Shown in pieces: positions 1 to 32,000 of a stretch of 32,000 bases of DNA (position 1 is the stretch's first letter; every line of letters begins with the position of its first letter). A model generated the notes under the pieces. The model was not told the origin of the DNA. It did no database searches and was given only the letters and a program-made list of their open reading frames with translations. The stretch comes from Alphaproteobacteria bacterium (GTDB lineage Bacteria > Pseudomonadota > Alphaproteobacteria > Rs-D84). The stretch lies in the NCBI GenBank assembly GCA_017475605.1, contig JAFVFD010000002.1, positions 1-32,000 on the forward strand. The letters are read 5' to 3'. The translations under genes and the position numbers were made by a program.

Positions 1-3000
1 GGATTATGTAAGATAACAAGTTGTAAGGCAGGATCATACTATACAAGTACGAACAGTGGGAACACGAACACATGTACAGCGTGTGGTAATGGGACGTTCT
101 TGAATGGTGATGGACATACAACGACTAGTTGTACGGCATGTAGTACGACGCCAGGGTATCCGAGTGGATTTACGAGTGGTGGAACATTCAGCACGAGTCC
201 GACTAGTGCGGCGACTGCGAGCAGTGCGTGTCGGTATGTAGCGCCTGACAAGAGCACGCCGAGCAACTGTAGTGGTATCAGCAAGAACACGGTGAGTTAC
301 AGTGGCAGTGCATGGGGTACAAACTTCTATACGGTAACATCTGCGGCGGGTAAGTACATTACGTCGAACAACAATGCGAATCCGACATGTGCGGCGGCGG
401 GCAATGGGTACTATGTGGATGCGACGAATCAGACGGCACAGACACAGTGTCCGGCTGGGTATCGCAGTGGGTCTGACAATGGTCGCGATGCGAGCACAGA
501 CTGTTATGTGAACACTACGGCAGGAAGTTATGTAAAGACTGCGAAAGATGCTACACAGACACAGTGTCCGGCGAATAGTTACTGTGTTAGCACGAAAGTA
601 TACTATAACAGCACAGGTGGCAGTGCAGCATGTAGTGGTTTAGGTGGAGGCTTGTACGCGAATTCTGCGGCTGGGTCTGATGCGGCAACCGACTGCTATA
701 TCACGATTGCGGCGACGAAGTATCTGCCTGCACAATCGTCAACAGCGGTCAGCAACTGTACAGCGAACTACTATTGTCCGGGTGGCAACTTCTATTACAG
801 CAGTACCGCCACGAACCAAGGGCGCACCGCATGTGCATCGCCATACAGCAGCAGTGCGACAAGCAGTGATGATGCGAACGATTGCTATCTGACGACGACG
901 GCGGGTAAGTATGTAGCGACGGCGGGCGAGGGCGAAACGACATGTGCGTCAAACGGGTATTGTGCTGGGGGCAGTACGATATACAAGGGTGGCAGTGTAA
1001 GTGGTCGTTCAACGACTGGTGGGCGCACCGCGTGTGCATCACCGTACAGCAGTGCGGGAACAGGCCAAGATGATGCGAACGATTGCTATCTGACTACGAC
1101 GGCGGGCAAATATGTAGCGACGGCTGGTTCTGGGGAAACGGCATGTGCGGCTGGAGGTTATTGTGCTGGAGGCAGTACGATATACAAGGGTGGCAGTGTA
1201 AGTGGCCGTTCAACGACTGGTGGGCGCACAGGCTGTCCGACGGCGTATCCGAGCAGTGCAACAAGTAGCAGTAAGATAGGTCAGTGTTACTTGACGTTGA
1301 CTGCAGGAAAGCAGGTAGCGAGTGCAGGGGCAGGGTCGAGCAACTGTAGTGCTGGTCGGTATTGCACGAGTACTGGTAACATCTATTACAACACGGATGG
1401 GGGTACGGCGACATATACAGGTACACAATGTGTAGCGGGATCATACAGTACCGCGGGTGCAAGCAGCTGTACGGCATGCGGTAATGGTAAGACGAGTACG
1501 GCTGGTGCGACATCATCCAGTTCATGTACAGATTGTACTGCGATAAGTGGATCGGCTGGATGGGCGGCGACATCGTGGAATACCAACAACACGATGACCA
1601 ACCTGTGTACGACATCTGGGTGTCAAGCGAACTACTATAAGAGTGGTAACAGTTGTCCGTCATGTTCAAGTGGAACGAACAGCAAATACACCAAGAGTTC
1701 TGCTGGTACGACGACAGTGAACAACTGTTATCTGACGACGACGGCGGGTAAATATATAACATCTGCGAATGCAGGGACGGGGACAGAAAGTGCGTGTGCG
1801 GCAGGGAGTTACTGTCCTGGAAGTGTAACGATATACTACGGTGGGACCCATAGCAGCAGCCACTTGACGTATGGAGGAAGCACCGCATGTGCATCGCCAT
1901 ACAGCAGCAGTGCGGCGAGCAGTGATGATGCGAACGATTGCTATCTGACTACGACGGCGGGTAAGTATGTTGCGACGGCTGGCGCGGGCGAAACGACGTG
2001 TGCTGAGAACGGGTATTGCCCAGGTGGCAGCGACATTTACAAGGGTGGCAGTGTAACTGGTCGTGCAACGACTGGTGGGCGCACCGCGTGTACATCACCG
2101 TACAGCAGTGCGGCAACCGGCCAAGATGATGCGAACGATTGTTATTTGACTACAACAGCGACAAAGTATGTTGCAACCGCGGGCGCTGGGGAAACGACTT
2201 GTGTGGCGGGTGGTTATTGCGCGGGCGGCACAACGGTTTACAAGGGGGGCAGTGTCAGCGGTCGTGTAACGACTGGTGGTATGACGGTCTGTGCGGACAA
2301 TACATATTCTTCCGCGGGAGCATCATCTTGTACCGCATGCGGCACCGCGAACGGTTACCATAACACCGGTACGGCGGCCAGTGCACACGCAACCGTTGCA
2401 TCGTGTGTGGCAACATGTGATGCAGGACAGTATGTTGCGACGGCTGGTGCGGGCTGTATCAGTACGACTGCGGGTAATTACAGCACCGGCGGAACGGTTG
2501 CACAAGATGCAACATTATCACAAACACCATGTGCGGCGGGGACCTATGCGGCATCGGGTGGAATGTCCGCGTGTACACCTGCGGCCAAGGGGTATTATGT
2601 GTCTGGCACCGGTAAAACGGCGCAAAGCGCGTGTTATGGGGGCAAGTATCAGGATGAAACGGGCCAATCATCGTGTAAATCGTGTCCGGCGGCATATCCA
2701 TCGGGTAATTATGCGATAACATCAATTAACAGTTGTTATTACAGTTGCCTTGGCGGGACATATTATGCGAATGCGAACGATGGTAAATGTACCGATGTTG
2801 GAACGGGCTATTATGCGGCGCACCAGAATGTAAGTTATGGCAAGTCTGGAACCCGCACCGCGTGTCCGTCTGGCATGACAACGACCGGTTCGGGCTATGG
2901 CGCGGACGAGGCCGCCGACTGTGGCCGGGTTCTGAAAACCGATGGTACAAGTGTGCGCCTGCGTCAGACCAAGAAGACGACACCGTCGCTTAATGTAAAA

Positions 3001-3507
3001 ATAGGGGACACCACATATTATGGTAATATGTCATTGGTGGAACATAAGACGACGGCGGGTTCGACCAGGGCGTTGCGTGTAAAAAACAATGATGGTTCAT
3101 ACTATGTCTATGATGATACCGCACAGGAAAATCGTGGTTATCCATGGGATGCAACCGGGTTTAACATAAACACGAACGGCACGACATATACATACAGTGC
3201 GGCAAATATGACATGGGAAACGACATTCGCGTGGGGCAAGGTATCTGGTATAGCGGCATGTAATTCGACGGCGGGTTCATGGGCAGTTGCATCGCCGGAT
3301 GTCCAGGCAAACAGTGGTGGAACGCGTTGCTGGTGCAAAATGACCAATGCCGATGGCATTGATACATCCGCTGTGTCGTCCTGGGTGTTCTACGACACGA
3401 GCTCCTCGGCTGCCGTTTGTGCGTCTAACTGTGCTGGCATCTGCGGTAGCTACGTCCGTCGCTCTGCCGTCTTCCGGTCCGGCGTGTTTTCGGCCGTCGG
3501 CGATTGA
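1..3507 (+). CDS. Giant Cys/Thr/Ser/Gly-rich repeat protein, DGR target (5' end outside window, C-terminal VR)
   Basis: Frame 1 is open from base 1: GLCKITSCKAGSYYTS... precedes the first Met at 100, so the gene is 5'-partial (>1168 aa). It has CxxC / C-x-A-G-x-Y cysteine-rich modules (CTACG, SCPSCSSG) and the motif [DN]CY[LIV]xxxA[GT]xY at least 8 times. The last 45 codons are the DGR VR. Stop codon at 3505-3507. Confidence 0.9.
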   Translation, partial: GLCKITSCKAGSYYTSTNSGNTNTCTACGNGTFLNGDGHTTTSCTACSTTPGYPSGFTSGGTFSTSPTSAATASSACRYVAPDKSTPSNCSGISKNTVSYSGSAWGTNFYTVTSAAGKYITSNNNANPTCAAAGNGYYVDATNQTAQTQCPAGYRSGSDNGRDASTDCYVNTTAGSYVKTAKDATQTQCPANSYCVSTKVYYNSTGGSAACSGLGGGLYANSAAGSDAATDCYITIAATKYLPAQSSTAVSNCTANYYCPGGNFYYSSTATNQGRTACASPYSSSATSSDDANDCYLTTTAGKYVATAGEGETTCASNGYCAGGSTIYKGGSVSGRSTTGGRTACASPYSSAGTGQDDANDCYLTTTAGKYVATAGSGETACAAGGYCAGGSTIYKGGSVSGRSTTGGRTGCPTAYPSSATSSSKIGQCYLTLTAGKQVASAGAGSSNCSAGRYCTSTGNIYYNTDGGTATYTGTQCVAGSYSTAGASSCTACGNGKTSTAGATSSSSCTDCTAISGSAGWAATSWNTNNTMTNLCTTSGCQANYYKSGNSCPSCSSGTNSKYTKSSAGTTTVNNCYLTTTAGKYITSANAGTGTESACAAGSYCPGSVTIYYGGTHSSSHLTYGGSTACASPYSSSAASSDDANDCYLTTTAGKYVATAGAGETTCAENGYCPGGSDIYKGGSVTGRATTGGRTACTSPYSSAATGQDDANDCYLTTTATKYVATAGAGETTCVAGGYCAGGTTVYKGGSVSGRVTTGGMTVCADNTYSSAGASSCTACGTANGYHNTGTAASAHATVASCVATCDAGQYVATAGAGCISTTAGNYSTGGTVAQDATLSQTPCAAGTYAASGGMSACTPAAKGYYVSGTGKTAQSACYGGKYQDETGQSSCKSCPAAYPSGNYAITSINSCYYSCLGGTYYANANDGKCTDVGTGYYAAHQNVSYGKSGTRTACPSGMTTTGSGYGADEAADCGRVLKTDGTSVRLRQTKKTTPSLNVKIGDTTYYGNMSLVEHKTTAGSTRALRVKNNDGSYYVYDDTAQENRGYPWDATGFNINTNGTTYTYSAANMTWETTFAWGKVSGIAACNSTAGSWAVASPDVQANSGGTRCWCKMTNADGIDTSAVSSWVFYDTSSSAAVCASNCAGICGSYVRRSAVFRSGVFSAVGD
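821..1222 (+). repeat. Two tandem 201-bp (67-aa) intragenic repeats (GRTACASPYSS...DDANDCYLTTTAGKYVATAG.GET.C...GYCAGGSTIYKGGSVSGRSTTG)
   Basis: The string caccgc(a/g)tgtgcatc recurs at 825 and 1026 (period 201). The translated units are near identical. Confidence 0.85.
1877..2278 (+). repeat. Second pair of the same 201-bp repeat, offset 1056 bp from the first pair
   Basis: caccgcatgtgcatcg at 1881 and caccgcgtgtacatc at 2082. The units translate to G(S/R)TAC(A/T)SPYSS...DDANDCYLTTTA(G/T)KYVATAGAGETTC... Confidence 0.85.
3367..3501 (+). other. DGR variable region (VR)
   Basis: Hand alignment with the reverse complement of 5303-5437 gives 121/135 identities. All 14 mismatches (VR positions 3391-3470) lie opposite TR adenines. 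It is in frame as SAVSSWVFYDTSSSAAVCASNCAGICGSYVRRSAVFRSGVFSAVG. Confidence 0.95.
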
Positions 3508-3523
3508 TACATCGGCGCCGGGC

Positions 3524-3545
3524 CCCATGCGACCTGTCGCATGGG
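3524..3545. promoter_or_regulatory. GC-rich hairpin 23 nt downstream of VR (candidate DGR target-recognition hairpin/cruciform)
   Basis: cccatgcga (3524-3532), loop cctg (3533-3536), tcgcatggg (3537-3545): a 9-bp perfect stem with a 4-nt loop, seen directly in the sequence. Confidence 0.5.
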
Positions 3546-3565
3546 TGGGTAAAACGGAAACCGTA

Positions 3566-3600
3566 CCGCCACACACCGTGTGTGTGGCGGTATTATTTGT
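3566..3600 (+). terminator. Rho-independent terminator of the target gene
   Basis: ccgccacacac / cgt / gtgtgtggcgg forms an 11-bp stem, followed by tattatttgt. Confidence 0.6.
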
Positions 3601-3605
3601 CTTTG

Positions 3606-3657
3606 CTGCGTTCGCAATGACAAGTGGCTGGATTGTTTTGCTGCGCCCGCAATGACA
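3606..3657. repeat. Two partial (right-half) copies of the ...tcgcaatgaca palindromic element family
   Basis: tcgcaatgaca at 3612-3622 and ggattgttttgctgcgcccgcaatgaca at 3630-3657. Compare the right halves of the full elements at 5582-5657 and 10419-10588. Confidence 0.7.
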
Positions 3658-3669
3658 AAGAGGGGGGTG

Positions 3670-3698
3670 TTGCAATAGTAATAATTTGTTGCTATAAT
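3670..3698 (+). promoter_or_regulatory. Sigma70-like promoter for the small ORF (TTGCAA-17 nt-TATAAT)
   Basis: ttgcaa at 3670-3675, a 17-nt spacer, and tataat at 3693-3698. It lies 25 nt upstream of the ATG at 3723, which is preceded by a ggggggg RBS. Confidence 0.45.
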
Positions 3699-3722
3699 TA
3701 TAAAAAAGATTGGGGGGGCAAT

Positions 3723-4049
3723 ATGACGCTGGATGAAATAAGTAAATTAAACAACACCGAATGTCCGAAATTCGCATCGTTCGCGCGGGATAAGTTGCCA
3801 ATGCCAGGGAAAAAGAAACGTTTGGATGAAATATTAAACCAGGAAATAATGGTAACTGATTTTCGCATAAATAAATCAAAAAAGCAGGTCGGTGGCGAAT
3901 GTTTACAATTACAATTCGTGTTGGGTGGCGAAGTATGTGTTGCCTTTACCGGCAGTGTCGTTTTAATTGACCAAATTCAGTCAGCCGAAGGAAATATTCC
4001 GTTTGTTGCAACCGTTGTAAAAATAGATAAATATTATTCTTTTTCCTGA
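3723..4049 (+). CDS. Hypothetical 108-aa protein between VR and RT (possible non-Avd DGR accessory factor)
   Basis: The ATG at 3723 has a G-rich RBS at 3713-3719 and its own promoter. The upstream part of the 3624 ORF reads through repeat elements and is unlikely to be coding. The sequence MTLDEISKLNNTECPKF...CLQLQFVLGGEVCVAFTGSVVLIDQIQ... matches no family I recognise. Confidence 0.6.
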   Translation: MTLDEISKLNNTECPKFASFARDKLPMPGKKKRLDEILNQEIMVTDFRINKSKKQVGGECLQLQFVLGGEVCVAFTGSVVLIDQIQSAEGNIPFVATVVKIDKYYSFS

Positions 4050-4057
4050 TACGGTTT

Positions 4058-5092
4058 CTATTTTCGAAAAAGGTGTTTTCGTATAAAACGATTAACAAAG
4101 CGCGACGGGTGTGTTTGCTGAACTTTACGCATTAAACTGCGCCGGAAATTATAACTGCAGGCCCATTTAAGCCATCCATGCGCCGCCGCCAATTGACCCA
4201 TTGCATGTTCGGAACAATCATCGTGTTTGGCAATGTTTAATATGCGGCGGGTAAGTTTTGCTGTCCCGCGTCGTCGCATAAGAATAAAGCGCGGAAAATA
4301 TCGATAGCCAATAAAATTAATACCGCATTTTGTTGGCCTGATACTGTGTCGCGAAAACGTTAATTTTAATTCATCGTCTAGAAAGGTCTTGATTGCATCA
4401 AACGCCCGATGTAATTCGGCTTTGTCATTGGAAAAAAGACAAAAATCATCACAATACCGAATATATGCACGCCACCGTAATTTATGTTTAACAAAATAAT
4501 CTAATTCATTAAGGTATACATTACCCAACCATTGACTTGTTAAATTGCCGATCGGAATGTTTTTCCCATCACCACCAGAACGAATAATCTCGGACAGCAA
4601 ATCCATAATTCGCTTGTCGCTTATTTTGCGATGTAAAATTTTAATCATTATGGCATGGTCTAAACTTGGGTAAAACTTGTGTATGTCGCATTGCAGAACG
4701 TATTTATGTTTTCGCATCATTGTCATTGTGCGCATCGCTGCACCATGTAAGCCACGTCCAGGAATACAAGCGAAAGAATCTGGTATAAATATGCGCATCC
4801 ATATCGGCCCAAGGATGTTTATTAACGCATGATGCACAATGTGGTCTGGATAAAGTGGCAGTTCATAGATTTTTCGTTTCTTGGGTTCATATATCGTGAA
4901 AACATTGTATGGGGATGTATGGAATTGATTGTTCCCCAGGTCGCGTCGTAATTTTTCGATATACATATCGCGATGCTTAAGAAAATGCCGGGTTTGTGGT
5001 TTGCCAGCCTTGCTTTTTACCGCATTATTAACGGCAACGGCAAAGTTTTCATCTGATATAAAATCTTTCCACAGATTGTTGTATCTTTTCAT
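4058..5092 (-). CDS. DGR-type reverse transcriptase
   Basis: 344 aa. RT motifs: LQCDIHKFYPSLDH, IGNLTSQWLGNVYLNELD (the [I/L]GxxxSQ signature typical of DGR RTs), YIRYCDDF (YxDD box) and GINFIGYRYF. It is on the same strand as the TR and 210 nt downstream of it. Confidence 0.93.
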   Translation of the reverse strand: MKRYNNLWKDFISDENFAVAVNNAVKSKAGKPQTRHFLKHRDMYIEKLRRDLGNNQFHTSPYNVFTIYEPKKRKIYELPLYPDHIVHHALINILGPIWMRIFIPDSFACIPGRGLHGAAMRTMTMMRKHKYVLQCDIHKFYPSLDHAIMIKILHRKISDKRIMDLLSEIIRSGGDGKNIPIGNLTSQWLGNVYLNELDYFVKHKLRWRAYIRYCDDFCLFSNDKAELHRAFDAIKTFLDDELKLTFSRHSIRPTKCGINFIGYRYFPRFILMRRRGTAKLTRRILNIAKHDDCSEHAMGQLAAAHGWLKWACSYNFRRSLMRKVQQTHPSRFVNRFIRKHLFRK

Positions 5093-5437
5093 TGTTGTTT
5101 GAATATCCTGGGCGTTGGCAGAAAATATTTTCCACTACTAGCCCAGATATTCCCTGTGCATTGTATTCGTAAGAATACGTAATGTATTCAAACAGGTCGC
5201 GGTATCCCGCCTTTGATACATTCAAGGCAAACAAGTATATTACCCTTGTGTCCCACAGGTTGGCAAAACTTATACCTTTTGGCAAGTTTGTTGACCAAAG
5301 GAGCCGACGGCCGAAAACACGCCGGACCGGAAGTCGGCATAGTTACGGACGTTGTTACCGCAGTTGTTAGCACAGTTAGACGCACATTCGGCAGCCGAGG
5401 AGTTCGTGTTGTTGAACACCCAGGACGACACAGCGGA
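5093..5437 (-). ncRNA. Predicted DGR template RNA (TR plus ~210-nt spacer upstream of RT)
   Basis: By analogy with the Bordetella phage DGR, where TR plus the spacer RNA is the RT substrate. The spacer carries several hairpins: gaatatcctgggc(5101-5113)/gcccagatattc(5141-5152), the palindrome gaaaatattttc (5121-5132), and gtattc-gtaa-gaatac (5163-5178). Confidence 0.5.
5303..5437 (-). other. DGR template repeat (TR)
   Basis: It is the reverse complement of the VR with 14 differences, all at TR adenines. Read in the VR frame it has 23 A's, including 9 AAC codons (SAVSSWVFNNTNSSAAECASNCANNCGNNVRNYADFRSGVFSAVG). Confidence 0.95.
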
Positions 5438-5477
5438 AAACTGTACGCTGAACTGATACGATACCGAAACCGAATTG

Positions 5478-5486
5478 ATTATAACA
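5478..5486 (-). promoter_or_regulatory. Extended -10 element (TGtTATAAT) upstream of TR
   Basis: The minus strand reads tgttataat about 41 nt upstream of the TR 5' end. No good -35 element. Confidence 0.3.
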
Positions 5487-5509
5487 AGAAAACACAGGAA
5501 AAGAAGGCT

Positions 5510-5539
5510 AAAAAACCACCGCCATCGCGGTGGTTTTTT
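5510..5539. terminator. Bidirectional hairpin terminator (copy 1 of a 38-bp direct repeat)
   Basis: aaaaaa-ccaccgc-catc-gcggtgg-tttttt. The string aaaaaccaccgccatcgcggtggtttttt(t)gttgttatg recurs at 5693-5731. Confidence 0.55.
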
Positions 5540-5581
5540 GTTGTTATGTATAATACCACCATTATAGCAACGATTTTCTTT

Positions 5582-5692
5582 TGTCATTGCGAGGAGCCGT
5601 CAGGCGACGCGGCAATCCAGGGGGGGGTATGGATTGCTTCGCAGGCTCGCAATGACAAGGGTTGTGGATTGCCACGCTGCGCTGGCAATGAT
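5582..5692. repeat. 76-bp palindromic MITE/REP-like element (5582-5657) plus an extra right-half copy (5665-5692)
   Basis: The termini tgtcattgcgag...ctcgcaatgaca are reverse complements, with inner arms cgcggcaatc / gattgcttcgc. Confidence 0.8.
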
Positions 5693-5722
5693 AAAAACCA
5701 CCGCCATCGCGGTGGTTTTTTT
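5693..5722. terminator. Hairpin terminator, copy 2 of the direct repeat
   Basis: Same ccaccgc-catc-gcggtgg hairpin, flanked by A and T runs. Confidence 0.5.
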
Positions 5723-5775
5723 GTTGTTATGGTTGTTCTTCTTTCTTCGTCATCCCGGCGGTATTCTTCTTTCAT

Positions 5776-5909
5776 CGTCATCCCGGCGGATGCCGGGATC
5801 CAGTTTGCGAAAGCAAACTTGTTTGCGCGAACACAAACAATGTTCGTAATTACGAATAAACAAGTTGGTGCCCAAGTGGCACCAACTGGATACCGCAATT
5901 CTGCGGTAT
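5776..5909. repeat. Chain of six consecutive short hairpins/palindromes, starting with the cgtcatcccggcggatgccgggatccag element
   Basis: The six are atcccggc-ggat-gccgggat; gtttgc-gaaa-gcaaac (5803-5818); ttgtttg-N8-caaacaa (5819-5840); ttcgtaattacgaa (5843-5856); agttggtgcc-N6-ggcaccaact (5863-5888); ataccgca-attc-tgcggtat (5890-5909). Confidence 0.75.
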
Positions 5910-5979
5910 GACGAATCTCTGGAATTATCGCGTGAAAAGCAAACTTGTAATACCGATTAAATAATATTATTATTCAAGT

Positions 5980-6297
5980 ATGAAAAATGGTGGTTATGTT
6001 TATATAATGGCATCAAAACGTATGGGAACAATTTATATCGGTTCGACATCCGATTTAGTTGGGCGCGCGCTTGAACATAAAAACAAAGTTTATCCTAAAT
6101 CTTTTACCGCAAAATACGATTGCGATAAATTAGTGTATTATGAATATCATGAATCGCTGGAAAATATGGTAAAACGGGAAAGACAATTAAAAGAGTGGCC
6201 GCGTAATTGGAAGATAAAGTTAATCATAGATAAAAACACAGATTGGCACGATTTGTATTCTGAATTATTGGAAAGTTATGGGTATAAGTCGGAATAA
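5980..6297 (+). CDS. GIY-YIG nuclease-superfamily protein (UPF0213/YhbQ-like)
   Basis: GGYVYIMASKRMGTIYIGSTSDLVGRALEHK...RERQLKEW.RNWKIKLI matches the GIY...YIG...R...E...K.W pattern of small GIY-YIG proteins. Confidence 0.85.
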   Translation: MKNGGYVYIMASKRMGTIYIGSTSDLVGRALEHKNKVYPKSFTAKYDCDKLVYYEYHESLENMVKRERQLKEWPRNWKIKLIIDKNTDWHDLYSELLESYGYKSE

Positions 6298-6314
6298 CAA
6301 GTCGCCGTTGGCGA

Positions 6315-6342
6315 CTGGATCCCGGCATCCGCCGGGATGACG
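6315..6342. repeat. 28-bp element, perfect inverted copy of 5776-5803
   Basis: ctggatcccggcatccgccgggatgacg is the exact reverse complement of cgtcatcccggcggatgccgggatccag at 5776-5803. Confidence 0.9.
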
Positions 6343-6365
6343 AGTGAAAGGTCGTCATAATGACA

Positions 6366-6404
6366 AAACGAAAAACGCGCCATTGGCGCGTTTTTCGTTT
6401 TTTA
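6366..6404. terminator. Strong bidirectional terminator between the GIY-YIG gene and rne
   Basis: aaacgaaaaacgcgcc / att / ggcgcgtttttcgttt forms a 16-bp stem with a following T run. Confidence 0.8.
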
Positions 6405-6450
6405 CTAACTGCACCTGGCACCAACTGATAAATGTTAGTGCCAACAACCC

Positions 6451-8247
6451 TTAACCCACCAATTTTTGCCAAATTGTTTGTTTGCGTTTCGGTTGGGGTT
6501 TGCGTTTGCGACGCGGCGCATTCATTGTTGTTTTCTTGGCATCAACATGTTGCGCATTTTTCTTTTTCGCATCGGTTGATGGCGCATGCGCGTCCAACAA
6601 ATCGTCGGTTTTGTTCTGTTCCGGCGCAACGCGTTGAATTGAATACTGATCAATGTTCATCATGCTGTCGTCGCCGACAATAACGATTTCAGTTTCAAAT
6701 TCGCGTTCCATATCCGCCAGTTCTGCGCGCTTGTTATTAAGCAGGTAAATCGCCACATCGGTCGGAACCGTCATGATAATTTTTTGCGCCGATTTCGCCA
6801 ATAACTTTTCTTGCAAATGACGGAACATAATAATCGCCGCCGTCTGAATTGATGGCACCACGCCGGCACCCATACAATGAGGGCACGCGATATAGGACGA
6901 TTCAATGAAACTGCTGCGCAGGCGTTGACGCGACAACATCAACACACCAAACGCGTTGATTTTGGCAACCTGGGTGCGGGCGCGGTCGCGTTTCATAACT
7001 TCGCGCATTTTCATTTCCAGTTTGCGATTGTTGCGTTCTTCTTCCATATCGATAAAGTCAATCGCAACAATTCCCGCCAAATCACGCAGGCGCAACTGTA
7101 ATGCGATTTCTTCGGCCGCCTCTAAATTAGTGTTAAGTGCGGTCTGTTCGATATCTTTTTCCTTAATCGCGCGGGATGAATTAACGTCAATTGTAACCAT
7201 GGCTTCGGTTTGGTTAATAACAATCGAACCGCCCGATGGCAATATGACATAGGGGCCATGTAAACCTTCCAGTTGCTTTTCAACACCGGCCTTGACCATA
7301 ATAGGAACCGCTGGATCGCGATAGTTTACCAACTGTTTGCGTGGCGCGCGACCATACAATTGCTGGAAATAAGTTTTCGCGGCATCAAATGCTTCGTCGC
7401 CCTGGATAGTCAGGACATCTTCTTTGTCAGAAAGGAAGTCGCGTACCACACGACGCAACAGGGAATCTTCGGTATGAATTGTAACCGGTGCGACCGATTC
7501 CAATGTGGTCTTGCGAATTTCGTTCCACAAATTCACCAGGTAATCGTAATCGGCGGCAATATCTTCGGGTTTAGCATCCATGGCGGCGGTACGCAAAACA
7601 ACCGTCATGCCCTTGGGTATCTTTAAACCATGTAATATTTCACGCAGGCGCGCGCGTTCCGATTTATCGGAAATCTTTTTGGAAATACCATAACTGTTGC
7701 GTTTGCGCGAATTCGGCATCAACACCGCAAAACGACCAGCCAACGACAGATAGGTTGTCATGGACGCGCCTTTCTGGCCACGTTCTTCCTTGACCCCCTG
7801 GACCAGCAAGATTTGTTTTGGCTTTATAACGTCCTGAATCTTGAATTCGTGAACGCGTTTTGTAAATTCTTTGTTATCTTCGCCGGCACTGTGATCGTCG
7901 TATTCGGCAACCTCGTCATTTTCGTCGTCGGGGTCGTCGTCGTCATCTACGATGTTGGCATGTGCCAATTCAATCAATTTCTTTTTCTGTTCAGGGGTTA
8001 TTTGGTAATAATCTGGGTGTATTTCAGAAAACGGCAAAAATCCGTTCTTGCCAGTGCCGTAATCAACAAATGCCGCCTGAAGCGATGGTTCGACGCGAAT
8101 AACCTTGGCCAGATAAATGTTCCCTTTTATCTGGGGCTTAGTAGTTGTTTCAACGTCAAAATCAGAAACCCGGTTCGTCGCCGTATCCACGACAACAACA
8201 CGTGTTTCCTCCGGGTGGACTGCATCCACATATATTCTTTTTGACAT
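6451..8247 (-). CDS. rne: Ribonuclease E/G family endoribonuclease
   Basis: N-terminus MSKRIYVDAVHPEETRVVVVD...GNIYLAKVIRVEPSLQAAFVDYG (S1 domain), followed by the catalytic core. It has an acidic insertion (DDDDDPDDENDE) and a short basic C-terminal tail. Confidence 0.85.
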   Translation of the reverse strand: MSKRIYVDAVHPEETRVVVVDTATNRVSDFDVETTTKPQIKGNIYLAKVIRVEPSLQAAFVDYGTGKNGFLPFSEIHPDYYQITPEQKKKLIELAHANIVDDDDDPDDENDEVAEYDDHSAGEDNKEFTKRVHEFKIQDVIKPKQILLVQGVKEERGQKGASMTTYLSLAGRFAVLMPNSRKRNSYGISKKISDKSERARLREILHGLKIPKGMTVVLRTAAMDAKPEDIAADYDYLVNLWNEIRKTTLESVAPVTIHTEDSLLRRVVRDFLSDKEDVLTIQGDEAFDAAKTYFQQLYGRAPRKQLVNYRDPAVPIMVKAGVEKQLEGLHGPYVILPSGGSIVINQTEAMVTIDVNSSRAIKEKDIEQTALNTNLEAAEEIALQLRLRDLAGIVAIDFIDMEEERNNRKLEMKMREVMKRDRARTQVAKINAFGVLMLSRQRLRSSFIESSYIACPHCMGAGVVPSIQTAAIIMFRHLQEKLLAKSAQKIIMTVPTDVAIYLLNNKRAELADMEREFETEIVIVGDDSMMNIDQYSIQRVAPEQNKTDDLLDAHAPSTDAKKKNAQHVDAKKTTMNAPRRKRKPQPKRKQTIWQKLVG

Positions 8248-8463
8248 TTTGTAATCCTTTTATTTTGGGGTCGTATGCCACGAGAATCCGTCCCCATGGG
8301 GCGTCCAAGCCCATGCCAAGGGATTGCGCCACGATAATCATCAGCGTCATTCGGATTTCAGAAAATAGTGATAACAAAAACATTTGCCATTACCCTATAT
8401 CATCATACGACGGTTTTTAGGTTAGCACGTCGAATATCATATTGGCAAGTAATTTTAATATGA

Positions 8464-9513
8464 TTATTTTTCGGGGGCGGAATCTGGCTTCTTGCGCTTT
8501 GAAATATGGGGCAATTTTTGCTTTACATGTTCGGCATGTTCGCGAACCTCGGCCGCCCATTTTTTCATGCGCGCACGCAGCCACCGTTCATAGATAAAGA
8601 ACAAACTGCCGACACCAACAAGTGGCAACACATAATAGATTATGCGGTATGTTAACAAGGCACCGAATATTGCCGCCTTGTCCACACTGTCGGGCAGGGC
8701 AATAAGGAATATACTTTCAAATACGCCGATGCCACCTGGGACCTGGCTAAATACGCCGGTGTTTTGGGCAACAATGAACAGGCCAATATATGTGCCAAAC
8801 GGAATATCCCAAAACGGTCGGATACACGAATACAGCACCAATCCCGCCAACATACCGTCAACGATGCCCAGCAGCATCTGTAATAATGCCATTTTGGTCG
8901 TGGGTACATCAAATCGCAACTGCCCGATTTTTATGCTTTTCTTGTGGAAAATGATTGTTGCGGCAAAATATGCCAAAATAGCAACCAGGCACCCCGTAAA
9001 CAATGCGTTTACCCCAACCGTCGCACCAACCGATTGTTCAAAAAAGTCCGCTGGAATAAGGAAATAGCCAATAACAACAATCGCCGCACACCCCAGTGTA
9101 TAGGTTATTCCTGAAATAGTAAGCATTTTAACAATGTCGCCACCACGAATGCGCCAACGGGTATAAAGGCGATACCGAATCGCGCCCCCACTTACCACCG
9201 CGTGGCCGGCATTATTACTTATTGCGAACCCCAGCATCCCCGCCAGCATCCATTTCCACCAAACAACCTTTTGATGTTCGCCAACATAGTGCAGGGCCAA
9301 AAAATCATACAGCGACAGCGCAAAATACCCCATCAGGCATGCCACACATGCCATAAACAAATTCGGTAATGGGATGTTAAGCATTGTATGGATAATATCA
9401 TAAAAACTGTAATTACGCAGTTGCCACCACAGCATTCCCGCCGCCAAAACAAAGAAGAAAAGCCCGGCATAACTGACCAGTTTTTTAAATAAACGTTTAA
9501 CTTTTACTGACAT
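8464..9513 (-). CDS. Polytopic membrane protein, lysylphosphatidylglycerol-synthase-TM/UPF0104 (YbhN-like) family
   Basis: About 8 predicted TM helices, with the motif AISNNAGHAVVSGGAIRYRLY typical of this family as I recall it. Not searchable here. Confidence 0.5.
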   Translation of the reverse strand: MSVKVKRLFKKLVSYAGLFFFVLAAGMLWWQLRNYSFYDIIHTMLNIPLPNLFMACVACLMGYFALSLYDFLALHYVGEHQKVVWWKWMLAGMLGFAISNNAGHAVVSGGAIRYRLYTRWRIRGGDIVKMLTISGITYTLGCAAIVVIGYFLIPADFFEQSVGATVGVNALFTGCLVAILAYFAATIIFHKKSIKIGQLRFDVPTTKMALLQMLLGIVDGMLAGLVLYSCIRPFWDIPFGTYIGLFIVAQNTGVFSQVPGGIGVFESIFLIALPDSVDKAAIFGALLTYRIIYYVLPLVGVGSLFFIYERWLRARMKKWAAEVREHAEHVKQKLPHISKRKKPDSAPEK

Positions 9514-9634
9514 AATATTCCTTTGACAGAACTTTCAGGGTAGCAATAATAAAAGAAAAAGCAAACTGAAAAAAATTGCAATTCGATATCACGCATATAT
9601 AATAACGAATAACATAATGATAAAAGGAATAAAA

Positions 9635-10351
9635 ATGATGCGTCCTTCTATGCGAAAAACCGACCAAATGCGACCAGTGTCCATGGAAACAGGTGTGAAT
9701 AAATGGGCCGAAGGGTCGTGCCTTATCAAAGTTGGCGGAACAACTGTGTTATGTACCGCATCGGTCGATTTGAACCAACCATTATGGAAAAGATTACAGA
9801 ACAAGTCGGGTGGCTGGGTAACGGCGGAATATTCCATGTTGCCCCGCGCCAACGGTACGCGCAAAACCCGCGATGCGTTATCACACGACAATCGTAATGC
9901 GGAAATATCGCGCCTGGTGGGGCGGTCGCTGCGCAGCGTGGTTGATATGGAACGCCTGGGGCGGCACACAATAACGATTGATTGCGATGTTATCCAGGCG
10001 GACGGTGGTACGCGCTGTGCCGCGATAACAGGTGGTTTTGTGGCGATAAGCCTGGCGGTGCGCTGGTTGATGGAAAATGGACGCATAAATGAAAACCCAA
10101 TTCGGGACTATGTTGCGGCGGTAAGTGCGGGCCTGTGGCAAAATGAATTAATACTAGATTTAGAATATACCGAAGATTGCGCCGCCGAAATGGACGCGAA
10201 CTTTGTTATGGCGGAATCTGGCAATTTTGTAGAAATCCAGGCGACCGGTGAATCACACCCATTTAATCGTGAACAATTGGGCGCATTAATGGATATGGCG
10301 ACAATGGGTTGTAAGAAATTGATTGAATTACAGCACCAGGTTCTTGATTAA
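9635..10351 (+). CDS. rph: Ribonuclease PH
   Basis: MMRPSMRKTDQMRPVS...AEGSCLIKVGGTTVLCTASV...TAEYSMLPRA...IDCDVIQADGGTRCAAITG. Start chosen at the ATG at 9635, after the aagga RBS (the track ORF starts at 9617). Confidence 0.9.
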   Translation: MMRPSMRKTDQMRPVSMETGVNKWAEGSCLIKVGGTTVLCTASVDLNQPLWKRLQNKSGGWVTAEYSMLPRANGTRKTRDALSHDNRNAEISRLVGRSLRSVVDMERLGRHTITIDCDVIQADGGTRCAAITGGFVAISLAVRWLMENGRINENPIRDYVAAVSAGLWQNELILDLEYTEDCAAEMDANFVMAESGNFVEIQATGESHPFNREQLGALMDMATMGCKKLIELQHQVLD

Positions 10352-10385
10352 TCGATTTTTCTTGGTGGTTTTGTTGTGTGATTTG

Positions 10386-10419
10386 AATCCCCCTTTATCT
10401 GATTAAAGGGGGATTTTTT
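10386..10419 (+). terminator. rph terminator
   Basis: aatcccccttt / atctgatt / aaagggggatt forms an 11-bp stem, followed by ttttt. Confidence 0.8.
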
Positions 10420-10588
10420 GTCATTGCGATGGGGGCCACAGGACGACCGCGGCAATCTAACGGGTTTGTGGATTGCTTCGCAGGCTCGCAATGACAATAA
10501 CACTACTTTGTCATTGCGAGGGAGTCCGCAGGATGACCGTGGCAATCTAACGGGTTTGTGGATTGCTTCGCATACGCTCGCAATGACA
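10419..10588. repeat. Two tandem full copies (78 and 80 bp) of the tgtcattgcga...tcgcaatgaca palindromic element
   Basis: Copies at 10419-10496 and 10509-10588, separated by 12 bp. Both contain ggcaatctaacgggtttgtggattgcttcgc. Confidence 0.85.
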
Positions 10589-10840
10589 ATGACGACACCC
10601 CCAAAAAACAAAAAATTAAAAAACAAAAAATCGGCGAATTATACCGTAAATACAATGTGTTGTGCGAAATAAAAGTTGCCGAATTTAAACGGTGGTTTAA
10701 AATCAGCCACTTAATTACCTCCATTTTATTCGGTTTTCCTGGGCTTTGTCAACGGCAAAAATGGCCGAATCAAAACCACCGTTTTGAACCGGCCACCGCA
10801 TGAATACTGGGCTTGTGAACAAAAGGAAAGGGGGATATTT

Positions 10841-11848
10841 ATGAGTTTAAGAATGTTGCAGTTTGTGGCATGTGTGTTTTGGTGTGGAATAATGTTTGTA
10901 AATACTGGATGCGCAGTAACCTATACTAGTGCTACAACAAAGTGCGTTAAAGGATCTTCGGGGACGGGAACATGTTATCGGTGTGCCGGCATGACATATA
11001 GTAATACTGGTGATTGTACCGCCGAAATTGATCAGGCCGGTGGTTGTACAAATACGACCGTGCAAACAAAATCTACGGGGACTGTATTAACAGGGTACAT
11101 CGGTAGTCGTTCCTATTTGTATTTTTGTGCCAGTGATGGCTGGCATCGTTGTAATGGCAGTACGGGCACAGGTTGGGTTGATTTAGCAGATTTGGGTTCA
11201 ACAGTGGCTGAGATAGAATCATATGGTGCCTGGTCCAATGCATGCCATGTAACCTTTAGCCAACAAAACTATGGCGGTAATGCGGGTGCAAAATATAAAT
11301 ACAGATGCCGAGCAAACACTTATCCTGTTGCGCGTTCTGGTTACAGCAACAGCGACCTGGATTCAACAGACGGTTCCTGGCTGCAATCACAAAACGCAAC
11401 CTCGTTATCAATAGGTGGGGTTGGTAATGTACCAAATTACACATGTACATCATGTCCGGCTAATTCGACCAGTGATGCGGGGGCCGTTCTTATTGATGAT
11501 TGTAAATGCGATTCTGGTTATTATAAATCAGGTTCTGCATGTGCGGCATGTCCAAGTGGTACATATTTAGATTATGTTTGGTCCGGCAACGAAAGTAGCG
11601 GTTGTGTTGGGAAAAACTTTGGTCCGGAAACACTTGGCGCAGAACCGGTGTCAGATACAGGTTCTACCAGTATAACTTCTTGTTACATACGTTCTACTGA
11701 TTGGATTTCATATCGTGCATCGATGATAACTGGTTCTTTGTCATCAATTTATTATGAAGACGATAAGGGTCGGTTTACCACATCTTCGGATTGTTATTAC
11801 AGCACCAGTGCCGCGAATACATATTCAAATGTATGTCCAGCAAACTAG
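10841..11848 (+). CDS. Secreted Cys-rich protein, paralog of the next gene and related in motif style to the DGR target
   Basis: ATG at 10841 after the aaaggaaaggggg RBS. Signal peptide MSLRMLQFVACVFWCGIMFVNTGCA. Motifs: CYRCAG, YTCTSCPANSTS, CKCDSGYYKSGSACAACPSGTY and C-terminal SSDCYY. Confidence 0.8.
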   Translation: MSLRMLQFVACVFWCGIMFVNTGCAVTYTSATTKCVKGSSGTGTCYRCAGMTYSNTGDCTAEIDQAGGCTNTTVQTKSTGTVLTGYIGSRSYLYFCASDGWHRCNGSTGTGWVDLADLGSTVAEIESYGAWSNACHVTFSQQNYGGNAGAKYKYRCRANTYPVARSGYSNSDLDSTDGSWLQSQNATSLSIGGVGNVPNYTCTSCPANSTSDAGAVLIDDCKCDSGYYKSGSACAACPSGTYLDYVWSGNESSGCVGKNFGPETLGAEPVSDTGSTSITSCYIRSTDWISYRASMITGSLSSIYYEDDKGRFTTSSDCYYSTSAANTYSNVCPAN

Positions 11849-11871
11849 AAAGATAAATAGATGGGGGTAAT

Positions 11872-12831
11872 GTGAAAAATTTGAAATTAATATTTGCTTT
11901 AATCGCGCTGGGTATTATGTATGCACCATGTGCAGCAGATGCAGTAGGTACCGCATATCATAGTGGATACCCAATCTGTTTAGTAGATGATAACAATGTT
12001 TGTTGGCGGTGCGCTGGCACACCGGACCCAACAAATAACTGTACCGGGGGTTTCAATGGTGCCAGTTGCACTAACAGTACATCGGGTGTAAAACCCATTG
12101 GAACGGTATATTACAAGACTGGGGGCAGGTTTGAATGTACCAGTTCCGGATGGCAAGAAATAAACACAGAAATAGAAGAAGAGTGTGATGAAAAAGAAAC
12201 ATACCTTTGGACCCCCGCAACGGCCCTTGGAACAGAGCATTCCCCAGGTGCCCTGGTAAATGTTGCCTGTGCCGATTGTGACTGTAACGGATATAATGTA
12301 TCTGCATCACACAGTCCAGGATATGTCCATTATCAAGAAGTAGAGGTCGCGTGTTTGCCGGGATGGTATAACCCACGAATTGGTGGTGGGTTATCACAAG
12401 GGATTTACCTTTGTGATGAATGTCCAAAAGGGGCAATATGCCCAGGTGGTTATGAACCACCGGTTTGCGGGCCTGGCGAATGTGGCGATCCGCTGACCGC
12501 TGAATGCACCCAATGCCCGAATACATCAATTTACAGCAACAGCAGTTTAACATCGTTTGCATCGGTTTTTGTTTCATGGCCGGGCAGTTCCAATCCTAAT
12601 AAATTCCTTTTGCGGAACCCCCTTAGTTCGCATGATGGCTTGGATATGGTATCTCTGCGGGTTGCTGTAGATATGGGATTGCTTGTGGTTAGTTCTGATA
12701 ATGATGCGTTTGTAACAACAAAATCTATTGCAGGTGGGACAACCGTTGATTCGTGTTATATAAAAGGTGAAACAATCTATTATGATGCGTCTGGGGCATT
12801 TAAATTTTCATCTGATTGTTACTATAAATAA
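11872..12831 (+). CDS. Secreted Cys-rich protein, tandem paralog
   Basis: GTG start after the ggggg RBS. Signal peptide MKNLKLIFALIALGIMYAPCAADA. It shares CWRCAG...C(T/A)S(S/D)GW and C-terminal ...SSDCYYK with the preceding gene. Confidence 0.8.
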   Translation: MKNLKLIFALIALGIMYAPCAADAVGTAYHSGYPICLVDDNNVCWRCAGTPDPTNNCTGGFNGASCTNSTSGVKPIGTVYYKTGGRFECTSSGWQEINTEIEEECDEKETYLWTPATALGTEHSPGALVNVACADCDCNGYNVSASHSPGYVHYQEVEVACLPGWYNPRIGGGLSQGIYLCDECPKGAICPGGYEPPVCGPGECGDPLTAECTQCPNTSIYSNSSLTSFASVFVSWPGSSNPNKFLLRNPLSSHDGLDMVSLRVAVDMGLLVVSSDNDAFVTTKSIAGGTTVDSCYIKGETIYYDASGAFKFSSDCYYK

Positions 12832-12862
12832 AAAACACCGCCCAAACGGGCGGTGTGTTTTT
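12831..12862. terminator. Bidirectional terminator (Cys-rich gene / groEL)
   Basis: acaccgccc / aaac / gggcggtgt, flanked by an A run and a T run. Confidence 0.75.
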
Positions 12863-12876
12863 ATGTCTTTAATGTT

Positions 12877-14493
12877 TTACATCATACCAGGCATACCGGC
12901 CGGCATTTGTGATGCGGGCTTTTCTTCTGGTATTTCAGCCATCACCGCCCCGGTGGTAAGCATTACGCCCGCCGTTGACGATGCCGCCATAATTGCGGTT
13001 TTAACGACTTTTGCCGGATCAATAATGCCAGATTTCATCATATCGACATATTCGCCGGTCTGGGCATTGTATCCAAAGTTATAGTCGGCGTTTTCCATAA
13101 CCTTGCCAACAACGATTTCGCCCGATACCCCGGCATTGTCGGCAATTTGCGCAATTGGCGCAGTAAGGGCCCGGCGCACAATATCAATACCAACATTTTG
13201 ATCGGTATTTGCACCAGACAATTTTTCCAATGCCGCCGTCGCACGCAACAGGGCGATTCCACCGCCCGCCACAATGCCATCGGCAACCGCGGCGCGTGTT
13301 GCCGCCAATGCGTCGTCAACGCGGTCTTTCTTTTCTTTAACCTCAACCTCGGTCATGCCACCAACCTTGATAACGGCGACCCCACCGACCAATTTAGCCA
13401 ATCTTTCAGACAATTTTTCGCGTTCATAATCACTTGTTGTGTTCGAAAGAGCAACGCGAATTTCGTCGGCGCGTGCGGCAATCTGTTCCGGGTTGCCCCC
13501 GCCATGCGCCAACAATGTGTGGTCTTTGCTGACTATGACACGTTTGGCAGATCCCAACACATCCATTGTAATATTTTCAAATGTCATACCCATATCATCG
13601 GATATAACTGTTGCGCCGGTAACTGTCGCGATATCTTTTAACATCTCTTTGCGGCGATCGCCAAAGCCAGGGGCCTTGACCGCGCAAACCTTTAACCCGC
13701 CACGCAGACGGTTCAATACCAATGTTGCCAATGCTTCGGATTCGACATCTTCTGCAATAATCAACAATGGACGGCCCGATTGTGCGATTGGTTCCAAAAT
13801 TGGCAACAATGCCTGTAAACCTGTAATTTTCTTTTCAGAAACCAAGATTTGTGCGTTGTCCAATTCCGCCAACATCTTTTCGCTGTTTGTAACGAAATAT
13901 GGCGACATAAAGCCCTGATCGAATTGCATACCTTCGACAACATCGATTTCTGTTTCCAGACCCTTGGCTTCTTCTACGGTGATAACACCTTCGCGGCCAA
14001 CGCGTTCCATCGCATCAGCAATTTTTTTACCAATATCGGCATCGGAATTAGCAGAAATTGTCGCAACCTGGGCAATTTCAGATGAATCTTTGACCGGACG
14101 GGCATGTTTATCAATATCCGCAACGACCGCCTCAACCGCCATGTCAATTCCGCGTTTTACATCCATTGGATTCATGCCAGCGGCGATAACGCGGCGACCT
14201 TCGTGAATTAACTTCTGTGCCAATACTGTTGCGGTTGTTGTGCCGTCCCCGGCATCATCGCCGGCTTTTTTAGCAACTTCCTGGACCATGCGGGCACCAA
14301 TGTTTTCCATTGGGTCTTTTAACGACACCGCCTTGGCGACTGTAACGCCGTCCTTGGTCGCAACAGGTGCGCCATATGATTTTTCAATGATAACTGTGCG
14401 GCCCTTGGGTCCCATAGTGATTTTAACTGCGTTGGCTAATTTATCAACGCCTGCTGATAATTTATCTGTATCAAATACAATATCTTTTGCCAT
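12877..14493 (-). CDS. groEL: Chaperonin GroEL
   Basis: MAKDIVFD...[12 protein letters not shown]...[11 protein letters not shown]...C-terminal MPGMM. Confidence 0.98.
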
Positions 14494-14509
14494 AGTTTAT
14501 TCCCCCAAT

Positions 14510-14797
14510 TTATTTCAAAATACCCAAAATGTCAGATTCGCGTATTAAAACATAGTCGGTACCATCAATTTTGACTTCGTTTGCGCTTGATGCCCATTTA
14601 GCAAATAATACGGTATCGCCCACTGCGACAGTCATTGGTACGCGTGCACCGTTTTGAATTTCGCCATCGCCCACCGCGATAACGACACCACGAGACGGCT
14701 TTTCCCGCGCCGTATCTGGAATAATGATGCCACCGGCTGTTTTGGTTTCTTCTTCGATTCTTTGTAATAAAACATAGTTATTTAATGGTTTAAACAT
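14510..14797 (-). CDS. groES: Co-chaperonin GroES
   Basis: MFKPLNNYVLLQRIEEETKTAGGIIIPDTAREKPSRGVVIAVG is 95 aa and is preceded by an aaggggg RBS. The 5' extension of the track ORF to 14881 is not supported. Confidence 0.95.
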   Translation of the reverse strand: MFKPLNNYVLLQRIEEETKTAGGIIIPDTAREKPSRGVVIAVGDGEIQNGARVPMTVAVGDTVLFAKWASSANEVKIDGTDYVLIRESDILGILK

Positions 14798-14832
14798 ATT
14801 CTTAACCCCCTTGTATACCAATGTTATTCCAA

Positions 14833-14860
14833 ATATAGTGCGTAAAAACGCGATTTCAAG
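14833..14860 (-). promoter_or_regulatory. RpoH (sigma32)-type heat-shock promoter candidate for groESL
   Basis: The minus strand reads CTTG-N17-aCTATAT, against the alphaproteobacterial consensus CTTG-N17-CYTATNT as I recall it (6/7 in the -10 box). It lies about 35 nt upstream of the groES ATG. Confidence 0.4.
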
Positions 14861-14916
14861 GCTTGATTTTATTCGTATCATACAATAATATGTATTAGTT
14901 AAAAATGGGGGAAATT

Positions 14917-15273
14917 ATGTACGATAAAAATAATGTTTTTGCGAAAATTATTCGTGGTGAAATACCATCAAAACGTATTTATGAAAATGCCTATGCGCTG
15001 TCTTTCTATGATATAGACCCGGCGGCAACAATACACGCGCTGGTCATTCCGCGCGGGGAATATGAAAATATGCTAGATTTTTCGGCGAACGCATCGGATG
15101 ATGAAAAATTAGGCTTTTTTGATTGCTTGAATCAAACGGCGGCAAAATTGGGTGTGTCCGATTGTAATATCTTTGCCAACACTGGAAATGGTGTCTATAT
15201 TCGTCAAAGTGTGCCACATTTTCATATGCACATTGTTGCGGGCGAAAAAATCAAGGAAATAACGACACTGTAA
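14917..15273 (+). CDS. HIT-family (histidine triad) nucleotide hydrolase
   Basis: VFAKIIRGEIPS...HALVIPRG...VPHFHMHIV (HxHxHxx motif). The ATG at 14917 follows a ggggg RBS; the alternative start is 14905. Confidence 0.85.
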   Translation: MYDKNNVFAKIIRGEIPSKRIYENAYALSFYDIDPAATIHALVIPRGEYENMLDFSANASDDEKLGFFDCLNQTAAKLGVSDCNIFANTGNGVYIRQSVPHFHMHIVAGEKIKEITTL

Positions 15274-15491
15274 TGATTATAAATGTTCGTGTTATTCCAC
15301 GCGCCCGCGTTCAAAAAATAGTTGCCGATGGCGACACCCTGCGCGTTTATACCAACGCGGCACCGTCCGATGGGGCGGCAAATGCCGCGGTGATAAAGAT
15401 GCTGGCTAAACATATGGGGGTTCCAAAGTCAACAATTACCATTATTCGCGGGGCAACATCACACGATAAAGTAATTGAAATCAATAAATAA
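15273..15491 (+). CDS. DUF167/YggU-family protein
   Basis: VIPRARVQKI...APSDGAANAAVIKMLAKHMGVPKSTITIIRGATSHDKVIEI. The start overlaps the HIT stop codon (TAATG). Confidence 0.75.
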   Translation: MIINVRVIPRARVQKIVADGDTLRVYTNAAPSDGAANAAVIKMLAKHMGVPKSTITIIRGATSHDKVIEINK

Positions 15492-15514
15492 ACCGCCGTT
15501 TTGGCGGTTTTTTA
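15491..15514. terminator. Bidirectional terminator
   Basis: aaccgcc / gtttt / ggcggtt followed by ttttt. Confidence 0.7.
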
Positions 15515-16063
15515 ATAATTTAAAATATTGTTCATTATCTCTTCGGGGGTGTCGCCCATATATACGATATAGTCGTCCCAATCGTCAATAAAGCCATTGC
15601 GGCGCATACTTAACATAAGGACATTAAGTTGTTCCCAAAAATTAGATGTATTAAGTAAAAAGATTGGTTTTTTTGTTTCGCCAATCTGCTGCATCGTTAA
15701 AATATCGGTCGCCTCGTTCAAAGTGCCGATGCCGCCTGGCATAATGATAAATGCATCCGACAATTCAAACATTTTCTGTTTTCGTTCGTTCACGCCATGC
15801 ACAATTTGAACATCTATTTTTTCATGGGCGGGTTCCTGTTTTGCAATAACGTATTCGGTGGAAACACCAATAACATGCGCGCCGTTGTTAAGTGCCGCGG
15901 ACGCAACAGTTCCCATTAAACCAACATCGCCACCACCAAATACCATATTTAACCCATTTTTGGCAATTAATTCACCCATAAGACCCGCATCGCGCACAAA
16001 GGCGGGGTTTATCCCAAATTCATGGCCGCAATAAACAGCAACGGTTTTGATTTTCCGTTTCAT
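15512..16063 (-). CDS. LOG-family (TIGR00730) nucleotide 5'-monophosphate nucleosidase
   Basis: VAVYCG...MVFGGGDVGLMG...IIMPGGIGTLNE (PGGxGTxxE motif). Confidence 0.85.
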   Translation of the reverse strand: MKRKIKTVAVYCGHEFGINPAFVRDAGLMGELIAKNGLNMVFGGGDVGLMGTVASAALNNGAHVIGVSTEYVIAKQEPAHEKIDVQIVHGVNERKQKMFELSDAFIIMPGGIGTLNEATDILTMQQIGETKKPIFLLNTSNFWEQLNVLMLSMRRNGFIDDWDDYIVYMGDTPEEIMNNILNY

Positions 16064-16111
16064 TTCTTTTTCCCTTTATTTTTATAAATTATATCATAAA
16101 ATGGCGATATT

Positions 16112-17086
16112 ATGAATCAAAAGTTTATTGATTTTATGCGGGCTTTCTATGGGAAAAAACTGGCTGTTGCGGTAAGTGGTGGTGTTGATTCCGTTGCGCT
16201 TTTACATTGGTTGGTGGAAATCGGGGCGGATATAGTGTGCTTACATGTGAATCATGGCCTGCGTGCCGCTGCGGACACAGAAAGCGAATATGTAAAAGAA
16301 CTGTGCCAAAAATTGAAAGTGCCGGTCCAAATTTTTTATTGGACGGACGAAAAACCAACCGCAGGGATCGAGGCCGCCGCCCGCGCCGCGCGCTATAAGA
16401 TGATGACCGATTTTTGTGCCGATAATGGAATTGAATACCTGCTTACTGCGCACCAGGCGGACGATCAAATTGAAACGTTTTTAATGAATTTGGGGCGGGG
16501 CAGTGGGGTTTTCGGCCTTGCCGCGATGCAGGCGGTATCGATGCGCGATGGAATTAAAATTGTGCGCCCGCTGTTAAATGTTTCACGCGAAGAATTACGT
16601 GAATATTGTGATTCGCGTGGTATTAAATATTTTATGGATGAAATGAACGACGATGCCCGATATACCCGCGTGCGTATTCGTCAAAACCGCCATGTTTTGC
16701 GCGATATGCTGGGGATAAGCGACGATCGTATTTTGTTGGCAATTGAAAATCTGGCGCGTGCGCGTGATGCAATCGCAAACGATATTGATAAATTGGTGGC
16801 TGATGTCATGGGTGATGGATTTGCTATGTTTAGTGATTCTTTTCTGTTTGACCTTATGCCAGATTTTAGATTAAAGTTTATCGGAACATTGATTCAAAAA
16901 ATTGGGGGGGACAAATATCCGCCGCGTTTGAATTCGCTGGAAAATGCCGAAAAGAAATTACATGCTGATTGTAAGTTCACATTGGGGCATTGTACGGTGC
17001 GACGTTTAGGGGCGCGTATCTTAATTGTTCCCGAAGGGGCAAAAACAACATTCAGGAAAAGACATGGCAAAATTAGAAAAAATTAA
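16112..17086 (+). CDS. tilS: tRNA(Ile)-lysidine synthase
   Basis: PP-loop LAVAVSGGVDSVALL plus the LLTAHQADDQIETFLMNLGRGSG motif. It sits in the conserved position upstream of ftsH. Confidence 0.9.
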   Translation: MNQKFIDFMRAFYGKKLAVAVSGGVDSVALLHWLVEIGADIVCLHVNHGLRAAADTESEYVKELCQKLKVPVQIFYWTDEKPTAGIEAAARAARYKMMTDFCADNGIEYLLTAHQADDQIETFLMNLGRGSGVFGLAAMQAVSMRDGIKIVRPLLNVSREELREYCDSRGIKYFMDEMNDDARYTRVRIRQNRHVLRDMLGISDDRILLAIENLARARDAIANDIDKLVADVMGDGFAMFSDSFLFDLMPDFRLKFIGTLIQKIGGDKYPPRLNSLENAEKKLHADCKFTLGHCTVRRLGARILIVPEGAKTTFRKRHGKIRKN

Positions 17087-18962
17087 AAATAAAATGAAAC
17101 GCGATAAATCAATTTGGTATTTGATTGTGCCGGCATTCATTATGATATTGCTGGGGGCATTGGCATTTGGTGGGCGTGGCACATTGTTGCCGATATCGTC
17201 CAATGGGGCGGAACCTGCGCGTCCGGTGGAATTGTCTTTTTCAGATGTATTGCGTCGTGCCGATGAAATCAAGACGATGAACATTCGTGGGTCTGATGCG
17301 ACGGGGACATTGGACGATGGTACAAAATATACCGCAACAATTACATACGATCCTGAATTGTTGGAAAAAATTGCGGCGGGTGGCGCATCTATATCAATTG
17401 ATTCATCAAAATCATTTTGGGACAAGACGGTGTATTGGTTCCCATTGTTTTTGTGGTTTGTATTTTTCTGGATGTTATTCCGCGGTCCGCGTGGTGGCAT
17501 AAGTCGCAGTATCGCCGCACAAAACCCAACTAAAATAATGACCGGTAATTCCAAGAAAACGACATTCAAAGATGTCGCGGGAATTGATGCCGAAAAGCAG
17601 GAATTGATGGAAATAGTAGATTTCCTTAAAAACAAGGACAAGTTCCGCGCGTTGGGTGCGCGTGTGCCGCGTGGTGTGTTGTTGTCGGGTGAACCAGGCA
17701 CCGGAAAAACATTACTTGCGCGCGCAATTGCGGGCGAAGCAAATGTTCCATTTTTTGCCGCATCGGGCAGTGATTTTTCCGGCATTATTGTCGGACTGGG
17801 GGTTGCTAAAATCAAAGAAATGTTTGAAATGGCAAAACGTAATGCGCCATGTATTTTGTTCATTGATGAAATAGATGCTATTGGCCAGAAACGCAGTACC
17901 CAGATTCATAACGACCAGGACCGCGAACAAACATTGAATCAGTTGTTGATTGAAATGGACGGGTTTGCGAATAATACAGGCATCATCGTTTTGGGGGCAA
18001 CGAATCGTGTTGATATGTTGGATCCTGCGCTGTTGCGTCCAGGACGTTTTGACCGCCAGGTTTATATTGAATTACCGGACCTGACCGGGCGCAAACAGAT
18101 TCTTGATTTATATGCGAACCGCGTGAAACTTGCCCCGGATGTTGATTTGATGGATGTTGCGCGTGGGACAACGGGCTTTTCGGGGGCGGACCTTGAAAAC
18201 CTGCTGAACGAGGCGGCTTTACATGCTGTACGCGTTGGGCATGTTGAAATCACAAATGCCGATATGGACGAAGCGCGCGATAAAATCATGATGGGGCCAC
18301 GCAAAGTGCGCAAGATTCGCGATGATGATAAAAAACTAACCGCTTTTCACGAAGCCGGCCACGCATTTGTCAGTCAACATTATGCGGATATTACAGACCC
18401 AATACACAAGGCGACGATTATTCCGCGTGGACGCGCGTTGGGCATGGTGCAACACCTGCCAATTGATGACAAGGTTTCCATGACCATTGCCGAGGTTCGC
18501 GCCCAATTATCAATCGCGCTGGCTGGGCGTGCCGCCGAAGAAATATTCTTTGGTGCGAATAAAATTACAACTGGCGCGGAAAGTGATATTGCCGGCGCAA
18601 CACGTTTGGCACGTTATTCAATAACTACGGCGGGTTTGTCCGACAAAATAGGGCCGGTTGCGGTAAATCAATCTAATACATGGGGCGGGCGCAGCGCGTT
18701 GGAAAACGCATCTGAAAAAACCGCTGAAATGGTTGATAACGAATTGCGTTCGTGGCTGGATGCGGCACATGGCGATGCGGTTAAAATATTAACCCAGAAT
18801 AGAAAAACGGTGGAACGCCTGGCGGGCGAATTATTGAAACGCGAAACATTAACTGGTGATGAAATCCGCGAAATTATATTGGATAAAAAACCAGTGAAAA
18901 AGCAGCCCGCAAAATCAACCACCAAAACCACAACTAAAAAGAAAACAGTTGTGAAAAAATAA
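17064..18962 (+). CDS. ftsH: ATP-dependent zinc metalloprotease FtsH
   Basis: Walker A GEPGTGKTLLARAIAGEA, second region of homology, and zinc site HEAGHA. Start chosen at the ATG at 17064 (MAKLEKIK...) after aggaaaag. It overlaps the tilS end by 23 nt. Confidence 0.95.
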   Translation: MAKLEKIKNKMKRDKSIWYLIVPAFIMILLGALAFGGRGTLLPISSNGAEPARPVELSFSDVLRRADEIKTMNIRGSDATGTLDDGTKYTATITYDPELLEKIAAGGASISIDSSKSFWDKTVYWFPLFLWFVFFWMLFRGPRGGISRSIAAQNPTKIMTGNSKKTTFKDVAGIDAEKQELMEIVDFLKNKDKFRALGARVPRGVLLSGEPGTGKTLLARAIAGEANVPFFAASGSDFSGIIVGLGVAKIKEMFEMAKRNAPCILFIDEIDAIGQKRSTQIHNDQDREQTLNQLLIEMDGFANNTGIIVLGATNRVDMLDPALLRPGRFDRQVYIELPDLTGRKQILDLYANRVKLAPDVDLMDVARGTTGFSGADLENLLNEAALHAVRVGHVEITNADMDEARDKIMMGPRKVRKIRDDDKKLTAFHEAGHAFVSQHYADITDPIHKATIIPRGRALGMVQHLPIDDKVSMTIAEVRAQLSIALAGRAAEEIFFGANKITTGAESDIAGATRLARYSITTAGLSDKIGPVAVNQSNTWGGRSALENASEKTAEMVDNELRSWLDAAHGDAVKILTQNRKTVERLAGELLKRETLTGDEIREIILDKKPVKKQPAKSTTKTTTKKKTVVKK

Positions 18963-18967
18963 TAAAT

Positions 18968-18996
18968 AAAAAGGGCATCATTTGATGCCTTTTTAT
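18968..18996. terminator. Bidirectional terminator after ftsH
   Basis: aaaaag-ggcatca-ttt-tgatgcc-ttttt. Confidence 0.65.
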
Positions 18997-19562
18997 TTCC
19001 TTAAGTCATAAACAAATAGTTTGTGTGGATATTTATATCGACCATAACGTGTGGAACCATGGCCAACATCAATTATGTGTGTCGGCTTTAATTCATCAAT
19101 TGGCACATCAAGTGTGATAATCATATCAAATTGTTTTGTGTATTCCGCCAACCGATAATTAGTGTTCGGTCCCAGGTACGCAACCCCTATATCAAATCTT
19201 GGCGATGATTTTAAATATTCAAACGCATCGCATTTTATAATTTGAATATGCGTGCGTGCGAACCAATTGGCGATGCGTGAAACAGTTATGGTAAATGGCA
19301 TGTTTTCCAATGCCACGACCGTCGCATTACAATTCCGCGCGATATATCGTGCCAGTCCGCCATATCCCGCACCAATATCAACAATCGATGTCGCGTTTGG
19401 GTAATATTTATTTATGGTACGTACCACTGCGCGACGCAAACGCTTTGCACTGGCCACAAATGGTATTTGATTGTGCGCAATGCACCAAATATATTCCGCG
19501 CCATATACGATGATATACAATTCGCCGATAAAAATTAAAAACGCAATTATGTACGCAATCAT
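18993..19562 (-). CDS. Class I SAM-dependent methyltransferase with an N-terminal TM helix
   Basis: Motif I VDIGAGYGGLARYI. Substrate unknown. Confidence 0.55.
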   Translation of the reverse strand: MIAYIIAFLIFIGELYIIVYGAEYIWCIAHNQIPFVASAKRLRRAVVRTINKYYPNATSIVDIGAGYGGLARYIARNCNATVVALENMPFTITVSRIANWFARTHIQIIKCDAFEYLKSSPRFDIGVAYLGPNTNYRLAEYTKQFDMIITLDVPIDELKPTHIIDVGHGSTRYGRYKYPHKLFVYDLRK

Positions 19563-19565
19563 ATT

Positions 19566-20825
19566 TTATAACTGAATGAACCAATCTGGGTTCTTGGACA
19601 ATTGTTCAATGCCATCGTCCAGTTTTTTACGGTATTCAATAAACTTCTTTTTATCTGCATCGCCCAGATTGCTTATGGCCGGCAGTTTCGCGGTTAACGG
19701 ATTTACATGTGTTCCGTTTTTAATTAATTCATAGTGTAAATGTGGACCTGTTGACATACCTGTGGAACCGACATAACCAATCGTTTGTCCCTGTTTTACA
19801 GCGGTACCGACAACAACACCCTTGGCAAACTTGGACATGTGCGCATAAAGTGTTTCATATGTGCCGTTATGGCGAATCTTTATATAGTTTCCATGTCCAC
19901 GATTAAACCCGCGTGCAACGACACGTCCAGACCCCGCCGCCGGAATAGGTGTACCGGTTGATGCGCGGAAATCGACCCCCTTGTGTGCGCGGGTAAAGCC
20001 CAAGATTGGGTGTTTACGTCTTGATGAAAAGTTTGATGTAACCTTGGCATTATTAATAGGTGTGCGTTTTAATGATTTGATTGCGCCATTACCGTTTTCG
20101 TCATAATAACCCATTGTGCCATCAGATTTTTTGAATCGATACATTTTTACATTACCGCGCAGGGCTTCGAACTGAACGGCCAAAACATGCCCGTTATCAA
20201 CCTTTTGTCCGTCTGAAAAGTTTTCTTCGTATAAAACAGAAAAGTGTTGTCCCGCACGAACATCGCGTTCAAAGTCCATTTCAAATGCCAATAAATCATA
20301 CACATCAATCAAAATGCCCGCCGGAATACCCGCACGAACACCCGCCAGATAAAAACTGTCGCCGTTTTTGATTTCGCCCGATTTATATACCGCGCGTGTA
20401 TCGCGTTCTATTTCAATTGTATTACAATTCCAACCGCCATTTTCGCCACATGTTAATTCAACCTGTTTCCATGGGGACGGTATAAGAACAATTTTAGACA
20501 CCGGCGCATCGGTTGTGGCGCGCACGAATTCTATTTTATCGCTGTCTGCGCGCAGGGTGGAAATACCCGCACTTTTCTTTAATGCGTCCGAAATTGCGTT
20601 CACATCAGAATTATTCAACCCCTGGTCAATCAATAATTTCCCCAATGTATCGCCAGACGCGACAACAACAACAGTTTTACATTCATCACTTGATGTGGGG
20701 GTAATTGTTCGTGTTCCTGGGTGTAATACAACGACAAAAATCGCGACAAGCGATAACACAATTGCCAAAACCATCACCAATCGGGACAGCATGGATGCAT
20801 TTATAATATCTTTTGCTTTTTTCAT
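19566..20825 (-). CDS. M23-family peptidoglycan endopeptidase
   Basis: HKGVDFRASTGTPI...GHGNYIKIRH...GSTGMSTGPHLHYEL. N-terminal TM/signal anchor. The ATG at 20825 is preferred over the TTG at 20861 used by the ORF track. Confidence 0.88.
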   Translation of the reverse strand: MKKAKDIINASMLSRLVMVLAIVLSLVAIFVVVLHPGTRTITPTSSDECKTVVVVASGDTLGKLLIDQGLNNSDVNAISDALKKSAGISTLRADSDKIEFVRATTDAPVSKIVLIPSPWKQVELTCGENGGWNCNTIEIERDTRAVYKSGEIKNGDSFYLAGVRAGIPAGILIDVYDLLAFEMDFERDVRAGQHFSVLYEENFSDGQKVDNGHVLAVQFEALRGNVKMYRFKKSDGTMGYYDENGNGAIKSLKRTPINNAKVTSNFSSRRKHPILGFTRAHKGVDFRASTGTPIPAAGSGRVVARGFNRGHGNYIKIRHNGTYETLYAHMSKFAKGVVVGTAVKQGQTIGYVGSTGMSTGPHLHYELIKNGTHVNPLTAKLPAISNLGDADKKKFIEYRKKLDDGIEQLSKNPDWFIQL

Positions 20826-20846
20826 AGGGGCAATTATAATAGTTTT

Positions 20847-21617
20847 ATGAAAATAAATCAAGCGTTCGCAATTTTATCATCGGCATCTGATGCGCATACG
20901 GCGCGTATAATAACCGAACATTTCGGTAAAATGTCGCGGTTTGCCGTCTGGCGTGCGGCGCGTTGCCTGCGGCGTGGGGTGCCGGTTGCCAAAATAATAC
21001 ACGAAAAGTGGTTTTATGGCATACCATTTTATACCAATCGGCATACTTTGGACCCGCGGCCCGATACAGAAACCCTGGTGGAATCGGTGCTGGGTGATTG
21101 GCGCGGTGTGAACGGTGTGCGTATACTGGATATGGGAACCGGAACGGGTTGCATTATAATTTCTGTTTTGAAAAACATACCGAACGCATCTGGGGTTGCG
21201 ATTGATGTGTCGCGCCGGGCATTGCGTGTTGCGCGCAAAAACGCGCAAAGGCATGAAATGGGGGCGCGCATGGATATTGTGCGGGGAACATTTTTAACCC
21301 CCAATATTCATCACGAACAATTTGATATAATTGTGTCTAATCCGCCATATATTGCGCCCGGGGATACACGTGTAAATGCCGGTGCGACATTTGATCCAAA
21401 AATCGCACTTTACGCGGAAAATAATGGGTTGTGCGCATATGAACAAATTGCGGATACCGCGCGGTCGTATATAAAGCCCGGCGGCTTAATCTATCTTGAA
21501 ATTGGAAGCGGTATGTCGCGTGCGGTGCGTGGAATCTTTGCGCGAATGGGGTGGAAATTTGTGCGTGCCGATAAAGATTTAACTGGTAAAATACGCGTGT
21601 TAGTATTTAGTCTATAA
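20847..21617 (+). CDS. prmC: Release-factor glutamine N5-methyltransferase PrmC/HemK
   Basis: LDPRPDTETLVE, ILDMGTGTGCI and IIVSNPPYI (NPPY motif). Confidence 0.88.
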   Translation: MKINQAFAILSSASDAHTARIITEHFGKMSRFAVWRAARCLRRGVPVAKIIHEKWFYGIPFYTNRHTLDPRPDTETLVESVLGDWRGVNGVRILDMGTGTGCIIISVLKNIPNASGVAIDVSRRALRVARKNAQRHEMGARMDIVRGTFLTPNIHHEQFDIIVSNPPYIAPGDTRVNAGATFDPKIALYAENNGLCAYEQIADTARSYIKPGGLIYLEIGSGMSRAVRGIFARMGWKFVRADKDLTGKIRVLVFSL

Positions 21618-22332
21618 AATCAAAATTGCGAATTTTTATGTTGCCATGCGTGGCATTCGGCACAACAATAATCTTTTCCCCGCGTAACCATTTTTCCGAT
21701 AGTGTTTTTGGCACTATTTTATCGCGTTCGGCAATATAATGTGTCGCCGACACACGCGGCAACCTGTACATGTTAAGTGAATGTACAAGCGGTTCATCAT
21801 TAAAATATTTGGTCCAGTCGGCATGATTTAATACGCCGGCAATTGTTATCCATTTTTTGACATTTATTTCGCTATGATTTTGTATAATTAACCCCGAAAT
21901 CATCGCCCCACCGGAATAGCCGACAAGTATAACAGGGCGTGTGCCGGCGATGGTTTTTATTGCGTTTGCAACGGAATCTACCATCGCGGTTGAAAAGCGA
22001 CCAGTGGTCCAATCACGCAAATTACATTTTTCATCCATCACAAATTGACATGGTCGCGCAACATAGGCAACATTTGGCGCATCGTCCGCCGCCGCCATAT
22101 CGCGCACCAGGTGTGATTTTGGTGTTGGGTTGTTGGTCGGGTTTCCGGCCTTATCAAATGCGTGGCCGTCGCCTTCGATATAAATATGAAGTGGGGCGGT
22201 TTGGTCTGTGATTTTCTGTATCGTTGCGACAGCGTACAAATCGGGGCGATTGGGCGCAACAACAATCATGTTATCGCCCGAACCGATGCCCGCACAGCCC
22301 GCCAATAAAAACGCAATAATCACCCGCCACAT
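21607..22332 (-). CDS. Alpha/beta-hydrolase lipoprotein
   Basis: Lipobox FLLAGC and nucleophile elbow VGYSGG. Confidence 0.6.
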   Translation of the reverse strand: MWRVIIAFLLAGCAGIGSGDNMIVVAPNRPDLYAVATIQKITDQTAPLHIYIEGDGHAFDKAGNPTNNPTPKSHLVRDMAAADDAPNVAYVARPCQFVMDEKCNLRDWTTGRFSTAMVDSVANAIKTIAGTRPVILVGYSGGAMISGLIIQNHSEINVKKWITIAGVLNHADWTKYFNDEPLVHSLNMYRLPRVSATHYIAERDKIVPKTLSEKWLRGEKIIVVPNATHGNIKIRNFDFID

Positions 22333-22372
22333 GATTTGATTGTAAAATGTGGTGCCGCAAAAGAAAAGAGTT

Positions 22373-23293
22373 TTATTTTTCGCTTAAATACTTTTTCTTT
22401 TGTGCGCTTATCATTGGTCGCATAAATACTGGTGATGAATATATCAACGTGTCCCAATCTTGTTCGCTAAATTGCGCCTTTAACTTCTGCATTTTTTCGG
22501 TGTTTTCCCGATCCCTTTTACCAGACATCGCCGAATCTCCGGCCTCCAATGCCAATTCGTGATATTGTTCCAGTAAAGATTTTTCCTTTGGCTCAATACG
22601 TTGTTTTAGTTCTTTTACACCCTGGGCGCGTTCCCATGGTGTTGTCCCATCACAATCGTAGTGGATTGGTTCAAAATCTTCGCGTTCTATACCGGCGCAC
22701 ATACTGCCAATTTTATGTTCTGCTTGTTCTTCCATTTGTTCGCAAAACTTATCGTGTTCCCACCAGTAATTCAGCATAAGTGTTTTTAATGCATCGTCAC
22801 ATGGTTCGCTGGCTCTTTTTCGCGCGATTTTACATATTTCGCCATAATACCACATTTGGCTGCCCGGGTCGGTATTAAAGCGCATCCAGACAGTATCACT
22901 GTCAAGCCAATCGCGATGGATAGATTGCAAATTATGGGTCTTGTCTGCGAATATAACTGCCTGGACATCTGCGTCTTGGCATTTACGCAATGCCGCAATA
23001 GTGTGTTTTTTACGTTCCATCCAAGATTGAGATTTGTCGGCTTCGGAACACGCGCGAACAATGTCGGCAACGCGTTTGCCAAAGTTTTTTACCAGTTCCG
23101 CGTATGTGGTGTTGGTGTCTTCCAATGTGTCGTGCAGTATGCCCGCAACGATTGCGTTTTCTGATGCCCCGGCGCGTATCAGCATTTCCATAACCCCCAA
23201 TGGATGAACAAGGTATGGTATAATGGTTCCCTTGCGCACTTGTGTCGAGTGTTTTTTTGCCGCAAATAAAACGGCGCGTTGAATTTTATTCAT
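22373..23293 (-). CDS. HD-domain protein (RelA/SpoT-type (p)ppGpp-hydrolase-like HD_4) with a C-terminal extension of unknown function
   Basis: KKHSTQVRKGTIIPYLVHPLGV...AGILHDTLEDT...FGKRVADIV. The ATG at 23293 follows an aaggaaac RBS. Confidence 0.75.
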   Translation of the reverse strand: MNKIQRAVLFAAKKHSTQVRKGTIIPYLVHPLGVMEMLIRAGASENAIVAGILHDTLEDTNTTYAELVKNFGKRVADIVRACSEADKSQSWMERKKHTIAALRKCQDADVQAVIFADKTHNLQSIHRDWLDSDTVWMRFNTDPGSQMWYYGEICKIARKRASEPCDDALKTLMLNYWWEHDKFCEQMEEQAEHKIGSMCAGIEREDFEPIHYDCDGTTPWERAQGVKELKQRIEPKEKSLLEQYHELALEAGDSAMSGKRDRENTEKMQKLKAQFSEQDWDTLIYSSPVFMRPMISAQKKKYLSEK

Positions 23294-23495
23294 GTTTGTT
23301 TCCTTTTGGTTTAGATTTCGGAAACCACAACACGACACACCATCGGTGCCCCGCGTGGCAACCGAAAAGTTTGATGAGATTTTTTTGTTTGAGATTTTGT
23401 GGGATTATCAACCGGTGTCATATCACCACCCCACGCATACTATTATAGTGAAAATAATTTTGTTTTCAAGTGGGGGCGAAGTTGGAATATTTTTC

Positions 23496-23523
23496 TTGCA
23501 ATCGGTATTTTTTAAGATAGAAT
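23496..23523 (+). promoter_or_regulatory. Sigma70-like promoter for tRNA-Arg (TTGCAA-16 nt-TAGAAT)
   Basis: ttgcaa at 23496-23501 and tagaat at 23518-23523, 12 nt upstream of the tRNA 5' end. Confidence 0.45.
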
Positions 23524-23534
23524 ATAACACCGTT

Positions 23535-23611
23535 GCGCCCATGGCTCAATTGGATAGAGCATCTGACTACGGATCAGAAGGTTGAGGGTTCGAATCCTTC
23601 TGGGCGCGCCA
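23535..23611 (+). tRNA. tRNA-Arg (anticodon ACG), CCA encoded
   Basis: Manual cloverleaf: acceptor gcgccca/tgggcgc, D stem gctc/gagc, anticodon stem tctga/tcaga with loop ctACGga, T arm gaggg-ttcgaat-ccttc, discriminator g, then cca. Confidence 0.9.
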
Positions 23612-23619
23612 GGTTTAAT

Positions 23620-23649
23620 AAAAAACACCACCTTGTGTGGTGTTTTTTA
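23620..23649 (+). terminator. Terminator after tRNA-Arg
   Basis: acaccac / cttgt / gtggtgt followed by tttttt. Confidence 0.7.
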
Positions 23650-23785
23650 TTAAATATTCTTGATGTCGCCCAGAAGGATGGGTCAGAGTGTCCAAAGGAC
23701 ACGCATGACCAATACGCAGATGAATAATTAAAAAAAATCTTAAAAAATCGACCGAGAGAGATTTTTTTGATTTTTATTATTATTC

Positions 23786-23813
23786 ATCAAGGGGGAATGA
23801 ATGGGCGCGCCAG
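23786..23813 (+). repeat. 28-bp direct repeat copy 1, ending in a 12-nt copy of the tRNA-Arg 3' end (tgggcgcgccag)
   Basis: atcaagggggaatgaatgggcgcgccag is identical to 24008-24035. It is followed by the hairpin acacggc-tttt-gccgtgt and a T run (23823-23847). Confidence 0.85.
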
Positions 23814-23852
23814 AATAAAACAACACGGCTTTTGCCGTGTTTTTTTATTCTC

Positions 23853-23880
23853 TGGTCGCCCCAGGATTTGAACCCGGTCA
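23853..23880 (-). pseudogene. Orphan tRNA 3'-half-like fragment (T arm plus acceptor strand)
   Basis: The minus strand reads ccggg-ttcaaat-cctgg-ggcgacc-a. I found no matching 5' acceptor strand, D arm or anticodon arm upstream. Confidence 0.4.
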
Positions 23881-24007
23881 AGTTGCGCAGCAACGCAGGG
23901 TTCGAAAACAAGTAGATTTGATAAACGCAGTGCAATCAAATCGTCACGGTTTGCGCGCAGGCATTTATGCCGAGCGAATCCTTCTGGACATGCTTTTATT
24001 TTTGTTT

Positions 24008-24035
24008 ATCAAGGGGGAATGAATGGGCGCGCCAG
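24008..24035 (+). repeat. 28-bp direct repeat copy 2, ending in a copy of the tRNA-Arg 3' end
   Basis: It is preceded at 23975-23987 by cgaatccttctgg (matching tRNA positions 23591-23603) and followed by gtttaataaaaaa plus a hairpin, as after the real tRNA. Confidence 0.85.
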
Positions 24036-24078
24036 GTTTAATAAAAAAACACCGTCTTTTGCGGTGTTTTTATTTTTC

Positions 24079-24645
24079 CTAAAATCCCATATGTATTCCG
24101 CCGGTGGTAATAAGGTTGCCGTCCGATCCTGCGTCCGCAGTTGTCAAATAGCGCACGCCAAAATCGGCATAGATTCCGGCAATTATATTCAAACTTATAC
24201 CCGCCGATGCACCATATGTAAATGTGCTGTGGCTTTCGGTGGGGGCGGTCCATGGGCTTTTTAGTGTTGTGTCGTAATTGGTAACACCGGCACTTATACC
24301 GGCATAGATACTGGAACTAAAACCCGTTGGCTGAAACGAAGCGACAATGTTACCCATATAGATTTTTGTTTTTGTGTCGTATTCATATTTTATGCCGCCA
24401 ACATCGTTTTTAAATGTATAGTCGCCCATCGCATATTCAATGCCGTTGCGCATTGAAATATTTGGTGTTAACGCGTATTGTATACCACCGTTTACAGTCC
24501 AGAGCATGTTATATGCCGTTGATGCGTGGCGACCGTTGTTCTGGATACCACTGGTCATGCCGGCGGAAAGATATGGGGTTAGTGCGCGTGCCATGGTTGG
24601 CATTGTCGCGCCAACAAGACATAGAAATAGTGTTATGTGTTTCAT
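24079..24645 (-). CDS. Small outer-membrane beta-barrel protein (OmpA-like/OMP_b-brl family)
   Basis: Signal peptide MKHITLFLCLVGATMPTMARA, an alternating amphipathic beta pattern, and the terminal ...GGIHMGF (C-terminal Phe). The hairpin at 24049-24071 serves as its terminator. Confidence 0.75.
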   Translation of the reverse strand: MKHITLFLCLVGATMPTMARALTPYLSAGMTSGIQNNGRHASTAYNMLWTVNGGIQYALTPNISMRNGIEYAMGDYTFKNDVGGIKYEYDTKTKIYMGNIVASFQPTGFSSSIYAGISAGVTNYDTTLKSPWTAPTESHSTFTYGASAGISLNIIAGIYADFGVRYLTTADAGSDGNLITTGGIHMGF

Positions 24646-24647
24646 AC

Positions 24648-25229
24648 CTAGCGTCCCTTGGTTTTTTGATTGTGATAAATCGCGTTAAAGTGCTGGCGAC
24701 ATACTGATTTATAATTACTGTCCCCAAGGGCGAATTGGTCGCCCGCACGAATTACACGCCCCGTCGAATCAAAGCGCAGGTGGTGTGTTGCCAATTTTGT
24801 ACACCCCGGCATTTGACAGCATGATTCCATACGGTGTAATTTTGCGCCAACTTCTATTAATCTTTTTGATGCGGGAAATAATTGTTCGTTACTGTCCACC
24901 ATTAAACCATAGCACATAACGATTATATTTTTCCCATCGGCAATCTGAACCAGTTTATCTATGTCCGACGGGGTGAAAAACTGGACTTCGTCAACAAGAA
25001 TGAATTTAGTTGATGGTTTTGGTGTATATGTATTCAGGTTTGGTAACGCAACCGCCGGTGTCTTGATGCCGATGCGCGAAACGATTTCAGAATTAGAAAA
25101 TCGCGTATCAAAGGCCGGCTTTAAAACCTCGGTATCTGTGCCGTTTTGGTTAAAGTTGTATGCGGTAATTACCAATTGTGCGGACTTTGAACTGCCCATG
25201 GTGCCATAATGAAAGTGCAGATTTGCCAT
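24648..25229 (-). CDS. tdk: Thymidine kinase
   Basis: P-loop YGTMGSSKSAQL, the FILVDEVQFF acidic motif, and the C-terminal Cys cluster CCQMPGC...CRQH. Confidence 0.85.
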   Translation of the reverse strand: MANLHFHYGTMGSSKSAQLVITAYNFNQNGTDTEVLKPAFDTRFSNSEIVSRIGIKTPAVALPNLNTYTPKPSTKFILVDEVQFFTPSDIDKLVQIADGKNIIVMCYGLMVDSNEQLFPASKRLIEVGAKLHRMESCCQMPGCTKLATHHLRFDSTGRVIRAGDQFALGDSNYKSVCRQHFNAIYHNQKTKGR

Positions 25230-26177
25230 TTATTTTCCCCCTTGACTTAATACCATAGATTCCAGGCGCGCTATGCGTTTTTGGGTATCGGGGTGGGTTG
25301 AAAAAACATCACCCATAAACCCACGCGCGCCGGGTTCGGCAATACATGCGATTGCCAACGAATGCATATTGCCCAATTTTTTGCTTTCACTTTTCCCACT
25401 TATTTTCCGCAGGGCATTGGCAAGTCCCATTGGATTGCGCGTAATGTGTGCGCCGGTCGCATCGGCGGCATATTCGCGACTGCGTGAAATGGCCAGTTGT
25501 AACAACGGTGTAATAATCGTGTTGAATATGGTAAATGCCAGCCAAACCATCATCAATACTGCGCCCGATTTGTTATCATTATCATCGCGCGAACCGCCAC
25601 CATATAATGCCACCCGGTATATAAGGTCCGCCGCAAAAACCGTTACACCAATTCCGGTGATAATTAACATATCAAGTCGTATATCGCGGTTTCCAATATG
25701 TGCGCATTCGTGGGCGATAACACCTTCAAGTTCCATTCTGTCTAATTTTTTAACAATTCCGCGGGTAAGTGCGACAGATGCATCACGCGGGCTGCGCCCC
25801 GTTGCAAATGCGTTTAGTGAATCATCGTCAATGATATATACGCGCGGTGTGGGTAATCCGGCGGCCAGTGCGACATTTTCAACCGATTTGAATATATCAC
25901 GATACTGGGTATCGGTATCATGTATTTCGTGCGCACCCGCTGCGGATAATATCATCGCATCCCCAAATGCCCATGATATTATCATCCAGATTATACACCC
26001 GATAAATGTTGGAATTGCGACAGAAATTGTTGTGTTAATTGCGTCGTTCAATGGCACCACACACCATGTTAACAAAAATACCAGTGCAATAAAAACAACA
26101 GGGAACAGCAACACTAAAAATGCGGTTTTTATGTTGTTTTGCCGTATATGATCATAGACTGTTTTAATTTTAGGCAT
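25230..26177 (-). CDS. htpX: M48-family zinc metalloprotease HtpX
   Basis: HECAHIGNRD (HExxH) and four TM segments, with ...EYAADATGA downstream. It abuts the tdk start with no intergenic base. Confidence 0.88.
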   Translation of the reverse strand: MPKIKTVYDHIRQNNIKTAFLVLLFPVVFIALVFLLTWCVVPLNDAINTTISVAIPTFIGCIIWMIISWAFGDAMILSAAGAHEIHDTDTQYRDIFKSVENVALAAGLPTPRVYIIDDDSLNAFATGRSPRDASVALTRGIVKKLDRMELEGVIAHECAHIGNRDIRLDMLIITGIGVTVFAADLIYRVALYGGGSRDDNDNKSGAVLMMVWLAFTIFNTIITPLLQLAISRSREYAADATGAHITRNPMGLANALRKISGKSESKKLGNMHSLAIACIAEPGARGFMGDVFSTHPDTQKRIARLESMVLSQGGK

Positions 26178-26265
26178 GACTTTCCTTTTCCATTGGATTC
26201 ATTATTGAACAAATTGAAAACAATGTCATGAAAAATATTTTAAAATATGATATAATTTAGTGCGT

Positions 26266-27291
26266 ATGAAAAAGGTGGTGTCTTATCTTGTCGTGATGGT
26301 GTGTATTGGCGGCTTTGTTTCTGCCAATGGGGAAAGTTTGCTTAAACCCGCATCGTTTCCAAAGGTTTTTAATGATGCACCATTCATTGCGCGGGTCCAA
26401 ATTCTGGCCGAAGGTTACGATGATTATGAATCTGTATATGATGCAAACGGGCGGTGTATTTCCGGGTGTGCATATCCAGGCATCACCATGGAAAAAGAAA
26501 CAGAAGCCATTGAACGCAACAGCCGCATGGCGCAATCTGCCGCCCAACAATACAATTATCCAAGTGGTAATATTGCCGCAAACAACGGGGTAATGCCGGA
26601 ACAACAATCAAATACAAATGTTGTTATTCCAAATGTTTCGAACCAGCCAACAACAAATCTAAACGCACCGGCAGCATCGACACCGCCCACACCCACACAA
26701 CAAACATATAACTGTGCCACACATCGCGCGGCATATCGGACATTGGTGCCGGGTAATTCGCCAATTGATGTCGATATTCATATATCATCTGATTTTGGAC
26801 CACGAAAATCGCCAACCGCCGGTGCATCATCTTGGCACAAGGGGATAGATATTTCCATACCAACGGGAACCCCGGTATATGCGACCGCGGATGGCACCGT
26901 CGAATATATACGGGACCAGGGAAACAAGGGTGGCGGTAAATACATCGTTATCAAACATGGCAATACCAATTTTAGAACGGCATATTTTCATTTAAGTAAT
27001 AACCAGGTGTTAAAGGTGGGTGATTTTGTGAATGCGGGGTGCCTTGTCGGAATAAGCGGGAATACAGGTGTTTCAACCGGACCGCATTTACACTATACGA
27101 TTTATTACACCCAACCCGGAAAATCGTTTAATTTTGCGCTGGATCCGGTTGACCCATTGTGGACCGAAAACCAACTTAAAACGAATTATAGATTTAAAAG
27201 CCAGGCGGCAAAATCGTGTCTGCATACCGCACATAATTTTTGTGGAACGGGGGCTGTGCCGCCCGATACATTACCAGGCGAAATAAAATAA
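26266..27291 (+). CDS. Secreted M23-family peptidase
   Basis: Signal peptide MKKVVSYLVVMVCIGGFVSANG, then HKGIDISIPTGTPVYA...KYIVIKHG...GNTGVSTGPHLHYTI. The track ORF starts at the GTG at 26260. Confidence 0.88.
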   Translation: MKKVVSYLVVMVCIGGFVSANGESLLKPASFPKVFNDAPFIARVQILAEGYDDYESVYDANGRCISGCAYPGITMEKETEAIERNSRMAQSAAQQYNYPSGNIAANNGVMPEQQSNTNVVIPNVSNQPTTNLNAPAASTPPTPTQQTYNCATHRAAYRTLVPGNSPIDVDIHISSDFGPRKSPTAGASSWHKGIDISIPTGTPVYATADGTVEYIRDQGNKGGGKYIVIKHGNTNFRTAYFHLSNNQVLKVGDFVNAGCLVGISGNTGVSTGPHLHYTIYYTQPGKSFNFALDPVDPLWTENQLKTNYRFKSQAAKSCLHTAHNFCGTGAVPPDTLPGEIK

Positions 27292-27660
27292 CTATTTTTT
27301 ATGATGGAATCGAACCATAAAACTGCCGTTATTTATCGCATGAAAATCAACGATATATGGCGACAAAATACTTTCGCGCGCCCATTGTGGAAAAAGTTCA
27401 TGTAAGACACCGCTGGCCCCGGTAATAATATTTGCCGATTTCGCGCCCGATGTGGCCGCGTTCATTATTTCAGACCATGCCTCTTCAACTGTTTTCATAT
27501 GTAAATCAATAACGATATTGTCTGGGGTTGGGGCAACCGGTTTGGGTATGCGTTTTGATAATTGTAATTCAGAACGCACCGCGCGCTTTGTCGTGGTGTC
27601 ATCGGGTGTATATTCGGCCCCAATCATTTGTAATATATCGTTGTCTGATAATTGTTTCAT
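27292..27660 (-). CDS. Smr (small MutS-related) domain protein
   Basis: IDLHMKTVEEAWSEI...NIITGASGVLHELFPQW resembles the Smr LDLHG...IIHGKG pattern, but is degenerate. The alternative start is 27687. Confidence 0.55.
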   Translation of the reverse strand: MKQLSDNDILQMIGAEYTPDDTTTKRAVRSELQLSKRIPKPVAPTPDNIVIDLHMKTVEEAWSEIMNAATSGAKSANIITGASGVLHELFPQWARESILSPYIVDFHAINNGSFMVRFHHKK

Positions 27661-27701
27661 GGTATTAATGATACAATATATATTCAAGATTTCAACGCAA
27701 T

Positions 27702-27727
27702 AAAAAACGCCCGACGGGGCGTTTTTT
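27702..27727 (-). terminator. rlpA terminator (bidirectional hairpin)
   Basis: aaaaaacgccc / gacg / gggcgtttttt. Confidence 0.8.
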
Positions 27728-27750
27728 AATGAATGTAAGTCGTATGCATA

Positions 27751-28623
27751 TTAAATGCTGTCCGCGTTTACCCAACGGCCATTCTTTAACAGACCCGGTG
27801 CCATACCTTCGCTGCTGCGCAGGGCATCAATTACACCACGTGCCTTTGGCGCATCAAGGTTTTCAATACGAACCTTGTACATGTCGCCTTCGTGAACAAC
27901 GGTTGCGTCGCCATATGCGCGCATACGTGCGGCCAGGGCATTAGCACTGTCTTCGGCATAGAACGCGGCAACCTGGACACTGTAATCGCCGGTTGTTGCG
28001 ACCGGTGCCGGCTGTGCCGCCGGGGCAGGTTGTGCGGCAACCGTTTCTTCAACAACGGCTGCGCCTGTATTACCAATAGTTGCGTTTTTAACAGCGATTG
28101 ATTCATCGCCCAAAACTTGAATCTGAACCTTGGCAGAACCCTTCATACCGATACGTGCCGCGGCCGCCGGGGACAAATCCATAATACGAGTGTTCACAAA
28201 TGGACCACGATTATTTACACGAACAACAACCGATTGTCCGTTATCCAAATTGGTAACGCGTGCGATTGTTGGTAATGGTAATGTTTTACTGGTTGCGGCC
28301 ATTTGGTTAATGTCAAATGTTTCGCCGTTGCTGGTCTTGGTACCATTTAATTCAGCTGGAACGATACCTGCGATACCAGTTTGATTATATGTTAAATCTT
28401 CTGCTGGGATATATTGTACATCTTCGACCTTGTATGCGTTGCCGACATAATATCTTGGGGCGGCGGCCAATAAATAAGCATTATTCAGTGTTTGTTCGCC
28501 CGCGTCGGTCGTCAATGTTTCTTCGCCAAAGCCATCGGAACCATAGCCGGCATTATTTTGATTTGCGGTTGTACAACCCGCCAAAACAGCGGCCAATGCC
28601 GCCAATGAAATCAGTTTTTTCAT
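27751..28623 (-). CDS. rlpA: Septal-ring lytic transglycosylase RlpA (DPBB plus SPOR domains), lipoprotein
   Basis: Lipobox VLAGC. DPBB region TSNGETFDINQMAATSKTLPLPTIARVTNLDNGQSVVVRVNNRGPF. C-terminal SPOR-like YSVQVAAFYAEDSANALAARM. Confidence 0.88.
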   Translation of the reverse strand: MKKLISLAALAAVLAGCTTANQNNAGYGSDGFGEETLTTDAGEQTLNNAYLLAAAPRYYVGNAYKVEDVQYIPAEDLTYNQTGIAGIVPAELNGTKTSNGETFDINQMAATSKTLPLPTIARVTNLDNGQSVVVRVNNRGPFVNTRIMDLSPAAAARIGMKGSAKVQIQVLGDESIAVKNATIGNTGAAVVEETVAAQPAPAAQPAPVATTGDYSVQVAAFYAEDSANALAARMRAYGDATVVHEGDMYKVRIENLDAPKARGVIDALRSSEGMAPGLLKNGRWVNADSI

Positions 28624-28690
28624 GTGGAACTCCTTACATTCTTATGAATGTATTTTATCATATAATATTTCCACTTTCAACTTTATTTTA

Positions 28691-30157
28691 TTACTTTATT
28701 TTTCGGTCAATCACATATGCCGCGGGCAGGTATATAATCGCATATCCGCCAATCGCGACACCCAACATCCAAATAGATGTAATCGGAATCATCATCAGAC
28801 CAACACCCAAGACCGCGGACAACACCGCAAAAGCAATAACTGCGCGAATTGTACGACCGTCTGTACTCCACAAACCACGTTTGCGACACGCGCGCCCCAA
28901 CAAATAGTTTTTAAGATAACCACTTGCCACGACCCCAACTGGAATTGCCAAATATCCGATAAAGTGGAACAGTCCCAAATAGATAGCCGATGCGGCACCC
29001 AATGAAATCATGCTGGTTCGCACAGGTGTTTTAACATCTTGGGTTGCGTAAAGTGTTTTACTGTAAATCTGGCTGACCAACATAGCGGGCAAAACGAAAA
29101 TCTGAATCATAATGGCAACGGCAACCGCATGTGTTGATTCCGCCGTCCACGCGCCATGTTGGAACAAATATTTAATAATCGGTTCCGCCAACACGAAAAG
29201 CCCCACCAAACATGGCAAAATTAACATCAGCCCGCGGCGCATAGACGAATTTTGTTGGATATGAACACTGCGCATATTATTGTCGGCCAACGCATTTGAT
29301 ATAGACGACATTAACACCGTTCCAACCGCCAGGCCAATCATCGCAAAAGGCAACTGAACAATGCGGTCCGCATAATAAAGCCACGATACCGCGCCACTTT
29401 GGAAACTGGCAACCAATGTCCCAAGGATAATCGTGATTTGATAAAAGCCGCTGCCCACGATGCTTATACCGAAACGACCAAACATACTTTTAATTTGTTT
29501 GTTCCATTTTGGTATAACAAGGCGCAGACCGAAATGTTTTTGTCGAACGCGCATCCATAAAATACCAAATTGAATAATTCCGGACAAGACGACCGTTGCC
29601 GCCATTATGAATAACGCGTTTGTCCCGGCCCCCAAAAACATTGCCAGTAATAACGCGCAAATTAACATAATGTTTAACATTACAGGCATAAACGCAGCCA
29701 GCAAGAATCGCGAAAACGCGTTTAACACCGCGGATAAAAATGCCGCGCCACACACGAATATCACATAGACGAACATAATACGCGAAATAATGACGGTTAA
29801 TTCCATTTTGCCTGGGTCCGCATCAAACCCAGGGGCCAGCATCCAAATAACCAACGGCATAAATATCTCAAATACTATCGTTATGCCCAGCAACACAACC
29901 ATCAGCCACGAAAACACATTTTTCGCAAAGTTTTCGTCCTTTTTTGAATCGGTGTACATTGGAATAAAGATAGCAGACAGGGCACCTTCGCCCAAAAGGT
30001 CGCGGAAAAGATTTGGCAACTTAAACGCAGCCAAGAAAATGTCGGACAGCCGACCCGCACCCAATACGCGCGCAATCAACATATCGCGCACAAAGCCGAA
30101 AATGCGGCTAATGCCAGTCATGGCACCAACCCCGAAAATATGTTTGCCTAGTTTCAT
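28691..30157 (-). CDS. murJ: Lipid II flippase MurJ
   Basis: GISRIFGFVRDMLIARVLGAG..SDIFLAAFKLPNLFRDLLGEGALSAIFIPMY, about 14 TM segments. Confidence 0.92.
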   Translation of the reverse strand: MKLGKHIFGVGAMTGISRIFGFVRDMLIARVLGAGRLSDIFLAAFKLPNLFRDLLGEGALSAIFIPMYTDSKKDENFAKNVFSWLMVVLLGITIVFEIFMPLVIWMLAPGFDADPGKMELTVIISRIMFVYVIFVCGAAFLSAVLNAFSRFLLAAFMPVMLNIMLICALLLAMFLGAGTNALFIMAATVVLSGIIQFGILWMRVRQKHFGLRLVIPKWNKQIKSMFGRFGISIVGSGFYQITIILGTLVASFQSGAVSWLYYADRIVQLPFAMIGLAVGTVLMSSISNALADNNMRSVHIQQNSSMRRGLMLILPCLVGLFVLAEPIIKYLFQHGAWTAESTHAVAVAIMIQIFVLPAMLVSQIYSKTLYATQDVKTPVRTSMISLGAASAIYLGLFHFIGYLAIPVGVVASGYLKNYLLGRACRKRGLWSTDGRTIRAVIAFAVLSAVLGVGLMMIPITSIWMLGVAIGGYAIIYLPAAYVIDRKIK

Positions 30158-30211
30158 AAGTTTTATTATACTAACCTTCGAGACATAAAATCAAGACAGG
30201 AATAAAACGAA

Positions 30212-30934
30212 ATGAAAAGATTAATTTTTATGGTTTGTGCGCTGGGGATTCTGGCTGGATGTAATGGTTCATCGGTCAAGATTACGCCGGAACAACCATT
30301 AAACGACATTTATGACGAAGCCTATGCCCAGTTTAATAAAAAGCATTATGATACCGCTGCGGAAAAGTTTTTGTTGGTGGAAACCCAATACCCGACCAGT
30401 CCGTACGCGGCGGATGCGTTGATTATGGCGGCATATTCACACTATATGGACGATGATTTTGCCGGTGCGTTGTTGGTTGCCGATCGCTTTATGCGTTTTC
30501 ACCCCGGGCATTCGGATGTACCATATATGTTATACCTGCGCGGAATGTGCTATTATCGCCAGGTAAGCGATGTGCGTCGTGAACCGGGCATGTCCGTTTA
30601 CGCATTACAGCAATTTCAGCAATTGGTTGAACGTTTCCCAAACACCGAATATGCCAAGAATGCGAAAAATAAAATTACAATCTTGAAAAACTATATTGCG
30701 GGCAAAATAATGTATGCCGCGCGCAACGATATGGCGGCGCAAAATTGGCCGTCCGCAATTACGCGTTTTCAATCGGTTGTGTCCGATGCCCAGGAAACCG
30801 TCATGACGGCCGAGGCTTTATACAGATTGACCGAATGTTATACCGCGATTGGTTTGCCGGAACAGGCCGCTGGATATGCGGAAATGTTGCGTAAAAACTT
30901 TCCAGATAACGAATGGACAAAAAAATTGAAATAA
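30212..30934 (+). CDS. bamD: Outer-membrane protein assembly factor BamD
   Basis: Lipobox ILAGC and TPR-like repeats (YPTSPYAADALIMAAYSHY...HPGHSDVPYMLYLRGMCYY). Confidence 0.85.
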   Translation: MKRLIFMVCALGILAGCNGSSVKITPEQPLNDIYDEAYAQFNKKHYDTAAEKFLLVETQYPTSPYAADALIMAAYSHYMDDDFAGALLVADRFMRFHPGHSDVPYMLYLRGMCYYRQVSDVRREPGMSVYALQQFQQLVERFPNTEYAKNAKNKITILKNYIAGKIMYAARNDMAAQNWPSAITRFQSVVSDAQETVMTAEALYRLTECYTAIGLPEQAAGYAEMLRKNFPDNEWTKKLK

Positions 30935-30965
30935 AAAATCGCCCAAATGGGCGGTTTTATTTTTG
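30933..30965. terminator. Bidirectional terminator (bamD / deaminase)
   Basis: aatcgccc / aaat / gggcggtt followed by a T-rich run. Confidence 0.65.
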
Positions 30966-31484
30966 CTTTTCCATTAACGGTTTGAACTTTGCCACGATAT
31001 TTGTGTTAACAAGTTCGCGTTTTAATTCGGCTGTTTTTACACCGGCTTCGCGGAACATTTCAAACGAATTAACGACTGTATCGCGCCAATTTGCCGTTTG
31101 TGGTTTGGCGGCATCTATTTCAGGGGTCAAGAAATAAACCTGTTTTATCCCCGATTGAATAATTGCGCGTGCGCAATCGGCGCATGGTGGCATTGTTACA
31201 TATAATGTGCACCCACGCAGCGATGCCCCGAACGAGCATGCGTTGTAAATAGCGTTGCGTTCGGCATGTTCATAGAACGCGTATTTTGTTGGGCGCAATT
31301 GGCGATATTCCACATCGTCATTTACACCACGCGGAAAACCATTGTATCCCTGGGAACGAATTTCTTTGTCTGGACCAACGACGATACAGCCCACCTTGGT
31401 GCTGGGGTCTTTGGACCACGTGGAAATGTGAAGTGCCAATTCCATAAAACGATAGTTCCATTTTTCCGAAAAGTTTTCAGTCAT
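30957..31484 (-). CDS. Deoxycytidylate (dCMP) deaminase, CDA superfamily
   Basis: Zinc motifs HAERNA and PCADCA; KVGCIVVG...GYNGFPRG. Confidence 0.88.
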   Translation of the reverse strand: MTENFSEKWNYRFMELALHISTWSKDPSTKVGCIVVGPDKEIRSQGYNGFPRGVNDDVEYRQLRPTKYAFYEHAERNAIYNACSFGASLRGCTLYVTMPPCADCARAIIQSGIKQVYFLTPEIDAAKPQTANWRDTVVNSFEMFREAGVKTAELKRELVNTNIVAKFKPLMEKQK

Positions 31485-31587
31485 ACTGGTACCTTTTGTC
31501 TGTATTTATTTGTACAGAATATTATATTTGTACAAATTTTCAAGGTTTTTTGTTGCCTTTCCCAAATGGTGTGCTAACCTTTTTGGT

Positions 31588-32000
31588 ATGAACAAGACAT
31601 ATTCGGGTTTTATTGCGATAATTGGGCCGACAAATGCCGGCAAAAGTACTTTGCTTAACCAAATTATGGGGCGCAAAGTATCTATTGTTTCGCACAAGGT
31701 TCAAACAACGCGTACGCGCCTGCGGGCCGTTAAAATGGTGGGCGACAAACAATTGATATTTGTTGATACCCCCGGTGTTTTCAAGCCAAAACGCAGACTT
31801 GATCGGGCCATGGTCGGCGCGGCGATGGATGCGATATCTGATGCCGATGCGGTGTTGTTGGTTGTTGATGCAACGCATGGAATAACGGATACAATTCGCG
31901 ATTTGGTTTCGCGTGTGCGCGAACACAAAAACCTTTTTGTCGCATTGAACAAGGTTGATGCGATTGCAAAACTGGACCTTTTGCCGATTGTTGATGAATT
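31588..32000 (+). CDS. era: GTPase Era (3' end outside window)
   Basis: I translated it by hand from the ATG at 31588: MNKTYSGFIAIIGPTNAGKSTLLNQIMG...TTRTR...DTPGVF...NKVD. The frame stays open to the window edge and the ORF is absent from the track. Confidence 0.9.
   Translation, partial: MNKTYSGFIAIIGPTNAGKSTLLNQIMGRKVSIVSHKVQTTRTRLRAVKMVGDKQLIFVDTPGVFKPKRRLDRAMVGAAMDAISDADAVLLVVDATHGITDTIRDLVSRVREHKNLFVALNKVDAIAKLDLLPIVDE

Follow-up and report, generated by a model that had tools for sequence, protein, structure and literature searches.

An active diversity-generating retroelement in a gut alphaproteobacterium, with a probable helper protein and a predicted variable domain that depart from the textbook examples

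The first 5540 nucleotides of the DNA described here carry a genuine, active diversity-generating retroelement (DGR), whose helper protein and variable-domain fold seem to differ from those of textbook examples. The DNA, which we call the window, is a 32,000-nucleotide stretch (contig JAFVFD010000002.1 of assembly GCA_017475605.1, positions 1 to 32,000) from a gut alphaproteobacterium with a reduced genome, a member of the Candidatus Enterousia / Rs-D84 group. We put the probability that positions 1 to 5540 form a complete, chromosomal and currently active DGR at roughly 0.88, a joint figure for our explanation as a whole. A sequence-only reading had proposed a DGR at this place; every component it named was found in the window, and the anatomy it gave was correct in nearly every detail. 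Table 1 collects the features.

Table 1. Features of the DGR and its surroundings in the window
Feature	Position	Strand	Basis
Target gene, C-terminal 1168 codons + stop	1-3507	+	frame 1 open from nt 1
Variable domain, 106 aa, contains VR	3187-3504	+	family alignments and AF2 model
VR, 45 codons	3367-3501	+	121/135 identical to TR; 14 mismatches, all at TR adenines
Adenine-free GC-rich 3' block, IMH-like, VR = TR	3472-3501	+	exact match
DNA hairpin/cruciform candidate, 9-bp stem CCCATGCGA/TCGCATGGG, 4-nt loop CCTG	3524-3545	+	DNA fold
Intrinsic-terminator-like hairpin at end of target gene transcript	3563-3593	+	14-pair stem, then T run
Promoter-like site TTGCAA-17-TATAAT, TG before second hexamer, upstream of accessory gene	3670-3698	+	consensus scan
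Accessory gene, 108 aa, predicted OB fold	3723-4049	+	conserved unannotated family linked to DGR RTs
DGR-type RT, 344 aa, IGNLTSQ and YCDD motifs	4058-5092	-	PDB, Pfam and PHROG matches
TR-RT spacer, conserved structured RNA, 210 nt	5093-5302	-	alignment of 21 loci, RNAalifold
Helix of spacer RNA	5152-5141 with 5113-5101	-	RNAalifold
Second hairpin of spacer RNA	5135-5131 with 5122-5118	-	RNAalifold
Long-range helix of spacer RNA	5259-5255 with 5157-5153	-	RNAalifold
Hairpin of spacer RNA	5252-5244 with 5237-5230	-	RNAalifold
Invariant block AGTTTTGCCAACCTGTGGGACA of spacer RNA	5270-5249	-	21-locus alignment
TR, 23 adenines, 9 in-frame AAC codons	5303-5437	-	repeat search and alignment; identical in 5/5 other assemblies
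Extended -10-like TGTTATAAT, about 40 nt upstream of TR	5478-5486	-	read from sequence
Palindromic bidirectional terminator-like hairpin bounding cassette	5509-5540	both	repeated at 5693-5721

The repeat pair

A repeat search of the window returned two 135-nt arms that are 90% complementary, the VR in the target gene and the TR on the other strand. Base-by-base comparison gave the 121 identities claimed for the pair, and each of the 14 mismatches falls on an A of the TR read on the minus strand (A>T six times, A>G six times, A>C twice); re-alignment placed none at a non-adenine TR position. The probability that all 14 would land on the 23 adenines among 135 positions is 2e-13. These adenines are distributed over the AAC codons, eight of which are altered in the VR, plus ACG, GAA, TAT and GAC, and from none of these codons can an A substitution produce a stop. 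The 13 recodable codons allow for about 1e13 possible peptides.

The last 30 nt, free of adenine, are identical in the two copies and occur only there (the TR copy at 5303-5332 on the minus strand), two exact occurrences against none expected from shuffles. Homology stops at 3501, with flanks that differ immediately beyond the block. The VR had been taken for the last 45 codons of the open reading frame; it does span 45 codons, only its final position failing to hold, with an extra GAT (Asp, 3502-3504) before the stop at 3505-3507.

The candidate cruciform begins 22 nt after the VR, where the DNA fold of 3495-3600 has a z of -6.0. Its stem, loop length and distance lie within the pattern of Guo et al. 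2011 (7-10 bp stem, 4 nt loop, 4-34 bp distance; PMC3240598); its loop does not fit the GRNA consensus of phage DGRs (PMC3240598). In at least ten related loci, perfect-stem hairpins of 8-14 bp, differing in stem sequence, begin 17-35 nt past the end of the VR; some relatives lack them. Upstream of the accessory gene, the promoter-like site was the top score of our scan, a consensus match only, at 10 of 12 positions. The extended -10-like element, which the same scan did not report, is a possible promoter of the transcript running through TR, spacer RNA and RT.

The reverse transcriptase and its RNA

The RT is a 344-residue protein starting 210 nt after the TR ends, as had been read, and its two motifs align with their counterparts in the Bordetella phage DGR RT. 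That enzyme is its best match in the PDB (8ub7_A, E=7.5e-47, RT residues 2-316), some 30 orders of magnitude better in E-value than the RTs of group II introns (E=4.7e-17) and retrons. It also matches Pfam RVT_1 and phrog_1423 (8e-94), and the annotated phage records in which relatives turned up are those of known DGR phages: ANMV-1, crAssphage LMMB and the Bordetella phages. By these resemblances the enzyme is of DGR type. That it might belong to a retron, group II intron, Abi or DRT defence system, beside an unrelated inverted repeat, is scarcely credible. Group II, retron and DRT models of NCBIfam and PADLOC do match it at E from 5e-30 to 1e-9, but the NCBIfam scores fall far under the family cut-offs (104.8 bits against 300 for group II), Pfam finds no maturase or endonuclease domain in the RT, Rfam yields no ncRNA match, and substitution at adenines alone is specific to DGRs.

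Between TR and RT lies a conserved structured RNA supported by covariation. In its 32 pairs, 90.5% of cells are paired, compared with 32-50% when partners are slid, and 17 pairs have changed on both sides. TR and spacer together show no nucleotide difference in a strain about 2% divergent. Against Rfam the RNA matched no family, even at E<=1.

A probable helper protein and no detectable Avd

The small open reading frame that the earlier reading had placed in the layout is a conserved accessory gene of this RT clade and no bystander. Its 3' end faces that of the RT gene across a gap of 8 nt, and it belongs to an unannotated family of proteins of about 100 residues, with 122 close homologs, all of them lacking annotation, and 804 cluster representatives at E<=1e-3. 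The protein itself found no match in Pfam, NCBIfam, PADLOC or PDB sequences. Its model (pLDDT 90.9, topology b1-b2-b3-helix-b4-b5) predicts an OB fold, to which Foldseek matches among OB domains are weak (E 0.02-0.5, TM about 0.4-0.5); its pI is 7.7 and the family mean 8.2. In 14 loci, the Pfam model of Avd matched none of the 145 ORFs near the RT; Avd is poorly conserved, and a very divergent one could therefore escape that model. The small protein may fill the role that Avd has elsewhere. In the window it is encoded on the strand opposite to the RT, as happens among other related loci only in assemblies of the same organism, so the two are not certain to be co-expressed.

Could the gene be a passenger, in a DGR that needs no more than RT and RNA, like the accessory-less 'Architecture A' described by Wu et al.? 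We consider this improbable. The catalogue of DGRs has no accessory gene in 29% of cases (PMC5758913), and the opposite strand, the gene's own promoter-like site and the want of an annotated homolog would all suit a passenger. Its company says otherwise. In 48 of 58 related loci the gene is the RT's neighbour and shares its strand, in two different positions: upstream of the RT within the Enterousia clade, and downstream of it in more distant loci, which are assigned to other phyla. One locus (L043) has one further divergent copy directly after the RT. In three proteins (P0269, P0360 and P0337) accessory domain and RT are fused in frame. Two distant family members, sampled blind, both lay immediately after a DGR-like RT, as does the homolog in the archaeal virus ANMV-1, and the protein is unchanged in five of five other assemblies, strains about 2% divergent in DNA included.

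The target and its variable domain

Only the 1168 C-terminal residues of the target lie in the window, because the open reading frame extends past its left edge. The full-length protein, found in another assembly of the same organism (L063), has about 1475 residues and an N-terminal signal peptide, MANFWEKISKTKSVWTRAVFGAILLFGVIGASNSFAAG. It is a cysteine-rich protein of 201-nt (67-aa) repeats, in families D1-D5, that matched nothing in Pfam or NCBIfam. Its C-terminal variable domain belongs to a family that has six invariant cysteines in our alignments, and in relatives (P0003) the domain can also stand alone behind a signal peptide. The AF2 model (44 input sequences; pLDDT 93.3, pTM 0.85) has five beta strands and then two C-terminal helices. 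Variable codons 77, 81, 84, 85, 88, 89 and 92 are helically spaced within a predicted helix at 75-92, and so are cysteines 78, 82 and 86. Both the fold and the disulfides are predictions, and the target's probable function is ligand binding.

Confidently modelled as it is, the predicted fold matches no solved structure, C-type lectins included. Foldseek found no match in the whole PDB (best E=4.2, TM<=0.2) or in BFVD, the domain's profile found none among PDB sequences, and hhalign gave 0.4% probability against Mtd-like VR domains; as a positive control, Mtd-like domains of distant relatives find Mtd at 7e-16. We think it unlikely, though worth bearing in mind, that the domain has a C-type lectin fold, a highly divergent one that structure prediction or search missed. 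Every DGR variable protein solved so far has a C-type lectin fold, with new variants still appearing (PMC8144416), and Roux et al. 2021 predicted that fold for uncharacterised VR domains; our model drew on 44 sequences only, and Foldseek alone served for the structure search. Against this, the five models agree (pLDDT 91-93, pTM 0.85), the strands precede two terminal helices, one of which bears the variable residues, and the PDB, profile and hhalign searches all came back as described. The sequence-only reading had missed both the absence of Avd and the unlikeness of the variable domain to a C-type lectin.

Variation among assemblies

Our evidence for activity comes from consensus assemblies of the same organism, five besides the window, of which L063 and L064 are possibly two assemblies of one sample. 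Across them the TR is invariant and the VR has four alleles and 22 polymorphic sites, all but one of them TR adenines (21 of 22; binomial tail 1e-15). With assemblies standing in for mapped reads, polymorphism is thus almost wholly at the VR's TR-adenine positions, where the earlier reading would have it. The window differs from L063/L064 at 12 sites in the 135-nt VR as against 4-5 across about 14 kb outside it, a density of differences some 300-fold higher in the VR. Outside the VR, L065 and L066 share all their differences from the window; within it, six sites separate them, all TR adenines. The one polymorphic VR site not at a TR adenine is 3423 G>C in L063/L064, at a TR guanine.

From this pattern we judge the DGR to be currently active. 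Were it a decayed relic, the VR/TR differences would be old and those between assemblies the product of ordinary mutation or recombination, which we regard as very unlikely. The comparison does rest on consensus assemblies, one VR difference is at a non-adenine site, and L065 and L066 agree in the 3' half of the VR but not in the 5' half, a pattern that one 3'-anchored retrohoming event would not produce. But the element has kept its RT, accessory gene, TR and spacer RNA intact, and neither the excess of differences in the VR nor their near-confinement to TR adenines fits a relic.

Relation to known systems

The mtd-avd-TR-brt element of Bordetella phage BPP-1 has an RT homologous to ours from end to end, and its TR-to-VR differences are likewise adenine-specific. 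In both elements the target ORF carries its VR at the 3' end, the VR finishes in a GC-rich 3' block free of adenine and is soon followed by a hairpin whose loop has 4 nt, and a non-coding spacer RNA separates TR from RT. BPP-1 has Avd where the window has its unrelated protein of about 108 residues, and a phage tail fibre with an Mtd variable domain where the window has a chromosomal secreted repeat protein whose variable domain is not Mtd-like. Its IMH and IMH* are unequal, whereas here TR and VR share the same 3' 30 nt; its hairpin loop is GRNA, not CCTG; and in the window the TR-RT module is convergent on the target.

That convergence had been presented as a departure from the classic operon. 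It is no new kind of architecture, because Wu et al. 2018 list, among 48 DGR architectures, some with components on different strands (PMC5758913). Within the RT clade it is a minority arrangement, seen likewise at L001, L006 and L038; of the 58 loci encoding related RTs, 45 have their own adenine-biased TR/VR pair. The DGRs of other gut and rumen MAGs of the Enterousia / Rs-D84 group (loci L001-L036) have in common with the window the RT clade (51-73% identity), the accessory protein (58-74%), the RNA after the TR and the cysteine-rich variable domain. They differ in mostly following the classic order target-TR-accessory-RT; many of their targets are small, 141-160 residues of signal peptide plus variable domain. 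Their accessory genes, without exception, are placed between TR RNA and RT on the RT strand; only in the window's organism is the gene inverted beyond the RT.

The archaeal virus ANMV-1 (Paul et al. 2015, PMC4372165) has an RT 36% identical over 98% of its length, directly followed by an accessory homolog annotated as hypothetical (AJP62065.1). Its element is viral, not cellular, and runs target-TR-RT-accessory on one strand, with the accessory gene downstream of the RT on the RT strand; the target, annotated AdtA, is beside tail-fibre genes of the virus genome. By description, the DGRs of CPR bacteria and DPANN archaea (Wu et al. 2018, PMC5758913) resemble ours in their reduced-genome, partner-dependent hosts (Enterousia genomes are about 0.75-1.0 Mb; PMC12306168) and in VR domains, of unclassified VR classes, that cannot be aligned with known ones; they belong to other phyla. 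The known DGR accessory genes other than avd, namely HRDC, MSL and CH1, are likewise small ORFs conserved beside RT or TR within a DGR lineage, and CH1 too is confined to DGRs without avd. We set our protein apart from them by their descriptions (PMC5758913): CH1 has 160-169 residues and is acidic (pI 4.7), MSL resembles a MutS mismatch-binding domain, and HRDC is helical, whereas ours, with 108 residues and a pI of 7.7, matches no Pfam family and is predicted to have OB topology.

A model for the element

We envisage a minus-strand transcript that starts just upstream of the TR, at a putative promoter, and runs through TR and structured RNA into the RT gene. The RT, probably with the OB-fold protein, would bind the TR-spacer RNA and copy the TR into cDNA, placing random nucleotides opposite the 23 template adenines. 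By putative steps of priming and integration, the cDNA would then take the place of the VR in the 3'-terminal part of the target gene, guided by the identical 30-nt block and probably also by the hairpin downstream. The outcome would be to recode the 13 codons, whose residues are predicted to lie at a beta-strand end and on one face of the C-terminal helix of the cysteine-rich domain. This domain would form the tip of the secreted repeat protein. The DGR would in this way rewrite the tip of a large secreted protein, a surface protein, and the likely result is an altered binding range for a bacterium that depends on partners.

An adenine-directed repeat pair and its reverse transcriptase

A repeat search of the window recovered both arms of the 135-nt inverted repeat from which the sequence-only reading had proposed a diversity-generating retroelement (DGR), and a base-by-base comparison bore out its description. 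The arms agree at 121 of 135 positions, and all 14 mismatches fall where the TR, read on the minus strand, has A (A>T six times, A>G six times, A>C twice), with none at any other TR base; the probability that 14 mismatches all land on the 23 A among 135 positions is 2e-13. Those adenines are shared out, just as had been described, between nine in-frame AAC codons, eight of them altered in the VR, and the codons ACG, GAA, TAT and GAC; at none of these can an adenine substitution reach a stop codon. The adenine-free block of 30 nt at the 3' end is identical in the two copies, as claimed, and it is GC-rich; it has no third copy, and none is expected by chance. One detail gave way. The VR is in frame and near the 3' end of the target gene, but it is not exactly its last 45 codons, as a GAT sense codon precedes the stop. 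The target ORF is open from nt 1 and is therefore truncated by the window edge. No second VR for this TR was found elsewhere in the 32-kb window. Remote targets may lie outside it, because some related loci have two or three VRs per TR. One TR is accompanied by VRs at 6440-6570 and 7817-7949 in L013, a Candidatus Enterousia/Rs-D84 MAG locus, and by three in the related locus L047 (3235-3348, 12714-12827 and 13556-13669), the farthest about 10 kb away.

The reverse transcriptase (RT, 344 aa) finds its best solved structure in the Bordetella phage DGR RT (8ub7_A, E=7.5e-47, residues 2-316), its IGNLTSQ and YCDD motifs aligning with IGSLTSQ and YMDD; these are the [I/L]GxxxSQ and YxDD motifs on which it had been called DGR-type. 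Group II intron RTs come next in the PDB at 4.7e-17, and retron RTs at about 1e-3. Under the NCBIfam models for group II, retron, Drt2-5 and AbiA the RT stays far below every cut-off (104.8 bits vs 300 for group II, 56 vs 235 for retron St85), and PADLOC gave generic RT matches only. In annotated phage records its relatives come from phages that carry DGRs, namely ANMV-1, crAssphage LMMB and Bordetella phages. When species-representative genomes were scanned, related RTs turned up in 58 loci at 39-73% identity, mostly in gut or rumen MAGs labelled Alphaproteobacteria or Candidatus Enterousia, and a repeat-pair script found an adenine-biased TR/VR pair in 45 of the 58. On sequence comparison, then, the RT belongs to the DGR clade. 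The sequence-only reading thus withstood the refutation tests it had itself proposed.

Features of the DGR cassette and its surroundings, in window coordinates
Feature	Position	Strand	Remark
Target gene	1-3507	+	stop codon 3505-3507
201-nt repeats of target	1-2500		
Upstream module of target	2752-3120		just before variable domain
Variable domain	3187-3504	+	last 106 aa
VR	3367-3501	+	
VR-downstream hairpin	3524-3545		
Terminator-like hairpin	3563-3593		after VR-downstream hairpin
CGCAATGACAA repeats	3602-3623, 3637-3658, 5574-5602, 5673-5694		5574-5602 inverted
Accessory gene	3723-4049	+	108 aa
RT	4058-5092	-	
Spacer RNA	5093-5302	-	
TR	5303-5437	-	
232-aa ORF	5213-5911	+	
Palindromic element AAAAACCACCGCCATCGCGGTGGTTTTTT	5510-5539, 5693-5721		
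GIY-YIG nuclease gene	5980-6297		105 aa
TCGTCATCCCGGCGGATGCCGGGATCCAGT inverted repeats	5775-5804, 6314-6343		
tRNA gene	23535-23608		

VR alleles among assemblies

Exact-protein look-ups located the RT and the small ORF beside it, both unchanged, in five other public assemblies, and so brought in further VR alleles. Two of these, L063 and L064, align with the window over about 14 kb and differ from it at 12 positions within the 135-nt VR and at 4-5 outside. Another two, L065 and L066, belong to a strain with about 2% divergence. Compared with the window they have one common set of differences beyond the VR, and within the VR they differ from each other at six positions, all TR adenines. Taken together, the four VR alleles have 22 polymorphic positions, 21 of which are TR adenines (binomial tail 1e-15). 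The TR is identical across all the assemblies compared, and the TR with its 210-nt spacer has zero substitutions even in the divergent strain, where the RT and accessory genes have synonymous changes. Judged from assemblies rather than reads, the DGR is currently active, its VR diversified in an adenine-directed manner while the TR stays constant.

The window and L063 have the 5' part of the VR in common and differ in the 3' part, as would be expected of 3'-anchored, partial cDNA replacement. The VRs of L065 (5842-5976) and L066 (5769-5903) are identical over the 3' half to two-thirds, their six differences lying in the 5' part. Sharing the 3' part is the opposite of one 3'-anchored retrohoming event, and the pattern suggests recombination between alleles, or cDNA exchange initiated or terminated internally. 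The single non-adenine site, position 3423, is C in L063 and L064 and G in the TR and remaining VR alleles; the change is synonymous, and either ordinary mutation or a rare misincorporation at a non-adenine base could account for it. A search of JGI metagenome contigs with the invariant 24-nt repeat head gave no match.

A small accessory protein

Avd, a pentameric four-helix-bundle protein, accompanies about 74% of DGRs without strictly defining them, and its structures are expected in the PDB. In the window and 13 related loci, 145 ORFs with lengths of 80-200 aa lie no more than 2.5 kb from the RT, and the Pfam Avd family matched none of them. What the cassette does have is the small ORF, and it has no space for an additional gene. 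The protein it encodes (pI 7.7) had no match in Pfam, NCBIfam, PADLOC or, by single sequence and by profile, PDB sequences. Its 122 close homologs are all unannotated; a profile run against 1.84 billion cluster representatives returned 804 at E<=1e-3 and 308 at E<=1e-10, and distant members lead to a single PHROG, phrog_19665, a family of unknown function.

The gene keeps close company with the RT. By tblastn, 48 of the 58 related loci have it next to the RT and in the same orientation. In the Enterousia clade it separates the TR RNA from the RT; in more distant loci, whose assignments include Clostridia, Bacteroidales, Deltaproteobacteria and Spirochaetaceae, it comes directly after the RT, and one locus, L043, has a still more divergent copy in that place. 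Two distant members that we looked up both lie immediately 3' of a DGR-like RT, and in three database proteins (P0269, P0360 and P0337) the domain is fused to the C terminus of the RT. ANMV-1, an archaeal virus, has a DGR in which the gene right behind the RT encodes a homolog, labelled 'hypothetical'; the ANMV-1 paper uses the word 'Avd' only in two figure legends, one of them with a grey ANMV-1 'Avd' arrow that the text does not discuss (PMC4372165). The same record (KP703175.1, 2244-2438) annotates a 64-aa 'hypothetical protein' between target and RT, with an Asn-rich, TR-like peptide (VGGNYNNTDKAGVFNTNINNT...); judging by that peptide, the ORF is probably the TR, not a gene.

The AlphaFold model of the accessory protein (pLDDT 90.9) has short N-terminal helices followed by b1-b2-b3-helix-b4-b5, the order of an OB fold. 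Foldseek placed OB domains at the top (RuvBL domain II, hSSB1, HIN-200, RPA), weakly, with E 0.02-0.5 and TM 0.36-0.48. In OB-fold nucleic-acid-binding proteins, five strands form a barrel, a helix sits between the third and the fourth, and single-stranded nucleic acid is bound. Mainly beta, with five strands and only short helices, the predicted structure is unlike the four-helix bundle of Avd, and this together with the lack of a Pfam or PDB sequence match sets the small ORF apart from Avd. The known non-Avd accessory classes are HRDC, MSL and CH1, the last of 160-169 aa and pI 4.7 (PMC5758913); going by their published descriptions, our protein differs from these in size, charge or fold (PMC5758913). 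It could be one of the minor 'potential accessory genes' (PAG1-4) of Wu et al. 2018, and a literature search found no description of an OB-fold or other non-Avd DGR accessory protein. From genomic association and predicted structure we infer that, in this lineage, the RT has the 108-aa protein as its functional partner; for an OB fold, the obvious guess at a role is that it binds template RNA or cDNA.

The RNA between TR and RT

The 210-nt spacer aligns with its counterparts in 20 related loci, with invariant blocks such as AGTTTnGCnAACCTGnGGGACA. RNAalifold applied to the alignment gave a long-range helix and a hairpin, to which a 12-bp helix and a second hairpin were added by inspection. Across the 32 proposed pairs, 90.5% of cells hold standard pairs, vs 32-50% with slid partners, and both sides change in 17 pairs, vs 6-10 in the slid controls. 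Rfam offered no family for this RNA, neither at the gathering score nor at E<=1. In the Bordetella element the TR-proximal spacer is needed for priming; the RNA described here matches that spacer in position. The TR RNA is predicted to start near 5471.

The target and its variable domain

The target is complete in L063, where it begins with a signal peptide, contains cysteine-rich repeats of 67 aa and measures about 1475 aa; it has no Pfam or NCBIfam match. Its gene (5361-9785 in L063, 1-5982 in L065) consists of 201-nt repeats and varies in length between strains, the incomplete L065 protein exceeding 1993 aa and the ortholog in L001, the locus with the closest RT, exceeding 3243 aa. The lengths differ, and repeat number therefore varies on top of the DGR variation. 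The module just before the variable domain (GADEAADCGRVL...TPSLNVKIGDTTYYGNM...YDD) also terminates many non-diversified homologs, at '...YSVHDDSM' (database proteins P0002, P0004-P0005 and P0007-P0012). From sequence, the DGR target looks like such a homolog with a variable domain appended.

Relatives also have the variable domain by itself, preceded only by a signal peptide, in proteins 141-160 aa long, and a profile search gave 228 homologs, hardly any of which carry a Pfam domain. It has six invariant cysteines, three of them within the VR at i, i+4 and i+8, encoded by adenine-free codons; three disulfides are predicted. The structural model (pLDDT 93.3, pTM 0.85, all five models at least 91) has five strands followed by helices 75-92 and 94-100. 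The adenine-bearing codons correspond to residues 69-72, 77, 81, 84, 85, 88, 89, 92, 93 and 95, which the model puts where the last strand ends and on a single face of the long helix; the VR cysteines, 78, 82 and 86, are predicted on the neighbouring face. We considered a C-type lectin fold of the Mtd or TvpA type. Foldseek found no match to the model in the PDB (best E=4.2, TM<=0.2) or in BFVD, the profile matched no PDB sequence, and hhalign against the Mtd-like VR domains of distant relatives gave a probability of 0.4%; as a positive control, those Mtd-like domains recovered Mtd at 7e-16. The variable domain is thus apparently not a C-type lectin, as far as its model and profile can tell.

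Layout and flanks of the cassette

VR/TR homology stops at 3501, and 22 nt past the VR end the DNA can form a hairpin (fold z=-6.0) whose stem has 9 bp and whose 4-nt loop is CCTG. DGRs have two cis elements at the VR 3' end, a GC-rich IMH and a hairpin; the 30-nt block is IMH-like but is the same in TR and VR. The cis hairpin of phage DGRs has a 7-10 bp stem and a 4-nt GRNA loop and lies 4-34 bp downstream of the VR (PMC3240598); stem, loop length and distance agree, whereas CCTG is not GRNA. Perfect-stem hairpins with differing stem sequences occur at a similar distance in at least 10 relatives, not in all.

In the window the target and accessory gene are followed by RT, RNA and TR on the other strand. 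Most relatives have the classic order target-TR-RNA-accessory-RT on a single strand, and in L001 (73% RT identity), L006 and L038 the target converges on the RT with the accessory gene still between TR and RT. This organism alone has the accessory gene on the far side of the RT and in inverted orientation, at a distance of 8 nt from the RT stop and with a promoter-like site before it (TTGCAA-17-TATAAT, a consensus match). The inversion relative to the classic operon that the sequence-only reading had pointed out is real; it is a variant, however, and not a new principle, since 48 DGR architectures are documented, split-strand cassettes among them and even some with TR and RT on different strands (PMC5758913). 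Short CGCAATGACAA repeats lie on both sides of the accessory-RT-TR block, and repeats of the same kind occupy the gap between RT and target in L001; they may have been substrates for the rearrangements behind the layout. One inversion between them is rejected as its origin: the relatives have the order TR-accessory-RT, which turning the whole block around would not produce, and the layout therefore takes two rearrangements or more.

Beyond the TR lie two identical copies of a palindromic, terminator-like element of 29 nt, separated by 182 nt. Public gene calls (in assemblies L059 and L063) place a 232-aa ORF across the TR, these palindromes and the short repeats; it has no homolog and no domain and is probably a spurious call. 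A GIY-YIG nuclease gene follows, flanked by 30-bp inverted repeats that are perfectly complementary. Where assemblies that are otherwise identical show their few differences, most of these lie in or beside the right-hand repeat (6329, 6345, 6349), and the GIY-YIG unit could be a small mobile or recombining unit beside the DGR.

The host, and what the element may mean

The related MAGs belong to Candidatus Enterousia, order Rs-D84. Candidatus Enterousia genomes are mostly under 1 Mb and have lost the genes for respiration and for large parts of central metabolism, a sign that these bacteria depend on partners in animal guts; the paper describing them does not mention DGRs (PMC12306168). The neighbours of the window's DGR are housekeeping genes (RNase E/G, an LPG-synthase-like protein, RNase PH, GroEL and RecG); no phage genes were seen among them, and the element is therefore chromosomal. 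A tRNA gene is the sole Rfam match in the 32-kb window.

The window element is a genuine and complete DGR, active as its alleles indicate, and the interpretation first drawn from the sequence is supported. New here are a conserved, predicted OB-fold-like partner in place of Avd, proposed from structural modelling and genomic association, a covariation-supported spacer RNA absent from Rfam, and a variable domain that, going by its predicted structure, is apparently not a C-type lectin. To the reading that joins these findings we give slightly less than even odds, about 0.45: a widespread DGR lineage would have swapped the pentameric Avd for a small protein with an OB fold, in some cases even fused to the RT, and its Enterousia branch would diversify a cysteine-rich domain, not a C-type lectin, with randomised residues along one face of an alpha-helix. 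Counted by its accessory protein, such a lineage would span at least 800 clusters (50% identity) from gut Alphaproteobacteria, MAGs assigned to several other phyla and ANMV-1.

To our knowledge, DGRs are the sole natural system of targeted protein hypermutation in prokaryotes. They are under development as directed-evolution tools, and as far as we know their mechanism comes almost entirely from one Avd-dependent phage element; every solved DGR variable protein that we know of is a C-type lectin. In the largest survey, VR domains not yet characterised were expected to prove additional C-type lectin variants (PMC8144416). If true, our reading would contradict two assumptions, that Avd-like partners are needed for DGR cDNA synthesis and that C-type lectin folds are essentially the sole carriers of massive DGR variation. 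The locus is a compact test case for what the accessory factor contributes and whether an OB-fold protein can substitute, and for whether a different, much smaller scaffold of 106 aa can tolerate about 1e13 variants. It also shows that a gut bacterium obligately dependent on partners, its genome only about 0.7-1.0 Mb in size, retains hypermutation aimed at a large secreted protein, paralleling reports for CPR and DPANN organisms. The diversified target is probably a protein used for attachment to partners.

Follow-up and report, generated by a model that had tools for sequence, protein, structure and literature searches.

What assists the reverse transcriptase (RT) of a DGR in which no Avd gene can be recognised? 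In the phage BPP-1, cDNA synthesis requires Avd, which binds both bRT and the spacer RNA (PMC5758913 and papers cited there). The mechanistic knowledge of DGR reverse transcription comes entirely from this bRT-Avd complex, and the mechanism in Avd-less DGRs is an open question. According to surveys, about a quarter to a third of the DGRs are without an accessory gene, and whole RT lineages are without Avd (PMC5758913). In addition to Avd, Wu et al. (2018) distinguished the accessory classes HRDC, MSL and CH1, plus the tenuous PAG1-4 (PMC5758913).

The question is raised by one end of an alphaproteobacterial contig (JAFVFD010000002.1 of assembly GCA_017475605.1; GTDB lineage Rs-D84), of which we analysed positions 1 to 32,000, hereafter called the window. 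Here a small gene of unknown family is placed between VR and the RT gene of a DGR, where an accessory gene may be expected. The first-pass annotation, made without database searches, left open whether this gene encodes a novel accessory factor or is only a passenger.

The DGR of the window

The window contains a complete DGR that consists of a target gene with VR, a TR, a spacer and an RT gene. The giant, Cys-rich target gene (1..3507, forward strand) ends in VR, i.e. in its last 45 codons (3367..3501, forward strand). VR forms a 135-nt inverted repeat, 90% identical, with positions 5303-5437, and this second arm represents the TR of 135 nt (5437..5303, reverse strand) that pairs with VR. All of the mismatches between TR and VR (14/14) are found at TR adenines. 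TR is followed by a spacer of 210 nt (5093..5302, reverse strand), the homologue of which precedes the small gene in relatives, and by the gene of the RT (P0002, 344 aa; 5092..4058, reverse strand). The RT matches RVT_1 (3.8e-11) and phrog_1423 (8e-94) and shows the DGR-style motif IGNLTSQ in its translation. With the A-specific TR/VR pair and the DGR-type RT both criteria are met, and the element is a DGR. In its source genome (817 kb in 5 contigs, 94% complete) the small gene and the RT each occur exactly once. Just past TR we also observed a 105-aa ORF of a GIY-YIG-type nuclease (5980-6297), which is flanked by a perfect 30-nt inverted repeat (5775-5804 / 6314-6343).

The small gene and its conservation

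The small gene (3723..4049, forward strand) encodes the protein P0001. We annotate it as the gene of a putative DGR accessory protein of 108 aa with an OB-fold-like structure, based on the intact ORF, the homologues, an AlphaFold2 model and the adjacency to RTs. The intact ORF starts with ATG at 3723, comprises 108 sense codons and ends with the stop codon at 4047-4049 on the forward strand; only 8 bp (4050-4057) separate this stop from that of the convergent RT gene. All homologues start with MT(L/I)DEI, and the length in the close family is 108 aa. Hence, 3723 can be regarded as the true start. The alternative starts that we considered, an upstream GTG at 3624 and the one of the 82-aa gene call P0011, are excluded by this homologue N-terminus. 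The public call P0011 seems to begin at the internal Met27, which removes the conserved N-terminal arm of the protein.

Expression signals for a separate transcription unit are present. A promoter of the sigma-70 type (TTGCAA-17-TATAAT, extended by TG, 10/12 matches) is located at 3670..3698 (forward strand) and was the joint-best site across 3400-5700 in a promoter scan. However, the scan returned 11 sites vs 5.5 +/- 2.3 expected, so that promoter-like sites per se are not rare in this region. The G-run GGGGGGG at 3712..3718 (forward strand), 4 nt before the ATG, was read from the sequence as RBS. Upstream of these signals, a terminator-like hairpin of the target gene (3563..3593, forward strand) consists of a 14-pair stem followed by a T-run. 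That it insulates the small gene from transcription of the target gene is inferred from sequence alone. The product is a small protein of 12 kDa with a pI of 7.65, compared to mean pI values of 8.3 +/- 0.8 in the close and 8.1 +/- 1.4 in the distant family.

P0001 is a member of a large protein family. A word-indexed search found 122 close clusters, nearly all of them exactly 108 aa long and 51-87% identical; where a source name was given, they mostly came from MAGs of gut/rumen Alphaproteobacteria, including Candidatus Enterousia. The exhaustive HMMER search of 1.8 billion representatives (E<=1e-3) revealed a wider family of 389 clusters (at 50% identity), mostly with lengths of 95-110 aa. 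The alignment of 41 members has 26 invariant positions, all of which are retained in the copy of the window (26/26), and the N-terminal arm of the family is characterised by the conserved motif F-x-x-F-A ... L-P-M-P-G-x-K-K. The comparison of P0001 with 72 relatives resulted in a median dN of 0.26 at saturated dS, and dN/dS was approximately 0.15-0.23 where it was computable despite this saturation. P0001 is therefore encoded by an intact, real gene, on which purifying selection acts. Compared with the RT, the protein is better conserved (mean distance 0.38 vs 0.43), and the pairwise distances of the two proteins are correlated (Mantel r 0.53; 0/2000 permutations reached that value).

Predicted fold and distinction from Avd

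Searches with sequences and profiles did not assign the family to any characterised one. P0001 had no match in Pfam (E<=10), NCBIfam and PADLOC, and its sole match among the PHROGs, at E 0.03, is not usable. Likewise, 44 members of the wider family had no match in Pfam (E<=0.1); 15 of these 44 match phrog_19665, to which no function is assigned. The PDB sequence and profile searches found nothing, and no known OB family could be linked by profile.

The AlphaFold2 model of P0001, calculated with the 41-sequence alignment, has a mean pLDDT of 89 and a pTM of 0.72. In the model, short N-terminal helices precede a barrel, in which residues 41-107 form five strands and one 9-residue helix (DSSP: E41-51, E59-67, E70-76, H79-87, E94-101, E104-107). 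An independent AlphaFold2 model of a 43% identical phage homologue, for which the alignment was made without rows from annotated records, reached a pLDDT of 88 and shows the same order b1-b2-b3-helix-b4-b5. The models thus predict the topology of the OB-fold, with the helix between strands 3 and 4. In a Foldseek comparison with the PDB no match reached significance (best E 0.018, TMq <= 0.48); still, most of the leading matches are OB domains, namely the RuvBL1/2 external domain (RuvBL DII), human SSB1 (hSSB1), HIN-200, Teb1 and RPA. Significant matches were obtained with predicted viral structures (BFVD), where the top two (E 9e-7 with TMq 0.72, then E 7e-6) are phage proteins annotated as reverse transcriptases. 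On the basis of the predicted topology and the weak Foldseek matches, the fold is best termed "OB-like", and membership in a specific OB family has not been shown. In the following we refer to the family and its genes as OB family and OB genes.

Several approaches were used to examine whether P0001 is an Avd, and all of them led to rejection. PF05635 and PF22296 were both part of the Pfam library searched and neither matched P0001, while the control bAvd (Bbp7 of the Bordetella phage BPP-1) matches PF22296 at 7e-36. The family profile (A2) aligned to bAvd in hhalign with a probability of only 0.15%. Both AlphaFold2 models predict a five-stranded barrel and not a four-helix bundle, and Foldseek searches of the PDB with the models of P0001 and the phage homologue returned no helical bundle, neither 8UB7 nor 4DWL. 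Furthermore, Avd proteins are strongly basic with a pI of about 9.5 +/- 0.7 (PMC5758913), which is not met by P0001.

An Avd encoded elsewhere was also sought. The PF22296 search of the whole source genome found no Avd and gave only a noise match of 16.5 bits to a signal-peptide protein beside rplS, 100 kb away; as positive control, the same search in BPP-1 recovered bAvd at 2e-37. Among the conserved neighbour ORFs of 153 loci, a hidden Avd was searched for and none looked Avd-like. Inspection by eye suggested that most alphaproteobacterial clusters of such neighbours are either small target genes or artefacts antisense to TR/VR, and an unannotated ORF of about 100 aa was among the viral clusters. 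The choice of the model matters here. PF05635 (23S_rRNA_IVP) is often taken as "the Avd model". In a six-frame search of the BPP-1 record AY029185 it misses the prototype bAvd (L111:3021-3407), and a negative result with PF05635 alone is therefore no evidence for the absence of Avd.

Hence, the descriptive claims of the first-pass annotation were confirmed: the ORF of 108 aa with promoter and G-rich RBS is the only gene between VR and RT and its stop is 8 bp away from the convergent RT stop, no Avd is recognisable (Pfam, hhalign and whole-genome PF22296 search), and the protein is beta-rich rather than helical according to AlphaFold2. An Avd-like four-helix bundle, which would have turned the gene into an ordinary divergent Avd, was not predicted.

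Linkage of the OB family to DGR reverse transcriptases

Among the bacterial loci, 84 of 89 have a DGR-type RT gene adjacent to the OB gene. Three close homologues are found in three unrelated chromosomal contexts (ArgRS; GreA-MutL...YajC-SecDF; GatCAB), each of them directly upstream of a co-directional RVT_1 gene. In the alphaproteobacterial loci, the gap between OB stop and RT start has a median of only 6 nt and both genes overlap in 17/69 cases. TR is situated about 250 nt upstream of the OB gene, and the usual layout in the genus is (target-VR) TR-spacer-OB-RT.

Two of the five exceptions without an adjacent RT, L012 and L086, are decaying DGRs, and in one other case the contig is too short to judge. 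In L012 (3900-5700) the intact OB gene is still accompanied by a TR-like stretch and by a small target whose end resembles VR, and in L086 (3600-5400) the OB gene is likewise intact and accompanied by an A-mismatched TR/VR pair; no RT is found alongside in either. L012 has a small ORF and an apparent thymidine-kinase gene beside its OB gene, and L086 has apparent secF/secD/yajC genes there. Either an RT might act from elsewhere in these cases, or the OB gene outlives the RT; both remain possibilities.

The linkage extends to viruses. Four distant members with 35-50% identity are encoded in phage/prophage DGR cassettes directly downstream of the RT gene and overlapping with it, and three of these four cassettes carry TR/VR pairs and an Mtd-like target. 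When an annotated phage collection was searched by tblastn, homologues were found in ANMV-1 and vir525, both of which are archaeal viruses, and each homologue is the ORF right after the RT. In a set of 80 viral contigs, RT and OB genes are adjacent in the order RT->OB on the same strand in 76 and in the order OB->RT in 2, one contig is cut at its end and one is without RT. The RT is thus adjacent in 78/79 assessable viral contigs, often with overlap. Moreover, in-frame RT-OB fusions exist, namely P0147 (RVT_1 at residues 160-361, OB at 414-506) and P0218. Encoded fusions were sought in the viral contigs as well, which have only separate overlapping genes.

The distribution among genomes points in the same direction. 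In a sample of 151 genomes from the order, the OB gene is present in 35, the RT in 35 and both in 33, corresponding to a patchy occurrence of 23%. Within the genus only 29 of 107 genomes carry OB or RT, a patchiness as expected for a mobile cassette. However, it should be noted that related genomes are not independent, which means that the statistical weight of such co-occurrence is overstated, and the counts are given without P value. Taken together, the OB family is almost exclusively linked to RTs and sometimes fused to them. This co-localisation shows a functional linkage, but not the step at which the OB protein acts.

Some additional observations were made in these loci. Decaying copies occur in the genus, in the form of an OB gene with internal TGA, an RT gene with internal TAA and an RT match split in two (G034:C5:64105-64456; G149:C2:83833-84852; G150:C28:3086-4109); the same split of the RT match is present in L023, which is apparently the same place. 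Within the genus, DGR cassettes are both being lost and being retained. In the viral loci, an extra conserved ORF of about 90-105 aa (MRGFPKHLNTRYDVEYCLEHYPEE...) without Pfam or PHROG match is a neighbour in 27/78 cases (L119:3912-4229, L152:4146-4418, L092:4320-4631, L096:4314-4646, L098:1856-2227). It directly follows the OB gene in L092, L096, L098 and L119, which are the loci inspected. We can only speculate whether it represents a second DGR accessory gene or merely a conserved phage gene.

Regarding the alternatives left open by the first-pass annotation, the accessory factor is supported and the passenger is rejected, and the biochemical action remains an inference. The profile searches, structure prediction and co-occurrence analysis proposed there yielded no family profile match, an OB-like barrel and a confirmed co-occurrence with RTs. 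The novel-factor reading would have been refuted by homologues that are common in genomes without DGRs. This is not the case, as practically all homologues either adjoin a DGR-type RT or belong to DGR remnants that retain TR/VR.

An OB gene uncoupled from the RT operon

The arrangement in the window differs from that of all other loci examined. Only here is the OB gene convergent with the RT gene; elsewhere both are co-directional, except for G026 (divergent) and G139 (separate contigs). The OB gene of the window is placed outside of the TR-spacer-RT operon, inverted, tail-to-tail with the RT gene and under its own promoter. The closest relative, L018, with an RT of 73% identity, has the layout TR-spacer-OB-[palindromic element]-RT-[palindromic element]-VR(reverse). 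TR and spacer of the window (5438..5135) are 77% identical to those of L018, and the ATG of the RT in the window occupies the position of the OB ATG in L018.

The hairpin at the end of the spacer was retained via compensatory changes, with GGGAATATCTGGGC/GCCCAGGATATTC in the window vs GGGGTCGTCTGGGC/GTCCAGACGAC in L018. When 5093-5160 (reverse strand) of the window is compared with L018:4920-4975, AATATC/GATATT stands against GTCGTC/GACGAC, i.e. both arms have changed. These changes may hint at an RNA helix that has a function immediately upstream of the operon's first gene, a possibility inferred only from the sequence.

How the OB gene was relocated is not resolved. Its left border is formed by remnants of a palindromic element, two half copies of a palindromic repeat (...gctgcg..cgcaatgacaa; 3601..3662, no strand assigned) that belong to the direct-repeat family D1 and match the elements flanking the RT of L018. 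Elements of this family are found at borders of DGR parts but at different junctions, at 3601-3662 and 5581-5697 in the window and at L018:4286-4479, 5339-5418 and 6520-6639. The palindromic elements are conceivable candidates for the driver of the rearrangement that uncoupled OB from RT. A single inversion was considered as route and rejected, as it cannot yield the order target-VR, OB(+), RT(-), TR(-) from an L018-like or L054-like layout.

The new arrangement has consequences for expression. With 8 bp and no terminator between the two stops, the transcription units of OB and RT probably collide, which might result in interference. The 14 A-specific changes of VR show that the DGR of the window was active in the past; its current activity is untested. 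Provided that it still works, the layout of the window means that the OB gene need not be co-transcribed or translationally coupled with the RT gene, and the helper must then act in trans as a protein.

Proposed role and competing explanations

We propose that P0001 is a dedicated DGR accessory protein, in which a short N-terminal arm would be combined with a five-stranded OB-fold-like barrel. It would work as a protein, in trans, and would bind the RT and, in addition, a single-stranded nucleic acid, which could be the TR-spacer RNA or else the nascent cDNA. In this way it would be the functional counterpart of Avd in those DGR lineages that are without Avd. We consider such a nucleic-acid-binding partner of the RT, acting in trans and filling the role of Avd in Avd-less DGRs, as the likely explanation, but the binding of the RT, the binding of nucleic acids and the requirement for cDNA synthesis or retrohoming are all inferred. 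The RT-OB fusions give only indirect support for a physical association. There is no biochemical datum for any member of the family, which weighs against the proposed role. The same applies to the only mildly basic character of the protein (pI 7.65; family mean about 8.2), which falls short of that of Avd.

A bolder reading can be formulated as well. The OB-like family could be a fifth, widespread and yet unnamed class of DGR accessory proteins. Many "Avd-less" DGRs of bacteria, phages and archaeal viruses, among them a part of those that surveys list with "no accessory gene", would depend on it as an obligatory RT cofactor; its RT-OB ribonucleoprotein would prime and channel the cDNA unlike the pentameric bRT-Avd complex. 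At present we see as many reasons to accept this extended view as to doubt it.

Returning to the proposed RT partner, the competing explanation that survives best is a role after cDNA synthesis. The OB protein would then act SSB-like, coating and protecting the mutagenised ssDNA or delivering the cDNA to VR during replication, and would not be part of the RT-RNA priming complex. The OB topology, the presence of SSB, RPA and Teb1 among the weak structural matches, and the separate promoter of the OB gene in the window are in favour of it. However, translational coupling and in-frame fusions with the RT fit better to a stoichiometric RT subunit than to a coating protein needed in excess, and the sequence does not resemble the SSB family PF00436. 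We regard this explanation as unlikely.

Even less probable is a function as negative regulator, a "governor" of the RT that limits mutagenesis or off-target reverse transcription. The tight linkage would fit equally well to an inhibitor, and the remnants L012 and L086 have kept the OB gene without RT. Nevertheless, an inhibitor that is fused to its own enzyme as C-terminal domain would be unusual, and no other helper is present in these DGRs, although the only DGR RT studied needs one (bRT-Avd; PMC5758913). Moreover, VR shows A-specific divergence in most loci, the systems were therefore active with the OB gene present.

Two further explanations are all but excluded. An ordinary, highly divergent Avd would fit to the comparable size (108 aa vs 128 aa) and the same neighbourhood, and in 2015 the label "Avd" was given to an ORF of ANMV-1, apparently from pI and mass alone (PMC4372165); the beta-barrel prediction, the missing matches to PF05635 and PF22296 and the hhalign probability of 0.15% speak against it. 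An unrelated passenger between VR and RT, for which the own promoter and the orientation opposite to the RT in the window could be quoted, cannot be reconciled with a DGR RT adjoining the homologues in nearly all bacterial and assessable viral loci, among bacteria, phages and archaeal viruses, with the existing RT fusions, and with a presence or absence across genomes that tracks the RT.

Significance

A conserved small partner that is sometimes fused to the RT represents a concrete candidate for the helper of Avd-less DGRs. The family comprises hundreds of clusters, which are currently missed by DGR finders because neither Pfam nor NCBIfam nor the PHROGs annotate it. The OB family could also provide more compact or orthogonal two-protein modules for directed evolution with DGRs, and the window offers a naturally occurring case of a helper gene that has been separated from the RT operon.

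Comparison with known systems

We found no description of this OB-like family in the literature searched, which is not a proof of absence. Among the known accessory proteins, Avd (bAvd/Bbp7; PF22296, PF05635; PDB 4DWL, 8UB7) is the obvious reference. Like P0001 it is a small protein (about 110-130 aa) and a presumed helper of the RT, and its gene adjoins those of the DGR RT and TR and is co-inherited with them. In contrast, Avd is a basic four-helix-bundle pentamer, whereas P0001 is a predicted OB-like barrel, near-neutral to mildly basic and without similarity to Avd in sequence or profile.

HRDC, MSL and CH1 resemble the OB family as non-Avd genes that are conserved in DGR cassettes (PMC5758913). 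CH1 is likewise restricted to Avd-less DGRs (PMC5758913). However, CH1 proteins have 160-169 aa and are acidic with a pI of 4.7 +/- 0.2 (PMC5758913), and P0001 with 108 aa and a pI of 7.65 does not fit this class. HRDC and MSL proteins carry helical or MutS_I domains that are recognised by Pfam, whereas P0001 has no Pfam or NCBIfam match. It is possible that the family is identical with one of the minor PAG genes (PAG1-4), which we cannot exclude.

Outside of the DGR field, SSB, Teb1 and POT1-TPP1 share the order b1-b2-b3-helix-b4-b5 with the predicted structure of P0001, and only by analogy to them may P0001 be thought to hold the single-stranded product or template of the RT. The similarity to these known OB partners is neither significant in structure (E >= 0.018, TMq <= 0.48) nor detectable in sequence, and nucleic-acid binding has not been shown for P0001. 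Furthermore, the conserved N-terminal arm is specific for the P0001 family, unlike the known OB partners.

A related case is the DGR of the archaeal virus ANMV-1 (KP703175; PMC4372165). The ORF that follows its RT encodes 98 aa with a pI of 9.1 and is truly homologous to P0001 (43% identity, E 6e-14); GenBank lists it as hypothetical. The gene order is RT->OB in ANMV-1 and OB->RT in the genus of the window. An "Avd" ORF of ANMV-1 is shown by Paul et al. (2015) without a stated criterion; in their Nanoarchaeota DGRs such ORFs were chosen by pI and mass (PMC4372165). It is conceivable that the ORF labelled "Avd" in ANMV-1 is the OB homologue. Overall, the OB-like family most likely represents a non-Avd accessory class within the known DGR system, to which the window adds a unique arrangement with the accessory gene uncoupled from the RT.
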